DNA from: Planctomycetota bacterium
Lineage (GTDB): Bacteria; Planctomycetota; UBA8108; SXIK01
Assembly: GCA_965223845.1 (NCBI GenBank)
Contig: CBDCXR010000004.1
Location: 6,336,001 to 6,400,000 of the forward strand
DNA: 64,000 nt
Direction: 5' to 3'
Position 1 is the stretch's first letter, and each line of letters begins with the position of its first letter. Shown piece by piece: positions 1 through 64,000 of this stretch. A model generated the notes under the pieces. That model was not told the origin of the DNA, made no database searches, and saw nothing but the letters and a program-made list of their open reading frames with translations. The position numbers were made by a program, and so were the translations under genes.

Positions 1-661
1 CCGCCTGCGCGCACCAGCGGGACGGGTCGTAGTTGATGTAATTCGCGACGACGAGATCGAGCCAGCCGTCGCGGTCGTAGTCGAAGAACGCGGCGGACGT
101 CGCCCAAAGGGGGCTCGTGATGCCGGCGCTCTCGCTGACGTCACGAAACTTGCCGCCACCGAGGTTGTGGAAGAGGCGGATGCGGCCGTGCTCGGTGAGG
201 AAGATCTCAGGGAGTCCGTCGTTGTCGGCGTCGCCCGCGGCGACTCCCATTCCGCGACCGGCGACGTCGAGCCCCGAGCCTTCGCTGATCTCGGCGAACT
301 TGCCGTCCTCTCCCTGCCGGTAGAGTCGATTCTTGGCCGACGACTCGTCGCCAGCGTTTTGAATGAGATAGAGATCGAGACGGCCGTCGGCGTCCAGGTC
401 GAAGAGTGCGACTCCCGAGCCGACGCACTCGGGCATGAAGAACGAGTCGCTCTTTCCCGGGTCGTGGACAAAGTCGACACCGAGCCGGTCGGTGACGTCC
501 TCGAACCAGGCGGCGTCCGAGGCGACTTGCGTGCTCGAAGAAGAGCCGGCGGGTGGACCGGGAAAGGGAACTCGCTCGGTCGTGCAGCCGGTGATCGCGC
601 ACGCGAAGGAGAGGACTATCCCAGGCGAGGTGTAACGAAGGTGCGCGCGGACGATGTTCAT
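1..661 (-). CDS. CRTAC1/ASPIC-UnbV-type FG-GAP (VCBS) repeat lipoprotein, 3'-truncated by the window edge
   Basis: Not in the ORF track because it runs off the edge. Manual translation from ATG 661: MNIVRAHLRYTSPGIVLSFACAITGC (lipobox), then WFEDVTDRLGVDFVHDPG, GSGVALFDLDADGRLDLYL, GMGVAAGDADNDGLPEIFLT, AAFFDYDRDGWLDLVVANY. These are typical FG-GAP-like repeats. Confidence 0.85.
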   Translation of the reverse strand, partial: MNIVRAHLRYTSPGIVLSFACAITGCTTERVPFPGPPAGSSSSTQVASDAAWFEDVTDRLGVDFVHDPGKSDSFFMPECVGSGVALFDLDADGRLDLYLIQNAGDESSAKNRLYRQGEDGKFAEISEGSGLDVAGRGMGVAAGDADNDGLPEIFLTEHGRIRLFHNLGGGKFRDVSESAGITSPLWATSAAFFDYDRDGWLDLVVANYINYDPSRWCAQA

Positions 662-830
662 TTCGAAAGAGGCACGACGGTTCGGATTCGAGGAGGGATC
701 ACCAGCGATCTCCTCGCGAAGTCTTCTCACATTCTGTCACGGGACGATCGATTCGTCGTCGCAAAGTTCCGCCACGCGCCGCTCGCTCGGAGCGTCGCCC
801 ACCCCTCGCGTTCGCGGTATCGTATTCGCG

Positions 831-1832
831 ATGGAATCCGTTCCCCGAACATCAATTCTGCGCGACCGCTCGGCGAGAGGTCTCGCGCTCTTCGCCGGGT
901 TGTTCACCGGGGCGAACCTCGTCGGCGAGTGGGTGCGCCCCGGGTTTGACGCGAACGGGTGGTGGATCGATCTCCGCTCGTTTCCCGCGGCTACGCGATG
1001 GGTTCTCCTCGGGGCGGTTGCCGCGGTCTCTCTGACGTGGGTCATTCGCCCGCGGTTGTCGCGCGCGCGCCGGATCGCCACCCGGGTCGTTTTCATAGTC
1101 GCGGCGGCGATCGCCGTGTGGAACGGCATCGCGTACTACGTCTTCCTCTCGCGCGGGACGTTCACGACCTCGTTTCCGCTCCCGCTCTCTCTCGTCGTGG
1201 CGGCGGTTCTCTTCTGGCTCGCGTGGTCGGCAGGTCGGAGCTCGCCTCCGTCGAGATCGAAGGTGCTCGCGGCGTCCGTGATCGTCGCGGCCGGCGGCAC
1301 GGCGGCGACGGCGTTCGCCCTCGCTCAGATGCTTTGCTTCGGTCAGACGGACTACCGCCGACCGGCCGACGTCATCGTCGTGTTCGGCTCGCGCGCCTAC
1401 GCCGACGGGTCGCTTTCGCAATCGCTTCTCGATCGCACGCGCACGGGCTGCGAGCTCTACCAGGAAGGCTTCGCGCCGAAGCTGCTCTTCACGGGCGGGC
1501 CGGCCGACGCGGAGATGCACGAGACCGAAGCGATGCGGCGTTTTGCCGTGGAGTTCGGCGTTCCGGCGAGCGACATCGTTCTCGATCGCGATGGCGTGAA
1601 CACTCGCGCGAGCGCGTCATCGACCGCGCGCATTTTTCGCGAGCGCGAGTTCGAGCGCGTGCTCGCGGTGAGCCACGGGTACCACCTACCGCGGGTGAAG
1701 CTCGCTTATCAGCGTGTTGGGATTGAGGTGTACACCGTCCCAGCGCGGGTTACGCGGCAGCTACGGAGGCTGCCGTTTTTCGTGGCGCGTGAGGTGGTGG
1801 CGCTAGTTTGGTATTGGATTTGGCCTTGGTGA
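831..1832 (+). CDS. YdcF/SanA (DUF218) family protein with an N-terminal multi-TM region
   Basis: About 5 hydrophobic segments, then ADVIVVFGS, LLFTGG..E.EAM, GVNTRAS, VSHGYHLPR and a C-terminal RE. Start at ATG 831 is preferred to the track start 654, which overlaps the divergent upstream gene. Confidence 0.85.
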   Translation: MESVPRTSILRDRSARGLALFAGLFTGANLVGEWVRPGFDANGWWIDLRSFPAATRWVLLGAVAAVSLTWVIRPRLSRARRIATRVVFIVAAAIAVWNGIAYYVFLSRGTFTTSFPLPLSLVVAAVLFWLAWSAGRSSPPSRSKVLAASVIVAAGGTAATAFALAQMLCFGQTDYRRPADVIVVFGSRAYADGSLSQSLLDRTRTGCELYQEGFAPKLLFTGGPADAEMHETEAMRRFAVEFGVPASDIVLDRDGVNTRASASSTARIFREREFERVLAVSHGYHLPRVKLAYQRVGIEVYTVPARVTRQLRRLPFFVAREVVALVWYWIWPW

Positions 1833-1975
1833 TTGGTGAAGTCTCGGCCTCGCGCGATTCAATGAAGAGGATTGAACAGGAAAATCGCGAAGGAAGACGA
1901 GAGGGCCAAGTAGTGCGCCCGTTGGGATTGAATCCTCGGACCGGAGTGCCTGCACTCGGTTTCCCCGGGCGATTG

Positions 1976-2431
1976 CTAGCGGAAGTAGAAAAACACCGCG
2001 CGCAAATAAGGCAATACTGAATCCACGACCGTTCTGACGATGGTCAAGATGCCAAAGCACACCACCGTAAACCCGGTTTCGTCTCCTTCGAATATGCTGT
2101 CTGGCGCCAACCACCAAAGTGCTAGAGCGCTAAGGACCCAAATCGTCGGAAGCGCTATCGTCACGGTCGCTAAAAAATGAAATCGAAGATTCCGCTTTCG
2201 CCATTCGCAGACGGCGAAAACGAGGATAGCCGGCACCATCAAACCGACGAACAGGCCGGCGTTTCCGATGATTGCGTTCACGATCCTTCCGAAACGCTGG
2301 TCTGAGGCGTAGTTCGTCGACCAGATTTCGAGGCCGGCGGCGAAGATCGGATAGGCAGCGCACGCGGGTGCGGCGTAGGCGAGGAATCCTCGCTCAGGTT
2401 CACCGGCGGTGGGAGTTGGCGTCTCGTCCAC
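1976..2431 (-). CDS. Hypothetical membrane protein (~4 TM)
   Basis: 151-aa ORF with four hydrophobic stretches, directly downstream of the co-oriented 644-aa gene. Confidence 0.6.
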   Translation of the reverse strand: MDETPTPTAGEPERGFLAYAAPACAAYPIFAAGLEIWSTNYASDQRFGRIVNAIIGNAGLFVGLMVPAILVFAVCEWRKRNLRFHFLATVTIALPTIWVLSALALWWLAPDSIFEGDETGFTVVCFGILTIVRTVVDSVLPYLRAVFFYFR

Positions 2432-2524
2432 GTTTACGATTCCGGTTCGCTTGCGTCCCCGCGTCGCAAGGCAGTTGGATTCCGCAATGGGATGGAAGAA
2501 GGACGCGGCGTCCGTGAGGTGTCG

Positions 2525-4459
2525 TCACCACTCCGGGATCTGTAGGCGGAGTCGGTTCGTGGCCACGTCCTCGATTTCGAGGTCTTTCCCTACCGACCAA
2601 AGCTGACGTTCCGTGCGCGAGTAGAGAATTTGCGACTCGTCCGGGGAGAAAGGATCGGCAGGGACCGAGTCGATGTAGGCGGGGACGAGGGCGTCGAGAG
2701 ACTCGGGAAGGGCGCCATGCTCGAGCGAGTATCCGCGGAGCGCGAGGAAGAGTCTCGTCGCGCGGAGATCGAAATCGTGCGACCAGCGACCGTGCCACCG
2801 ATACGGCAGGAACAGTGAGTAGACGCGCGGGCCCATCCAATTGAACCAATTGCGCACGGACTCGTCATCCTCATCGGCGTCGCTCCCCACGTAGGGCGGT
2901 GGAGTCCAGTGGGAGTTCGCGATCCAATCGCGATTGACTCGAAAGCTTGCTACAAGTCGCTCGAGCGTCCGATTGCGATGGAAAAAGAAGCTCGAGCTCA
3001 GCTCGTGAGCGTCGAGTACGGGCTTCCGGATGGCGTATTCAGTCGCCCAGACTCGGTTCAACCGCTCGGCGTCGAATTCGTACCGTTCGAGCTCTCCTAC
3101 GACCTCGGCGCATTGCGTCGGTGTCGGCTGCGCCAGCTCGGCGATGCGACGAAGATCCCCGTAGCCGAAATCGCGAAGCGCCAGCCCGCGGAAAAGGTTC
3201 ACCTGATCGGAGGCGTACCCGAACCGCTCACCGAATCGAACGAGCCTGAGGCCGTCGGCGATGGCGCCTTCGGTGTCCCCATCGAGGAGATGAAGGCGCA
3301 GGCGAAGCTGGAGGAGGTATCCCAGATCCGACCAGTTCCCCGCGGGCGACGACCATCTCGGGATTCCCGCCGGAACGATGAAGTGCTTCTTCCCGATAGC
3401 GCGTTCGACTCCAGCGAGAAGATCGGCGCTCTCGTCCACGAGTGCACGCGCCGCGGGCTCGTTCCAGCGGGCCGCAGCCGACGGCGCAAACTCTGGGTCG
3501 CTGGCGACCGGCCGATTCGCATCGAAGGCGATTAGGTGGAGAAGCACGCCGGAGCGGGCCTCCATTTCCTCGTCGTCCTCGTCCCCGTCGTCCTCGTCCT
3601 CGTCGTCCTCGTCCCCGTCGTCGCTCTCGAACCAGTTGTAGGAATCGACCCCTTCAGGAAACTCGGACGAATCGAAGTCGACATCGTAGTACCCGTTCAT
3701 CGCGACGGGAACATCGATGACCGGAAGCGCAAAGTCGGAGTCGTCCGGCGGCTCGATATCTCGACCATAGAAAAACCAGACGCCGACAGCCGTTGTGACG
3801 AGGCCGAAGATCGCCGCGACGGCGACCTTTCCGGCTCGTCCCGTGCCCGTACGTTTCTTTGGATCGCCGTTCACTCGACCGGCATCGCCGATTCGTTCGC
3901 CGCTCGCTGATCCGGGCGAGTCCGATCCGACGGAGGCGGCCGCTGAAGCCCGAGCGTACCGGCGGTGGATCAGTACGAACACGACGAAGAGCGAGGTCGG
4001 AAGGCCGATCCACTTCGCGGCGCCGAGAGTCAGCGTTATCGGGCCAAACGGAGCGCCGGCGCGATCGATACGCGCCATCTCGACAATGGCCATTTCAGAG
4101 AATACATGCGCTCCACTGATGAAAACGAAGAGCACGATTCCAGTTACGCAGTGCGTCGTGAGCCACTGCCCCAAGGCGATCGCGCGGCGGCGCTCGATCC
4201 GGACGAGCAGAACGTAGAGCACCGCCGCGGCGAAGAACTGAATCGCGACGTGAAGCGCCGCAGCGGTCGTGAGGGTCAGGTCGTATCCGAGTCGGTCGTA
4301 GAGCTTGTCGACGAACCACACGGGGAGGACGAGCAAACCGACGATCGCGGCGTAGACGGCGCCAACCGCGAGCCCGAAGGCGAGCCATACAACGGGCTCC
4401 GAGAACCCGGTCGAGTTCGATTCGTCGCTCACGCCGGCAGATTGCGGATCGCGGTTCAC
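2525..4459 (-). CDS. Multi-TM membrane protein with a helical extracytoplasmic domain ending in a pseudopilin/GspG-like 'LALRGYSLEHGALPESLDALVPAYIDSVPADPF' motif
   Basis: About 5 N-terminal TM helices and an Asp/Glu tract. The C-terminal motif is of a kind common in planctomycete hypothetical proteins. Confidence 0.7.
   Translation of the reverse strand: MNRDPQSAGVSDESNSTGFSEPVVWLAFGLAVGAVYAAIVGLLVLPVWFVDKLYDRLGYDLTLTTAAALHVAIQFFAAAVLYVLLVRIERRRAIALGQWLTTHCVTGIVLFVFISGAHVFSEMAIVEMARIDRAGAPFGPITLTLGAAKWIGLPTSLFVVFVLIHRRYARASAAASVGSDSPGSASGERIGDAGRVNGDPKKRTGTGRAGKVAVAAIFGLVTTAVGVWFFYGRDIEPPDDSDFALPVIDVPVAMNGYYDVDFDSSEFPEGVDSYNWFESDDGDEDDEDEDDGDEDDEEMEARSGVLLHLIAFDANRPVASDPEFAPSAAARWNEPAARALVDESADLLAGVERAIGKKHFIVPAGIPRWSSPAGNWSDLGYLLQLRLRLHLLDGDTEGAIADGLRLVRFGERFGYASDQVNLFRGLALRDFGYGDLRRIAELAQPTPTQCAEVVGELERYEFDAERLNRVWATEYAIRKPVLDAHELSSSFFFHRNRTLERLVASFRVNRDWIANSHWTPPPYVGSDADEDDESVRNWFNWMGPRVYSLFLPYRWHGRWSHDFDLRATRLFLALRGYSLEHGALPESLDALVPAYIDSVPADPFSPDESQILYSRTERQLWSVGKDLEIEDVATNRLRLQIPEW
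3567..3622. repeat. 30-bp-period direct repeat encoding the acidic tract DDGDEDDEDEDDGDEDDEE
   Basis: tcctcgtcgtcctcgtccccgtcgtc occurs at 3567-3592 and again at 3597-3622. Confidence 0.85.
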
Positions 4460-4824
4460 GATTGCGTCGTCCCAGAACTAGCCGCGAGTACTCGTTGCGA
4501 AGCGTCGCGCGAGCGATTCACTTCGCCCGCGTCTACCCAATCCGGCAGCTTGTGCGAAGGAGCTCGGATGCGCGCCGCGAGTCGCTCGCGCGAAGCGGAG
4601 AGGTGAAACGAGACGACTCAACCGTCGTCTACTGATAGTAGCGTATCCGAAGTACCCCTCGACGCAAGTGGAGCGCGGGTCGCTCCGTTCGCCCCGCACC
4701 GCGGATGAGGAACTCGACCGCGAATCGACGCCGACGCCGAATACAGATTCACCTCGTTCCACGGAGAGCGGGGCACGCTCCCGCGGGCAGCCGCGATTCA
4801 CCTCCGTCGAGGTGCTCCGAGGAA

Positions 4825-5265
4825 ATGAGCTTCGAGCAGTTCTCTATGGCTCTGATTCTGTGCGTAAGCATGTACCCAGGAGGACTGGGTTTCATCGCGT
4901 TGAACTGCGAGTATCGCTGGCTTGCGGAAGTAAGAGATCCGTTCTTCCTGGCGCTCCTGGGATGGTCTGCGTTCGCGAGTGTAAGTCTCTCGCTTCTCGC
5001 GGCGAGGCTTTTCGTTCCGCGAGTTTTTTTCTCCGTGTTCAGACCGTGTAAGATCGATGCTCCTCGGCGGCTTCTCGGTAGTTTTTTGATGGTCGGCGTG
5101 CTGTTCTTCGCCTATTGCTGGGCATTCATCTTCGACCGCCAGGTCACCGGATCCAGGCTCATCGCCGGCGCACTCTTTTGGTGGGTCTCGACCCTCGCAA
5201 TCTGGATGATTCTATTGTGGCGGCCGATTCATCGTTACTTTCCCGGGCTGGGGACTCGGCCCTAA
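4825..5265 (+). CDS. Hypothetical membrane protein (~4 TM)
   Basis: Hydrophobic ORF; ATG 4825 is preceded by GAGG. The track ORF is 4705..5265. Confidence 0.6.
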   Translation: MSFEQFSMALILCVSMYPGGLGFIALNCEYRWLAEVRDPFFLALLGWSAFASVSLSLLAARLFVPRVFFSVFRPCKIDAPRRLLGSFLMVGVLFFAYCWAFIFDRQVTGSRLIAGALFWWVSTLAIWMILLWRPIHRYFPGLGTRP

Positions 5266-5307
5266 GTGGGCGCGGTCGATAGTCGGCGTGCAGCTGGCGG
5301 ATGAAAA

Positions 5308-6480
5308 ATGAAGCAGACGCGCTTGAGTCTCGTTCTCCTCGTGATTCTGGCTTCGGCCGCGGGCTGTCTCTTTCCCCCGCGGCCCCCTTCGAGATGGCTG
5401 ACTCCCAGAGTGCATTTGGGGGCGGGGTTCCTTCGGAAGCGTCTAGTGTTCAACGACGCAGGCCTCCTCGGAATCACCGATATCGCTGTCGTCCGTCGTG
5501 GAACGGATCAGAGGACCCTCGTTTGTGGATCGAGGGGTACAGCTTTCCTGGATCCTGCGACCTATCGACTCCACCGCCGAGTGTTCTTCGATCGAGACGG
5601 GAGTGGTGCCCACCGGATTGTTCGAGCGGACGCTGGCAACACGATCGAGTTCTTGGGGGTCGACCGGATCCGTGGCGAAGCCGTGCTGTTCGACGAGCGA
5701 GGGCGACGTCTGTGGGCACGCGGAAACGGGCGAGTCGATGATGCAAAGATCGGCGACCTCGACGGGGATGGCCATCCCGAGTTTGTCCTCAGCGGACACA
5801 GTTCGCGAGAGATCGAGGTCTTCGACCGTCGCGGTCGGGAAGTCTGGTCGAAGGAGGTCGCTGGCGGCGGACGGTATTCCCCCACAGAGCTCATTCTTCT
5901 CGACACGACAGGCAACAGTCGTTTGGAGATCGTGTACATCGACGGGAAGAGCGTGCGGATCCTCGACGCCGCAGGAAACCTTCTTTCCCGGCAGACACCT
6001 CGCGTGCGGAGCTACGTGAACGCACTCTACGCGGCGAGCGACCGATGGAGCGCGAAAGGAGAGTCGCTCGCGGAGGATCTACTCGTCGTCGGATACCACG
6101 AGAAGGAGCCGACGTGGCGACAGGTCTATCGGCTTCTGAGCCTCGACGCACGCGAGGTCGTCCGGGAGGTCAGCGAGGACGAGCTCTGGCTGTATCGGAG
6201 GAAACTACCCGTACGGTTCAATCCAAGCGCGGGGTTTTATCACGTCGGCATCGAGTGGCTTCCTTATCAGGGAACGTCCGTCGGCTTCACCGCTACACGG
6301 CTCCGACTGAGGGTCTACGACGACGACCGACGCCTCGTCTACGACGAGACGATCGCGGCGGGACGAGAGCTCGCGGGCGGTGAGGGCGCGGCTTCCGCGG
6401 CGGCGAAGATCGACGGGGAGCAAGCCATCCTCGTCGGTTTTGGCACGCAGCTCTGGGAGTATTCGAGATCCGACCTCTGA
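5308..6480 (+). CDS. Putative lipoprotein with FG-GAP-like/beta-propeller repeats
   Basis: Signal peptide MKQTRLSLVLLVILASAAGC (lipobox); GDLDGDGHPEFVL and DTTGNSRLEIV motifs. Confidence 0.7.
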   Translation: MKQTRLSLVLLVILASAAGCLFPPRPPSRWLTPRVHLGAGFLRKRLVFNDAGLLGITDIAVVRRGTDQRTLVCGSRGTAFLDPATYRLHRRVFFDRDGSGAHRIVRADAGNTIEFLGVDRIRGEAVLFDERGRRLWARGNGRVDDAKIGDLDGDGHPEFVLSGHSSREIEVFDRRGREVWSKEVAGGGRYSPTELILLDTTGNSRLEIVYIDGKSVRILDAAGNLLSRQTPRVRSYVNALYAASDRWSAKGESLAEDLLVVGYHEKEPTWRQVYRLLSLDAREVVREVSEDELWLYRRKLPVRFNPSAGFYHVGIEWLPYQGTSVGFTATRLRLRVYDDDRRLVYDETIAAGRELAGGEGAASAAAKIDGEQAILVGFGTQLWEYSRSDL

Positions 6481-6508
6481 ACTTGGCATCGAAGGCCGCG
6501 CGGGTCAG

Positions 6509-6802
6509 CTAGAGGTGCCGGCCGACGTCCATGACTTCGTGGAGCACTCGGCGGATGCGGACCTCGTCGTTCGGTGAAAGTGTAGAAGACGACGTGATGC
6601 TCAAGCTTCCTCGACCAGTAACCCGTCCGGAGCGCGTCGCGACGGATTCCGGCGTCTGGGGACTTCGCCAGTTTTCGAATACCTCGATCTAGAATGTCCA
6701 GGTAGCGATCGGCCTGCTTCTCGCTCCAGGTCTCGAAGGTGTAGAGCCAGATTCCGTCAGATCTGCTTCGGCGGCGCTGTCCTTGACCAGCTTCCGCGAC
6801 AT
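6509..6802 (-). pseudogene. parE: ParE/RelE-family toxin disrupted by two frameshifts (-1 near 6757, +1 near 6570)
   Basis: Repaired reading: MSRKLVKDSAAEADL-x-GIWLYTFETWSEKQADRYLDILDRGIRKLAKSPDAGIRRDALRTGYWSRKLEHHVVFYTFT-x-DEVRIRRVLHEVMDVGRHL*. Read as given from ATG 6802 it stops at TAG 6689-6691 after 37 aa. Confidence 0.8.
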
Positions 6803-6804
6803 TC

Positions 6805-7056
6805 TCAAGTCGCGATCCCCGCGCGCTTACGGGCTTCACGTTTAATGGCGTCGAAGTCGAGAGCCCCGGCGTCTCCGCTGGCTTCGCCTTCGATGAGGGC
6901 TTGGCGCAGCGCGCTCACCTTCTGTTCGTATTCCTCGAGAAGCCGTAGTCCTGCGCGCACGACTTCGCTTGCGCTGCCGTACCGTCCACTCTCGATTTGG
7001 GCGCTGATGAATCGGTTGAAGTGGTCGCCCAGACTCATGCTGGTGTTCTTGGCCAT
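6805..7056 (-). CDS. parD: ParD-family (CC2985-like, RHH) antitoxin
   Basis: MAKNTSMSLGDHFNRFISAQIESGRYGSASEVVRAGLRLLEE signature; AGGAGG RBS upstream of ATG 7056; stop codon 2 nt before the parE ATG. Confidence 0.92.
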   Translation of the reverse strand: MAKNTSMSLGDHFNRFISAQIESGRYGSASEVVRAGLRLLEEYEQKVSALRQALIEGEASGDAGALDFDAIKREARKRAGIAT

Positions 7057-7075
7057 GGCACCTCCTTCACGGGTG

Positions 7076-7106
7076 GATACCATAGGATACTATCGATTGG
7101 TATCAA
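7076..7106 (-). promoter_or_regulatory. Putative sigma70 promoter overlapped by an inverted-repeat operator of parDE
   Basis: Minus strand TTGATA-N16-TATGGT; inverted repeat GATACCA (7076-7082) ... TGGTATC (7098-7104) in a locally AT-rich patch. Confidence 0.6.
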
Positions 7107-7197
7107 TGGCTTCCGGTTTCTGCCGGAGGCGGTCCCCCGAGCGCTGGGGGATCAACGGCGCGCGACTCTGGGGTCCGCCGGTCGGTGGGTACTCCCC

Positions 7198-9522
7198 CTA
7201 CTCCACCCTCATCCCCCCGATCCACTCGCGAATGAGCGCGATCGACTCGGGGTGCGCGAGGTTCCGCGCGAGGTTCGGCATGCGGACGCCGAGCTCGTCC
7301 GACTCGAGGCGGTAGAGGAGGATCGACTCGTCGGGCTTTCCCGGGACGATGTCGAATTTCCGGCCGCCGGAGCCTCTTCCCGCTGCGACCGGAGATTTCC
7401 AGACACCGTAGAGACGCGGCTCATTCACGGCGAGTCGCAGGTCGAGCCCGCTCGTTCGCGCCGATCCCTCCGGGCTGTGGCAGTGAGCGCAGTTGACGTC
7501 GAGCCACGCGCGAGCGCGCTCGGCGACGGTGCCGGTCGAGGGATCATCGAACACGGGAGTAGCGGGAACGTCGCTTAGTTCCGGCGCGCCCGTGAGGAGT
7601 CCGGTCGCCGTCCAGTGGGCGAGCTGCTCGCCGTGCTCGGGTTCCTTCTCGAACGGGCGATTCAGATTACCCGCGGTCGGGCCGAGGGGGACGAATCGCC
7701 CGCTCTGGTTGTGACACGTGATGCACTGATTCGCATTCGGGATTTGATACGCGTTCGAGCGCTCCGAACCGTCGTGATGGATCCACCGGACTTCGCGACT
7801 TCCTCCTCCGAGCGCGAGCGCCGCCTCGGTTTCGTCGTCGTTCCAGATGTAAGAAAACCCGTACCATCCGGTGTCCGTGCGGTGCTCGATGCGGGTCTCG
7901 ATCAAACGTTCGCCGGCTTCGGGATGGCGAAGGTCGTGCGGGTAGGTAAACGTCTTCGCGATCACCGTCCCGGCCGGGAACTCGAACACCGAGTTCGGGT
8001 CGTACGCCATCGACTCGCCCGGCGGCAAACGAATGAACCGGTGCTTCGCGGTGTAATCGGAAAAAAGCTGCGTGTTGAGATCGTAGCGAAAGACGCCATC
8101 GGCGGGCGTCTGCGAGCGGCCGTTTCCCTCGAAGAGCGCCCACTCGGAGAGACGCTCGGGTGCGCGGCGGTAGACGAGAACCGCCGGGTTCTCGCTCGCG
8201 CTCGGTGGGGGAAGCGGAGCGAGCTCGACGCGCTCGAGCGGTTCGCTCACGCCCGAGTACGGCGTGGGGTCGCGGTCGATCCGGTGCCGTCCCGAGGCCA
8301 CATTCTCCGCGCTGAAGAGCGGCACATTGGCGTTCGCGAACGACACGTCGCCGTTGTTCGCGAGTCGGAGCGACAACTCTGCCGGGAGCTCCCCATCGAC
8401 GAGCTTCGCCGCGTCCACGATTCCGTCGAAGAAGATCTGCGGGAACGGGCTTCCGATGACATCGGCGAGCAGTGCGGCCAACTCTCCGGCCGGACGATCG
8501 CCGCCGCCCGCGATCATATTGTTGTGGATTGAGACTCCTTCGGGATACGGATCGTAGTTCGGATCCTTGATCGGACGGCCAGTGATCAAGTAACTCACGA
8601 TCGAGATTCCGGAGGTCTGGTTGTCGCGGATTTCGTTCTCGAAGACTTCGACTCGGTCGGAGGCCATGATCATGAGACCCGTTCCCGCTGGAACGCTCGC
8701 GACGATGTTCCCCGCGGGTGCGAAGTTCTCGAGGTTGTTCGCGATCACCTTGTTTCTGAAGACGCGGATGTCCGACCCGTTCGTCACTTGGAGCCCCGGA
8801 AGATCGAAGACGAGGAGTCCGCCGGTGTTTCCGGTCGCGGTGTTTTCGTAGACGTCTGCACGGATCGTGTTCTCGATCTCGATGCCGGCGACGTTTCTCT
8901 CCGCGCGCGAGCGACGAACGACGACGTCGCGCGACTGGCCGACGTAGATCCCGGCGTCCGACGCACCGATCGCGACGCAGTCCTCGATGAGCACGTTCGA
9001 ACACTGAACGGGATAGATTCCGTAGGCGCCGTTCTCTGTGTGCGGTCCGCGCGTCCACTCAGTCCGAACGCCGCGAAAGACGACTCCGTCCGCTCCGAGC
9101 ACCTTGATCGCGTTTCCGGCGCTGTCCTCGACCGCGAGGTGCTCGATGACGAAGGCGTCGCCCGTCGCGACGATGCCCTCGCTCCCGACGTTCTGCTCGC
9201 GGAACGAGAGGATGGTCTCGTCCGCCCCCCGGCCGCGGATCGTGATCCCGTCGGCGATGACGTCGAGTTGACTGGGCAGCCGGTACGTTCCCGCCTCGAG
9301 CTGAATGACATCGCCCGGCACGGCGTCGATGAGGCGCTCTTGGATCTCGTAGCGAGCCCGATCCCCGGGAGCGATGACGTAGACTTGCGGCCGCAATCGG
9401 TTGTCTCGATCGGACGTTCCTCGGCAGCTGAGGACGGAGACGGTTGTCGCCACGCAGACGGCGCTCAATCCAAGAAACCAGTTGCGCGTCCGGCTCTCGC
9501 CGAATCTTAGCGGCTGTTTCAT
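7198..9522 (-). CDS. Fusion of a parallel beta-helix domain (TIGR03805-like) and an SO2930-family diheme c-type cytochrome (TIGR03806-like); probable lipoprotein
   Basis: NGAYGIYPV, GASDAGIYVGQS, NVAGIEIEN and NTGGLLVFDLP, followed by LFSDYTAKHRFI, GTVIAKTF, CITCH and CAHCH. Lipobox-like VLSC. Confidence 0.88.
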   Translation of the reverse strand: MKQPLRFGESRTRNWFLGLSAVCVATTVSVLSCRGTSDRDNRLRPQVYVIAPGDRARYEIQERLIDAVPGDVIQLEAGTYRLPSQLDVIADGITIRGRGADETILSFREQNVGSEGIVATGDAFVIEHLAVEDSAGNAIKVLGADGVVFRGVRTEWTRGPHTENGAYGIYPVQCSNVLIEDCVAIGASDAGIYVGQSRDVVVRRSRAERNVAGIEIENTIRADVYENTATGNTGGLLVFDLPGLQVTNGSDIRVFRNKVIANNLENFAPAGNIVASVPAGTGLMIMASDRVEVFENEIRDNQTSGISIVSYLITGRPIKDPNYDPYPEGVSIHNNMIAGGGDRPAGELAALLADVIGSPFPQIFFDGIVDAAKLVDGELPAELSLRLANNGDVSFANANVPLFSAENVASGRHRIDRDPTPYSGVSEPLERVELAPLPPPSASENPAVLVYRRAPERLSEWALFEGNGRSQTPADGVFRYDLNTQLFSDYTAKHRFIRLPPGESMAYDPNSVFEFPAGTVIAKTFTYPHDLRHPEAGERLIETRIEHRTDTGWYGFSYIWNDDETEAALALGGGSREVRWIHHDGSERSNAYQIPNANQCITCHNQSGRFVPLGPTAGNLNRPFEKEPEHGEQLAHWTATGLLTGAPELSDVPATPVFDDPSTGTVAERARAWLDVNCAHCHSPEGSARTSGLDLRLAVNEPRLYGVWKSPVAAGRGSGGRKFDIVPGKPDESILLYRLESDELGVRMPNLARNLAHPESIALIREWIGGMRVE

Positions 9523-9744
9523 CTTGTGTGCCTCTGTGAACAAGAGGCCGTCCTTTCAAGATCGAGTGGCGGAAGTGCGCGATCGCGCTCTCGATACGAT
9601 ACGAAACCGGCCGTTCGTCGAGCAACAGGCGCTCGTTCGATGAAGAAGCGGCGCGGACGGGATCGAGCCGTCGAGCGTCGAGCGCGGTAGATTCTCGTCC
9701 GCCGCAGGGGATACGATCGCGGCTCCACTTCACGAGCGCCTCTC

Positions 9745-11262
9745 ATGCCCACTAGCGACGACTCCGCCCCCGAATCTCCGGAACCAGACCTGAACGATGC
9801 GGTCGCGACGTCATCGGACGCCGCGCAGAGCTCGTCTTGGTTCCGGCTGCTCGGGGACGCGCTCGCCGGCGTTCAGCACGACTACACTCGCGGGAGCCTC
9901 CCCCGCGCGATCAGCCTTCTCGCGGTGCCGATGGTCCTCGAGATGGTCATGGAGTCCACTTTCGCGATCGTCGACGTCTACTGCGTGAGCCAGCTCGGCG
10001 ACGACGCGGTCGCGACGATCGGACTCACCGAATCCGTACTCACGCTCGTCTTCGCGTTCGCCATCGGTTTCGCCATGGCGACGACGGCTCTCGTCGCCCG
10101 GCGCGTCGGCGAAAAGAACTACGAGGGCGCGAGAAGCGGTGCCAAGCAGGCGATGCTCCTCGGCGCGATCTTCGGGCTCGTGACGGGAGTCCCGGCGGTC
10201 GTCTTCGGACCGGAGATCCTCGCGCTCATGGGCGCGAGTGACGGGGTGCTCGAGACCGGCACGGGGTATACGCGCGTCCTCCTCGGATCGAACATCGTCG
10301 TCGTTCTCCTCTTCATCGGGAACGCGATCTTTCGCGGTGCGGGCGATCCGTTCACTGCGATGAAGGCGCTCTGGCTCGCGAACGGAATCAACATCGTGCT
10401 CGATCCGTGCTTCATCTTCGGCTGGGGGCCGTTCCCCGAGCTGGGGGTCACCGGCGCGGCGGTCGCGAGCACGATCGGGCGCGGCTCGGGAGTCGTGTTC
10501 CTTTTTCTGACTCTGCAAAAGGGACGCGGACACCTCCGGCTCCGTGGACGTTGGCGCGTCGAGCCGAACGTGATGCGAGAGCTCGTTCGCCTCTCCTACG
10601 GCGGCGTGAGCCAATTCCTCATCGCGACGGCGAGCTGGGTCGTCCTCATGAAGATGGTCTCGCCGTTCGGGAGCACCGTCGTCGCGGGTTACACGATTGC
10701 TATTCGCATCGTCGTCTTCGCGTTTCTTCCGTCGTGGGGGCTCAGCAACGCCGCGGCGACGCTCGTCGGACAGAATCTCGGCGCGAAGCAACCGGACCGA
10801 GCCGAGAGATCCGTGTGGATCACCGGTTGGTGGAACATGGTCTTCCTTTCGGTCGTGACGATCGTTTTCGAGGTTTGGGCGCCCCTCCTGATCGGATTCT
10901 TCGCCGAGAGCGAGGCGACGGCCGAAGCGGGGGTCGTCGCGCTCCGCATCCTCGCATCGGGATTCGTCTTCTACTCGTGGGGCCTCGTGCTGATCCAGGC
11001 CTTCAACGGCGCGGGAGATACGGCGACACCGACGCGGATCAACCTCGTCTGCTTCTGGTGCGCGCAGATCCCTTCAGCGTATATCCTCTCGCAGCACGCC
11101 GGCTGGGGACCGCAGGGCGTCTACTGGGCGGTGCCGGGAGCGGAGGCGATTCTCACCGTGATCGCGTTCCAGATCTTCCGCCGCGGGCGGTGGAAGGAGA
11201 CGCAAGTCGGCGGCACCGAGACGAACGGCGAGGAGGGGGACGTGGCGGCGGAGCGGTCGTAA
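9745..11262 (+). CDS. MATE family efflux transporter
   Basis: About 12 TM; LAVPMVLEMVMES, IFRGAGD, NIVLDPCFIFG, LGVTGAAVA, VGQNLGA. Confidence 0.93.
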   Translation: MPTSDDSAPESPEPDLNDAVATSSDAAQSSSWFRLLGDALAGVQHDYTRGSLPRAISLLAVPMVLEMVMESTFAIVDVYCVSQLGDDAVATIGLTESVLTLVFAFAIGFAMATTALVARRVGEKNYEGARSGAKQAMLLGAIFGLVTGVPAVVFGPEILALMGASDGVLETGTGYTRVLLGSNIVVVLLFIGNAIFRGAGDPFTAMKALWLANGINIVLDPCFIFGWGPFPELGVTGAAVASTIGRGSGVVFLFLTLQKGRGHLRLRGRWRVEPNVMRELVRLSYGGVSQFLIATASWVVLMKMVSPFGSTVVAGYTIAIRIVVFAFLPSWGLSNAAATLVGQNLGAKQPDRAERSVWITGWWNMVFLSVVTIVFEVWAPLLIGFFAESEATAEAGVVALRILASGFVFYSWGLVLIQAFNGAGDTATPTRINLVCFWCAQIPSAYILSQHAGWGPQGVYWAVPGAEAILTVIAFQIFRRGRWKETQVGGTETNGEEGDVAAERS

Positions 11263-11410
11263 TCCTTCGATCCACCGGGCGCGGCGAAGTACGGTGGGCG
11301 GCAATCAGCCGCCGCGTTCGCATGCTCCGTTGGGTCTATCCCGGATTTCTCACCGGACTCGGTGAGCGAAGCGGCGAGACTTCGCAGGGCAAGAAGGTTG
11401 TTGATCGAGG

Positions 11411-11707
11411 ATGCACCCTCTCGTCCAAGTCATCGTCGTTCTGATCTTCGGTGCGTTCTTCATCTGGGCGCTCGTTCCGAAGCCCGTCTTCGTCATCGCG
11501 ATTCGGAACGGCGAGATCCTCGTGAAGAAGGGAAAGGTGCCGCACCAGTTTCTTCGCTTCTGTCTCGAGCTCGCGGAGGCCGAGGGTCTTCCCGATTCGA
11601 CCATTCGAGGCTTTCGCGCCGCCCGCGGAATCGGCCTGAGATTCTCTCGCAGCCTGCCGCATGAGTATCACCAACGACTGCGCAACAGTTGGTCCTCGCA
11701 CGGATAG
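11411..11707 (+). CDS. Small membrane-anchored protein, DUF3634-like
   Basis: N-terminal TM, then FVIAIRNG...GKVP..FL...LRFSRSLP..YHQRLRN.W; GAGG RBS. Confidence 0.7.
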   Translation: MHPLVQVIVVLIFGAFFIWALVPKPVFVIAIRNGEILVKKGKVPHQFLRFCLELAEAEGLPDSTIRGFRAARGIGLRFSRSLPHEYHQRLRNSWSSHG

Positions 11708-11835
11708 TCGAAATCGACTCGTTCCTCGTGCGGCACTCACCCACCCACCCACACCCTCTCTCTCTGCTTCCTCTCCCTTCGCGGCCCCTTCGCGCACTTC
11801 GAGTGCAACTCTTCGCCCCGAGCAGACCATACGTC

Positions 11836-14319
11836 TCAAACCCGAAACTCGATCGCCAGTCCCAACTCGAGCGGATCGAAAAGCTCGGGATGCGTCGGAA
11901 ACAGCCGCAGCGACGTCGACCCCGGTGAGCGCCCGCGGAGGACACCCGCGACGCGAATCCGGTAGAGCCCCGGCCCGAGCTCCTTTTCGATCGTGATCCC
12001 GTGCGCATCGCCCTTTTCGTCTAGGCACACGAGGTACGCGGGATCGATTCCACCGAGATAAGCTTCGCCGCGCCAGCTTCCCTTCGGTCCGGCCTCCCCG
12101 CCTCGAAGGTGGACGGTCGACCAGCTCGCCCCGACGCGCTCCGCCCAGCCGGTGAGATCGCGGGCGACCCGTCCGCGCTGCGCCCCGACCCTTCGGCCGT
12201 ACGCCGCCGCCGGCTTGTAGAACCGTTCGGCGTACTCGACGACCATTCGGTTGCTGCTGAACTCGGGGACTAGCTTCACCATCGAAGCCTTCACCTTCTT
12301 GAGCCACGCGGCGGGGATGCCCGTACTCGTTCGGTCGTAGTAAAGCGGAACGACCTCCTTCTCGAGGACGCGGTAGAGATCGCGGACGTCGTCTTCGTCT
12401 TGCTCGTCCGGGTCGTCGTAGGGGACGGGACGGCCGAAAGCCCAGCCCGTATCCTCCGCGTAGCCTTCTTCCCACCAGCCGTCGAGGATGCTGACGTTCA
12501 GGCCTGCGTTCACCGGAACTTTCTGTCCGCTCGTCCCGCTCGCCTCGAGAGGCCGGCGCGGATTGTTGAGCCACACGTCGACGCCGCGCACCATGTAGCG
12601 GCAGACTTCGGTGTCGTAGTTCTCGAGCACGACGACGCGACCCCGAAACTCTCGCCGGCGCGCGAGGCGAGCGACCTCTTCGTAGAGTCGCTTTCCTTCC
12701 GGGTCTTCGGGATGCGGCTTCCCCGCGAAGATGATTTGCACCGGGCGCCGCTTTGATCCGAAGATCTTGGCCGCGCGCTTCACGTCGCGGAAGATCAGAG
12801 CCGCACGCTTGTAGAGTGCGAATCGGCGAGCGAAGCCGATCGTAAACGCGTCCGGGTCGAGGAGCTTTTCGACGTGCGCGCGTCGCCGCTTCTCGCTCCA
12901 CCCTTCGCGTGCGAGTCGCGCGTCCTCGCGAGCGCGAACGAACTCGACGAGGTCACGCTTCAGCTTCTCTTTCGCGCGCCACAATGCCGCGTTCGGGATC
13001 TTTCGCGCGCCGGCGAACGACTTCGGGTCCGAGCTGCTCAGCCGAGCGGCCCAGTCTGCGCCGACGTGCTCGGCGAGAAGGTCTTCGATCTCCGGAGCGA
13101 CCCAATCGGCCGTGTGAACGCCGTTCGTCACGGAGCTGATCGGCGTCTCTTCGTCGAGACAGGAGGGCCAGAGGAACGACCACATCGATCGTGCCACCGC
13201 GCCGTGGAGCGCGCTCACGCCGTTTCGAAGTCGAGAGAGGCGCAGTGCGAGCACGGTCATGCTGAACACGGGAGTCCCGTCGCTCGAATGATCGAGTCCG
13301 AGATCGAGGAAATCGTCGATCGCGAGTCCGGCGCGCTCCGCGTAGTCCGCGAGGTAGGCGCGGACGAGCGCGGGATCGAACACCTCGTTCCCTTCGGGAA
13401 CCGGCGTGTGCGTCGTGAACACCGTGTCCGCGGCGATCGCTTCGAGACCCTCGGGCGGCGTGAGATCGCTCTCGCGACGGACGCGCTCGAGCCTCTCGAG
13501 AGCGAGGAAGGCGACGTGTCCCTCGTTGAGGTGCCAGACGCTCGGTGAGATGCCGAGAGCCTCGAGTGCGCGTACACCGCCGATCCCGAGGAGGACCTCC
13601 TGGCGGATGCGGTCCTCGCGTGTACCGCCGTAGAGATAGTGCGTGATCGACCGGTGCCGCGGCTTGTTCTCAGGAATGTCGGTGTCGAGGAGGTAGAGCG
13701 GAACCTGGCCGACCTCGATCTTCCAGACTTTCGCGCGGACGACACCGTCGGGGAGCTCGACGGCGACGCGCAGCTCGGAGCGCCCCGTGCGCACGGGCGA
13801 CGCGGGGATCGTCTCGAAGTCGAGACGCGGGTAGAGGACCTTCATCTCTCCGCCCGACGTGAGGTGCTGGCGAAAGTAGCCGCGGCGATAGAGGATGCCC
13901 ACGCCGACGAGCGGCACGCCTTCTTCACTCGTCGATTTCAGGTGGTCACCGGCGAGGATGCCGAGCCCGCCCGCGTAGATCGGGAGCGACTCGTGGAGGC
14001 CAAACTCCATCGAGAAGTACGCGACGGGCTTCTTCCACGACATCGATGGGATCTTCGAGCGTGGTTTTCGCGCCGCGCGGAACCGCCGGAGGACGGATCG
14101 GCAGAGACGCATCGTCTCGGCGTCGCCGCCGAGGCCTTTCAGCACTCGCGGGGAGAGGGAGCGCGCGAGGGCGAGGGGATTCCGCGCGAGATCGCTCGCC
14201 CGCCGCGGCGACGCCGCGTGCGCGACGCGACGCCAGAGCTCGCGCGCGTCGTTGTTCCAGCTCCACCAGAGATTCCCCGCGAGCTCCTCGAGCTCGCCCG
14301 CCAGCTTGTGCGGCTCCAT
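11836..14319 (-). CDS. glgP: Alpha-glucan (glycogen/maltodextrin) phosphorylase
   Basis: NLWWSW, YFSMEFG..YAGGLGILAGDHLK, HLNEGH, FTTHTPV, TNGVH, FARRFALYKR and the PLP-lysine motif EASGTSGQK. ATG 14319 has GGAGG upstream. Confidence 0.95.
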   Translation of the reverse strand: MEPHKLAGELEELAGNLWWSWNNDARELWRRVAHAASPRRASDLARNPLALARSLSPRVLKGLGGDAETMRLCRSVLRRFRAARKPRSKIPSMSWKKPVAYFSMEFGLHESLPIYAGGLGILAGDHLKSTSEEGVPLVGVGILYRRGYFRQHLTSGGEMKVLYPRLDFETIPASPVRTGRSELRVAVELPDGVVRAKVWKIEVGQVPLYLLDTDIPENKPRHRSITHYLYGGTREDRIRQEVLLGIGGVRALEALGISPSVWHLNEGHVAFLALERLERVRRESDLTPPEGLEAIAADTVFTTHTPVPEGNEVFDPALVRAYLADYAERAGLAIDDFLDLGLDHSSDGTPVFSMTVLALRLSRLRNGVSALHGAVARSMWSFLWPSCLDEETPISSVTNGVHTADWVAPEIEDLLAEHVGADWAARLSSSDPKSFAGARKIPNAALWRAKEKLKRDLVEFVRAREDARLAREGWSEKRRRAHVEKLLDPDAFTIGFARRFALYKRAALIFRDVKRAAKIFGSKRRPVQIIFAGKPHPEDPEGKRLYEEVARLARRREFRGRVVVLENYDTEVCRYMVRGVDVWLNNPRRPLEASGTSGQKVPVNAGLNVSILDGWWEEGYAEDTGWAFGRPVPYDDPDEQDEDDVRDLYRVLEKEVVPLYYDRTSTGIPAAWLKKVKASMVKLVPEFSSNRMVVEYAERFYKPAAAYGRRVGAQRGRVARDLTGWAERVGASWSTVHLRGGEAGPKGSWRGEAYLGGIDPAYLVCLDEKGDAHGITIEKELGPGLYRIRVAGVLRGRSPGSTSLRLFPTHPELFDPLELGLAIEFRV

Positions 14320-14482
14320 CGCCGTCACCTCCCCCCGATCTCTCGCGCTCGCGTTTTCCGAGCCCCGGACGATGCGATGCCGAGCGCGCCGCACACGCAT
14401 ATCGGATGTTCGGGGCTTCGAAGGGTCGAACTTGAACGGATTCCGCCCGGTGAGAAGCCGGCACGGAACGGCGAGGTCCGGA

Positions 14483-14521
14483 ACACAAACACGCCGGCGG
14501 TCCGAAGGGGACCGCCGGCGT
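14483..14521 (-). terminator. Intrinsic terminator downstream of the PEP-CTERM gene
   Basis: 13-bp stem acgccggcggtcc (14491-14503) / ggaccgccggcgt (14509-14521), followed on the minus strand by GTTTGTGTT. Confidence 0.65.
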
Positions 14522-14577
14522 CGAGTGTCGTAAGAATCGGCTGCCGAGATTGGATCTCGGCGCGCGTGGAGGGAGCC

Positions 14578-15222
14578 TCAGTCTTCCTGGCTTTCGGCCG
14601 CCTTCCGTCGCCGTCGCCGCGCCGCGAACGCGCCGAACGCGAGCGAGACACCGCCGAGTACCATCGTTCCGGGCTCGGGCATCGCGACCGCCGTGACGAA
14701 GCTCTCGCGGAAGCCGCCTTCGAACTCCTTCACGTGGAGCCCGACGCGGAGCGCGCCATCGCGAAGCGCCGCGAGGACGTCGTCGAAGTCGCCGCCGTTC
14801 ACCTGAAAGAGGGCGCCGAGCTTCTCGCCGGTGTTCACGCGGCCTTCGATGGTCTCGGCACGCGAGCGGAACGACTCCTGAAAGTCGACGGCGTCGCCGC
14901 CCGGGAGGTCCAACATTCCGCCCTCGCGGAACTCGACCGCGGGCGGGGAGTTGTGGAATTCTGCGAACGAGAGGAGACCGCTGCGATCGTCCAGCATGAA
15001 GTTGTGGACGGCCATTCGATACTGACCATCGTTGCAGATGTTGAAGAGGACGAGGCCGTCCCCTGCGTCGGTGATCTCGACGCTCAGCTGAGCTTCGCCC
15101 GCGGCGATCGCGTTGCCGCTCGGGTCGCCGTAGGGATTGGTGATGCCGTGGAGGCCAAAGGTCTCGGCGGCTGCTGGCGTTGCGACCAGGGTCAGCGCCG
15201 CGAGCATGAGAACAGAACGCAT
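14578..15222 (-). CDS. PEP-CTERM sorting-domain protein
   Basis: Signal peptide MRSVLMLAALTLVATPAAA; C-terminal MPEPGT + TM + RRRRRK; AAGGAG RBS before ATG 15222. Confidence 0.9.
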   Translation of the reverse strand: MRSVLMLAALTLVATPAAAETFGLHGITNPYGDPSGNAIAAGEAQLSVEITDAGDGLVLFNICNDGQYRMAVHNFMLDDRSGLLSFAEFHNSPPAVEFREGGMLDLPGGDAVDFQESFRSRAETIEGRVNTGEKLGALFQVNGGDFDDVLAALRDGALRVGLHVKEFEGGFRESFVTAVAMPEPGTMVLGGVSLAFGAFAARRRRRKAAESQED

Positions 15223-15474
15223 CGAGGGCTCCTTGAAAACAGGGGGCGAGAGGGAGAGATCTGGTGGATAGTCTCCCACTTCCAACTCCCGTACCTGACT
15301 CAGGGATCTCCCGATAGTTTCTCTAACTGATTCTGAAGCTGTGGTTTAGGGCGCACGGGATCGATGGCAGCGAGCGCCGGTGGTCTCCGGCGGCCTGTCG
15401 AGATGTCCATGTTCGGTACAGTGCTGGAATCGGAACACTCGAGGGCCCCCGGTGCGCCCGGGGCGGATGTACAC

Positions 15475-15518
15475 AAAGAAAACGGGCGGGAAGACGATCG
15501 AAATCGCCTTCCCGCCCG
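15475..15518 (-). terminator. Intrinsic terminator downstream of the Cys-rich repeat gene
   Basis: Minus-strand hairpin cgggcgggaaggcgat-ttcg-atcgtcttcccgcccg followed by TTTTCTTT. Confidence 0.8.
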
Positions 15519-15550
15519 CTACCGGTCTTCCGGCCCGGAACTCGACGTGA

Positions 15551-18016
15551 TCAGTCGTCGCAAAGAAGCCCGTCGGCAGTTGGATCGAACCCTTCGTCGT
15601 GGGGCGGGGGGAGTCCCGGCCCGTCGGCGGCGAAGAGGTTGAGCAACTTCCGAAGCGCATCTGAGATATCGACGACACCGTCGTCGTTCGCGTCGGCCGC
15701 GTCGTTGCAGAAGGGGCCCTGCTGTGACTGGAAGAGACGCCCGAGCGTCGCGAGAACGTCGGCGATGTTCACGGCGCGGTCCCGATTCGAATCGCCGCGG
15801 CGGAACCGGAAGTCCGCGAGATCGAGAACGACCTCTTCTTCGCCGCAGTGTTCGGCGAGACGATCCTCACACTGCATGAGGAAATCTTCGGCACGTGAAC
15901 GGCAGCGCTCTTCGTCACCGCCGGCGGCGACGCAGCGGTCGAACACCGCCGCGGCACCCTCGGTGCAGTCGAAGTCGCAGGGATGCGGCGGCTCCGGCTC
16001 TTCGCACCGCTCGGCGCACCGCGCGAGGAACTCGGCCGTCGCGGCCTCGCACTCCTCATCGGTGCCGCCCTCTTCGGCGCAGTGAGCCCGGAACGCTTCT
16101 CCGGCGCGCGCGCAGCGCTCTTCGCAGGTCGGCGGTTCGGGATCGCCGGGATCGTCGTCGCAGTGCGCGAGGCAGGCTTCGAGCCGCTCGTTGACGAGGT
16201 TCCGGCAGCGGCGCTCGGCCATTCGAAGACACTCGTCTCGGTCGCCGCCGTTCTCAACGCATTCCTTTACCGCATCCTCGGCGACGTCGCGGCAGCGCGC
16301 GAGCTCGAGGCGGGCGCGATGCGCACAGCGGTGCTCGCACGGCTCGGGCCGCACGCAGTTCGTGCTCACGCACTCGCGGAGGACGTGGAGGGCGCGTCGG
16401 CGACACTCGGACGGTTCGTGTCCCGACGAGGTGCACTCGGAGAACACCTCCCGAGCGACGCGCTGGCACCGGTGCACGCAGCGGTGACGCGCACCGTGCT
16501 CGCAGTGGTGGAGGCAGCGCTCGAGAACCGAGCGGCCGCGCGCCGCGCAGCGTTCGGGATCGCCGCCGTTCTCGATGCAGAGCTCGACGTAGTGACGCGC
16601 CCGTCGCTCGCAGCGTTCGCCGCACGTCGGGGGCTCGGTTGGCGGTTCGTCGCACGCCTCGCGGCAAGCGGCGACCACGGCTCTCGCCCGCTCCGCGCAT
16701 TCTTCGTCGACGGTGCCGTCGTCTCGCGTGCACTCGAGTGCGAGTCTTTCGGCGAGTCGATCGCAGCGCTCGTCGCAGCTCGGTGGCTCGGGGTTTTCGC
16801 ACGCGTGGCGGCACCGGCGGTAAAAGTGACGCGCCTTCATCGCGCACTCGTCGGGTTCGCCGCCGTCGGCGATGCACTTCTCGAGGATTTCGCGCGCCGC
16901 GTTGCCGCATCGCAAGTCGCAGGGTCGCGGCGGGTGATCGCAGTTCGACGAGCACTCCTCGAGGATTTCGCCGGCCTTCTCTCGGCATTCGGCGGGCTCG
17001 CCGCCGTCCTCGATGCACGCCGCGAAGAAACGGCGCGCGCGATGGCGGCAGGCCTCGTCGCACGACGGCGGTTCATTCGGGTCGCAACCCTCGATGCAGT
17101 GCTTGAGGAGCTCGCGTCCCCGCTCGGCGCACGTATCCGGTTCGCCACCTTCTTCGACGCACTTCGCGACGAAGTTTCGGACGCGGATGATGCAGTGCTC
17201 TTCGCAGGTCGGCGGCGGTGGTTCGCCGTTGCACCGGCGAAGGCAACCTTCGAGGACGGTTTCGTAGACGGCGGCGCACTCTTCGTCCGTGCCGCCCGCC
17301 GTCGCGCAGCGCTCGCGCGCTTCGGCGGCGATTTCGGTGCAGCGGGCGTCGCAGTCGATCGGCGGAGGCGGATCGCTGCAGAGCTTCACGCACTCTTCGA
17401 GCGAAGGAGCGAGGCGCTCGCGGCAGCGCTCGAGCTCTCCGCCCGCCCGGACGCAGCGCCGCACGGCTTCTTCGAAAGCCTGCCGGCACGCGTCTTCGCA
17501 GCTCGGCGGTTCGTCCCGGCACTCGGGGAGGCACGCTTCGAGCGTCTCGGTGTAGATCCTGCGGCAGCGCTCGGCCGAACCGCCGGCTTCGCGGCACTCG
17601 GCGGCCGCGCGGGCCGCGGCGTCGTAGCAGCGCTCCTTGCACGTCCGCGTGTCGCAGTGATCGGAGCACGCGGCGAGGGTCGCGTTGTAGATCTCGGCGC
17701 ACTGATCTTCCGTGCCGCCGTCCTCGGCGCAGGCTGCGCGCGCCGCTTCGGCGCGCGCTTCGCACACCGCCTTACAGTCGATCGGAACCGGGTCCGGGTC
17801 GGGCTCCCCGGTAGCATCGAGGCAGCGCGCGAGAAGTTCTTCTGCGGCCGCTCTGCACTCGTCTTCCGCGCCACCGTCGGCGACGCAGTGCTCGAAGCGC
17901 TCGTCGGCGAGCTGCGCGCAGCGTTCCGGGTCGATGACGACGTTCCAGTCGGCTCTCGCCGCGGTCGTGAGACCGCCGAGAAAGAGCGCGACGAGGCAAC
18001 AACTCAATCGTTTCAT
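15551..18016 (-). CDS. Secreted Cys-rich tandem-repeat protein with a C-terminal planctomycete-type dockerin-like (twin EF-hand) domain
   Basis: Signal peptide MKRLSCCLVALFLGGLTTAARA; ~14 repeats of C-x3-C-x10-C-x9-C-x10-C-x3-C with Pro-rich linkers; C-terminal FRRGDSNRDRAVNIAD...CNDAADANDDGVVDISD...GFDPTADGLLC. Confidence 0.88.
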   Translation of the reverse strand: MKRLSCCLVALFLGGLTTAARADWNVVIDPERCAQLADERFEHCVADGGAEDECRAAAEELLARCLDATGEPDPDPVPIDCKAVCEARAEAARAACAEDGGTEDQCAEIYNATLAACSDHCDTRTCKERCYDAAARAAAECREAGGSAERCRRIYTETLEACLPECRDEPPSCEDACRQAFEEAVRRCVRAGGELERCRERLAPSLEECVKLCSDPPPPIDCDARCTEIAAEARERCATAGGTDEECAAVYETVLEGCLRRCNGEPPPPTCEEHCIIRVRNFVAKCVEEGGEPDTCAERGRELLKHCIEGCDPNEPPSCDEACRHRARRFFAACIEDGGEPAECREKAGEILEECSSNCDHPPRPCDLRCGNAAREILEKCIADGGEPDECAMKARHFYRRCRHACENPEPPSCDERCDRLAERLALECTRDDGTVDEECAERARAVVAACREACDEPPTEPPTCGERCERRARHYVELCIENGGDPERCAARGRSVLERCLHHCEHGARHRCVHRCQRVAREVFSECTSSGHEPSECRRRALHVLRECVSTNCVRPEPCEHRCAHRARLELARCRDVAEDAVKECVENGGDRDECLRMAERRCRNLVNERLEACLAHCDDDPGDPEPPTCEERCARAGEAFRAHCAEEGGTDEECEAATAEFLARCAERCEEPEPPHPCDFDCTEGAAAVFDRCVAAGGDEERCRSRAEDFLMQCEDRLAEHCGEEEVVLDLADFRFRRGDSNRDRAVNIADVLATLGRLFQSQQGPFCNDAADANDDGVVDISDALRKLLNLFAADGPGLPPPHDEGFDPTADGLLCDD

Positions 18017-18562
18017 GGTGTTTGTCTCCGAAGGAATTCCTACCGCGCGTACGCGTGCAGCGTGCAGCGGGCGCGGCGGCTGATTCGCCGAGAGGGCGTC
18101 GGACCACCCGTGCGGCTTACCGCCTGGTTCCTGTCTTCCCGATACTCCAAGTCGTTCGTTCAGTCCGCGGCCCGGTCGGCACTCTCCGCGCTGAGAGGAC
18201 GCCGCGCTCCGTACGGCGATCGCGCCGCGCCGGAGCGTCCCGATCTGAGTTGCGAGCAACCGAGTCGACACTCGGCGGGAAGAAGCTGCTCGTCCGTTCC
18301 GCGTCGGCTCTCCGCCCCCAGACGGGCGATTTCCGACGCGCGGATCCGGCGTTCCAGACGTCCGCCGCGATCCGGGATGATCCCCAGACTTAAAACCCAG
18401 ACTGAGTCCTTATTACACCCCGGCGGACGCGGTTCGTCTACGCCATCCTGCGCGAGAACTCGCGCCGGACTGCGGAATCACCGGTCCGCGACCGGGCATG
18501 GGCGAACCAAGGTGAGGGCTCGTCCGGGCGATGTACGGTCTCCCGGGCCCCCCGCGCGACGA

Positions 18563-19729
18563 CTATTCGGTCTTCGCGGACTTCGCCTGGTGAATCACGC
18601 CGTAGAGGTCGCTCTTGTCGAGCCGGCTGAGCATGTCCTTGATCGTCCCGCCGGTCTCGTAGTTGCGGATGGCTCGCGCGAGATACGGCGCGACATCGAG
18701 CACCGTGACTTTGCGCTGGAGCAGCGCGCTCGCCTCGACGCGCGCGACGACGTCCGGACGCGTATTCCCGACGATGAGCTCGTCGAGCTCGGACTCGGCG
18801 AGGCGTTCGTCGAACGTGCCGAGCTTCGAGTCGTGCCCGAAGAAGTGAGCGACGACACCGACGACGCGCTTCGCTCCGGCCTTTTTCGCCTCGGCCGCCG
18901 CCTGAAACATCGTCGTTCCCGAGCGCATCATGTCATCGAAGATGATGCCGACTCGCCCTTCGACGTCGCCGACGAAGTCGAGGATCTCCTTCTGGTCGAT
19001 CGCGCCGCGCACGCGGAGCTGGTGGACCGAGGCCTGCCCGGCGATGAGCTCGTTATCGAGATTCTTGTGCAGCTCTTCGCGCGCCCGGACTCCGCCATCG
19101 TCGGGGGCGACGAGGACGAGGTTCTGCCCGAGATGGCCGAAGCGCTCGCGGAGATAGTCGCCGAGGATCGGCGACATCTTCAGGTGATCGAAGCTGTCGA
19201 ACGCGATCTCGATCTGCTCGGCGTGGAGCTCGACGACGATGATGTGATCCATCCCGCGGCGGATGAGGTCGTCCGCGACGTCGCGAACGGTGATCGGCTC
19301 GCGGCGAGCGTGCGTCTTGTCCTGCGCCTGATACCAAAGGCACGGAGCGACGAGGTTGATCGACGCGACCTTGCACGTCCGGCGGAGCGTTGCGACGAAC
19401 TTGCAGGTGTTCGCGAGGGAGACGTCGGGATCCTCACCGTCTCCCATCGTCGCGATCACGTAGACGTGCTTCCCGCGAAGATTCTCGTAGATGACGGTCT
19501 TCTTCTCGCCGTCGCCGAAGCTGAGGAGCTCGGCGTGGACGAGCGTCTTCCCGAGCTGCCGCGCGATCGCCTGCGCGAGCGGGTCGTCCGGGCGCACCGA
19601 AATGAGCGCGAAGGACTCGCGAAAGTTGCGATCGTTCGCCTTCTTCAGCTCGTCGCGAACGGCGTCCGCGATGATTCGGTCGAGCCAGGACCGGAATTGG
19701 GGATCTTCTTTCAATTCCTCAAAGCTCAT
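18563..19729 (-). CDS. prs: Ribose-phosphate pyrophosphokinase family protein (divergent)
   Basis: FGDGE, QDK...REPIT, ELHAEQI, VAPDDGG, VGDVEGR and the PRPP-binding IFDDMMRSGTTM. Confidence 0.8.
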   Translation of the reverse strand: MSFEELKEDPQFRSWLDRIIADAVRDELKKANDRNFRESFALISVRPDDPLAQAIARQLGKTLVHAELLSFGDGEKKTVIYENLRGKHVYVIATMGDGEDPDVSLANTCKFVATLRRTCKVASINLVAPCLWYQAQDKTHARREPITVRDVADDLIRRGMDHIIVVELHAEQIEIAFDSFDHLKMSPILGDYLRERFGHLGQNLVLVAPDDGGVRAREELHKNLDNELIAGQASVHQLRVRGAIDQKEILDFVGDVEGRVGIIFDDMMRSGTTMFQAAAEAKKAGAKRVVGVVAHFFGHDSKLGTFDERLAESELDELIVGNTRPDVVARVEASALLQRKVTVLDVAPYLARAIRNYETGGTIKDMLSRLDKSDLYGVIHQAKSAKTE

Positions 19730-19990
19730 CGCTGGCTCGCGGTGCGACTCGATCGGTGCGATTCGATCCGGAGGCGTCCAGACGAGCGCCCTCCGGGCGA
19801 GGCGAACGGTACGTTATCAGGTTCGCCAAACGGGACAAGGAAAAAGCTCGACCCCTCCACGGGGTGCCGAGCGTGCGTGCGCGAGGCCATCGGACACCGG
19901 CGCTCTCGGCCTCGACGCCGCTCGATTTCGTGACCCTCGGCCGCGACCGGACCGGGGTTCGGCAGCGTCGTTTCGGTCCGCCCGTCCGCG

Positions 19991-21022
19991 TTAGAGCGGT
20001 TTTCCCCGCGGATCGTAGACGCCCCGCGCGAGGGTCTCCGAGATGGCCTTTTCGTTGTCTTCGATTCGACGGTTGCCGTCAGCGTCGCCGGCGCTTGTCG
20101 CCGTGCCCGGCGGGTAGTAGGAGCGCGAGTAGACGGGGTAGGCCTCGGTGCGGAGATGCGCGAGCGGGTTGTGCCCGCGCCGCCGCTCGCGCGCTTCGCG
20201 CACGGCGCCGAGATCGATCTCCGCGACGACGATCTTCTCGCCGGGGCCGGGGTCCGCCTGCGTGAGAATGCGACCGTCGTAGTCGACGATCATGCTGCCG
20301 CCCGGCCACGAAAAAGGCGGGTAGTTCTCGAGTCGAGCACCCTGGTTCGACGCGACGACGTACGCGAGATTTTCGAGTGCGCGGCAGCGATTGACGACCG
20401 TCCACCAGTCCATCGGCGAGGTGGCGCCCCACGGATCCATGTAGGCCGAGGTGCGAATCAGAACCTCCGCGCCGTTGGCGACGAGCTGGCGGAGCACCTC
20501 GGGGTAGAGCCAGTCGTAGCAGATCGCGACGCCGAGTCGGCCGATCTCCGTGTCCGCGACCGGGAACAGCTCGGCATCGTAGTTCGGAACATCGTGAGGG
20601 CTCGCGTGCACCTCCCAGGGGATCCAGGGATTCACCTTGCGGTAGCGCGTGAGGATCCCGTCGGGGCCGATGAGACAGGTCGTGTTGAAGACGGCGCCCG
20701 GCCAGGCCTCGTCGACCTCGAGAAAGGTTCCGGTCTGGATGTAGACGCCGTGCTCCTTCGCCTTCTTCACGTACCGATCGGTGTGCTCGTTCGGGATCGG
20801 GACCGCGAGGCTCGCGCGCAGCTCGGCGGCCGTGAAGTGAATCGGCGCGGCGTGCGCAAACTCGGGGAAGACGACGAGACGCACGGGGAAAAACGGCGAG
20901 TAGCCGCCGACCGCGCCGTCGATCATCTCGAGCATGCGGTCGACGCGACTCGCGATCTCAGCGCGACTGCGTGGGCAGGGAAAGTCGGTCTGACAGGCGG
21001 CGACGCCGAAGCGGTTGGACAT
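19991..21022 (-). CDS. Nitrilase-related carbon-nitrogen hydrolase
   Basis: Glu-Lys-Cys triad in VVFPEF, YRK and AICYD; RALENLAYVVASN; GGSMIVDYDG. Confidence 0.9.
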   Translation of the reverse strand: MSNRFGVAACQTDFPCPRSRAEIASRVDRMLEMIDGAVGGYSPFFPVRLVVFPEFAHAAPIHFTAAELRASLAVPIPNEHTDRYVKKAKEHGVYIQTGTFLEVDEAWPGAVFNTTCLIGPDGILTRYRKVNPWIPWEVHASPHDVPNYDAELFPVADTEIGRLGVAICYDWLYPEVLRQLVANGAEVLIRTSAYMDPWGATSPMDWWTVVNRCRALENLAYVVASNQGARLENYPPFSWPGGSMIVDYDGRILTQADPGPGEKIVVAEIDLGAVREARERRRGHNPLAHLRTEAYPVYSRSYYPPGTATSAGDADGNRRIEDNEKAISETLARGVYDPRGKPL

Positions 21023-21312
21023 GATTCAAAAGGCGGGCCGAAGGCTCGCTCGTCGGGGTGAAGCCGGCGCGGGTTCGCCGTGCCGGCGAGGAGGCTTCGC
21101 TAAAGCCCTCTCGAAAGGAAAGCCAATCTATGAGCTCGCGCGACGCGTCTCTTCCGAGGCTGGCGTTCGAGTGTACGAACTCGATGACAGCCCCGGAGGA
21201 TCCGAGTCGATGGTGCGGTCGGTCGTGGTGGAGCGAGTCGCGAGCAACTCGTATCATACCCGTAGGAGACGTTGCGATCTTTCCCTCGACAAACTCGACT
21301 GCGAACACCGTC

Positions 21313-22401
21313 GTGCGTTCTCGATCTCTATTCCTAGGACTCTGCTGCGTCGGCGGCCTCGTCGTGCGCTTCCTCGGCGCGCAGGGGCCCGTCTCGACCG
21401 CCCACGCCGCCGAGCGGCGGGACCGGCGGCAGGTGGAGATTACGAGTGAGCTTCGGCTCACCGTCGAGCGCGGCTTTCGGTACCTTCTCCGCCAGCAGAC
21501 CGCGGCGGGCGATTTCGACGACGAGTTTCCCGTCGCGATCAACGCGCTCGCCGGGATCGCGTTTCTCTCGGGGGGGTACACAGAGCGCCTCGGACCGCCG
21601 CGCTACACCGAAGCCCTCCGGCGAACGACGGAGGCCATTCTTCGCCGACAGACAGACGCTGGGTATTTCGACGACGGCGAGAGCCGCATGTACGGGCACG
21701 GATTCGCGACGCTCTTCCTCGCGGAGCTCTACGGCACGCGCGGCACCGAAGAGGAGAAGCGACTCGAAACTGCGCTTCGAAAAGCGGTACGGCTCATCGA
21801 AATGTCCCAGGGTCGTGACGGCGGCTGGGACTACTGTCCGCTCGAGGACTGCGACGGAAAGTCCGGCGGAAGCGATACGTCCATCACCGTGTGCCAAACG
21901 ATGGCGCTTCGCGCCGCGAGAAACCTCGGAATCGTCGTCGACGCGGGCGTCGTGCGGCGCGCCGGAAAGTTCGTCGCGCGCGCGCAGAACAGCGACGGCG
22001 GGTTTCGCTACCGCATGGAGAACGATCTCCCCTACATGTTCCGGACAAGCCTCTTTCCGCGGTCGGCCGCCGGCGTGTGCATCATGTACAGTCTCGGCGA
22101 CTACAACTCGAGCGCCGTGCGGCGAGGGTTCGACTACCTCGAACAGGAATACCGAAAGTCGACATACTTTCCGTACTACGCGCACTACTACTGCGCGCAG
22201 GCGATGCTCCAGGCCGGTGGACGCCGCTGGCGGGAGTACTTCGCTTTCGTGCGGCAGCAGCTGATTTCCGAACAGACGCGCGAAGGCGGCTGGCGAAGCC
22301 ACGGTACGAATCGCGAGCGAGAGAACGACAATCAAGCGACGGCGATGGCGCTCATCGTTCTCCAGCTCCCGTATCGATTCCTTCCGATCCTCGAGCGCTA
22401 G
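21313..22401 (+). CDS. Prenyltransferase/squalene-oxidase repeat (QW-like, alpha/alpha toroid) protein, secreted
   Basis: YLLRQQ..G.F, MYGHGFATLFLAELYG, SQGRDGGWDY, SDTSITVCQTMALRAARN.G, QNSDGGFRY, YAHYYCAQA. Start is uncertain: GTG 21313 gives a signal peptide ending AHA; the track ORF starts at 21058. Confidence 0.85.
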   Translation: MRSRSLFLGLCCVGGLVVRFLGAQGPVSTAHAAERRDRRQVEITSELRLTVERGFRYLLRQQTAAGDFDDEFPVAINALAGIAFLSGGYTERLGPPRYTEALRRTTEAILRRQTDAGYFDDGESRMYGHGFATLFLAELYGTRGTEEEKRLETALRKAVRLIEMSQGRDGGWDYCPLEDCDGKSGGSDTSITVCQTMALRAARNLGIVVDAGVVRRAGKFVARAQNSDGGFRYRMENDLPYMFRTSLFPRSAAGVCIMYSLGDYNSSAVRRGFDYLEQEYRKSTYFPYYAHYYCAQAMLQAGGRRWREYFAFVRQQLISEQTREGGWRSHGTNRERENDNQATAMALIVLQLPYRFLPILER

Positions 22402-22780
22402 GCGCCCGTTCGCGCATCGGATCCGGAGACGAATCGACGCTCCCGGGGCGGGTCCGTCGCCGAAGATCCTCGACGACTCTCCGGGATCATCGCCCGCTCG
22501 CTTTGCGCTCGCGCCTGAAGATTCGCGCGAGCGCATCATCCCCGCGCGGTTTCCGTCCGGGTCGCGAATCGAGCCCCGTGCCCACGCGGACGAGGTGCGA
22601 GCCGTTATCGGTCGGGTGAGGGTGAAGTCCTTATCGGCGGTCGAGCCCTCTTCTTCCGCCGAGATCAACGGCCGGAGGAACGTGGCGTCCGAAGAAGACG
22701 ACGGATCCCCATCTCTCTCCCCCCGAGATGGCCCTCACCCCCCACCCCTCCCCACCCTCGCGCCGAGACCGCCCGATCTC

Positions 22781-25700
22781 ATGAGTTCACGTCGACCCCG
22801 GCGAACTCCTCGCTATCGTCTCGAGGAGCTCGAGCCGCGCATTCTTCTTTCCGCTGATCCGCTCGCGGCGACGGATTCCGGACCCGAAGCAGACATTCTC
22901 GAAGACGCCGCGATTTCGGCGACGGTAGACGTTCGCCCGGAGTCGTCGCCGAACCGGAGCGATCCCGATGGGTCGGTCGACTCGACGCAGCAGGGAACGC
23001 CTGCGCCGCGCATCGATCCCACGGCGCTCCCGCTCGCGTTCGAGGAAAACGTCGGCCAGGTCGCGGCGGAGGTCGATTTCGTCGCCCGGGGGAGCGGTTA
23101 CGCCGTGTTCCTCGCCGACGCCGACGCCGTCTTTCGCTTCGACCACGGTCAGACGGAGAGCTCTTCGATCCGACTCGAGATCGTCGGCCGGAACGAGGGC
23201 ACGGCGAGCCGGGGGGAATCGCCGCTCGGGGGAAAGAGCAACTACTTCGGCGGCAGCGACCCGCGCGAGTGGCTCACCGGGATCGACCAGTTCGCGAGCG
23301 TTCGCTACGACGAGGTCTACGCGGGGATCGACGTAAGGTACTACGGGAATCAACGACAGCTCGAATACGACTTCATCATTGCGGCGGGGGGAGACCCGAA
23401 CGCGATCGCGCTGCGGATTGCCGGCGCCGAGGAAGTCAGCGTCGATGCCGCTGGCGCGCTTCGCATCGACATGGGCGCGGGTCACGCCCCGATTCATTTC
23501 AACGCCCCGTTTGCGTACCAAACGGACGCGAACGGCGCGCAGAGCGCCGTGGCCGCGGAGTATTCACTGCGCGCGGACGGCACGGTGGGATTCGAGGTCG
23601 GGGCGTACGACACCGACCGGGAGCTGGTGATCGATCCCCTCCTCGAATGGGCGACGTACCTCGGGGGCACGGGAGTCGACGACGCGAGCAAGGTCGAGGT
23701 CGACGCGGCGGGGAATCTCTATCTCGCGGGCCACACGCAATCGCTCGACTTTCCCGGCTCGGAGGTGGGGACCGGGCTCGCGAAGTCCGCCGCGGACACG
23801 GACGCGTTCGTCGTCAAGCTGACGAGCGACGGGACGGGAACGATCTACTCGTCCTTCCTCGCTGGATCCGGCAACGAGCGCGTCACCGATCTCGCGGTCG
23901 ATGCGGCGGGGAACGCGTACGTCGTCGGAGACACGGCCTCGATCGACTTTGCGACGACCGCGAACGCCTACGATACGACGTACAACAACAGCGATGCGTT
24001 CGTCGTGAAGCTGAATGCGGACGGCAACACGCTTCTCTACTCGACATTTCTCGGGGGGTCCGGAGCGAACGACGCGGCGAACGGGCTTGCGCTGGACGCG
24101 TCGGGCAACATCTACGTCACCGGTCGTACGGACTCGCCGGATTCCGGAAACCCAGCGAACCAGTTTCCCATCACCGGCGGAGCCTACGACGGCACCCTGG
24201 GTGGAAGCACCGACGCGTACGTCGCGAAATTCGATCCGGCGCAATCGGGTGGAGCCTCGCTCGTCTACTCGACCTTTTTTGGCGGCAGTTCCGGGGAAGA
24301 GGGGACGGACATCGCGGTCGACACCTCTGGACGTGCCCACATCACCGGGTTTACGACCTCGACGGATCTCGACACGACGGCGAGCGCGTACGACTCTGCG
24401 CTCGGCGGGAGCATCGACACCTTCCTCGCACGGTTCGATGCGAGCGGCGGGATCCTCGAATACTCGACGTACTTCGGCGGCGCGCTCGGAATCGACGAAG
24501 TCGCCGCGGCGATCGCTCTAGACCCGAACGGTCTCGTGTACGTCGCCGGTCGCACCGACGCGTCCGATTTCCCGACGACCGCGGGTGCCGCCGACGTCAC
24601 GTTCGCCGGCAGCCGAGACGTCTACGTGGCCAAGTTCGATCTCACGGAGTCGGGAGCGAACGCGCTTCTCTACGCGACGTTTGTCGGGGGAACGGGATAT
24701 GACATCGCTCAGGATGTCGCGATCGACACGAACGGGAACGCGTGGGTCGTCGGTGAGACGAGGTCGACGGATCTCGCGGTGACGGCCAATGCGCACGACG
24801 GCGTGTTTAGCGGAGGACTCAACGACGCGTTCGTCGCGGCGATCTCCACCGACGGGTCGCTGATGCCGTACCTCAGCTATCTCGGTGGCGGAGGCGATGA
24901 CGTGGCCCACGGCGTCGCGGTGGACACCGTCGGCAACGTCTTTGTGGCGGGCGCCGCCGGCGGCAGCTTCGACAACGTGCCCGCGCCGAACTCGATCGGA
25001 CCGACGGGCAGTACCGACGCGTTCTTGGTAAAGCTCGACGCGAATTTCGCGCCGGCGCTCGACCTCGACGCGAACGACTCTTCCGGCGCCGGAGGGGTCG
25101 ACTTCGCGGCGACGTTCACCGAAGGCGGAGGTCCCGTAGCGATCTCGGACTCGGATGCGATTCTTTCGGACGCCGACAACGTCGTACTTCACTCGCTGAC
25201 GGTAGAGATCGGCAACGCGTTCGACGGCGCCGCGGAGATCCTCTCGGCGGACACGAGCGGGACGTCGATCGCGCTCAGCTACGACGCGACTACCCACCGT
25301 CTCACGCTATCGGGCGCCGACAGCACGGCCAACTACCAGCAGGTCCTGCGAACGGTCGCCTACGAGAACACGTCCTCCGTTTCGAACGACACCGCGCGTT
25401 CGATTACGTTCGTGGTGAGCGACGGTCTCGCTTCGAGTACCGTGGCCACGGCGACGGTCGCGATCGCGGCGACGAACGATCCGCCCGTGAACACCGTGCC
25501 CGGGCCCCAGGTCACGGCACAAGACACTCCGCTTACGTTCTCGAATGCGAATTCCAACGCGCTCTCCGTCGCCGACGATTCGGGCGCCGGCATCATCGAG
25601 CTCACGCTCAGCGTGAACGACGGCACGTTGACACTACCGTCGATTCCTGCGGCCGGTCCCGTCGGCCGCGCGAACACCGAGACGACGAATGTTCAGGACT

Positions 25701-28700
25701 TCGCGACCGTCGCCATGGCTCCCGACGGAACGTACGTCGTCGTCTGGGAGAGCAGTGGCCAGGACGGTGATCTCACCGGTGTCTTTGGCCAGCGCTTTGA
25801 CGCGAGCGGGCAACCGATCGGCGTGGAGTTTCAGGTCAACACCGAAACCGCGAGCGGCCAGGGTGGACCGGCGATCGCGGTGAGCGACAGCGGGAGCTTC
25901 GTCGTCGTCTGGGAGAGCGTGGGGCAGGACGGAGACCAAGGGGGAATCTACGGCCAGCGCTTCGACGTCTCGGGGGCGAAATCGGGAAGCGAATTCCGGG
26001 TCAATACCGTCACGACCGGCGAGCAAGCGAACGCACAGATCGCCATGGACGGCGCCGGCAACTTCGTCGTCGTCTGGACGAGCCTCGGACAAGACGGAAG
26101 CGACGAAGGCGTCTACAAGCAAAGCTACGCCGCAAACGGGACGCCGATCGGCGTTGAGACTCTCGTCAACACTGCAACTGCGAATCACCAGGGCCGTCCG
26201 TCGGTCGACATGAACGACGCGGGGGACTACGTGATCACGTGGTCGAGTGTCTTTCAGGACGGAGACTCGTGGGGCGTCTACGCTCAGCGGTTCGACAGCG
26301 GCGGTGCGGTCGGATCCGAGTTTCTCGTCAATACGACGACCGCAGGTGCGCAGTGGAATTCCGATGTCGCCGTCGATTCGTCCGGGGGATTCGTCATCGT
26401 CTGGGACGATCTCGGCGGCCTCGACGGCGACGGTCGTGGCGTGTTCCTTCAGCGATACGATTCGAGCGGGAATCCGCTCGGAGGCGAGACGCCGGTGAAC
26501 ATCTCGACGGCGGGCGATCAGGAGCTCGCGCGCATCGAGATGCTCGACGACGGGTCGTTCCTCGTCGTCTGGGAGTCCGGCGATCTCTTCGACACGAATG
26601 TCTTCGGACAGCGATTCGATGCCGTGGGGAACGAGGTCGGCGACGAGACGGTACTCGCGACGACGGGCGACTCGGCGCTCTCTTATCCCAGCGTCTCTTC
26701 GAATGGTACGGGGACCTTCGTCGTCTCGTGGTTCGGGAATCGACCGGAAGATGCGGACGGGGTCTACGCTCAGCTCTACGGCGACGAGAACGTGAGTTAC
26801 GTCGCCGGAGACGGAGTGGCCGATGCGACCGTGACGGTCCGCGGGAGCCTGTTCGAGGTGAACGGCCTCCTCGAGGGACTCGTCTACACGCCGAATCCGG
26901 GCTTCAACGGAATCGACACGCTGACGGTCACGACGGACGATCTCGGCAATACAGGGTCGCCCGGACCGCTCCAGGACGTCGACGAGGTTCAGATCACCGT
27001 CGGGAGCACGAACGCGCCGGTCGTGGACCTCGACGCCGACGATTCTTCCGGCGCAGGGGCGAGCAACTTCCTCACGACGTGGACGGAGAGCGGCGGCCCA
27101 GTCCTCCTCGCCGACGTCGACGGCACCGTGGTCGACGCCGACGGGAACATGACGGGTCTCACGGTCACGATCACGAATCTACTCGACGGCATCGACGAAG
27201 TCCTCGCCGCAGACACGACCGGTACCTCGATCGCGGCGAGCTACAACTCGGCTACGGGTGTGCTCTCGCTCACCGGCGCGGACACCGCCGCCAACTACCA
27301 GCAGGTTCTCCGGACGATCACGTACGACAACGCGTCGACCACTCCGGACATCACGGCGCGCATCATCGCCTTCACGCCGCACGACGCGCTTACGGACGGC
27401 AACACGGCGCGGACGACGCTCACGATCGAGGCGATCAACGATCCACCCGTGAACACCGTGCCCGGCGCGCAAGCGACGGCTCAGGATACGCCGCTCGCTT
27501 TCGGCTCTGGAGGCGGAAACCAGATCGCCGTGGCGGACGTCGACGACGAGGAAGTCGAAGTGACCCTCAGCGTGAACGACGGCACGCTGACCGTGAGGCC
27601 GCTCGCGCCGAACGGTGGGGAGACGCTCGTGAACTCGACGACGTCCCTCTCTCAGCTCGCTCCGTCGATCGCGTACGACGCGTCCGAGAATTTCGTCGTC
27701 GCATTCATGGACTCGAGCGCGGACGAAGGCGACATCCGCGTTCGCCGCTTCGACAGCGCGGGAGTTCCGTTCGGGCCTGATTTTCTCGTCAACGCGACGA
27801 CATCGGGGGAGCAGCAAGATCCGGTCATCGCCGGAGCACCCGACGGCCGTTTCGTCGTCGCGTGGGAGAGCCTAGCGCAGGATCAAGCGTCGACCTGGGG
27901 GATCTACGCGCGCGTCTACGACGGAACGGGAACTCCGCTCACGGGTGAGATCCTCGTCAACTCGACGACCGCGGGCGATCAGCGGCGTCCCGCCGTCGTG
28001 ATGCACGACGACGGAACCTTCGCGATCGCGTGGGAGGGGAACGGTTCGGGCGACGCCGACGGAGTCTTCCTGCGGCGATTCGACGCGTCGGGAACCGCGC
28101 TCGATGCGGAGCTGCTGGTGAACGACTCGGTCGGATTCCTCCAGGATACCGTCGCGCTCGGGACGGACGGTGCCGGCAACTACGTCGTCGCGTGGGAGAG
28201 CTCACTCCAGGACGGAGACAACAGCGGGATCTACGCTCGGCGGGTCGACTCGGGCGGCAATCTGGTCGGCAGCGAATTCCAGGTGAACACGACCTCCGCC
28301 CTCGGTCAGTTTACCCCCGCGATCGGTATGGCCGGCGACGGGTCCTTCGTGATCGCATGGGCGAGCCAGGTCCAGGACGGTGATGGCAACGGGGTCTACG
28401 CTCGCCGGTACGACGCCTCTGGAACTCCGCTCGGCGGTGAATTCCTCGTCAATGTGATCACGGCCGGAACCCAGTTCAATCCGTCGGTCGCCGTGCGCTC
28501 GGACGGCGAGTTCGCGGTCGCGTGGCAGACGCCCGACGCCAACAGCAACGGGATCGCCGTTCGCCGTTTCGCCGCGGATGGCACGCCGCTCGGGGGTGAA
28601 GTGGCCGTCAACACGACGACGAGCGGCATCCAACAGCGACCCTGGGTCGCGTACACGCCGAGCGGGAGCCTCGATGTTCTCTGGGACGGGAACGGCAGCG

Positions 28701-31700
28701 GAGACACCGGAGGAGTGTTTCTCCAGCGATACGGCGTTCCCGAAGTGACGTTTACTCTCGGCGACGGATCGGAGGACGCGACGTTCGCGATGCGCGGTGA
28801 GATCGCAGACGTGACGCTCGCGCTCGACGGTCTCGTCTACGCGCCGAACTCGGGCTTCAACGGGACCGATACGCTGACGGTCACGACGGACGATCTCGGC
28901 AATACCGGATCGCCCGGTCCGCTTCAAGATGTCGACAACGTCGCGATCGCGGTGGGGAATCCGAATGCACCGGCGGTGAATCTCGACGCCGACGATTCAT
29001 CCGGCGCAGGCGGGAACGACTTCGCGGCGACGTGGACAGAGGGCGCAGGGCCAGTCTTCATCGCGGATGCCGACGCCTCGTTCGTCGACGGGGACGAGGA
29101 CGCGAACGAGTTGACAGTCACGATCACGAATCTGCTCGACGGCACCGACGAGGTCCTCGCCGCCGACACGAGCGGCACATCGATCGTGGCGAGCTACAAC
29201 TCGGGGACCGGTGTCCTAGCGCTTTCGGGCGCCGACACGGCGGCGAATTACCAGCAAGTGCTTCGGACGATCACCTATGACAACGCGTCGGACACGCCGG
29301 ATCCGACGGCGCGAGTGATCACGTTCACTCCGGTCGATGCGATCTCGAGCGGGAACACCGCGACGACGACGCTCGCCGTTTCGGCGACCAACGATCCGCC
29401 GATCAACTCCGTGCCGGGAGTGCAGACGACGCCGAAGGATACGGAGCTCGTGTTTTCGACGAACGCCGGAAACGCGATCGGCGTCACCGACCCGGACGCG
29501 GCGCCCGAGCTCGAGGTGACGCTCTCCGTGACGAACGGAACGCTGAGTCTCGACCTCGGCGGCGCGATCGCGCTCGAAGCCGCTGCCAACACCACGACGT
29601 CCGGGATCCAGTCCTCGACCGTCGTCGCGACGCGACCGAACGGCGAATCGATCGTCGTCTGGCAGAGCGACCAGACCGGGTCGCTCGAAATCTACGCGCA
29701 GCGGTACGCCCCGAACGGAAGCCTCGTGGGCGGCGAGTTCCGCGTCAACGCCGATACTTCCGGAAGCCAGCGACGACCCGACGTCGGCTACGCTCCCGAC
29801 GGCAGTTTCGTCGTTGTGTGGAGCGACTCGCGCGGCGCTGACGCGGACATCTACTACCGCCGATTCGACGCGTCGGGAACGGCCCTGACTGGAGACGTGA
29901 TCGTCAACACGACTACCGCGGGGCACCAGACCGAGCCTCAGATCGCGTTCGACGGCTCGGGGAACTTCGTCGTGATCTGGGAAGGGGAGGACGCCGACGG
30001 CGAGGGAATCTTCGGCCAGCGGTTCGACGCGTCGGGGAGTTCCGTCGGCGCTGAGTTCTCCGTCAATGCGACGACGGCGGATCAGCAGGACGACCCCGCG
30101 GTCGCGATGGATTCGTCCGGGAACTTCGTCGTCGTCTGGGAGAGCTACCAGCAGGACGGCGACGCAGAAGGCACATACCTCCAGCGCTTCGACTCCGCGG
30201 CGAACAAGATCGGGGGCGAAGTTCAGGTCGCAACGACGACGAGCGGCAGTCAGAACCAGCCCGATATCGCGATGGATTCGTCGGGGAACTTCGTCGTCGT
30301 GTGGGAGATGAACGACTCGGACGACGACGGCGTCTACCTCCAGCGGTTCGACGCGAGCGGTACGAAGCTCGGCGGCGAGACGCTCGTCAACACGAACGAA
30401 ACTCGCGACCAGGAGGATCCGTCGGTCTCGCTGAACGGCGCGGGCGATTTCGTCGTCGTGTGGGAGAGCGTCCAGGCGGACGGAACCACTCACGTGATGG
30501 CGCGCCGTTACGCGGCGGACGGCACGGCGCTCGGCGGCGAGTTCCGCGTGCACGAGGGGGGAGCCGGAGACTATTTCGTCCCGGACGTCGCGGTGAGCGA
30601 CACGGGTTTCGTCGTCGCGTGGGAAGGAGCGGGCGCGGGAGACTCGGACGGTGTCTTCCGGCGCCAGTTCCGCGCGCTCGATCTCACGTTCTCCGCCGGA
30701 GACGGGAGCGAGGACGCGACGATCACCGTCCGCGGTACACCGCCTGACCTGAACGCCGCGCTGAGCGGTCTCATCTATCGTTCGAATGCCGGATACGAGG
30801 GCGCAGATGTGCTCACGATCAGCACGGACGACCTCGGGAGCTCGGGATCCGGAGGGCCGCAGTCGGACGTCGACGTCGTGAACATCAACGTTCAGTTCGC
30901 GCCCGCGCTCGATCTCGATGCGGATGATTCGGCCGCGCCGGGAGTCGACTTCGCCGCGACGTGGACGGAGGCCGGCGGGCCCGTCGCGATCGCCGACGCG
31001 GACGCCGCGCTCTCCGATGTCGACAGCGCGGCGCTCACGCTGCTCGCCGTGACGATCACGAATCTCCTCGACGGCACGGACGAAAGTCTAGCTGCGGACA
31101 CAACGGGAACGAGCATCGCCGCGAGCTACGACGGCGCGACGGGCGTTCTCACGCTCTCCGGAGTCGACAGCGTCGCGAACTACCAGCAGGTCCTCCGAAC
31201 GGTGACGTACGACAACGCGTCGATCGCTCCCGACTTGACGGCGCGCGTGATTAGGTTCGTCGCGCGCGACGGGACGAACGCGAGCGACGTCGCGACGACG
31301 ACGCTCACCGTGAACGCGGTCAACGATCCACCGGTGAACACCGTACCGGGAGATCAATCGACGTTTGAAGACACACCTCTCGTCTTCTCGGTGGCGAACG
31401 GAAATGCGATTTCGGTGAACGATCCCGACGTCGCGACGAACCTCCTCGAGCTGAGCCTCGCCGTCTCGGACGGCACCTTGACGGTGAATCCGACGATCGC
31501 CGAGGGCAGTGAAACCCTGATCAACACGACCACGACGAATAACCAGGTGTCGCCCGAGATCGCGGTCGCCTCGGACGGAAGCTACGTCGTCGTGTGGTCG
31601 AGCTTCAGTCAAGACGGAGATTCCTGGGGCGTCTTCACGCAGCGCTACGACGCGTCGGGAGCCGCGATCGGGGGCGAGACGCAGGTCAATACGACGACGA

Positions 31701-34700
31701 TCTCGATGCAGACGAACGTCCAGGTGGCCATCGATCCGGTGACCGGCGATTCCATCGTCACGTGGTCGAGTCTCAATCAAGACTCGGGTACGACGTGGGG
31801 CATCTACATGCGCCGGCTCGACTCGAGCAGCAATCCGCTGACCGCGGAGACGCTGGTGAACACGACGGTCTCTGGCGACCAATCGTTCTCCACGATCGCT
31901 ATGGACGCTGCGGGGAACTACGCGATCGCGTGGGCCGGCGAAGGCCCCGGCGACGCGTCGGGTGTGTTCGTCCGGCGGTTTGACGCGACGGACACGCCGC
32001 TCGGCGCTGAGGTTCTCGTGAACACCGAGACGGCGGACGTTCAGGACACCGCCGACCTCGCGATGGACGACGCGGGGAACTTCGTCGTCGTGTGGGAGAG
32101 CTCGAACCAGGACGGAACTGCGACGGGGATCTACGGCCAGCGCTTCGACGCGACGGGCGCACCGCAGGGAGCCGAGTTTCGGGTGAGTCCACTCGCTCAG
32201 AACCGAGGCGCGCAGCCATCAGTTGCGATGGACGCCGATGGGGATTTCGTCGTCGCTTGGAGAGACATCGACGGGAACGAGATCGAGGCGCAGCGTTACG
32301 ACGCCTCCGGAGTCGCGCAGGGCGGAGTCATCGTCGTTTCCCCGCCGACGGCCGACAGCGTGATCAATACCCTCGTCGAGATGAACTCGACCGGGGATTT
32401 CGTCGTCGTTTGGGACGAGTACAACACCACCGTGCTCGAGTACACGAACGTGTACGCCCAGCGCTACGACTCGAGCGGGACACCCTACGGACCGCGACTG
32501 ACCGCCAATTCGACGGTCACGGGCGAACAGCATTCGCCGGGAGTTTCCTACGAGGATAGCGGCCGCCTGCGATTCGTGTACTCGGGGAACGGACCCGGTG
32601 ACGTGGGCGGCATCTTTCTCCAGCAGTACCGTACGGCGAATCTCAGTTTCTCGACCGGGGACGGAGTCGGCGACGCGGCGATGACCTTCACCGCGACGCA
32701 GAGCCACGCGAACGCCGTCCTCTCGGGTCTCACGTACCAGCCGAATGCGAGCTTCGTCGGTCTCGACACTCTGACGCTCACGACGAACGACCTCGGGAAC
32801 ACGGGCACCCCGGGCTCTCTGATCGATGCCGACATCGTGAACATCACCGTGACGGGGACGACGAGTCCGGGGCTGATCCTCGCCACGACGGACGACGTCG
32901 CGACGAGCGGTGTGAACGGGCTTCCGAGCTGGTCGGCCGGCACCGGCGTCGAAGCCGGCGACCCGGGCCTCGCCCTCGAGCCGGGGACGACCGCAGGGAC
33001 GTTCAGCGCCGCGTTCGATCTCGACCCCTTCGCGGCGGATTCGTCCGTCGAGCTCGTCGGTCTCCACTACGTCGGGAAGGCGATCACCATCGGCACGACC
33101 AATACGGTCGCGCTCCTCCCGGGCGACGTCCTCTTCACCGTCGAGTCGGGTGCCGGCGAGACGCTGACGAGCACGAATTCCGTTTCGCTTGCAAGCAACG
33201 ACGTCGTTCGATTCCGGCCCGACTTGCCCGGCGACTACGGCACGGGAACGTTTGAGGTCGTGCTCGAGGCGCCCGTTCCGAATCCCATCCGTGCCCTCAG
33301 CCTCATCGAATCGACAACGACGCTACCCGACACGACGCTCGACGCCGGGGATTTCCTCTTCGGTCTCAATCAGACCGGCACCGCGAACGACGTCTTCCTC
33401 TACGAAGTGACGGACGCCGGTGCGGGAACCACGTCGGGCACTCTGTCGACTCTGATCACCGGCGACGACATTTCGATGGGGACGGGCTCGGTTGCATCGG
33501 AGAACCTCGCGGGTCTCGATTTCGTCGAGAGCGATCTGGTCGTCGGTGGACGTTCGCTCTCCGAAGGCACTCTCCTCGTCACGCTCTCGAGCGACGACGC
33601 CGCGGTCGGAACGAACTCCCTTTCGACGACCGCGCGCGACATTTTCGTGCTCGACATCTCGACGACGACTCGCGGAACCGGGACGACCGCCGCGACGGCG
33701 AATCTTCTCTTCGAGGGCGTCGACGCGGGCTTCGACGTCGTGCAGGAGGAGATCGTCGCGATGGCGCTACTCCCAGTCGTAGGAGTCGCGCCGCAGCTCG
33801 ACCTCGACGCCGACGACTCGAGCGCCGCGGGCGCCGACTACACGACGAGCTGGACGGAAGACGCCGGACCCGTCTCGATCGCGGACAGCGACGCGACGGT
33901 GACCGACATCGACAGCGCAAACCTCGCCTCGATCACGGTGACGATCACGAACTTGCTCGATGGCACGGCGGAGGTCCTCGCCGCCGACACCACGGGGACG
34001 TCGATCACCGCGGCGTACAGCTCCGGGACGGGCGTCCTCGTCCTATCGGGGAGCGACACCGTCGCCAACTACGAGCAGGTCCTGCGGACGGTCACGTACA
34101 ACAACTCGAGCGACACTCCAGACACGACGAGCCGAGTGATCACGTTCCAGGCGAGCGACGGTGTGAATACCGGCAGCCCGGCGACGACGACTCTCACGGT
34201 GTTTCCGCACAACGACAGTCCGTTCCTCGATCTCGATGCGGACGACTCGGTCGTGGTGGGAACGGGATACTCGACCACGTTCACCGAAGGCGGGCCGCCG
34301 GTCGCGGTAGCCGACACCGACGCGATCCTTACGGACGCCGACAATTCGAATCTGCTCCGGCTCACCGTTCGTATCACGAATCAACTCGACGGCGCGGCCG
34401 AGCTGCTTGATGCCGACGTCAGCGGCACCTCGATCACGAAATCCTACGATTCGGGTACGGGAATCCTGACGCTCGATGGAAACGACACCCTAGCGAACTA
34501 CGTTCAGGTCCTGCGGACGGTTACGTACGAAAACACGTCCGAGGCGCCCGATACGACCACCCGAAGCCTGGAGTTCATCGGTTCGGGGCCGGGAGCGCTG
34601 CCCACGAACTTCTCGAACCTCGCGTACACCGACGTCACGATCGTCGCGACGAACGACCCACCGGTGAACGCGGTACCGGGAGCGCAGTCGACGGCGCAGG

Positions 34701-37700
34701 ATACCGATCTCGTCTTTTCGAGCGGTGGGGGAAACGGAATCTCGGTGAGCGATGTCGACGCGGGAGCCGCGGCGATCGAGGTCACGCTGAGCGTCACGAA
34801 CGGAACTCTGAGCATCGATCTCACGGGCGCGCTAGGTCCGGAGGCCACCGCGAACGCGACGACCGCGAATCCTCAGGAAACTCCCGCGGTCGCGGTCGCG
34901 CCGGACGGCACCTACGTCGTCGTTTGGGGAAGCGATGCACAAGACGGAGACTCCTACGGAATCTACGGCCGGCGCTTCGATGCCGATGGGGTGGCGATCG
35001 GCGGCGAGTTCCAGGTCAACACCGCGACCGCGAATTCTCAGCAGATCCCGGCGATCGCGATGGATGACTCGGGGAACTTCGTCGTCGTCTGGGAGAGTCT
35101 CCTTCAGGACGGAGATTCGTGGGGTGTGTTCGCTCAGCGCTTCGACGCCACCGCGGCCAAGGTCGGCGGAGAGTTTCAAGTCAATACGACGACGGCGAGT
35201 ATTCAGCGCTCTCCGGATGTCGCGATGGACTCGGACGGCGACTTCGTCGTCGCGTGGCAGACGCTCGGACAAGACGGCTCGAGCTATGCGGTTTACGCGC
35301 AGCGCTACGACTCGACCGGCACGGCGCAGGGGGCCGAGTTCCAAGTCAATACGACGAGCGCGAATACACAAGACTCTCCCGTCGTCGCGATGGATGCGAG
35401 CGGTGAATTCGTCGTCGCGTGGGAGAGCACCGACCAAGACGGGAGCGGCGACGGCATCTACTCGCGCCGCTACGACGCGGCGGGTACCCCGCTCAGCGGA
35501 GAGGTCCAGGTGCATTCGACGACCGCCGGCGCGCAATCGAGTCCGGCCATCGCGATGGACGCTGGCGGGGACTACGTCATCGTGTGGGAGAGCGCCGACG
35601 CCGATCAGTTCGGGATCTTCGGACAGCGCTTCGATGGCTCCGGGGCCGCGGTGGGCGGCGAGTTTCCGGTCAACACGGAGACGGCGAACGATCAACTCCT
35701 CTCTGCGGTCGCCGTCGATCCGGCTGGAGGGTTCGTGGTCGCGTGGCAGAGTTGGGGGCAGGACGGGTCCGGGTACGGCATCTACGCGCAGCGCTTCGAT
35801 GCATCGGGTACCGCGGTCGGAGACGAGTTCCCACTCAGTTCGACGACGCTGAACGACCAGATCAACGTCACGCTTGCGGTGAGCGATGCCGGTCAGATCG
35901 TCGCCGCGTGGGACGGAGAGACCGCGGGAGACACGCAAGGAATCGCGGTCCGGCGTTTCCGCCCGCCCGCTGTCACGTTCACGACGGGCGACGGGACGAA
36001 CGACGCGACGATCGTCTTCACCGGAACGCTCCCGCACGCCAACCAAGCGCTCGAGGGGCTCACGTACACGCCGAACGCCAGCTACGTCGGCAGCGACACG
36101 CTTACGGTCACCGTCGACGATCTCGGCAATACGGGCGCGCCCGGCGCGCTCCAGGACGTGGACGCCGTGGCGATCACCGTTTTCGATCCCGCGCCGCAGC
36201 TCGACCTCGATGCCGACGACTCCGCGGCGGCGGGAATCGACTTCGCCGCGACGTGGACAGAGGACGGCGGACCGATCGCGGTCGCCGATACGGATGCCGC
36301 ACTCGCCGACGTCGACAGCGCGAACCTATCGTCGCTCGTCGTCACGATCACGAACCAGCTCGACGGGACGGCGGAGGTTCTCTCCGCCGACACGACCGGC
36401 ACGTCGATCGTAGCGAGCTACGTTGCCGCGACGGGTGTTCTGACGCTTTCCGGTGCGGATTCGGTCGCGAGCTATCAGCAGGTGCTCCGGACGACGACCT
36501 ACGACAACACGGCGAGCACGCCCGACGCGACCGCTCGCGTGATCACGTACGTTGCGTCCGACGGAACGCACAACTCGAGCGTCGCGACGACCACGCTCGC
36601 GATGAGCATCACGACGAGCCCGGGGCGTGCGATCTGGCGCAACAGCGGAGACTTCACGCCCGACTCGAGCGTATGGAACGGAATCGCCTTTGTCGGAGCC
36701 CAGAACACCGCCAACATCGGCGACCTCCGCTGGTTGGACGCGGCCGTCGCCCCCACTCGCGACGAAGTGATCGTCGTCGGCGTTGATTTCATCGGGCTCG
36801 TCAACGGCGAGATCTGGAACGGCTCGGAGTGGACGGCGCTCCCGTTCAACTCCCTCACGTTCGCGAGCGATCCGGGGAACCAGGTGGTCGACGTCGCGTA
36901 TGAGAGCCAATCGGGGCACGCTCTCCTCGTCTGGACCAACAACAACGTCGGCTCAGAGAGCGTGTCGTTCCGCGTGTGGGACGGCGCGACGTGGTCGGAC
37001 GAAGCGACGATCACCGCCCCGTCGACGACTTGGGCTCGGGAGCTGCGACTCGAGGCGAATCCGCTCTCCGACGAGATGATTCTCGTCGCGAGCGACGACG
37101 ACGCCACCGAGTGGGCGGCGGTGTGGGATGGGTCGAGCTGGGGCGATACCGTTCTTCTCGACTCGGCGACCGCGAGCGATCGGAAAGAGATCGGAGTCGC
37201 CTACGAGAGCCAGAGCGGCCACGCACTCGTCGTCTACGACGCCACCGGGAACGGGAGCGACCTCAACTATCGTACCTGGGACGGTGCGACGTGGAGTTCG
37301 CAGCAGACGCTTACGGCGCCCTTTGGAACTCACCTCGACAACGACCTCGAGTACACCGCTCTCGCCTCCGACCCCACGAGCAACCGCATCGCTCTCGGTG
37401 TGGTCGCATCGGGAACGCAGAACGAGAACTGGTTCGCGATCTGGGACGGGAGCACCTGGGGCGACGAGCTTCTCGCGTCGACGCTCGCGCTCGCGGGATC
37501 GCTCGACGTCGCCGTGGGCTTCGAGAGTCAGTCCGGTGATCTACTCGTCACCTACACGGAGCCTTCCACGCAGCCTCGGTACCGAACGTGGTCGAGCGGA
37601 GGCGGATGGTCCGGGCCGCTCCTCCTTCCGGACATCGGTGCGTTTCCCGATGTGATGCTTCTCGAGCCGGATCCGCACACGAATGCGCTGATGCTCTCGG

Positions 37701-40700
37701 TCCAAGATTCGGCCTCCGATCTTCACTACCTCCTATGGGATGGAGCCAAGTGGGGCGCCGACCAAGAGCTTTCGACGAACACCGGAGAAACCGTCTACCA
37801 ACCCTTCACGTTCCTCTTTAGCAAGGCTCTCCTTCCGCCGGTTCTCGACCTCGACGCGAACAACTCGACGGCGAGTGGCATCGCGTTCGCAACCACGTGG
37901 ACCGAGCACGGTGGTCCGGTCGCCATCGCCGACGTCGACGCGACGTTGATCGACGACGGTGCCAATCTGACTTCGCTCACCGTCACGATCTCGAACCTGT
38001 TCGATGCGCCAGCGGAGATTCTCGCTGCAGACACGTCTGGAACGGCGATCTCGGCGAACTACGTCGCCGCGACCGGCACGTTGACGCTTTCCGGTCTCGA
38101 TTCGGTGGCGAACTACGAGCAGGTCCTCCGGACCGTCACGTACGACAACACCTCGGAGGTGAGCGATGACACGGCTCGTGTGATCCATTTCGTCGCGAGC
38201 GACGGGACGAACACGAGCGCGTTCGCTCCGACGACGCTCACGATCATCGCGTCGAACGATCCCCCGGTGAACGTCGTTCCCGCGACTCAGAGTACGGACA
38301 CCGATACCGAGCTCGTCTTCTCGGGCGCCACCGGCAATCCGGTCACGGTCGGTGATGTGGACGCGGCCGCGGGCGACACTTTGGAGGTGACGCTGGCCGT
38401 CGCGAACGGAACCCTCAGCCTCGGTGCGGCCGGAGCGTTCGCCGATCAGGTGACCGTCAACTCGAGCAACGGCGGCGAGCAGCGAGAGGTTGAGATCGCG
38501 GCGACACCGACGGGCGAGTTCATCGCCGTTTGGGACAGCAACCACACGGGTTCGCGTGAGATCTACGCTCAGATCTACGACGCGAGCGGCAATCCCGTCG
38601 GCGGCGAGTTTCGAGTCAACCAGGCGACCTCGGGCACTCAGTTTCAGGCCACCGTGAGCGTGGACGACGCCGGGAACTTCGTCGTCGTGTGGAGAGGCAA
38701 CCCGGGGGCCGACACCGATATCTACGCGCGGATGTTCGACTCCGCCGGCAACCCGACGACGGGTGACATCCTCGTCAACTCGACACTCCCGGGAGACCAG
38801 GGAGAAGTCGACGTTGCGATGGACTCGGACGGTGACTTCGTCGTCGTCTGGGAAGGCTTCGACGTCGACAACGAGGGCGTCTTCGGCCGCCGCTTCGACT
38901 CGAGCGGTACTGCGTCCGGCCTCGAGTTCAAGATCAACACCTACACCACGGGGCAGCAGGACGATCCGCGCGTCGCCTCCGCGGGTGACGGACGCTTCGT
39001 TGTCGTCTGGGAGAGCGACGGCCAGGACGGTGACGGCGAAGGCGTCTACGGTCAGCTCTACGACGGCACGGGGGCTGCGGTCGGCGGTGAGTTTCTGGTG
39101 ACGACGACGACCAGCGACTCCCAGAACGAGCCCGACGTCGCGATGGACGACGCGGGCAACTTCACCGTGATTTGGCAAATGGACGACGTCGACGAGCGCG
39201 GCGTCTTCTTCCAGCGCTTCGACGCCGCGGGAACGAAGCTCGGGGGCGAGACGCAGGTCAACACGGAAACCGCTTGGAGCCAGACGCGCGCCGCGATCTC
39301 CATGAACGGGGCGGGAGAGTTCGTCGTCGCCTGGCAGAGTGAAGGTCAGGACGGGAGCGGCCTCGGCGTCTACGCCCGGCGCTACGACTCGAGCGGAGCC
39401 GCCCTGGGAGGCGAAATTCCGCTCGCGAGCGACACTGCCGGCGATCAGACCGCGCCCGCCGTCGCGGTGCACGACTCCGGCTTCGTGACGGCTTGGGAGG
39501 GCGCCGGCGGCGGCGACGCGACGACGATCTCGGCGCGGCGCTACGAAAACATCGACATCGCGTTTACCGCCGGCGACGGAGCGGAGGACGCCACCGTCTC
39601 GATCCAGGGATCGAAAGCCGAATTGAACGCGGTACTCGATGGCCTCATCTTCCGTCCAAACGCCGGGTTCGTCGGGTACGACGCGCTCACCGTGACGACG
39701 AACGATCTTGGCAACACCGGGGCACCCGGGGCGCTCCAGGACGTCGACAACGTCGCCATCGCGGTCGGCACGCCGGGAGTGGTCATCACCGCGACTTCGC
39801 CCGTCCAGCCGGTCGGGGCGGAGTTCCGCGTCAACTCGACGACAGCGAATCAGCAGGCGCTTCCGGACGCGGCCTCCGATGCGGACGGGAATACCGTCGT
39901 CGTCTGGCAGAGCGACCTACAGGACGACGGCTCATCGAAGGGCATCTACGGCCAGCGCTACGACGCTGCGGGGAACACCGTCGGCGGCGAGTTCCTCGTC
40001 AACACGACGGTGGTTGGCGACCAAGCGTCGCCGTCGATCGCGATGGCGCCGGACGGTCGGTTCGTCGTCGTGTGGGACAGTGCCGGTCAGGACGGCGACG
40101 GCACGGGTGTCTACGGCCAGCTTTTCGATGCGAGCGGAGTCGCGGTCGGCTCTGAATTTCAGATCCACGCAACGACGACGGGTAACCAGGACAACGCATC
40201 GGTCGCCATGGCGAACGACGGGAGCTTCGTCGTCGTCTGGCAGAGCTCGACGGGCGACGCCAGCGGCTTCGGCGTGGTCGGTCGTCGCTTCGACGCGACC
40301 GGCGCAGCGAAGGACCGCGAGTTCGGCGTCAACGACACCGAGGCCGGGGATCAATTCGGGCCGAGCGTCGCGACGGATGCGGACGGCGACTTCGTCGTCA
40401 CCTGGACGAGCAACGGTCAGGACGGAAGCGGATTCGGGGTGTACGCCCAGCGCTTCGACCGCGAAGGGAACGACCGCGGACCGGAGTTCCTCGTCAGCAC
40501 TGCGACGGCGAACGATCAGAGCGATTCGGTCGTCGCGATGGACGCGGCCGGCAATTTCGTCATCGCGTGGCGATCGGATCTCCAGGACGGCAGCTCCGGC
40601 GGGGTCTACGCGCAGCGTTACGCCGCGGATGGGACGGCGCTCGGCTCTGAATTCGCGGTCAACACGACCACCGCGGACGACCAACGAGAACCGGCGATCG

Positions 40701-43700
40701 CGATGAACGACGCCGGCGACTTCGTGATCGCGTGGACTTCGCATCTCCAGGACGGCAGTGCGGGCGCGGCGATCCTTCGCGGCTTCGCCGCGGACGGAAC
40801 GCCGGCGAGCGCGGAGCTCCAGGTGAACACGGCGACCGCGAACGAGCAGTCCCGGCCACGGATCGCGGCGGACGCCGCGGGTGGATTCACCGTCGCCTGG
40901 CAGAGCGCGCTTCAGGATGGAAGCCAGGAAGGGGTTTACGCGCGGCGATTCACGCAGACGACGACGGAGGCGGGCGGCACCGCGACCTTTGAGGTCGTTC
41001 TCGCCGGTCCGCCGACGGACAACGTCGTCGCCACGCTCGCTCTCTCCGACGGAAGCGAGGGGAGTCTCTCGGCGACGTCGCTGGTCTTCACGACGGCGGA
41101 CTGGAGCACGCCGCAGACGGTCACCGTCACGGGACTCGCCGACGGACTGACGGACGGAGACATCGCCTACTCCGTGATGACCGATTCGTCGACGAGCCTC
41201 GATGCTCGCTACGCCGCGATCGACCCGGCGGACGTTCGCCTCGTCAACATCGACGCTACCGTGGCCGACGCAATCGTGGTCGCGGCGAACGATGCTTACA
41301 ACACGAACGAAGATACGCCGATCGTCTTCGATCCGACGACGAACGACTTCGATGCTGAATCGCAGGCGATCACCGTCGTCGAGTTCACGCAACCGGCGAA
41401 CGGTACGGTCGTCGACAACGGGGACGGCACCTTCACCTACACGCCGGACTTGGAATTCAGCGGCGCGGATAGCTTCGACTACGTCGCGATCGACGCGGGA
41501 GCTGGGCTCCAGCACTACTGGGCACTCGACGGGGACGCGAACGACTCCGTCGCGGCCGCGAACGGAACGCTCAACGGTACGAGCACGGTCGCCGGCGACA
41601 TCGGAAACGGCCTCGGATTCAACGAGACGAGCGACTACGTCCTCCTCCCCGACGTCACCTACGCCGGCGAGTTCACGATCTCGTTCGAGTTCAAGATCGA
41701 CGACAACCCCGGAACGCTGTTTCAGTACCTCTACAGTCACGGTGACATAAACACCTTCAACAGCGTCAACGTGTTCCTGAGCGAGAGCGGTCACCCGTCG
41801 GATCCCAATCTTCTACGTGCGGTGGTCCGGGACGGCGATGACACGCTCGACAACTTCGCGCTCCAGGTCGACGTCAGCGCACTCATCGGCGACGGACAGT
41901 GGCACACGTACACCCTCACGGCCGGAGCAGGTGGTCTCGAAGTGTTCATCGACGGCGTGTCCGCTGCGAGCGATCCGACGCGGGGGACGGGCGGAATCAA
42001 TCCGACCGGCGGCGTCTATCTCGGAGCTCGCCACGACCTCGAGATCGACCGGTACTACGGCGGCGCGCTCGACTCCGTTCAGATCTTCTCGAGCGCGCTC
42101 GACTCCTCGCAGGTGTCGGCGATCGCCGGAACGGTCAACCGCGCGACGGTCAACCTCACGGTGGATCCGGTCAACGACGTCCCCGTTCTCGACCTCGACG
42201 CGAACGATTCCGCCGCGGCCGGCGTCGACTTCGCGGCGAGCTGGGTAGAGAACTTCGGACCGGTTGCGATCGCCGACTCCGACGCGAGCCTCACCGACGT
42301 CGACAGCGCGACGCTCGATTCGCTCACGGTCACCATTACGAATCAGCTCGACGGCACCGCGGAAGTGCTCGCTGCGGATACGACCGGTACCTCGATCGTC
42401 GCGACGTACGTCGGGGCGACGGGGATCCTCACGCTTTCCGGCACGGATTCCGTCGCCAATTACGAGCAAGTGCTGCGCACGGTGACGTACGACAGCTCGA
42501 GTGATGTCCCCGACCAGACGGCACGGGTGATCACGTTCGTTGCGAACGACGGTTCGGATCCGAGCCCGGTGGCGACGACGACAGTCGCGATCACCGCCGA
42601 GAACGATGTGAACGTCATTACGACGAGCTCGGGCAATGTGAGCTACACCGAGCAATCCTCGCCGGTTGTGATCGATTCCGGCCTCACGCTCGTCGATCCC
42701 GACGGAGCGGACGGAACCGATCCGGCGAGCGGTTTCGTCGCCGCGATTCGGATCGAGACGAACTTCGATCCGGGCGACGTCCTCGGGTTCACCGACACCG
42801 CGAACATCGTGGGATCATTCGTCGGGAACCAGCTCGTTCTGTCGGTGCGAGGCGGAGAGACTGCGTCGGTGGCCGAGTTCGAAGCCGCACTTCGGACGGT
42901 GACCTTCGCGAACAACGCCGATGCCCCGAGTGCGGCCACGCGGACGATCTCGTTCACGTTCGACGACGGGATCGACAGCGGTGCGCCGGCGACGCGAGAC
43001 CTCGACTTCACCGCGGAGAACGATCCGCCGGTGAATGCCGTCCCGGGCGCACAACAGACGGCGGTGGACACGGACCTCGTCTTCTCCGCCGCTACCGGAA
43101 ACGGGCTCAGCACTTCCGATTCAGACGCCGGGAACGCGCTTCTCGAGATGAGCCTCGACGTCTCCAGCGGAGCCCTCACCCTCAATACGAACGGGTTCGT
43201 CGGCGGTGAGACCCTTTCGAACGTCTTCTCACCGTCGACGCCTAGCCCGGCGGGCGTTCAATCTTCTCCGCGGGTCGCTGTGGCCCCGGACGGCACGTAC
43301 GTAATGGTGTGGGAATCTCCCGACGCGGACGGAACCGGTGTCTACGCGATGCGTTTCGACGCCGCCGGCAACCCGCTCTGGGCGCAGTTCCGCGTCAATT
43401 CGACGGAGACTCTCGATCAATCGCGGCCCGTCATCGCGATGGATTCCGCCGGTAACTTCGTGATCGCCTGGTCCGACGATTCAGGCGCCGGCACGATCCG
43501 GGCCCGCCGATTCACGGCGACCGGTGGATCGATCGGTGGTGAGTTCCAAGTGAACACGACCACCGCCGACGTACAAAGCGCACCCGCGCTCGCGGTCGAC
43601 GCCGCCGGCAATTTCTTCCTCGCGTGGGAGAGCATGAACCAAGACGGCAGCCAGAACGGCGTCTACGGCCAGTTCTACAGCTCGTCCGGGAGCGCTCTCG

Positions 43701-46700
43701 GCGGGGAGATCCTCGTCAACACGAACACGAGCGGGAGTCAGCAAGCGCCGGCCGCATCCTACGACTCGGCCGGAAACCTCGTCGTCGTCTGGGAGGACGA
43801 GACGCAGGACGGCTCGGGCTTCGGCATCTACGGCCAGCGCTACGACGCCGCGCGGAATCCGGTCGGCGGCGAGTTCCTCGTCAACTCGACGACCGCCGAC
43901 GTCCAGTCGACCCCCGACCTAGCGCACGACTCGAGCGGCGGGTTCGTCGTCGTCTGGGAGTCGAACCTGAGCGACGGCTCGGGCTTCGGTATCTACGGCC
44001 AGCGCTACGACGCCTCCGGTACGAAGGTGGGTGGCGAGTTCCTCGTCAACTCGACGACCGCCGGAAGCCAGACCGATCCGTCGATCGCCATCGCGGCGGA
44101 TGACTCCTTCTGGGTGTCCTGGACCGACGCCGGGGGACTAGACGGCGATGGCGAAGGAGTTTTCGCCCAGCGGTTCGACGCCTCCGCCACTCCCATCGGC
44201 GGCGAGTTCCGGATCAACACCACGGTTTCGGGAGGCCAACACGCATCCGACATCGACGTGAACGTGGACGGTCGCATGATCGTCGCGTGGGCCGGCGAGG
44301 GAGTGGGGGATGCGGATGGAGTCTTCGCGCAGCAGATTCAGGCCATCGATCTGACATTCAGCGTCGGCGACGGAATCGACGAGGCTTCGATGACCTTGCG
44401 CGGATCGGCAAACGACCTCAACGTCGCCCTCGACGGTCTCGTCTACACGCCGAACGCGATCTACGTGGGCGGAGACCTCCTCACGATCACGGTCGACGAT
44501 CTCGGCAGTACGGGCTCGCCGGGCGCGCTCCAAGACGCGGACAACGTCTCGATCACCGTCTACGACCCGGCACCGCAGCTCGATCTCGACGCCGATGATT
44601 CCGCAGCGGCGGGCGTCGACTTCGCGACGACCTGGACGGAGGGCGCGGGGCCCGTCGCGATCGCGGATGTCGACGCGGCGGTGAGCGATTTCGACAGCGC
44701 TACGCTCGCCTCGATCACGGTCACCATCACGAACCAGCTCGACGGCACGGACGAGGTCCTCGCCGCGGATACGACCGGCACGTCGATCGTGGCGAGCTAC
44801 GTCGCAGCAACGGGCGTACTCACGCTTTCGGGCGCCGATTCGGTGGCGAACTACGAGCAAGTCCTCCGAACGATCACCTACGACAATCTCGCTGTGGCTC
44901 CTGATTCCACCGCACGGGTGATCACCGCTCAGGCGACCGACGGCGCGACGTCCAGCCTCGTCGCGACGAGCACCGTGTCGATGAACGTCGCCCCGACCGA
45001 TCTCATTATCGACAGCGAGGGAACCGCGGAGCAGATCGTCAATTCGTTCACGACCGGGAATCAGAATCGCCCGGCGATCGCGTCGTTCGCGGACGGCGGC
45101 GTCATCGTCGCTTGGTCGTCGGACGGCCAGGACGGCGACGGCGAAGGAATTTACGCTCAGCGCCTCGATCGCGACGGGAATCCGGTCGGCGGTGAGTTCT
45201 TGGTCAATCAGACGACCGTCGACACGCAGAGCTTGCCGAGCGTCGCGGCGTTCGCCGACGGCGGGTTCGTCGTCGCCTGGCAAGACCAAAACACCGGGTT
45301 CAGTGCTTGGACAGAAGCACGGGTGTACGACTCCGGCGGGAACCCGGTCACGGCGGAGTTTCAGTACAGCGGCGGCCTCGAGGGCTATCACCCGACCGTG
45401 CTCGCGCTCGACGCCAATCGGTTCGTCGTCACTTGGAACGAACGAGTCGACGCGACGACCGACACCCTGAAGGCGCAAATCTACGATCGCACCGGGGCCG
45501 CGATCGGCGGCGAGATCGTGTTGGGCGATCTGGTGGGGAGCGCCGGACGGTTTGGATCCGACACCGAGACCGCTCTGTTGACGAGTGGCGGCTTCGCGGT
45601 GGCTTGGCTGTCGAACGACGACGCCGGGACGACGCCGGAGACGCGCCTCCGCATGTTCGACTCGAACGGCGTCGCGACCTCCGGCCAGATTCTCGTCGGC
45701 GGCGACGGCGACCCCGATGTCGCCGGACTCGTCGACGGGAATATCGCCATTGTGTACGGCGACGGAGGAGACGTCTCTGGTCAAGTGTTCGCGCCGGATG
45801 GGACGGTCGTCGTCAGCGAATTCACCGTCAATTCGACGACGACGGGAGTGCAGGTGAGCCCCACGGTGACCGAGCTTCCCGGCGGCGGCTTCTTCGTCAG
45901 TTGGCAGTCGGACTCGGGAGACGGGGACGGGACGGCGATTCTCGGGCAGAGGTTCGACGCGACGAGCTCGCCGGTGGGCGGCGAGATCCTGATCAACACG
46001 ACGGCGACTGGAAACCAGCGACTCCCCGAAGCCGCCCAGACGAGCGAAGGACGAGTTCGGCTCGTGTGGTTCAGCGCGGCCCAGGATGGAAGCGGCGATG
46101 CGGTCGTGTCTCGCGTCGTGGCGGTCGGCGGGAGAGTGCTCGAGAACTCTGCGAACGGAACGGTTGTAGCGAACGTGACGGATGTCATCGACGCGAACGT
46201 CGCCGACACGCACACGTACTCGCTGACGGATAACGCCGGGGGGAGATTCGGGATCGATGTGAATTCCGGCGCGATCTCGGTCGCAGACGGTTCTCTACTC
46301 GACTTCGAAACTGATCCGAGTCACACGATCACCGTCCGCGTGACCGATTCGGCGGGACTGACCTACGACGAGGTTCTGACGATCGCGGTGATCGACGTGA
46401 ACGAGTCTCCCACGCTCGGAACGAACGCCCTCGTCATCTCGGAAGGCGGAACGGTCGTCTTCGGCGGATCCGAGCTTTCTGCATCCGATCCGGAGTCGGC
46501 TCCCGGGCTCCTTCAGTTCACGGTCTCCGGTGTCACGGGCGGCCAGTTCGAGGAGGCGGCGAGCCCCGGCGTCGCGATCACGTCGTTCACGCAGGCGCAG
46601 GTGACGGCGGGCGACATCCAGTTCGTTCACGATGGCGGCGAGGCGGCGCCGTCGTACTCGGTGACGGTGTCGGACGGCGCGCTCAGCGATGGTCCCCACG

Positions 46701-49700
46701 CGGCGACGGTCACGTTTACGAACCAAAACGATCCGCCCGTCATCGGCAACAATGCTCTGACGATCAGCGAGGGCGGGACGGTGGTGCTGAGTGCAACGGA
46801 GTTCTCAGCAACGGACATCGACACGCTCGATTCGACACTTCAGTTCACCGTGTCCGGGGTGACGAACGGTCAATTCGAGGAAGTGGCGAACCCCGGAGTC
46901 GCGGTGACGACTTTCACGCAAGCTCAGGTGACGTCGGGCGCGATCCAGTTCGTGCACAACGGTGGTGAGGCGGCGCCCGCGTACTCGGTGACCGTATCGG
47001 ACGGGGCTCTGTCGGACGGCCCGGAAGCCGCGACGATTACGTTCAGCAACGTCAACGACGTCCCGGCAGTCGATCTCGACGCCGACGACTCAAACTCTCC
47101 CGGGCTCGATTTCGCGACGACGTGGACGGAAGGCCTCGGACCCGTCGCCGTCACGGACGCCGACGCCGTCGTGTCCGACGTCGACAGCGCCAATCTGATC
47201 TCACTCACCGTCACAATCACCAATTCGATCGACGGAGTGAACGAGGTCCTGGCCGCCGACACGACGGGAACTTCGATCACCGCGAGCTACGACGCCGGAA
47301 CGAGCGTGCTGACGCTCTCCGGTTCCGACTCGCTCGCGAACTATCAGCAAGTTCTCCGCACGGTCACGTATGACAACACCGCGGGGAATCCGAACACGAG
47401 CGTGCGTTCTCTCGCCTTCGTAGCCTCGGATTCCGGTGGCCCGAGCTCGACCGCGACGACGACGCTATCGATCGTCGCCGGCGTGAACCAAGGGCTCGTC
47501 GGTCACTATCAACTGGACGAGGGAAGCGGCACGATCGCCGTCGACAGCTCGTCGTTCGGCTGGGACGGCGTGCACGCCGGACCCACGAATCCGGTCCACG
47601 TCGACGGCCGCGTCGGCAGCGGAGCACTCGACTTCGCCGGTGATTTCGATCGAGTCGAAGTGCCCGACGCTCCCGACGGGCATCTGGACTTCGGCGCCGG
47701 CGACTTCTCGGTGAGTTTCTGGCTCAACACCACGCAGGTTCCGGCGAGTGAGAGTCGACTCGTTGGGAAGCAGGCGGGCGGCGCTACGCCCGGGTTCATC
47801 TTTTTCACCGACTCCTTTGGTGACATCAATTTTGCGGGCGGCGACGGAGCGAGCCAAGAGCTCGTCTGGGGGAGCGGTGCCCTCGACGGCGCTTGGCACC
47901 ACGTGACGGGCCAGCGAGTTGGGAATCAGTTCCAGCTTTACATCGACGGCGTGCTGGTCGACTCGACGACTGGATCCATCTCGAGCATCGACAACGCAGA
48001 GGCTCTTGTCATGGGGGCGAGTTCGGCCGAGTACGACGGCGTCCTCGACGATATCCGGCTTTACGATCATGCCCTCACCGTCGGGGAGATCGGAGCGCTC
48101 GCGAATCCGCCGCGCGTGGATCTCGATGCCGACAATTCGGTGTCGCCCGGGGATGCGTTTGCAACCACGTGGGTCGAAGGTTCCGGGCCGGTGAACGTCG
48201 CCGACGCGGATGCGATCGTCACCGACGGCAACGACGCCGACTTGGTTTCTCTGACGATAACGATCGCCAACCAACTCGACGGTGCGCTCGAGGTACTGTC
48301 CGCCGACACCACGGGAACCTCGATCTCCGCGAGCTACGATTCGGGCACGGGGACGCTCACCCTATCCGGAATCGATTCGGTGGCGAACTACCAGCAAGTC
48401 TTGCGAACCGTCACCTACGACAACGGGAGCGACGCGCCGAATTCGACGACGAGGACCCTCGAGGTCGTCGCGGACGACGGCATGATTCAGAGTAACGTCG
48501 CGATCGCCACCGTTTCGATCACGCCGACAAACGACTCGCCCACTGCGGTCGCCGATACGGACTCGGTGGCCGAAGGCGAGACCGTGACGATCGACCTCGC
48601 GGCGAACGATACCGATCCCGATAGCGCCCTCGATCTCAATTCGATCGTCATCGTGAGCGGTCCGTCGAACGGCTCGGTGGTCGTCAACGGAGACGGAACG
48701 GTCGACTACACTCACGACGGTAGCGAAACCACGTCGGACTCGTTTACCTACACGATCGACGACTTGCCTGGAGCGACATCGAACACTGCCACCGTGTCGG
48801 TCACGATCACGGCGCAGAACGACGCGCCGGTGCTCGGGAACAACGCCCTGACGATCACGGAAGGCGGTACAGTCGTTCTCTCCAGCGCCGAGCTGACGGC
48901 GACGGATGTCGATGATCTCGACTCGTCGCTCCAGTTCACCGTTTCCGGAGTGACGGGTGGACGGTTCGAAGAGGTCGCGAGTCCCGGCGTCGCGATCACG
49001 TCGTTCACCCAAGCGCAGGTGACTGCCGGTGACATCCAGTTCGTACACGATGGCGGCGAGGCGGCGCCGGCGTACTCGGTGACGGTTTCGGACGGCTCGC
49101 TCACGGACGGCCCCGAGGCGGCGACGATCACGTTCACGAACCAGAACGACCCGCCCGTCATCGGGAACAACGCCCTCACGATCGCCGAGGGAGGGACGGT
49201 GGTGCTGAGCGCAGCGGAGCTCTCAGCAACGGACATCGACACCGTCGATTCGACCCTTCAGTTTACGGTGTCCAGCGTGACGAACGGCCAGTTCGAGGAA
49301 GTGGCGAATCCCGGCGTCTCGGTGACCACGTTTACGCAAGCGCAGGTGACTGCGGGCGCGATTCAGTTCGTGCACAACGGCGGTGAAACTGCGCCGTCGT
49401 ATTCCGTGACGGTGTCCGATGGTTCGCTTTCGGACGGCCCCGAGGCGGCGACGATCACGTTCACGAACCAAAACGACCCGCCCGTCATCGGGAATAATGC
49501 GCTCACGATCACCGAGGGTGGTACCGTCGTCCTCTCCGGTGCACAGCTCTCGGCAACGGACGTCGATACGCTCGATTCGACCCTTCAGTTCACGGTGTCC
49601 GGCGTGACGAACGGTCAGTTCGAGGAAGTGGCGAATCCTGGCGTGGCGATCACGTCGTTCACGCAAGCACAGGTGACTTCCGGCGCCGTCCAGTTCGTCC

Positions 49701-52700
49701 ACAACGGGGGTGAAGCTGCGCCGAGCTACTCGGTGACAGTGTCGGACGGCTCGCTCACCGACGGTCCCGAGGCGGCGGCGATCACGTTTACGAACGAGAA
49801 CGACGCGCCGGTGCTCGGGAACAACGCGTTGACGATCACTGAGGGCGGGACGGTAGTGCTCTCGGGCGCGGAACTCGCCGCTACAGACATCGACGACGTG
49901 GATTCGACGCTTCAGTTTGCCGTCTCGAGCGTTTCGAATGGCCAGTTCGAGGAAGTGGCGAATCCCGGCGTCTCGGTGACCACGTTTACACAAGCGCAGG
50001 TGACTGCGGGCGCGATCCAGTTCGTGCACAACGGCGGTGAAGCGGCTCCGGCGTACTCCGTGACAGTGTCCGATGGTTCGCTTTCGGACGGTCCCGAGGC
50101 GGCGGCGATCACGTTCACGAACCAGAACGACCCGCCGGTGCTCGGCAACAACGCCCTCACGGTCACCGAGGGCGGTACTGTTGTCCTCTCCGGTGCACAG
50201 CTCTCGGCAACGGACGTCGACGACGTCGATTCGACGCTCCAGTTCACGGTTTCCGGTGTGACCGGTGGCCAGTTCGAAGAGGTGGCGAACCCCGGCGTGG
50301 CGATTACGTCGTTCACGCAGGCTCAGGTGACTTCGGGCGCGATCCAGTTCGTGCACAACGGGGGCGAGTCTGCTCCGGCGTACTCGGTGGCGGTTTCGGA
50401 CGGCTCGCTCACCGACGGTCCCGAGGCCGCGGCAATCACGTTCACGAACCAGAACGACCCGCCGGTGCTCGGGAACAACGCGCTCACGATCGCCGAAGGA
50501 GGGAGCGTCGTTCTCTCGGCGACCGAGCTCTCGGCCACGGACATCGATACCCTCGATTCGACCCTTCAGTTCACCGTGTCCGGCGTGACGAACGGCCAGT
50601 TCGAGGAAGTGGCGAATCCCGGTGTGGCGGTCACGTCGTTTGCGCAAGCTCAAGTCGCCGCGGGCGCGATTCAGTTCGTGCACAACGGCGGTGAAGTTGC
50701 GCCGTCGTATTCGGTCATGGTGTCCGATGGTTCGCTTTCGGATGGTCCCGAGGCCGCGGCGATCACGTTTACGAATCAGAACGATCCGCCCGTCATCGGG
50801 AATAACGCTCTCACGATTGCGGAAGGCGGGACCGTCGTCCTCTCCGCCGCCGAGCTGTCTGCAACGGATGTCGAGACACTCGACTCGACACTCCAGTTCA
50901 CTGTATCCGGGGTGACCGGTGGCCAGTTCGAGGAGGTGGCGAACCCCGGCGTGGCGATCACGTCGTTCACGCAGGCTCAGGTGACTTCGGGCGCGATCCA
51001 GTTCGTGCACAACGGGGGCGAGTCTACGCCGGCGTACTCGGTGACAGTGTCCGATGGTTCGCTCTCGGATGGCCCCGAGGCCGCGACGGTCACGTTTACC
51101 AATCAGAATGATCCGCCCGTCATCGGGAACAATGCGCTCACCATCGCTGAAGGCGGAACTGTTGTGCTGTCGGGCACGCAGCTGTCCGCGACGGACGTCG
51201 ACGATCTCGACTCGACACTTCAGTTCACCGTATCCGGAGTGACCGGAGGTCGGTTCGAAGAACTAGCGAACCCTGGCATCGCGATCACATCGTTCACGCA
51301 GGCGCAGGTGACCTCCGGCGATATCCAGTTCGTCCACGATGGCGGAGAGGCGGCGCCGGCGTACTCCGTGACGGTGTCCGATGGTTCGCTTTCGGACGGT
51401 CCCGAGGCGGCGACGATCACGTTCACGAACCAGAACGACCCGCCTGTCATCGGCAACAATGCTTTGACGGTGAGCGAGGGCGGAACGGTCGTGCTGAGCG
51501 CAGCGGAGCTCTCGGCAACGGACATCGACGACGTCGATTCGACCCTTCAGTTCACGGTGTCCGGCGTGACGAACGGTCAGTTCGAGGAGGTGGCGAACCC
51601 CGGCGTGTCGATCACGTCGTTCACGCAGGCTCAGGTGACTTCGGGCGCGATCCAGTTCGTGCACAACGGTGGTGAGGCTGCACCGAGCTACTCGGTCACG
51701 GTGTCGGACGGCGCTCTCTCTGACGGCCCCGAGGCCGCGGCGATCACGTTCACGAACCAGAACGACGCGCCGATGCTCGGCAACAACGCGCTCACGATCG
51801 CCGAAGGAGGTACGGTCGTACTCTCGAGCGCGGAGCTCTCGGGCACGGACATCGATACACTCGATTCGACGCTCCAGTTCACGGTGTCCGGCGTAACGAA
51901 CGGTCAGTTCGAGGAGGTGGCGAATTTCGGCATCGCGATCACATCGTTCACGCAGGCGCAGGTGACCTCCGGTGCGATCCAGTTCGTGCACAACGGTGGT
52001 GAGGCTGCGCCGAGCTACTCGGTCACGGTGTCCGATGGTTCGCTTTCGGATGGTCCCGAGGCGGCGACGATCACGTTCACGAACCAGAACGATCCCCCGG
52101 TGCTAGGGAACAACGCGCTGACGATTACCGAGGGCGGGACGGTAGTGCTTTCGGGCGCGGAACTCTCCGCTACGGACATCGACGACGTCGATTCGACGCT
52201 CCAGTTCACGGTTTCCGGGTTGACCGGTGGACAGTTCGAGGAGGTGGCGAGTCCTGGCGTCGCGGTGACGTCGTTTACGCAAGCTCAAGTTGCCGCGGGC
52301 GACATCCAGTTCGTCCACGATGGTGGCGAAGCGGCGCCCGCGTACTCGGTTGCCGTGTCGGACGGATCGCTCTCGGACGGTCCCGAGGCGGCGACGGTCA
52401 CGTTCACGAACCAGAACGACCCACCTGTCATCGGCAACAATGCTCTGACAATCGGCGAGGGCGGAACGGTCGTGCTGAGCGCAGCGGAGCTCTCGGCAAC
52501 GGACATCGACGACGTCGATTCGACCCTTCAGTTCACGGTGTCCGGCGTGACGAACGGTCAGTTCGAGGAGGTGGCGAACCCCGGCGTGTCGATCACGTCG
52601 TTCACGCAGGCTCAGGTGACTTCGGGCGCGATCCAGTTCGTGCACAACGGTGGTGAGGCTGCGCCGAGCTACTCGGTCACGGTGTCGGACGGCGCTCTCT

Positions 52701-55700
52701 CTGACGGCCCCGAGGCGGCGACGATCACGTTCACAAGTCAGAACGACCCGCCTGTCATCGGCAACAATGCTCTGACAATCGACGAGGGCGGAACGGTCGT
52801 GCTGAGCGCAGCGGAGCTCTCGGCGACGGACATCGACGACGTCGATTCGACCCTTCAGTTCACGGTGTCCGGCGTGACGAACGGTCAGTTTGAGGAGGTC
52901 GCGAATCCCGGTGTCGCGATCACGTCATTCACGCAGGCGCAGGTGACGTCCGGCGCGATCCAGTTCGTGCACAACGGCGGGGAGGCGGCTCCGGCGTACT
53001 CCGTGACGGTGTCCGATGGTTCGCTTTCGGATGGCCCCGAGGTCGCGACGATTACGTTCACGAACCAGAACGACGCGCCTGTCATCGGCAGCAATGCTCT
53101 GACAATCGGCGAGGGCGGAACGGTCGTGCTGAGCGCAGCGGAGCTCTCGGCAACGGACATCGACGACGTCGATTCGACCCTTCAGTTCACGGTGTCCGGC
53201 GTGACGAATGGTCAGTTCGAGGAGGTCGCGAATCCCGGTGTCGCGATCACGTCATTCACGCAGGCGCAGGTGACCTCCGGCGCGATCCAGTTCGTACACA
53301 ACGGCGGTGAAGCGGCTCCGGCGTACTCCGTGACAGTGTCCGATGGTTCGCTCTCGGATGGCCCCGAAGCCGTGGCGATTACGTTTACGAATCAGAACGA
53401 CGCGCCGGTTCTCGGCAACAACGCGCTCACGATCACGGAAGGCGGCACGGTCGTGCTCTCGGGGACGGAGCTGTCGGCGACGGATATCGACACGCTCGAT
53501 TCAACGCTACAGTTCACCGTATCGGGTGTGACCAACGGTCAGTTCGAAGAGGTGGCGAACCCCGGCGTCGCGGTGACGTCGTTCACGCAAGCGCAGGTGA
53601 CGTCGGGCGCGATCCAGTTCGTGCACGACGGTGGTGAGGCGGCGCCGAGCTACTCGGTCGCGGTGTCGGACGGCGCGCTCTCTGACGGCCCCGGGGCCGC
53701 GACGATCACGTTCACGAATCAGAATGACGCGCCGGTTCTCGGCAATAACGCGCTCACGATCACGGAAGGCGGAACCATCGTCTTGAGCGCGACGGAGCTT
53801 TCTGCGACCGATGTGGAATCGGTCGATTCAACGCTTCAGTTCACTGTTTCGGGTGTGATCAACGGTCAGTTCGAAGAGGTGGCGAACCCCGGCGTCGCGG
53901 TGACGTCGTTCACGCAAGCGCAGGTGACGTCGGGCGCGATCCAGTTCGTGCACGACGGCGGTGAAGCTGCGCCGAGCTACTCGGTGACGGTGTCGGACGG
54001 CGGTCTCTCTGACGGCCCCGAGGCGGCGGCGATCACGTTCACGAACCAAAACGACGCGCCGGTTCTCGGCAACAACGCGCTCACGATCACGGAGGGCGGC
54101 ACGGTCGTGCTCTCGGGGACGGAGCTGTCGGCGACAGATATCGACACGCTCGATTCGACGCTACAGTTCACCGTATCGGGTGTGACCAACGGTCAGTTCG
54201 AAGAGGTGGCGAACCCCGGCGTCGCGGTGACGTCGTTCACGCAGGCGCAGGTGACGTCAGGCGCGATTCAGTTCGTGCACGACGGTGGTGAAGCTGCGCC
54301 GAGCTACTCGGTCGCGGTGTCGGACGGCTCGCTTTCGGATGGTCCCGAGGCGGCGGCGATCACGTTCACGAACCAAAACGACGCGCCGGTTCTCGGCAAC
54401 AACACGCTCACGATCACGGAAGGCGGCACGGTCGTGCTTTCGGGGACGGAGCTGTCGGCGACGGACATCGACACGCTCGAGTCGACGCTACAGTTCACCG
54501 TATCCGGTGTGACCAACGGTCAGTTCGAAGAGGTGGCGAATTTCGGCATCGCGATCACATCGTTCACGCAGGCGCAGGTGACCTCCGGTGCGATCCAGTT
54601 CGTGCACAACGGTGGTGAGGCTGCGCCGAGCTACTCGGTCGCGGTGTCCGATGGTTCGCTTTCGGATGGCCCCGAGGCCGCGGCGATCACGTTCACGAAT
54701 CAGAATGACGCGCCGGTTCTCGGCAATAACGCGCTCACGATCACCGAGGGCGGCACGGTCGTGCTCTCGGGGACGGAGCTGTCGGCAACGGACATCGACA
54801 CGCTCGAGTCGACCCTTCAGTTCACGGTGTCCGGCGTGACGAACGGTCAGTTCGAAGAGGTGGCGAACCCCGGCGTCGCGGTGACGTCGTTCACGCAGGC
54901 GCAGGTGACGTCAGGCGCGATTCAGTTCGTGCACGACGGTGGTGAGGCGGCGCCGAGCTACTCGGTCGCGGTGTCGGACGGCGCTCTCTCTGACGGCCCC
55001 GAGGCCGCGGCGATCACGTTCACGAATCAGAATGACGCGCCGGTTCTCGGCAATAACGCGCTCACGATCACGGAAGGCGGAACCATCGTCTTGAGCGCGA
55101 CGGAGCTTTCTGCGACCGATGTGGAATCGGTCGATTCAACGCTTCAGTTCACTGTTTCGGGTGTGATCAACGGTCAGTTCGAAGAGGTGGCGAACCCCGG
55201 CGTCGCGGTGACGTCGTTCACGCAGGCGCAGGTGACGTCGGGCGCGATCCAGTTCGTGCACGACGGTGGTGAAGCTGCGCCGAACTACTCGGTGACGGTG
55301 TCGGACGGCGCTCTCTCTGACGGCCCCGAGGCCGCGACGATCACGTTTACGAATCAGAACGACGCGCCGACGGCTGTCGCCGACGTGGGAATCGTCGCGG
55401 AGGGTGGCTCCGCGACTCTCGACCTCGCTGGGAACGACATCGATCCCGAGGGCGCTCTGGATCTCACGTCGATTCGAATCGTAGATTCCCCGTCGAACGG
55501 CTCGATCGTCGTCAACGACGACGGCACGATCGACTACACCCACGACGGCTCGGAAACCACCACCGACTCGTTCACCTACACGGTCGACGACGCCGTTTCG
55601 GCAACGTCGAACGTCGCTACGGTGTCGGTCACCGTCACCCCGCAGAACGACAACCCCGCCCTCGTTGCCAACGCTCCCGTGAGCGTTATCGAAGGCGAAC

Positions 55701-57067
55701 TCGTGGCGATCACGACGACCGACCTGCACGTGACCGACGTCGACAATCTCGCCTCGGAAATCGTCTACACCGTCGTTGCCGGCCCGCAGAATGGGCAGCT
55801 GGAGCTGGTGTCGAACCCCGGGGTCGCGATCGGTTCGTTCACGCAAGCGGAGATCGACGCCGGCGAGCTCGTCTACCTCCACGACGGCAGCTTGACGTCC
55901 ACGGGCGACTTCGAGTTCACCGTATCGGACGGCGCTGGCGGAGCCATCGGACTCACGACCTATACGATCAACGTGACGCCGGCGAATCTCGCGCCGTCCG
56001 TGAGCGGGAATTCGTTTACGGTCGCGAGCGGAGCGCCGGCCGGAACGTTCGTGGGGGTGGTTTCGGCGTCGGACCCGAACCCGGGCGATCGACTCCAATA
56101 CAGCATCATCGCGGGGAACACGGGCGGCGCGTTCGCGATCGACGAGGTGAGCGGCTCGATTGCGGTCGCGAGCGCAGCGCTCGTCGACGCTTCGGTCCAG
56201 TCGCTCTACGTCCTCACGGTGCTGGTCGCCGACGACGGCTTCCCGTCGCTTTCGTCGACGGCTTCCGTCGCGATCGCGATCGAGCCGCCGAGTGGTGGTC
56301 CGACCGGTACGCCCACGGACCCGGATCCGTCCGGTTCGGACGATCCGACCGATCCGACGGACCCAACGGATCCGAGTGATCCAGGCGATACCGCTGATCC
56401 GACGGACCCGGGACCCGAGGACGATGGCGGCGGTGATGCCGACTCCGGCGACCCCACCTCGCCCGAAGAGCCGGGGGCGTCGCCTGATCCCGACTCCGAG
56501 CTCGATCCCGACTTGATCGACCCCGAACCGTTCGACGATCTCTTCCCGGACTTTGATCCGTTCGGATCCGCTCCCCCGGAGGACGATCCGATCCTCGATC
56601 CGGTCGCACCGCCGGACGGCGAAGCGCCGTCACCGACCGAGCCCGTGACGACGCTCGTTTCGAACCGACGTTCGACTCGGACTCTGGGAAGCAGCACGCC
56701 GACTTTGATTCCGGACGTGAACGATCTGCCCCCGCCCGAGTTCCTCGCTCCCGATACCGAATCTCTCTACGCGGCTGTCGACATGATGGCAGCGGAGATC
56801 GAGGAGTCGGTGGAGCAGGAGAATCTCGACTACAGCTTCGTCATGGGACCCGTCAAGATCAGCGCCCTCGCGGTGACGGCGGGGTACCTCATCTGGATCC
56901 TCCGCGTCGGCGCGCTCGCGGCGGCGTGGCTGTCGTCGTCGCCGCTATGGGTTCGCTTCGATCCGCTGCCCGTTCTCGCGTCGAAGCGATCGAAAGAAGA
57001 AGAGGCGAAGAGGAAACGCACGGACGAGGAGGATCGCCGCGAAACCGGCGATCTATTCGACGCCTAG
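22781..57067 (+). CDS. Giant (~11,428 aa) LEPRxLL-domain surface/adhesin-like protein: SBBP propeller, nine 7-repeat propeller-like modules, Ig/cadherin-like domains, 2 LamG domains, CSPG/cadherin-like tandem repeats, Pro/Asp linker and hydrophobic C-terminal tail
   Basis: Uninterrupted ORF 22595..57067. ATG 22781 gives MSSRRPRRTPRYRLEELEPRILLS, placing the LEPRxLL motif at its usual N-terminal position. Repeats were read directly from the translation. Confidence 0.92.
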   Translation: MSSRRPRRTPRYRLEELEPRILLSADPLAATDSGPEADILEDAAISATVDVRPESSPNRSDPDGSVDSTQQGTPAPRIDPTALPLAFEENVGQVAAEVDFVARGSGYAVFLADADAVFRFDHGQTESSSIRLEIVGRNEGTASRGESPLGGKSNYFGGSDPREWLTGIDQFASVRYDEVYAGIDVRYYGNQRQLEYDFIIAAGGDPNAIALRIAGAEEVSVDAAGALRIDMGAGHAPIHFNAPFAYQTDANGAQSAVAAEYSLRADGTVGFEVGAYDTDRELVIDPLLEWATYLGGTGVDDASKVEVDAAGNLYLAGHTQSLDFPGSEVGTGLAKSAADTDAFVVKLTSDGTGTIYSSFLAGSGNERVTDLAVDAAGNAYVVGDTASIDFATTANAYDTTYNNSDAFVVKLNADGNTLLYSTFLGGSGANDAANGLALDASGNIYVTGRTDSPDSGNPANQFPITGGAYDGTLGGSTDAYVAKFDPAQSGGASLVYSTFFGGSSGEEGTDIAVDTSGRAHITGFTTSTDLDTTASAYDSALGGSIDTFLARFDASGGILEYSTYFGGALGIDEVAAAIALDPNGLVYVAGRTDASDFPTTAGAADVTFAGSRDVYVAKFDLTESGANALLYATFVGGTGYDIAQDVAIDTNGNAWVVGETRSTDLAVTANAHDGVFSGGLNDAFVAAISTDGSLMPYLSYLGGGGDDVAHGVAVDTVGNVFVAGAAGGSFDNVPAPNSIGPTGSTDAFLVKLDANFAPALDLDANDSSGAGGVDFAATFTEGGGPVAISDSDAILSDADNVVLHSLTVEIGNAFDGAAEILSADTSGTSIALSYDATTHRLTLSGADSTANYQQVLRTVAYENTSSVSNDTARSITFVVSDGLASSTVATATVAIAATNDPPVNTVPGPQVTAQDTPLTFSNANSNALSVADDSGAGIIELTLSVNDGTLTLPSIPAAGPVGRANTETTNVQDFATVAMAPDGTYVVVWESSGQDGDLTGVFGQRFDASGQPIGVEFQVNTETASGQGGPAIAVSDSGSFVVVWESVGQDGDQGGIYGQRFDVSGAKSGSEFRVNTVTTGEQANAQIAMDGAGNFVVVWTSLGQDGSDEGVYKQSYAANGTPIGVETLVNTATANHQGRPSVDMNDAGDYVITWSSVFQDGDSWGVYAQRFDSGGAVGSEFLVNTTTAGAQWNSDVAVDSSGGFVIVWDDLGGLDGDGRGVFLQRYDSSGNPLGGETPVNISTAGDQELARIEMLDDGSFLVVWESGDLFDTNVFGQRFDAVGNEVGDETVLATTGDSALSYPSVSSNGTGTFVVSWFGNRPEDADGVYAQLYGDENVSYVAGDGVADATVTVRGSLFEVNGLLEGLVYTPNPGFNGIDTLTVTTDDLGNTGSPGPLQDVDEVQITVGSTNAPVVDLDADDSSGAGASNFLTTWTESGGPVLLADVDGTVVDADGNMTGLTVTITNLLDGIDEVLAADTTGTSIAASYNSATGVLSLTGADTAANYQQVLRTITYDNASTTPDITARIIAFTPHDALTDGNTARTTLTIEAINDPPVNTVPGAQATAQDTPLAFGSGGGNQIAVADVDDEEVEVTLSVNDGTLTVRPLAPNGGETLVNSTTSLSQLAPSIAYDASENFVVAFMDSSADEGDIRVRRFDSAGVPFGPDFLVNATTSGEQQDPVIAGAPDGRFVVAWESLAQDQASTWGIYARVYDGTGTPLTGEILVNSTTAGDQRRPAVVMHDDGTFAIAWEGNGSGDADGVFLRRFDASGTALDAELLVNDSVGFLQDTVALGTDGAGNYVVAWESSLQDGDNSGIYARRVDSGGNLVGSEFQVNTTSALGQFTPAIGMAGDGSFVIAWASQVQDGDGNGVYARRYDASGTPLGGEFLVNVITAGTQFNPSVAVRSDGEFAVAWQTPDANSNGIAVRRFAADGTPLGGEVAVNTTTSGIQQRPWVAYTPSGSLDVLWDGNGSGDTGGVFLQRYGVPEVTFTLGDGSEDATFAMRGEIADVTLALDGLVYAPNSGFNGTDTLTVTTDDLGNTGSPGPLQDVDNVAIAVGNPNAPAVNLDADDSSGAGGNDFAATWTEGAGPVFIADADASFVDGDEDANELTVTITNLLDGTDEVLAADTSGTSIVASYNSGTGVLALSGADTAANYQQVLRTITYDNASDTPDPTARVITFTPVDAISSGNTATTTLAVSATNDPPINSVPGVQTTPKDTELVFSTNAGNAIGVTDPDAAPELEVTLSVTNGTLSLDLGGAIALEAAANTTTSGIQSSTVVATRPNGESIVVWQSDQTGSLEIYAQRYAPNGSLVGGEFRVNADTSGSQRRPDVGYAPDGSFVVVWSDSRGADADIYYRRFDASGTALTGDVIVNTTTAGHQTEPQIAFDGSGNFVVIWEGEDADGEGIFGQRFDASGSSVGAEFSVNATTADQQDDPAVAMDSSGNFVVVWESYQQDGDAEGTYLQRFDSAANKIGGEVQVATTTSGSQNQPDIAMDSSGNFVVVWEMNDSDDDGVYLQRFDASGTKLGGETLVNTNETRDQEDPSVSLNGAGDFVVVWESVQADGTTHVMARRYAADGTALGGEFRVHEGGAGDYFVPDVAVSDTGFVVAWEGAGAGDSDGVFRRQFRALDLTFSAGDGSEDATITVRGTPPDLNAALSGLIYRSNAGYEGADVLTISTDDLGSSGSGGPQSDVDVVNINVQFAPALDLDADDSAAPGVDFAATWTEAGGPVAIADADAALSDVDSAALTLLAVTITNLLDGTDESLAADTTGTSIAASYDGATGVLTLSGVDSVANYQQVLRTVTYDNASIAPDLTARVIRFVARDGTNASDVATTTLTVNAVNDPPVNTVPGDQSTFEDTPLVFSVANGNAISVNDPDVATNLLELSLAVSDGTLTVNPTIAEGSETLINTTTTNNQVSPEIAVASDGSYVVVWSSFSQDGDSWGVFTQRYDASGAAIGGETQVNTTTISMQTNVQVAIDPVTGDSIVTWSSLNQDSGTTWGIYMRRLDSSSNPLTAETLVNTTVSGDQSFSTIAMDAAGNYAIAWAGEGPGDASGVFVRRFDATDTPLGAEVLVNTETADVQDTADLAMDDAGNFVVVWESSNQDGTATGIYGQRFDATGAPQGAEFRVSPLAQNRGAQPSVAMDADGDFVVAWRDIDGNEIEAQRYDASGVAQGGVIVVSPPTADSVINTLVEMNSTGDFVVVWDEYNTTVLEYTNVYAQRYDSSGTPYGPRLTANSTVTGEQHSPGVSYEDSGRLRFVYSGNGPGDVGGIFLQQYRTANLSFSTGDGVGDAAMTFTATQSHANAVLSGLTYQPNASFVGLDTLTLTTNDLGNTGTPGSLIDADIVNITVTGTTSPGLILATTDDVATSGVNGLPSWSAGTGVEAGDPGLALEPGTTAGTFSAAFDLDPFAADSSVELVGLHYVGKAITIGTTNTVALLPGDVLFTVESGAGETLTSTNSVSLASNDVVRFRPDLPGDYGTGTFEVVLEAPVPNPIRALSLIESTTTLPDTTLDAGDFLFGLNQTGTANDVFLYEVTDAGAGTTSGTLSTLITGDDISMGTGSVASENLAGLDFVESDLVVGGRSLSEGTLLVTLSSDDAAVGTNSLSTTARDIFVLDISTTTRGTGTTAATANLLFEGVDAGFDVVQEEIVAMALLPVVGVAPQLDLDADDSSAAGADYTTSWTEDAGPVSIADSDATVTDIDSANLASITVTITNLLDGTAEVLAADTTGTSITAAYSSGTGVLVLSGSDTVANYEQVLRTVTYNNSSDTPDTTSRVITFQASDGVNTGSPATTTLTVFPHNDSPFLDLDADDSVVVGTGYSTTFTEGGPPVAVADTDAILTDADNSNLLRLTVRITNQLDGAAELLDADVSGTSITKSYDSGTGILTLDGNDTLANYVQVLRTVTYENTSEAPDTTTRSLEFIGSGPGALPTNFSNLAYTDVTIVATNDPPVNAVPGAQSTAQDTDLVFSSGGGNGISVSDVDAGAAAIEVTLSVTNGTLSIDLTGALGPEATANATTANPQETPAVAVAPDGTYVVVWGSDAQDGDSYGIYGRRFDADGVAIGGEFQVNTATANSQQIPAIAMDDSGNFVVVWESLLQDGDSWGVFAQRFDATAAKVGGEFQVNTTTASIQRSPDVAMDSDGDFVVAWQTLGQDGSSYAVYAQRYDSTGTAQGAEFQVNTTSANTQDSPVVAMDASGEFVVAWESTDQDGSGDGIYSRRYDAAGTPLSGEVQVHSTTAGAQSSPAIAMDAGGDYVIVWESADADQFGIFGQRFDGSGAAVGGEFPVNTETANDQLLSAVAVDPAGGFVVAWQSWGQDGSGYGIYAQRFDASGTAVGDEFPLSSTTLNDQINVTLAVSDAGQIVAAWDGETAGDTQGIAVRRFRPPAVTFTTGDGTNDATIVFTGTLPHANQALEGLTYTPNASYVGSDTLTVTVDDLGNTGAPGALQDVDAVAITVFDPAPQLDLDADDSAAAGIDFAATWTEDGGPIAVADTDAALADVDSANLSSLVVTITNQLDGTAEVLSADTTGTSIVASYVAATGVLTLSGADSVASYQQVLRTTTYDNTASTPDATARVITYVASDGTHNSSVATTTLAMSITTSPGRAIWRNSGDFTPDSSVWNGIAFVGAQNTANIGDLRWLDAAVAPTRDEVIVVGVDFIGLVNGEIWNGSEWTALPFNSLTFASDPGNQVVDVAYESQSGHALLVWTNNNVGSESVSFRVWDGATWSDEATITAPSTTWARELRLEANPLSDEMILVASDDDATEWAAVWDGSSWGDTVLLDSATASDRKEIGVAYESQSGHALVVYDATGNGSDLNYRTWDGATWSSQQTLTAPFGTHLDNDLEYTALASDPTSNRIALGVVASGTQNENWFAIWDGSTWGDELLASTLALAGSLDVAVGFESQSGDLLVTYTEPSTQPRYRTWSSGGGWSGPLLLPDIGAFPDVMLLEPDPHTNALMLSVQDSASDLHYLLWDGAKWGADQELSTNTGETVYQPFTFLFSKALLPPVLDLDANNSTASGIAFATTWTEHGGPVAIADVDATLIDDGANLTSLTVTISNLFDAPAEILAADTSGTAISANYVAATGTLTLSGLDSVANYEQVLRTVTYDNTSEVSDDTARVIHFVASDGTNTSAFAPTTLTIIASNDPPVNVVPATQSTDTDTELVFSGATGNPVTVGDVDAAAGDTLEVTLAVANGTLSLGAAGAFADQVTVNSSNGGEQREVEIAATPTGEFIAVWDSNHTGSREIYAQIYDASGNPVGGEFRVNQATSGTQFQATVSVDDAGNFVVVWRGNPGADTDIYARMFDSAGNPTTGDILVNSTLPGDQGEVDVAMDSDGDFVVVWEGFDVDNEGVFGRRFDSSGTASGLEFKINTYTTGQQDDPRVASAGDGRFVVVWESDGQDGDGEGVYGQLYDGTGAAVGGEFLVTTTTSDSQNEPDVAMDDAGNFTVIWQMDDVDERGVFFQRFDAAGTKLGGETQVNTETAWSQTRAAISMNGAGEFVVAWQSEGQDGSGLGVYARRYDSSGAALGGEIPLASDTAGDQTAPAVAVHDSGFVTAWEGAGGGDATTISARRYENIDIAFTAGDGAEDATVSIQGSKAELNAVLDGLIFRPNAGFVGYDALTVTTNDLGNTGAPGALQDVDNVAIAVGTPGVVITATSPVQPVGAEFRVNSTTANQQALPDAASDADGNTVVVWQSDLQDDGSSKGIYGQRYDAAGNTVGGEFLVNTTVVGDQASPSIAMAPDGRFVVVWDSAGQDGDGTGVYGQLFDASGVAVGSEFQIHATTTGNQDNASVAMANDGSFVVVWQSSTGDASGFGVVGRRFDATGAAKDREFGVNDTEAGDQFGPSVATDADGDFVVTWTSNGQDGSGFGVYAQRFDREGNDRGPEFLVSTATANDQSDSVVAMDAAGNFVIAWRSDLQDGSSGGVYAQRYAADGTALGSEFAVNTTTADDQREPAIAMNDAGDFVIAWTSHLQDGSAGAAILRGFAADGTPASAELQVNTATANEQSRPRIAADAAGGFTVAWQSALQDGSQEGVYARRFTQTTTEAGGTATFEVVLAGPPTDNVVATLALSDGSEGSLSATSLVFTTADWSTPQTVTVTGLADGLTDGDIAYSVMTDSSTSLDARYAAIDPADVRLVNIDATVADAIVVAANDAYNTNEDTPIVFDPTTNDFDAESQAITVVEFTQPANGTVVDNGDGTFTYTPDLEFSGADSFDYVAIDAGAGLQHYWALDGDANDSVAAANGTLNGTSTVAGDIGNGLGFNETSDYVLLPDVTYAGEFTISFEFKIDDNPGTLFQYLYSHGDINTFNSVNVFLSESGHPSDPNLLRAVVRDGDDTLDNFALQVDVSALIGDGQWHTYTLTAGAGGLEVFIDGVSAASDPTRGTGGINPTGGVYLGARHDLEIDRYYGGALDSVQIFSSALDSSQVSAIAGTVNRATVNLTVDPVNDVPVLDLDANDSAAAGVDFAASWVENFGPVAIADSDASLTDVDSATLDSLTVTITNQLDGTAEVLAADTTGTSIVATYVGATGILTLSGTDSVANYEQVLRTVTYDSSSDVPDQTARVITFVANDGSDPSPVATTTVAITAENDVNVITTSSGNVSYTEQSSPVVIDSGLTLVDPDGADGTDPASGFVAAIRIETNFDPGDVLGFTDTANIVGSFVGNQLVLSVRGGETASVAEFEAALRTVTFANNADAPSAATRTISFTFDDGIDSGAPATRDLDFTAENDPPVNAVPGAQQTAVDTDLVFSAATGNGLSTSDSDAGNALLEMSLDVSSGALTLNTNGFVGGETLSNVFSPSTPSPAGVQSSPRVAVAPDGTYVMVWESPDADGTGVYAMRFDAAGNPLWAQFRVNSTETLDQSRPVIAMDSAGNFVIAWSDDSGAGTIRARRFTATGGSIGGEFQVNTTTADVQSAPALAVDAAGNFFLAWESMNQDGSQNGVYGQFYSSSGSALGGEILVNTNTSGSQQAPAASYDSAGNLVVVWEDETQDGSGFGIYGQRYDAARNPVGGEFLVNSTTADVQSTPDLAHDSSGGFVVVWESNLSDGSGFGIYGQRYDASGTKVGGEFLVNSTTAGSQTDPSIAIAADDSFWVSWTDAGGLDGDGEGVFAQRFDASATPIGGEFRINTTVSGGQHASDIDVNVDGRMIVAWAGEGVGDADGVFAQQIQAIDLTFSVGDGIDEASMTLRGSANDLNVALDGLVYTPNAIYVGGDLLTITVDDLGSTGSPGALQDADNVSITVYDPAPQLDLDADDSAAAGVDFATTWTEGAGPVAIADVDAAVSDFDSATLASITVTITNQLDGTDEVLAADTTGTSIVASYVAATGVLTLSGADSVANYEQVLRTITYDNLAVAPDSTARVITAQATDGATSSLVATSTVSMNVAPTDLIIDSEGTAEQIVNSFTTGNQNRPAIASFADGGVIVAWSSDGQDGDGEGIYAQRLDRDGNPVGGEFLVNQTTVDTQSLPSVAAFADGGFVVAWQDQNTGFSAWTEARVYDSGGNPVTAEFQYSGGLEGYHPTVLALDANRFVVTWNERVDATTDTLKAQIYDRTGAAIGGEIVLGDLVGSAGRFGSDTETALLTSGGFAVAWLSNDDAGTTPETRLRMFDSNGVATSGQILVGGDGDPDVAGLVDGNIAIVYGDGGDVSGQVFAPDGTVVVSEFTVNSTTTGVQVSPTVTELPGGGFFVSWQSDSGDGDGTAILGQRFDATSSPVGGEILINTTATGNQRLPEAAQTSEGRVRLVWFSAAQDGSGDAVVSRVVAVGGRVLENSANGTVVANVTDVIDANVADTHTYSLTDNAGGRFGIDVNSGAISVADGSLLDFETDPSHTITVRVTDSAGLTYDEVLTIAVIDVNESPTLGTNALVISEGGTVVFGGSELSASDPESAPGLLQFTVSGVTGGQFEEAASPGVAITSFTQAQVTAGDIQFVHDGGEAAPSYSVTVSDGALSDGPHAATVTFTNQNDPPVIGNNALTISEGGTVVLSATEFSATDIDTLDSTLQFTVSGVTNGQFEEVANPGVAVTTFTQAQVTSGAIQFVHNGGEAAPAYSVTVSDGALSDGPEAATITFSNVNDVPAVDLDADDSNSPGLDFATTWTEGLGPVAVTDADAVVSDVDSANLISLTVTITNSIDGVNEVLAADTTGTSITASYDAGTSVLTLSGSDSLANYQQVLRTVTYDNTAGNPNTSVRSLAFVASDSGGPSSTATTTLSIVAGVNQGLVGHYQLDEGSGTIAVDSSSFGWDGVHAGPTNPVHVDGRVGSGALDFAGDFDRVEVPDAPDGHLDFGAGDFSVSFWLNTTQVPASESRLVGKQAGGATPGFIFFTDSFGDINFAGGDGASQELVWGSGALDGAWHHVTGQRVGNQFQLYIDGVLVDSTTGSISSIDNAEALVMGASSAEYDGVLDDIRLYDHALTVGEIGALANPPRVDLDADNSVSPGDAFATTWVEGSGPVNVADADAIVTDGNDADLVSLTITIANQLDGALEVLSADTTGTSISASYDSGTGTLTLSGIDSVANYQQVLRTVTYDNGSDAPNSTTRTLEVVADDGMIQSNVAIATVSITPTNDSPTAVADTDSVAEGETVTIDLAANDTDPDSALDLNSIVIVSGPSNGSVVVNGDGTVDYTHDGSETTSDSFTYTIDDLPGATSNTATVSVTITAQNDAPVLGNNALTITEGGTVVLSSAELTATDVDDLDSSLQFTVSGVTGGRFEEVASPGVAITSFTQAQVTAGDIQFVHDGGEAAPAYSVTVSDGSLTDGPEAATITFTNQNDPPVIGNNALTIAEGGTVVLSAAELSATDIDTVDSTLQFTVSSVTNGQFEEVANPGVSVTTFTQAQVTAGAIQFVHNGGETAPSYSVTVSDGSLSDGPEAATITFTNQNDPPVIGNNALTITEGGTVVLSGAQLSATDVDTLDSTLQFTVSGVTNGQFEEVANPGVAITSFTQAQVTSGAVQFVHNGGEAAPSYSVTVSDGSLTDGPEAAAITFTNENDAPVLGNNALTITEGGTVVLSGAELAATDIDDVDSTLQFAVSSVSNGQFEEVANPGVSVTTFTQAQVTAGAIQFVHNGGEAAPAYSVTVSDGSLSDGPEAAAITFTNQNDPPVLGNNALTVTEGGTVVLSGAQLSATDVDDVDSTLQFTVSGVTGGQFEEVANPGVAITSFTQAQVTSGAIQFVHNGGESAPAYSVAVSDGSLTDGPEAAAITFTNQNDPPVLGNNALTIAEGGSVVLSATELSATDIDTLDSTLQFTVSGVTNGQFEEVANPGVAVTSFAQAQVAAGAIQFVHNGGEVAPSYSVMVSDGSLSDGPEAAAITFTNQNDPPVIGNNALTIAEGGTVVLSAAELSATDVETLDSTLQFTVSGVTGGQFEEVANPGVAITSFTQAQVTSGAIQFVHNGGESTPAYSVTVSDGSLSDGPEAATVTFTNQNDPPVIGNNALTIAEGGTVVLSGTQLSATDVDDLDSTLQFTVSGVTGGRFEELANPGIAITSFTQAQVTSGDIQFVHDGGEAAPAYSVTVSDGSLSDGPEAATITFTNQNDPPVIGNNALTVSEGGTVVLSAAELSATDIDDVDSTLQFTVSGVTNGQFEEVANPGVSITSFTQAQVTSGAIQFVHNGGEAAPSYSVTVSDGALSDGPEAAAITFTNQNDAPMLGNNALTIAEGGTVVLSSAELSGTDIDTLDSTLQFTVSGVTNGQFEEVANFGIAITSFTQAQVTSGAIQFVHNGGEAAPSYSVTVSDGSLSDGPEAATITFTNQNDPPVLGNNALTITEGGTVVLSGAELSATDIDDVDSTLQFTVSGLTGGQFEEVASPGVAVTSFTQAQVAAGDIQFVHDGGEAAPAYSVAVSDGSLSDGPEAATVTFTNQNDPPVIGNNALTIGEGGTVVLSAAELSATDIDDVDSTLQFTVSGVTNGQFEEVANPGVSITSFTQAQVTSGAIQFVHNGGEAAPSYSVTVSDGALSDGPEAATITFTSQNDPPVIGNNALTIDEGGTVVLSAAELSATDIDDVDSTLQFTVSGVTNGQFEEVANPGVAITSFTQAQVTSGAIQFVHNGGEAAPAYSVTVSDGSLSDGPEVATITFTNQNDAPVIGSNALTIGEGGTVVLSAAELSATDIDDVDSTLQFTVSGVTNGQFEEVANPGVAITSFTQAQVTSGAIQFVHNGGEAAPAYSVTVSDGSLSDGPEAVAITFTNQNDAPVLGNNALTITEGGTVVLSGTELSATDIDTLDSTLQFTVSGVTNGQFEEVANPGVAVTSFTQAQVTSGAIQFVHDGGEAAPSYSVAVSDGALSDGPGAATITFTNQNDAPVLGNNALTITEGGTIVLSATELSATDVESVDSTLQFTVSGVINGQFEEVANPGVAVTSFTQAQVTSGAIQFVHDGGEAAPSYSVTVSDGGLSDGPEAAAITFTNQNDAPVLGNNALTITEGGTVVLSGTELSATDIDTLDSTLQFTVSGVTNGQFEEVANPGVAVTSFTQAQVTSGAIQFVHDGGEAAPSYSVAVSDGSLSDGPEAAAITFTNQNDAPVLGNNTLTITEGGTVVLSGTELSATDIDTLESTLQFTVSGVTNGQFEEVANFGIAITSFTQAQVTSGAIQFVHNGGEAAPSYSVAVSDGSLSDGPEAAAITFTNQNDAPVLGNNALTITEGGTVVLSGTELSATDIDTLESTLQFTVSGVTNGQFEEVANPGVAVTSFTQAQVTSGAIQFVHDGGEAAPSYSVAVSDGALSDGPEAAAITFTNQNDAPVLGNNALTITEGGTIVLSATELSATDVESVDSTLQFTVSGVINGQFEEVANPGVAVTSFTQAQVTSGAIQFVHDGGEAAPNYSVTVSDGALSDGPEAATITFTNQNDAPTAVADVGIVAEGGSATLDLAGNDIDPEGALDLTSIRIVDSPSNGSIVVNDDGTIDYTHDGSETTTDSFTYTVDDAVSATSNVATVSVTVTPQNDNPALVANAPVSVIEGELVAITTTDLHVTDVDNLASEIVYTVVAGPQNGQLELVSNPGVAIGSFTQAEIDAGELVYLHDGSLTSTGDFEFTVSDGAGGAIGLTTYTINVTPANLAPSVSGNSFTVASGAPAGTFVGVVSASDPNPGDRLQYSIIAGNTGGAFAIDEVSGSIAVASAALVDASVQSLYVLTVLVADDGFPSLSSTASVAIAIEPPSGGPTGTPTDPDPSGSDDPTDPTDPTDPSDPGDTADPTDPGPEDDGGGDADSGDPTSPEEPGASPDPDSELDPDLIDPEPFDDLFPDFDPFGSAPPEDDPILDPVAPPDGEAPSPTEPVTTLVSNRRSTRTLGSSTPTLIPDVNDLPPPEFLAPDTESLYAAVDMMAAEIEESVEQENLDYSFVMGPVKISALAVTAGYLIWILRVGALAAAWLSSSPLWVRFDPLPVLASKRSKEEEAKRKRTDEEDRRETGDLFDA
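48817..55357 (+). repeat. 20 tandem 327-bp (109-aa) CSPG/cadherin-like repeats inside the giant gene
   Basis: The unit NDxPVxGNNALTIxEGGTVVLS...FTQAQVTxGxIQFVHxGGExAPxYSVxVSDG recurs with an exact 327-bp period (48817, 49144 ... 52741 ... 55030). Two more copies lie at ~46400-47050. Confidence 0.92.
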
Positions 57068-57203
57068 GCGCGCGCTGCCGGTCGCGCATCCGCCGTTCTC
57101 ACGCTGCACCGGGAACTGCCGGTGATCCGCTCGTCGTGGTGATGCGCGGAAACGGTGAACGGAGCGTCCTCAGGGAGAAAGATGAGAGACGCCGACCATC
57201 GCT

Positions 57204-58133
57204 TCACTTCACCGCGGTGACCGGGACTTCCCGCGCCCGCCCGGCGACGCGATCCGGATCGAGCCGCGACGGGAGGAGCGCGGCGGCGTTCTCGGCCGCG
57301 GCCGCGATCCCACGCCGAACGGACTCGACGAGATCGAGCCCCTCGGCGAGCGCCCACGCGATGCCCGCGGCCATGCAGTCCCCGCAGCCGATGACGTTGA
57401 CGACTTCGGTAGCGAGGCTCCCGAGCGTCCAAGTGGATTCGCCATCGCTCAGCCACGTCGCACGATCGCCGTCGCTCACGACAACGTTCTCCGCTCCCCG
57501 CGAATGAAGCTCGGCGATGGCGCCGCGAAGCTCGTCCTCACCGCTCAGCTCGCGGCCGACCGTACGCGCGAGCTCGGCGCGATTCGGCTTCACGAGAAAC
57601 GGCCGCCGCGCGAGCGCTTCTGTGAGCTCGGGACCACGCGCGTCGATGATCACCCGGGCGCGGGGGGGAGTCTCGTCCATCAGCTCGCCGTAGATTCGGG
57701 TGGGGACACCGCCCGGGAGTGAGCCGCTCAGGACGACGAGTTGCGCTTGCGTCGCCGCGTTTCGGTACGCCTTCATGAACGCGGCGAGCTCGTCTGCGGT
57801 GACGGGGCTCGCGTTCTCGACGAGCTCGGTCGTCTCGCCCGTCGACGCGTCGAGGATGGTCGTACACACGCGAGTGCGGCACGCGGTCTTCACCCACTCC
57901 GCTGAGGCGCCCAGCTCCATGAACTCATCTTCGATCGCGCGACCCGTGGCGCCGCCGCACAACCCGACGGTCTTCGATCGCGCCCCGAGGAAATGAAGCG
58001 CGAGACCGACGTTCGTCACCTTTCCGGACGCCGTCCAGTGGGCTTCCTGCGCGCGGTTGACGTCGCCGGTCTGCACCGACGCGAAGCGAAGCATCTGCTG
58101 CCAGGCCGGGGTGAGCCCCGCCGCGACGATCAC
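57204..58133 (-). CDS. 1-phosphofructokinase-family (PfkB) hexose kinase
   Basis: GLTPAWQ, SGKVTNV, LVVLSGSLP, LVKPNRAEL, NVIGCGDCMAAG. GTG 58133 overlaps the ADH stop codon (GTGA). Confidence 0.88.
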   Translation of the reverse strand: MIVAAGLTPAWQQMLRFASVQTGDVNRAQEAHWTASGKVTNVGLALHFLGARSKTVGLCGGATGRAIEDEFMELGASAEWVKTACRTRVCTTILDASTGETTELVENASPVTADELAAFMKAYRNAATQAQLVVLSGSLPGGVPTRIYGELMDETPPRARVIIDARGPELTEALARRPFLVKPNRAELARTVGRELSGEDELRGAIAELHSRGAENVVVSDGDRATWLSDGESTWTLGSLATEVVNVIGCGDCMAAGIAWALAEGLDLVESVRRGIAAAAENAAALLPSRLDPDRVAGRAREVPVTAVK

Positions 58134-59326
58134 CACTCGGCCTCGAGGAGCGCGCGAAGCTCGTCGTCCGACACTTCGCGCGGATTGCCGCTCATGCTGT
58201 TTCCGCGCGAGCCGCGGACGATCGCGGGCAGCGCGCTCCGATCGACGCCGATATCGCGAAGCCGCCGCGGGATGTCGATCTCTTCGTACAGTCGATCGAT
58301 CCATTCGAGCGCGGCATCGACCGCGGCTGCGCCGTCGATCGCCGGATTTCCCGAGAGAACGCGTCCGAGCTCGGCGATCTCGCCGGCTCGGACCTCGCGG
58401 TTGACGCGTAGAGCCGCGGGGAGCATCACCGCGCACGCGAGGCCATGGGGAACATCGCACTCGATCCCGAGCGCGGCGGCGACGCCGTGCGCGAGACCGA
58501 GGCCCGAGTTCGCGAGAGCGAGGCCGCTCAAGAGCGCGGCGTGCGCTAGGCGCTCGCGTGCGACTTGAGCCACCGGGTCGGCGCCGCGAGTGACTGCCGT
58601 CGAGATGTGAGGCGCGGCGAGCGAGATTCCCTGACGCGCGAGAGCCTGGGGGATCGGGCGAGCACGTTTCGAGATGAAGCTCTCGATGAGCTGCGTGAGC
58701 GCGTCCATGCCGGTGTATGCGGTCGTTGCCGGCGGGAGCGACTGCGTGAGCTCGGGATCCACGAGGGCGATGCGCGGAATCATTCGATCCGATCGTAGAC
58801 TCTTCTTGAAGGCGGGATCTCGTCCCGAAATCACCGCGTTCTTCGTCGCTTCGGTTCCAGTGCCGGCGGTCGTCGGCACTGCGAGCATCGCGAGCGGATC
58901 GTTGGCGAGCTGGAGACCCGTGCCGACGCCCTCGAGATAGTCTCGAACGGTGTCGCTCTCCGTGTTGGTCGCCATGGCGCTCGCCGCCTTCGCGAGGTCG
59001 AGCGCGGAGCCGCCGCCGATGCCGAGAACGAAGTCCCCGCGGCGAACACCCGCCGCGCGGATCGTTGCGGTCGCTGCGTCGACATCCTCGACGAGCGGCT
59101 CACGCGCGATCGCGGCGACGTCGACGGTGTCGATCTCCGCCTCTCGCAGCGTGTCGAGAATGCTTCCGAGAACGCCGCTCGAGGCGAGCGTTCGCGATCC
59201 GCTTACGACGAAGGCCCGCCGGCCGAGAGTCGCGGCCCACTCACCGATTTCGGCGCGGCGCCCCCAACCGAAGACGATGCGCGCGGGAGCGAGGAAATCG
59301 TAGCGGGCGGAAAAGGCGGGCTCCAT
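58130..59326 (-). CDS. Iron-containing alcohol dehydrogenase family protein
   Basis: GIGGGSALDLAKA, VPTTAGTGTEAT, ALVDPELT, GMDALTQLIES, GLGLAHG, VPHGLAC. Confidence 0.93.
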   Translation of the reverse strand: MEPAFSARYDFLAPARIVFGWGRRAEIGEWAATLGRRAFVVSGSRTLASSGVLGSILDTLREAEIDTVDVAAIAREPLVEDVDAATATIRAAGVRRGDFVLGIGGGSALDLAKAASAMATNTESDTVRDYLEGVGTGLQLANDPLAMLAVPTTAGTGTEATKNAVISGRDPAFKKSLRSDRMIPRIALVDPELTQSLPPATTAYTGMDALTQLIESFISKRARPIPQALARQGISLAAPHISTAVTRGADPVAQVARERLAHAALLSGLALANSGLGLAHGVAAALGIECDVPHGLACAVMLPAALRVNREVRAGEIAELGRVLSGNPAIDGAAAVDAALEWIDRLYEEIDIPRRLRDIGVDRSALPAIVRGSRGNSMSGNPREVSDDELRALLEAEW

Positions 59327-59491
59327 CGGTTCAGTCGCTCCGTGGGACGTCGGGTTGAGACCTGGTTCTCGGGAGACGCAAGAGCGAAGCGGCGAGTCGC
59401 CGTAGGCCGAGTCCCGGCCCGCAGGCGTCGCCGCGACGATCGGGGTGTGGTTCTAACACAGTGAGGGCTCGGAGAGGCGAGCGGGTCCCGC

Positions 59492-60190
59492 TCAGACCCG
59501 CACCTCGACGATCCCGTCGCGCTCGCGGACGTCATATCTCGATGCCGAGATTCCCGCCATCGTTCGACACTCCCCGCTCTCGAGGTCGAAGGTCCAGCCG
59601 TGGAACGGGCAGGTGACCGCGTCCTCGATCACGACACCGGTCGCGAGAGTTCCACCCTTCATGTGCGGGCAGAGGTTGTCGAGCGCGAAGAGCCCACGGC
59701 TCGTCTTGAACACGGCGAGGATGTGGCGTCCGGCCTTGACCTTGAGGCCGCCGTCCTCCGGGAGGTCGTCGCTCTGTGCGACCTCGATCCACTCGCGAGC
59801 GCTCTCGTCGTCGGGAGTCGCCTCGGTCGGACTCGGAGCCGGGGTCGTCTGCTCCGCGGCTCCGAGGTGGGCGAGCTCGGGGCGATCCATGTCGAGAAGG
59901 ACGTCGATCGCATCGACGACGCGAGTCAGTCCCGCACAGGGATAGGAACAGAGGATCGCGTCGAGAATCTCGTCGGCGCTCGCTCCCTCGTCCAGCGCGC
60001 GTCCGACGTATTGCTCGAGGCCGCGCGGCGAGAAGTTGATCACCTTCGTCACGATCGAGATGAGAAACCGCGTCTTCGGCTCGAGGTGGCGGGCCGATTC
60101 GGCGAAGAACTTGAGGAGATGTTCCGCTGCGGCCGGTCGCTGTGCCCGGAGGACCGCCAGTCCGCGAGATTTTCCCTTTGGCTTGCCCAA
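59492..60190 (-). CDS. CMD/AhpD-like domain fused to a Rieske [2Fe-2S] ferredoxin (NirD-like)
   Basis: N-terminal LEPKTRFLISI...RALDEGASADEILDAI; C-terminal ALDNLCPH...VTCPFHGWTFDLESG. TTG 60190 follows AGGGAG. Confidence 0.82.
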   Translation of the reverse strand: MGKPKGKSRGLAVLRAQRPAAAEHLLKFFAESARHLEPKTRFLISIVTKVINFSPRGLEQYVGRALDEGASADEILDAILCSYPCAGLTRVVDAIDVLLDMDRPELAHLGAAEQTTPAPSPTEATPDDESAREWIEVAQSDDLPEDGGLKVKAGRHILAVFKTSRGLFALDNLCPHMKGGTLATGVVIEDAVTCPFHGWTFDLESGECRTMAGISASRYDVRERDGIVEVRV

Positions 60191-60332
60191 GCTTGCGCTC
60201 CCTGGTGATCTTCGGAGAAGCACGGCGACGTGCGACCGGGCGGCGCGAGCCGCTCGCGGCGCGGCCTATCGTAGAGCGGTTCGTTCGCGTGGGCCAGGGC
60301 GCGTTCGGCGGGATCGCAGGAGCGGCCGGAAC

Positions 60333-60375
60333 GAAGAACGGGCCACGCACCCGCTGGGTTCGTGGCCCGTTCTTC
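60333..60375. terminator. Strong inverted repeat (possible terminator) between the lipoprotein and CMD-Rieske genes
   Basis: 15-bp arms gaagaacgggccacg / cgtggcccgttcttc; only a weak U-tract. Confidence 0.5.
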
Positions 60376-60426
60376 GTGGTTTCGCGTTTCGCCGCGGAGT
60401 CGAGTCGGAGAAACCTTGGAGGCGAC

Positions 60427-62061
60427 TCAGAACCGGACGGGGAACGCGGCGTAGTCGAGAGGCATCTCGAGCAGCGAGACCGACTGGGAATCGAACACGC
60501 GAACGTTGTTCTCGTCGAGCGGCAACACCAGCGTCAGCTCGGAGAGCGCATCGAACGTCACCGCGATCAAGTCGCTTCGCCGCTGCACGACGGTGACGTT
60601 GCCGGTGAGGTAGTTGACGCCGAGGAGTCGATCGCGCCCGCGGTCGAAGAGAAGGCGCGTATCGCGCACGTCGGAAAACGCGGGCCGGAAGCTCGGTTCG
60701 AAGGTGCTCCCGCCCTCGTTCCCCTTCGGGTCGAATGCGTTCGCGAAATTGTTCGACGGAACACAGACGTCCATATTCCGCGTCGCGCGGTCGGACGGAT
60801 CGATCGGGTCGGGTTTCGAATAGTCGTAGCAGAGGACGTTGTTCGTTTCTTCCTCGACGATCCAGACTTCCGTCTTCGACGGATGGAGAAACGCGGAGCC
60901 CATGGTGAACGGGCCGGTCGCGTTCGTGATCCCCGCCGCGTCTCGGAGAGTCTCGAGGAAGGTCGCTCGACTCACCGCACGGCTGAGGCCGCTTCCGGTG
61001 ATGTCCTCGCCCCCGAGTCGGACGACTCGCACGCGGAAGAAATTGAACGTCGCGGCGTCATAAAAGAGAGCGCTCCCATCCGACGGGATCAGAACCGGCT
61101 GAAACTCGTCGATGCGGACGTCCTGATTCGCCGTGATCTGGACGGAAATGTCGCGGAAAGTGAGGAAGGGCTGGCGCGGGCTCGCGGGGTTCGACGGATC
61201 CGTGAGGAACGTCCGGATGCTGCCGCGGATCACCGGCGTCGGGATGAGGTCGTAGTCCGACGCCGAAATCACGTTGAGGTCCCAGTCGCGGATCACCATG
61301 TCTTCTTCGATCTCGAGGAGCTGAACCGCCTTCAGTGTCTCGAAGAAGAGGAGCACTCGATTCGGCTCGATCTCGAACATCCGCGAGACGACGTTCGCCC
61401 CCGCGTCCTCGACGAGGTCTTCGTTCGTGATCGCCACGCTGAGCACGAGCCCGTTGCCGTTCCCGAAGTTCTCATCCTGAACGCCGGACGCACGGTAGCC
61501 GAGTCGACGCGGTGTGCCGAGATCGTCGACCACGTCCACCGGATCGACGGGCTTGAAACCGATGATGTTCCGCGTGTTCGCGTCGAACGCGAGGATCCAC
61601 CCGTTCTTCAGCTGGATCGGAGGAACGGTGGACGAGAGACCGGACTGCGGCGCGATCTGGGCGTCGTTGAGGCCGGTCGCGCTGTAGTGAAGCTTCACCG
61701 GATCGGCGTTCGCTCCAAAACAATCGTCTTCGGTACGGCAGAGATTGACGCCGATGATCGATCGGCTCTGACCGTCGTAGACGAGCGCGGTGTCGTCGGA
61801 TGTGAAATGGCCGATCACGCGCGCGTCCGCTTGCCGCTCGCGGACATCATTCGCGAGCTGGTCGGGGTCGATCACCGACAAGACGTCGACCTTATCGAGC
61901 AAGGTGCGGAGGCCGCCTTCCCCGTTGCTGTTGGCGGCCGGAACGATCGGGGCGACGAACAGGTCCGAGGAAACCTGCCGGCTCCGGTTGTTGTTGTCGC
62001 ACGCGGCGAATGCCAACGCCGTCAGGCACAGGGCAAGAGGCGCGAAACGACGTCCACGCAT
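60427..62061 (-). CDS. Hypothetical lipoprotein, beta-rich
   Basis: MRGRRFAPLALCLTALAFAAC lipobox and normal amino-acid composition; no family recognised. An alternative start lies at 62076. Confidence 0.75.
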   Translation of the reverse strand: MRGRRFAPLALCLTALAFAACDNNNRSRQVSSDLFVAPIVPAANSNGEGGLRTLLDKVDVLSVIDPDQLANDVRERQADARVIGHFTSDDTALVYDGQSRSIIGVNLCRTEDDCFGANADPVKLHYSATGLNDAQIAPQSGLSSTVPPIQLKNGWILAFDANTRNIIGFKPVDPVDVVDDLGTPRRLGYRASGVQDENFGNGNGLVLSVAITNEDLVEDAGANVVSRMFEIEPNRVLLFFETLKAVQLLEIEEDMVIRDWDLNVISASDYDLIPTPVIRGSIRTFLTDPSNPASPRQPFLTFRDISVQITANQDVRIDEFQPVLIPSDGSALFYDAATFNFFRVRVVRLGGEDITGSGLSRAVSRATFLETLRDAAGITNATGPFTMGSAFLHPSKTEVWIVEEETNNVLCYDYSKPDPIDPSDRATRNMDVCVPSNNFANAFDPKGNEGGSTFEPSFRPAFSDVRDTRLLFDRGRDRLLGVNYLTGNVTVVQRRSDLIAVTFDALSELTLVLPLDENNVRVFDSQSVSLLEMPLDYAAFPVRF

Positions 62062-62443
62062 GGCTTGAGTACCCATTCCCAATTCACCTTTCCACGGAGC
62101 GACCCTCCGCTCCGATGGGCACAAGCTCGCACGCGACGAGCACGCTCAGTAGAGCGGGGCGAAGAATCAACTACAGTTGTATGAACGCTTTATGGAGCCT
62201 TCGGTGGGGGGGAAATCCACGCCCTGAAGCGCATTTCTCGCGCACCGAGTCGAAGGAAGGTAGACGTCGATTCTACTGGCTCGAAAGAACGCTTTTCAAC
62301 TCGTTTCCGCGCGGGGATTGGCCTGCCGCGGAGCCGCTCGATTCGTTCGATGTTCGAGTCCTAAGGCGAGGTTGACGAAACCTCGTCCCCGCGGGCGGAC
62401 GCGGCCGGATGGAGCGCGAGTGGATCGACGATCCTCTCCTCGA

Positions 62444-63949
62444 TCACCCGCTGCCGTGGAGCGCGGCTAGATAGAGGGGGCCGGGCAGGCTCGCGTTCCA
62501 CCTCGGCTCGTGGCCGATCTCTACTCGAAGAGAGGCGCCGACGAGCCGCTCCCAGCGCTCCGTGACGAGGCGGCCGAAGCCGGGAATTCGCCAGCCGCTA
62601 CCTTCGACGGCGAGAAGATCCGGGCGACCTCGCCCGCCGCGCCCGAAGCCCCGACGCACGGTGACCGCCGCGAGGACGAGCGCCGCGTGAGCTGCCGCAC
62701 GTTCGGCGACGACCTCGGCCGCGAGCCGGACGTCTCGCGCTTCGTCCTCACGAAGCTTCGCCGCGGGGAACGCGTCTGCGATTGCGCGTGCGTTCGGTGC
62801 CGAGCGGATTCGCGAGATTTCCGGTCCCGCCGGTGCTCGGCCGCAGGCGCTCACGAGACGCGAGTAGAGAGAGCCGTCGATGCGTTCGGCGATCACGGCG
62901 CGGAGCTGGGCCTCGAGCGCGTGCCCCCCGCCGAGGACGTTGTGCTCGAGCGGGTGAGAGTGCGCCGGAGCGGTGTCGAGATCGCTCTGCGTCGCCGCGA
63001 GCGCGATCCCTCCGATCTCGTAATTGACGACGAAGTGCTGCGGCGCGGGAAGCTCTCGGGCGCCGGGCGATTCACCGGCGCGAAGTCGGCGAGGCTCGTA
63101 GCCGTCGTCGTCCGCGGTCGCGACCACTCCAGATCTTCGCACGGCGTACGGTTCCGCGAGCGCGAAGTTCGTTCCCGTGCCGAGGATGAACAGTCCGATC
63201 TGGTCGTATGCGGTCTGGTACGCCTCGGTGAGGAAATAGTGGAGCGCCATCGCGCCGTCGTTCGAGACGGTTACGCGGGGTGGCGTCCAGCGTGCGAGCC
63301 GTTCAAACGCGGTCGTAAAGAGGCGGCCGACGAGTCGGTCGACGATGTCGGTGAACGACTTTTGACTCTTCTTCATCTCGGTCGTGCGCGCGGTCACGCC
63401 GCCGAGCACACGATCACTCAGTCGGAGCACGCGATGGGGAAAGCACCAGCTGAGGAGGAGTCCGCTCGCGCGCGAGAGCTCCGAGCGCGACTCGCCGAGG
63501 ACGGCGAGTGTCCGTTCGGCGATCGTCTCGATCATCGCTTCTCCGCTCGCGGTATCGGCGGGCGTGGGCGTCGCGAACTCGAGCCGGCGCTTTACGGCTT
63601 CGACCCGATCGGAACCGGCGACACGCCGCCCGTTCGCGTCGATGATTTCGAGCTCTCCGCTCTCGAGTCGCATCAACCCGACTCCCGTGCGAGTTCCTCC
63701 CACCGAGATCACGAGCGAGAGATCCGCACTCGGATTGGCGATCGGCCGGGGAAGCGGCAGGCCCGTCCACAGCATCGGCGGCGCGACACCGTCGTCGTCC
63801 ATCGCACTCGCGATGCGCGCGACGTCGCTCCGGAGGCGTTCGATCGTCGCGGGGCGGTCGAAGTCGAGAACGAATCGATCGCGTTCGAGATGTTCGCGGA
63901 TCGCGCGGTGGCGCGCGGAGGAGCCGTTGTCCGTCGCCATCGAATTCAC
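62444..63949 (-). CDS. Divergent hexokinase-family (ASKHA) protein
   Basis: Motifs in hexokinase order: VISVGGTRT, LLLSWCFP, VSNDG, GLFILGTGTNFA..E, VVNYEIG, AVEGS. Start may be ATG 63940. Confidence 0.7.
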   Translation of the reverse strand: MNSMATDNGSSARHRAIREHLERDRFVLDFDRPATIERLRSDVARIASAMDDDGVAPPMLWTGLPLPRPIANPSADLSLVISVGGTRTGVGLMRLESGELEIIDANGRRVAGSDRVEAVKRRLEFATPTPADTASGEAMIETIAERTLAVLGESRSELSRASGLLLSWCFPHRVLRLSDRVLGGVTARTTEMKKSQKSFTDIVDRLVGRLFTTAFERLARWTPPRVTVSNDGAMALHYFLTEAYQTAYDQIGLFILGTGTNFALAEPYAVRRSGVVATADDDGYEPRRLRAGESPGARELPAPQHFVVNYEIGGIALAATQSDLDTAPAHSHPLEHNVLGGGHALEAQLRAVIAERIDGSLYSRLVSACGRAPAGPEISRIRSAPNARAIADAFPAAKLREDEARDVRLAAEVVAERAAAHAALVLAAVTVRRGFGRGGRGRPDLLAVEGSGWRIPGFGRLVTERWERLVGASLRVEIGHEPRWNASLPGPLYLAALHGSG

Positions 63950-64000
63950 CGCCGATCCTCGACCGGACTCCCGCGCGACGATCCGAACAGATCGGCAAAG

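What the first reader, a model, noticed from the sequence alone, without database searches (positions are those of the whole stretch)
15830..17930. Novel-looking disulfide-stapled helical-hairpin repeat protein
Seen: ~14 repeats with mirror-symmetric Cys spacing C-x3-C-x10-C-x9-C-x10-C-x3-C, a central GG turn (e.g. CIEDGGEPAEC), helix-forming A/E/R residues and PPP linkers. Repeat 12 gains one extra Cys on each arm (3-10-10-9-7-10-3), as expected if Cys pair in nested fashion (1-6, 2-5, 3-4). Net charge shifts along the chain, with a His/Arg-rich block in repeats 10-12. There is no regular CxxCH pattern, so it is not a multiheme cytochrome. Known analogues are eukaryotic alpha-hairpinins and twin-CX9C proteins, and Cys-rich Csp copper-storage bundles. 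Inference: a secreted, tethered polyprotein of disulfide hairpins (metal sponge, inhibitor/antimicrobial array or structural fibre) that I do not recognise as a described bacterial family.
Basis: partly seen in the sequence, partly recalled or inferred. Interest (0 to 1): 0.8.

Follow-up and report, generated by a model that had tools for sequence, protein, structure and literature searches.

The report
Disulfide-stapled hairpin bottle-brush protein
This gene encodes a likely exported protein of 14 small cysteine-rich repeats, predicted to fold as separate disulfide-stapled helical hairpins on proline-rich linkers; the repeat belongs to a family of several hundred protein clusters, mostly from uncultured bacteria, that Pfam and NCBIfam do not name, and it likely acts as a tough cell-surface brush.

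Summary
Observation confirmed. ORF 18016-15551(-), 821 aa: signal peptide, 14 units C-x3-C-x10-C-x9-C-x10-C-x3-C (one 4-Cys, one 8-Cys), C-terminal dockerin-like module. AlphaFold2 gives one helix-turn-helix per unit (pLDDT 94 for three units) without confident mutual orientation (pTM 0.33-0.52). Covariation over 551 units fits the nested register; neighbouring units show no coupling above shuffles. Cysteines are lost in pairs across homologues (C1+C6 31 times, C3+C4 9, C2+C5 1; about one single loss). That supports nested disulfides, which were not measured directly. The unit has no Pfam or NCBIfam family of its own, yet finds 479 clusters at 50% identity; related loci come from Planctomycetota, Myxococcota, Binatia, Acidobacteriota and Chloroflexota genomes. 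It occurs alone or fused to dockerin, Kazal or PKD modules. Units are acidic, turns lack a basic P1 residue and linkers lack dibasic sites. So it is not an alpha-hairpinin or a thionin, and a Csp-type copper store is disfavoured. Best reading: an unprocessed, surface-docked, polyanionic bottle-brush of stable mini-domains working by avidity (fold about 0.9, function about 0.4). Main rival: protease defence, given the Kazal fusions. New variant of a known kind; interest 0.5.

The parts
15551..18016 (-). Whole gene, 821 aa plus stop (P0001); GGAG ribosome-binding-like site 9 nt upstream of the ATG
   Evidence: GC3 0.81 versus GC2 0.54
17951..18016 (-). Sec-type signal peptide, residues 1-22 (basic n-region, hydrophobic core, A-R-A cleavage site); no twin-arginine motif
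   Evidence: read by eye and heuristic; no signal-peptide predictor was available
17822..17920 (-). Unit 1 (aa 33-65), four Cys, lacks the outer pair C1/C6
16355..17776 (-). Units 2-11 (aa 81-554), six-Cys hairpins joined by 4-9 residue, mostly Pro-rich linkers
16160..16339 (-). Unit 12 (aa 560-619), elongated eight-Cys hairpin; an eight-Cys unit is third or second from last in 6 of 7 relatives examined
16004..16126 (-). Unit 13 (aa 631-671), canonical six-Cys hairpin
15845..15979 (-). Unit 14 (aa 680-724), C6 displaced by one helical turn (x7); the same form recurs before the dockerin in homologues
15554..15811 (-). C-terminal dockerin-like module (two Ca-loop motifs, two Cys)
   Evidence: PF00404 18.9 bits, below the 22.9 cut-off; E 6.5e-26 to an HMM of 136 such modules from this genome
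15481..15520 (-). Intrinsic-terminator-like hairpin (18 pairs, then a T run) right after the stop; the gene is likely the end of its transcript
   Evidence: 1 site found, shuffles average 2.7, so the weight is in its position and stem length, not the count

Best explanation
The protein is likely exported by Sec and oxidised into 14 separately folded helical hairpins, each predicted to be locked by nested disulfides, and it would be docked by its dockerin-like tail to the cell surface or matrix as an unprocessed, protease-resistant, acidic bottle-brush that works by avidity rather than through an active site. Steps and their status. (1) Repeat anatomy and family: shown. (2) Helix-turn-helix per unit: predicted with high confidence. 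(3) Nested pairing C1-C6, C2-C5, C3-C4: inferred from covariation and paired loss, about 0.9. (4) Units independent of each other: inferred from low pTM and absent inter-unit coupling, about 0.75. (5) Because C1-C6 staples both ends of a unit together, each hairpin (about 2.7 nm, estimated) would project sideways from a backbone of proline linkers (about 40-50 nm extended, estimated), with the acidic GG-D-x-E-E turn at its tip: geometric inference. (6) Docking to the cohesin-like proteins of this genome: inferred, about 0.65, not tested. (7) Role as a coat or matrix component that shields the surface and binds weakly but multivalently through acidic tips, cation bridges and a small hydrophobic stripe: inferred, about 0.4.
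For: AlphaFold2: 28 unit helices as 14 pairs, mean pLDDT 79, pTM 0.33; three units pLDDT 94, pTM 0.52; VIA-align matches mostly cover one unit at a time. Covariation, 551 units: 10 of the top 10 cross-helix pairs (of 240) have i+j 40-45, where the nested register is 42 and 45% of all pairs lie within 4 of it. In 329 adjacent-unit pairs, intra-unit z reaches 10.2, while the best off-diagonal inter-unit z is 2.9 against shuffled maxima of 2.1-2.9. Paired loss among 724 cores in 159 proteins: C1+C6 absent together 31 times; C3+C4 together 9, alone 0; C2+C5 together 1, alone 0. The genome has a VKOR-type disulfide-formation gene. The hairpins are the payload, not a stalk: 81 of the best 150 representatives have no other stretch of 100 aa or more, complete signal-plus-units ORFs are seen, and in PKD fusions the units are C-terminal to the other domains. 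The fusion partners are extracellular modules (dockerin 30, Kazal 12 of 150). The genome has 151 ORFs with the dockerin-like motif, 140 with it near the C-terminus, and 6 cohesin-like ORFs. Units are acidic (median -3; 84.5% of 407 negative); 220 of 311 linkers have two or more Pro and 3 are dibasic. Unit number varies widely between relatives while sequence drifts (26% mean non-Cys identity within P0001).
Against: No ligand, localisation or expression was measured. All conserved positions can be explained by folding alone: acidic residues at helix N-termini, Gly at the C-cap, and hydrophobic residues 12, 13, 33, 34 and 38 that covary inside the hairpin. So the acidic tips and the sticky stripe may not be functional. 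Only 30 of 150 representatives carry the dockerin, so tethering is not general. The eight-Cys unit keeps its place near the C-terminus in 6 of 7 relatives, which hints at a specific site that a generic brush does not explain. Paired losses are partly inherited, mostly in terminal units, so they reflect fewer independent events than the counts. DsbB was not found in this 92%-complete genome.
Confidence: 0.4

Rival explanations
1. Protease defence: the hairpins are inhibitors or uncleavable decoys displayed in arrays, working together with Kazal and antistasin modules.
For: 12 of the best 150 representatives are fused to Kazal repeats (Pfam confirmation). This genome has an antistasin + 10 Kazal + 1 hairpin protein. 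One homologue has hairpins behind a trypsin-like domain (P0105). Plant alpha-hairpinins include trypsin inhibitors (PMC7191063, passages).
Against: Hairpinin inhibitors use an Arg P1 in the inter-helix loop (PMC7191063, passages). Here the turn is a short, conserved Gly-rich acidic cap with 4.3% K/R and no variable exposed P1. The Kazal fusions may be few events, and both modules may simply be shuffled disulfide domains.
Confidence: 0.2
2. An envelope-stress protein: an ECF-sigma-induced periplasmic holdase or buffer, using many small amphipathic hairpins to bind unfolded proteins (Spy-like logic; the comparison is recalled).
For: An ECF-type sigma gene lies within two ORFs in 4 of 46 loci scanned, directly downstream and co-oriented in L059 and L077. 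Four hydrophobic positions (13, 17, 34, 38; 70-77% large hydrophobic) should lie on one face (geometry inferred). Many members are signal peptide plus units only.
Against: 42 of 46 loci showed no sigma hit among the nearest ORFs, and the window's own neighbours are PRPP synthetase, a nitrilase, a PEP-CTERM protein and glycogen phosphorylase. The dockerin tail and PKD fusions point outward. There was no background rate for ECF genes.
Confidence: 0.12
3. Thiolate metal sponge like Csp: the Cys stay reduced and bind Cu(I) or Zn.
For: 10.7% Cys with CxxxC motifs on helices; a His-rich block in units 10-12; a designed metal-binding bundle (2mtq; metal role recalled) shares the central turn at E 0.15.
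Against: Cys are lost pairwise along the nested register. Csp1 has a Tat signal and a four-helix bundle (PMC7558416, passages), whereas here the signal is Sec-like and adjacent units show no coupling. No position exceeds 9% His and 41% of units have none. No dedicated copper-transport or copper-chaperone family was seen among 149 neighbouring ORFs; the nearest hits were TerC, CrcB and a NosD-like beta-helix.
Confidence: 0.08
4. Redox-responsive or cross-linked wall protein: the disulfides are exchanged between chains into a network, or reduced to unfold the hairpins and lengthen the chain several-fold.
For: 43 possible disulfides per chain. One paralogue lies 133 nt upstream of a co-oriented, likely exported TlpA-like ORF that reads UxxU if TGA is selenocysteine. 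H. pylori CagY helical repeats multimerise through disulfides (PMC2581425, passages).
Against: Paired loss fits intramolecular pairs, and 47 of 56 proteins have an even Cys count from the first hairpin on. TlpA relatives were found in 6 of 10 related genomes, and none lies on a contig listed for a hairpin gene (fragmented assemblies, and not all hairpin matches were listed).
Confidence: 0.08
5. A modular precursor cut into antimicrobial or predation peptides, like plant multi-hairpinin precursors or thionins.
For: Same overall layout as modular hairpinin precursors (signal, cassette of 5-12 modules, C-terminal domain; PMC7191063 and PMC11591084, passages). The central turn resembles viscotoxins (E 0.02-0.03) and kappa-hefutoxin (E 0.15-0.18). 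Hosts include phyla with predatory members (10.1101/2023.11.21.568195, passages).
Against: Only 2.9% of 407 units reach net +3. 3 of 311 linkers are dibasic and most are Pro-rich. The models have no beta arm and the units no CC motif. No recurring protease or immunity-like neighbour was found.
Confidence: 0.07

Closest known systems
Plant alpha-hairpinins and their modular precursors (Sm-AMP-X, Tk-AMP-X, VhTI, vicilin-buried peptides)
   Same: Disulfide-stapled antiparallel helix-loop-helix with nested CX3C pairs; precursor of signal peptide + tandem modules + C-terminal domain (PMC7191063, PMC11591084, passages). VBP-8 aligns to one unit at Z 5.5, rmsd 3.2 A over 47 residues, within the range of unrelated hairpins.
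   Different: Here the helices are about three turns longer, with a third inner pair spaced x10; the units are acidic, the turn has no basic P1, the linkers are Pro-rich without dibasic sites, and the hosts are bacteria. No sequence match.
alpha/beta-Thionins (viscotoxin, crambin) and kappa-hefutoxin
   Same: The central C-x3-G-x5-C turn: best PDB sequence hits of the unit profile, E 0.02-0.18 over about 20 residues; 6 of 39 units hit PF00321 weakly; summed repeat scores pass the Pfam cut-off in L061 and P0024.
   Different: No beta1/beta2 arm and no N-terminal CC motif; not cationic; outer Cys spacing differs. The shared part is one helix-turn-helix motif, likely convergent.
Twin-CX9C / CHCH and twin-CX3C hairpins (motifs recalled, from no call)
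   Same: Two antiparallel helices clamped by nested disulfides.
   Different: Spacing is x10-x9-x10 with outer CX3C; arrays of up to about 40 units (P0021); Sec-type export. Only 1 of 39 units touches COX6B, at E 0.17.
Helicobacter CagY middle repeats and Hcp/SEL1 disulfide repeats
   Same: Bacterial, exported, tandem alpha-helical Cys-containing repeats with variable copy number and a proposed protective role (PMC2581425, passages); CagY scores E 0.21 over 18 positions.
   Different: Those repeats pack on or multimerise with neighbours in a TPR-like way; here units are separated by proline linkers, show no inter-unit coupling and carry three nested pairs.
Copper storage proteins Csp1/Csp3
   Same: Cys-rich helices.
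   Different: Csps are tetrameric four-helix bundles binding Cu(I) by thiolates, Tat-exported or cytosolic (PMC7558416, passages); not matched here by signal type, Pfam or Cys-loss pattern.
Type I dockerin (PF00404) / cohesin systems
   Same: C-terminal double Ca-loop module; cohesin-like partners in the same genome.
   Different: Below the Pfam cut-off; Planctomycetota form with a two-Cys tail; binding untested.

Membership tests
alpha-Hairpinin | Cys motif C-X3-C-X(4-20)-C-X3-C, or 6C form C-X3-C-X3-C-X(4-20)-C-X3-C-X3-C (PMC11591084) | tested here: not met
   The unit is 3-10-9-10-3. The 4C pattern does appear across each linker (C5-C6, linker, C1-C2), but covariation, paired loss and the model place the fold on the six-Cys unit.
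alpha-Hairpinin | Antiparallel helix-loop-helix with nested disulfides | tested here: met
   Predicted and inferred; not measured
alpha-Hairpinin | Modular precursor: signal + cassette + C-terminal domain | tested here: met
alpha-Hairpinin | Proteolytic release of single modules | not testable with these tools
   Indirectly disfavoured: 3 of 311 linkers dibasic, 220 with two or more Pro
alpha-Hairpinin (inhibitor type) | Arg P1 in the inter-helix loop | tested here: not met
   4.3% K/R at turn positions 19-24
alpha/beta-Thionin | beta1-alpha1-alpha2-beta2 fold with N-terminal CC motif (PMC4695807) | tested here: not met
   No strands in either model; no CC in the units
alpha/beta-Thionin | Cationic 45-48 aa peptide | tested here: not met
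   Median unit charge -3
alpha/beta-Thionin | Central helix-turn-helix C-x3-G-x5-C | tested here: met
   (weak E-values, 0.009-0.03 at best)
Csp copper storage protein | Tat signal (Csp1) or no signal (Csp3) | tested here: not met
   Sec-like signal without twin arginine (heuristic)
Csp copper storage protein | Four-helix bundle with Cys-lined core | tested here: inconclusive
   No inter-unit coupling and low pTM; coordinates not available; no Csp among the listed fold matches
Csp copper storage protein | Free thiolates binding Cu(I) | not testable with these tools
   Paired Cys loss favours disulfides
Twin-CX9C/CHCH | C-x9-C...C-x9-C spacing (recalled) | tested here: not met
   Arms are C-x10-C; no CHCH Pfam hit
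Multiheme cytochrome c | Repeated CxxCH | tested here: not met
   0 motifs
Type I dockerin (C-terminal module only) | Duplicated Ca-binding loop-helix, PF00404 over cut-off | tested here: inconclusive
   18.9 bits against cut-off 22.9; some homologues pass; E 6.5e-26 to the genome's own module HMM
Type I dockerin (C-terminal module only) | Ca-dependent binding to a cohesin | not tested
   6 cohesin-like ORFs exist in the genome; binding was not modelled

The most novel reading that the evidence does not exclude
Uncultured bacteria of several phyla have their own shuffled, eukaryote-style three-disulfide mini-domain. They string it into glycan-free bottle-brush proteins of up to about 40 hairpins and, in one Planctomycetota order, plug these into a cohesin-dockerin surface network of more than a hundred proteins. 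The variable hairpin surfaces would form a natural library of binders (against proteases, prey or host surfaces), and exported thiol-disulfide enzymes could switch the brush between compact and extended states.
Probability: 0.2. Interest if true: 0.75.

Novelty: new variant of a known kind. Interest (0 to 1): 0.5.

Why it matters
It defines a repeat domain that Pfam and NCBIfam do not name, with at least 479 clusters, seen almost only in metagenome-assembled genomes. It shows bacteria using a multi-disulfide helical mini-domain in modular arrays, a design mostly described from plants and animals. Each unit is about 41 residues, predicted to fold alone and tolerant of surface change, so the family is directly testable and is a ready natural scaffold set for stable mini-binders. 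It also gives a concrete cargo for asking what the large Planctomycetota dockerin-cohesin repertoire builds. The fold class itself is known, and the function is still inferred.

Tried and rejected
Pfam and NCBIfam: no family for the unit. Terpene_syn_C_2 and Thionin scores are sums of weak repeat hits with no passing stretch. NCBIfam gave 0 families for P0001 and at best 3 of 150 fragments on TIGR04289, E 5e-4. Foldseek against the PDB found no match at E <= 0.001 for either model. VIA-align best Z was 7.3, on generic hairpins; none reached Z 8 among 48,161 chains. The ESM Atlas gave no usable hit for P0001 120-510 or P0014, which is uninformative. A two-copy complex of one unit gave no answer, score 0.17 against a mark of 0.42, controls not folded; it counts neither for nor against self-association. 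Simple size compensation at mirror positions 9/33 and 12/30 was not seen. Phage records: no match among 50,697. Neighbourhood: nearest two heuristic ORFs on each side in 46 loci (149 ORFs, no gene finder, mostly about 4 kb flanks) showed no shared pathway. A downstream ORF family recurs in 6 Planctomycetota loci, mostly Phycisphaerae, with a YWTD propeller hit in 2 of the 4 scanned. The link to the Cys/Pro-rich walls of cultured planctomycetes (recalled) was dropped: 4 of 401 phylum genomes match, and the paper search gave only listings. Print searches that showed no description of this repeat in their listings: (listings and abstract starts only; subscription journals are not covered; no supplements were read, and a DUF-level mention there would have been missed). 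The original Csp1 paper was not held.
Full report
OBSERVATION. The span lies in an 821-aa ORF on the minus strand, ATG at 18016, stop ending at 15551. Read by eye, residues 1-22 are a Sec-type signal peptide with no twin arginine. Fourteen Cys units follow (nt 15845-17920), then a dockerin-like module and a terminator-like hairpin at 15520-15481. Nine units have the exact spacing 3-10-9-10-3. There is no CxxCH. The back-translated motif occurs 8 times in the window and 0 times in 100 shuffles.

A FAMILY, NOT A ONE-OFF. A word-based search found 18 homologues among 8,000 scored candidates; one is named as from Planctomycetota. The genome holds five ORFs with the unit among 72,182 stop-to-stop ORFs: this one, three paralogues with the same tail, and an antistasin + 10 Kazal + 1 hairpin protein. 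A profile of 39 units finds 479 clusters at E <= 0.001 (253 at 1e-10, 65 at 1e-30) among 1.84 billion representatives. In the own order 11 of 21 genomes match (10 of 11 genera; 0 of 10 genomes of one small-genome genus). In the phylum sample 4 of 401 match (a shallower search that scored at most 18 candidates per genome). Of these, 99 had an open in-frame motif and 74 scored 17 bits or more, some overlapping the same gene. Their titles are Planctomycetota of several classes, Myxococcota/Polyangia, Bradymonadia, Binatia, Thermoanaerobaculia, Chloroflexota, Gemmatimonadota and a few proteobacterial bins. All are metagenome-assembled except one weak single-unit hit in a Desulfovibrio isolate. Among the best 150 representatives, 81 have no other stretch of 100 aa or more (some are fragments), 30 carry the dockerin-like module, 12 carry Kazal repeats and 27 something else. 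The last group includes at least 7 PKD-domain proteins and one trypsin-like protein. Neither Pfam nor NCBIfam names the unit.

FOLD AND PAIRING. AlphaFold2 gives each unit two helices of about 17-20 residues around a four-residue turn (whole protein pLDDT 79, pTM 0.33; three units pLDDT 94, pTM 0.52). First, mean-field covariation on 551 units: the ten strongest of 240 cross-helix pairs all have i+j of 40-45, and nested pairing predicts 42 (background 45% within 4). Second, natural loss among 724 cores from 159 proteins. C1 and C6 are both present in 669 and absent together in 31; in 15 a Cys sits at +8 instead of C6. Of nine apparent single losses, eight have the Cys merely shifted by one or two residues. 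C3+C4 are absent together 9 times and never alone; C2+C5 once and never alone. These counts are not independent, since most involve homologous terminal units, but all three pairs behave as pairs. Thionins and kappa-hefutoxin share the central C-x3-G-x5-C turn, and that their two Cys form a disulfide is recalled. The genome has a VKOR gene; DsbB was not found. Third, 329 adjacent-unit pairs show intra-unit z up to 10.2 but no off-diagonal inter-unit coupling above five shuffled controls (2.9 against 2.1-2.9). The units therefore look independent. Fold searches returned only generic hairpins.

HOW IT LIKELY WORKS. If C1-C6 staples the two ends of a unit, each hairpin projects sideways from a backbone of short proline linkers. 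This gives a bottle-brush with bristles of about 2.7 nm and an extended length of about 40-50 nm (my estimates from residue counts). The hairpins are the payload: many complete genes encode only a signal peptide and units, and in P0001 nothing lies beyond them at the free end. No catalytic or ligand residue is conserved. The conserved positions are Cys, the turn Gly, small residues at the helix contact, helix-capping acidic residues and six hydrophobic positions that mostly covary within the hairpin. The surface is acidic and variable (median -3, 2.9% of 407 units at +3 or more). The tail matches a module whose motif is found in 151 ORFs of this genome, near the C-terminus in 140. The genome also has six cohesin-like ORFs, each with a dockerin-like tail. 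I commit to an unprocessed, stable, surface- or matrix-docked brush that acts by avidity as a coat or adhesive shield. Confidence is about 0.9 for the fold, 0.65 for docking and 0.4 for the whole. Against it: no ligand or localisation is shown, only a fifth of the top homologues have the tail, the acidic turn may be only helix capping, and the eight-Cys unit keeps its position in 6 of 7 relatives, which suggests a specific site. The His/Arg block is not constant: that unit is +10 and +6 in two relatives but -1 to -3 in four others and -1 here.

RIVALS. Protease defence (0.2) rests on the Kazal and antistasin fusions; the turn lacks the Arg P1 of hairpinin inhibitors (4.3% K/R; PMC7191063, passages). 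An envelope-stress holdase (0.12) rests on ECF sigma neighbours in 4 of 46 loci. A metal sponge (0.08) conflicts with paired loss, the Sec-like signal, unconserved His and the lack of copper genes among 149 neighbouring ORFs (PMC7558416, passages). A redox-switched or cross-linked wall (0.08) rests on one paralogue next to a TlpA-like UxxU ORF, an adjacency not seen in ten related, mostly fragmented genomes. Release of antimicrobial peptides (0.07) conflicts with charge and linkers.

KNOWN SYSTEMS AND NOVELTY. The architecture is that of plant modular alpha-hairpinin precursors, but the defining Cys motif is not met (PMC11591084 and PMC7191063, passages). It shares one turn with thionins but not their fold or charge (PMC4695807, passages). 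CagY and Hcp are bacterial precedents for exported helical disulfide repeats, but they pack as TPR-like arrays (PMC2581425, passages). The giant-gene preprint (10.1101/2023.11.21.568195, passages) discusses dockerin proteins in attachment; the passages I read do not describe this repeat. Seven literature searches showed no description in their listings; I saw listings and abstract starts only and no supplements. Earlier scan notes list the same stretch (not independent) and the dockerin module. Verdict: a real, apparently undescribed and widespread repeat family of a known structural kind, with function inferred. New variant of a known kind, interest 0.5.

Noticed in passing
window 22595-57067 (+): An 11,490-aa ORF that looks by eye like a giant secreted adhesin: beta-propeller-like and FG-GAP-like repeats, then many near-identical 'cadherin-like' repeats of about 96 aa and an acidic Pro-rich tail (labels recalled, not scanned).
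   Followed up: no
L004:5574-7469 (-), G000:C4:313573-315468: Paralogue with one antistasin, ten near-identical Kazal repeats (putative P1 Glu 8, Leu 1, Asp 1) and one C-terminal hairpin unit.
   Followed up: partly
L001:9307-10569 (+), G000:C4:7393306-7394568: TlpA-like ORF 133 nt downstream of the longest hairpin paralogue; it reads UxxU at the active site if TGA is selenocysteine; also noted in e1-6608635.
   Followed up: partly
G000:C4, six ORFs near 2442000, 2469500, 3293000, 3362700, 4514300, 5667800: Cohesin-like domains in proteins that also end in a dockerin-like module, which could let these proteins chain together; 151 ORFs with the dockerin-like motif in the genome.
   Followed up: partly
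window 14578-15285 (-): PEP-CTERM-like protein directly downstream of the finding, beyond the terminator (below cut-offs).
   Followed up: partly
L025, L028, L033, L097, L100, L101: In six Planctomycetota loci, mostly Phycisphaerae, the units-only gene is followed on the same strand by a related ORF; two of the four scanned hit the YWTD (LDL-receptor class B) propeller.
   Followed up: partly
L043, L050, L068, L073, L095 (C-terminal unit): In Binatia-like and Deltaproteobacteria-titled members the last unit has lost C3 and C4 and becomes strongly basic on its second helix, a possible anchor or binding cap.
   Followed up: no
window 7198-9543 (-): 781-aa parallel beta-helix protein with C-terminal CxxCH motifs.
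   Followed up: no
P0021 (Bradymonadia-titled record; loci L045, L046, L113, L114): 2,649-aa protein with about 40 hairpin units, the longest member found.
   Followed up: no
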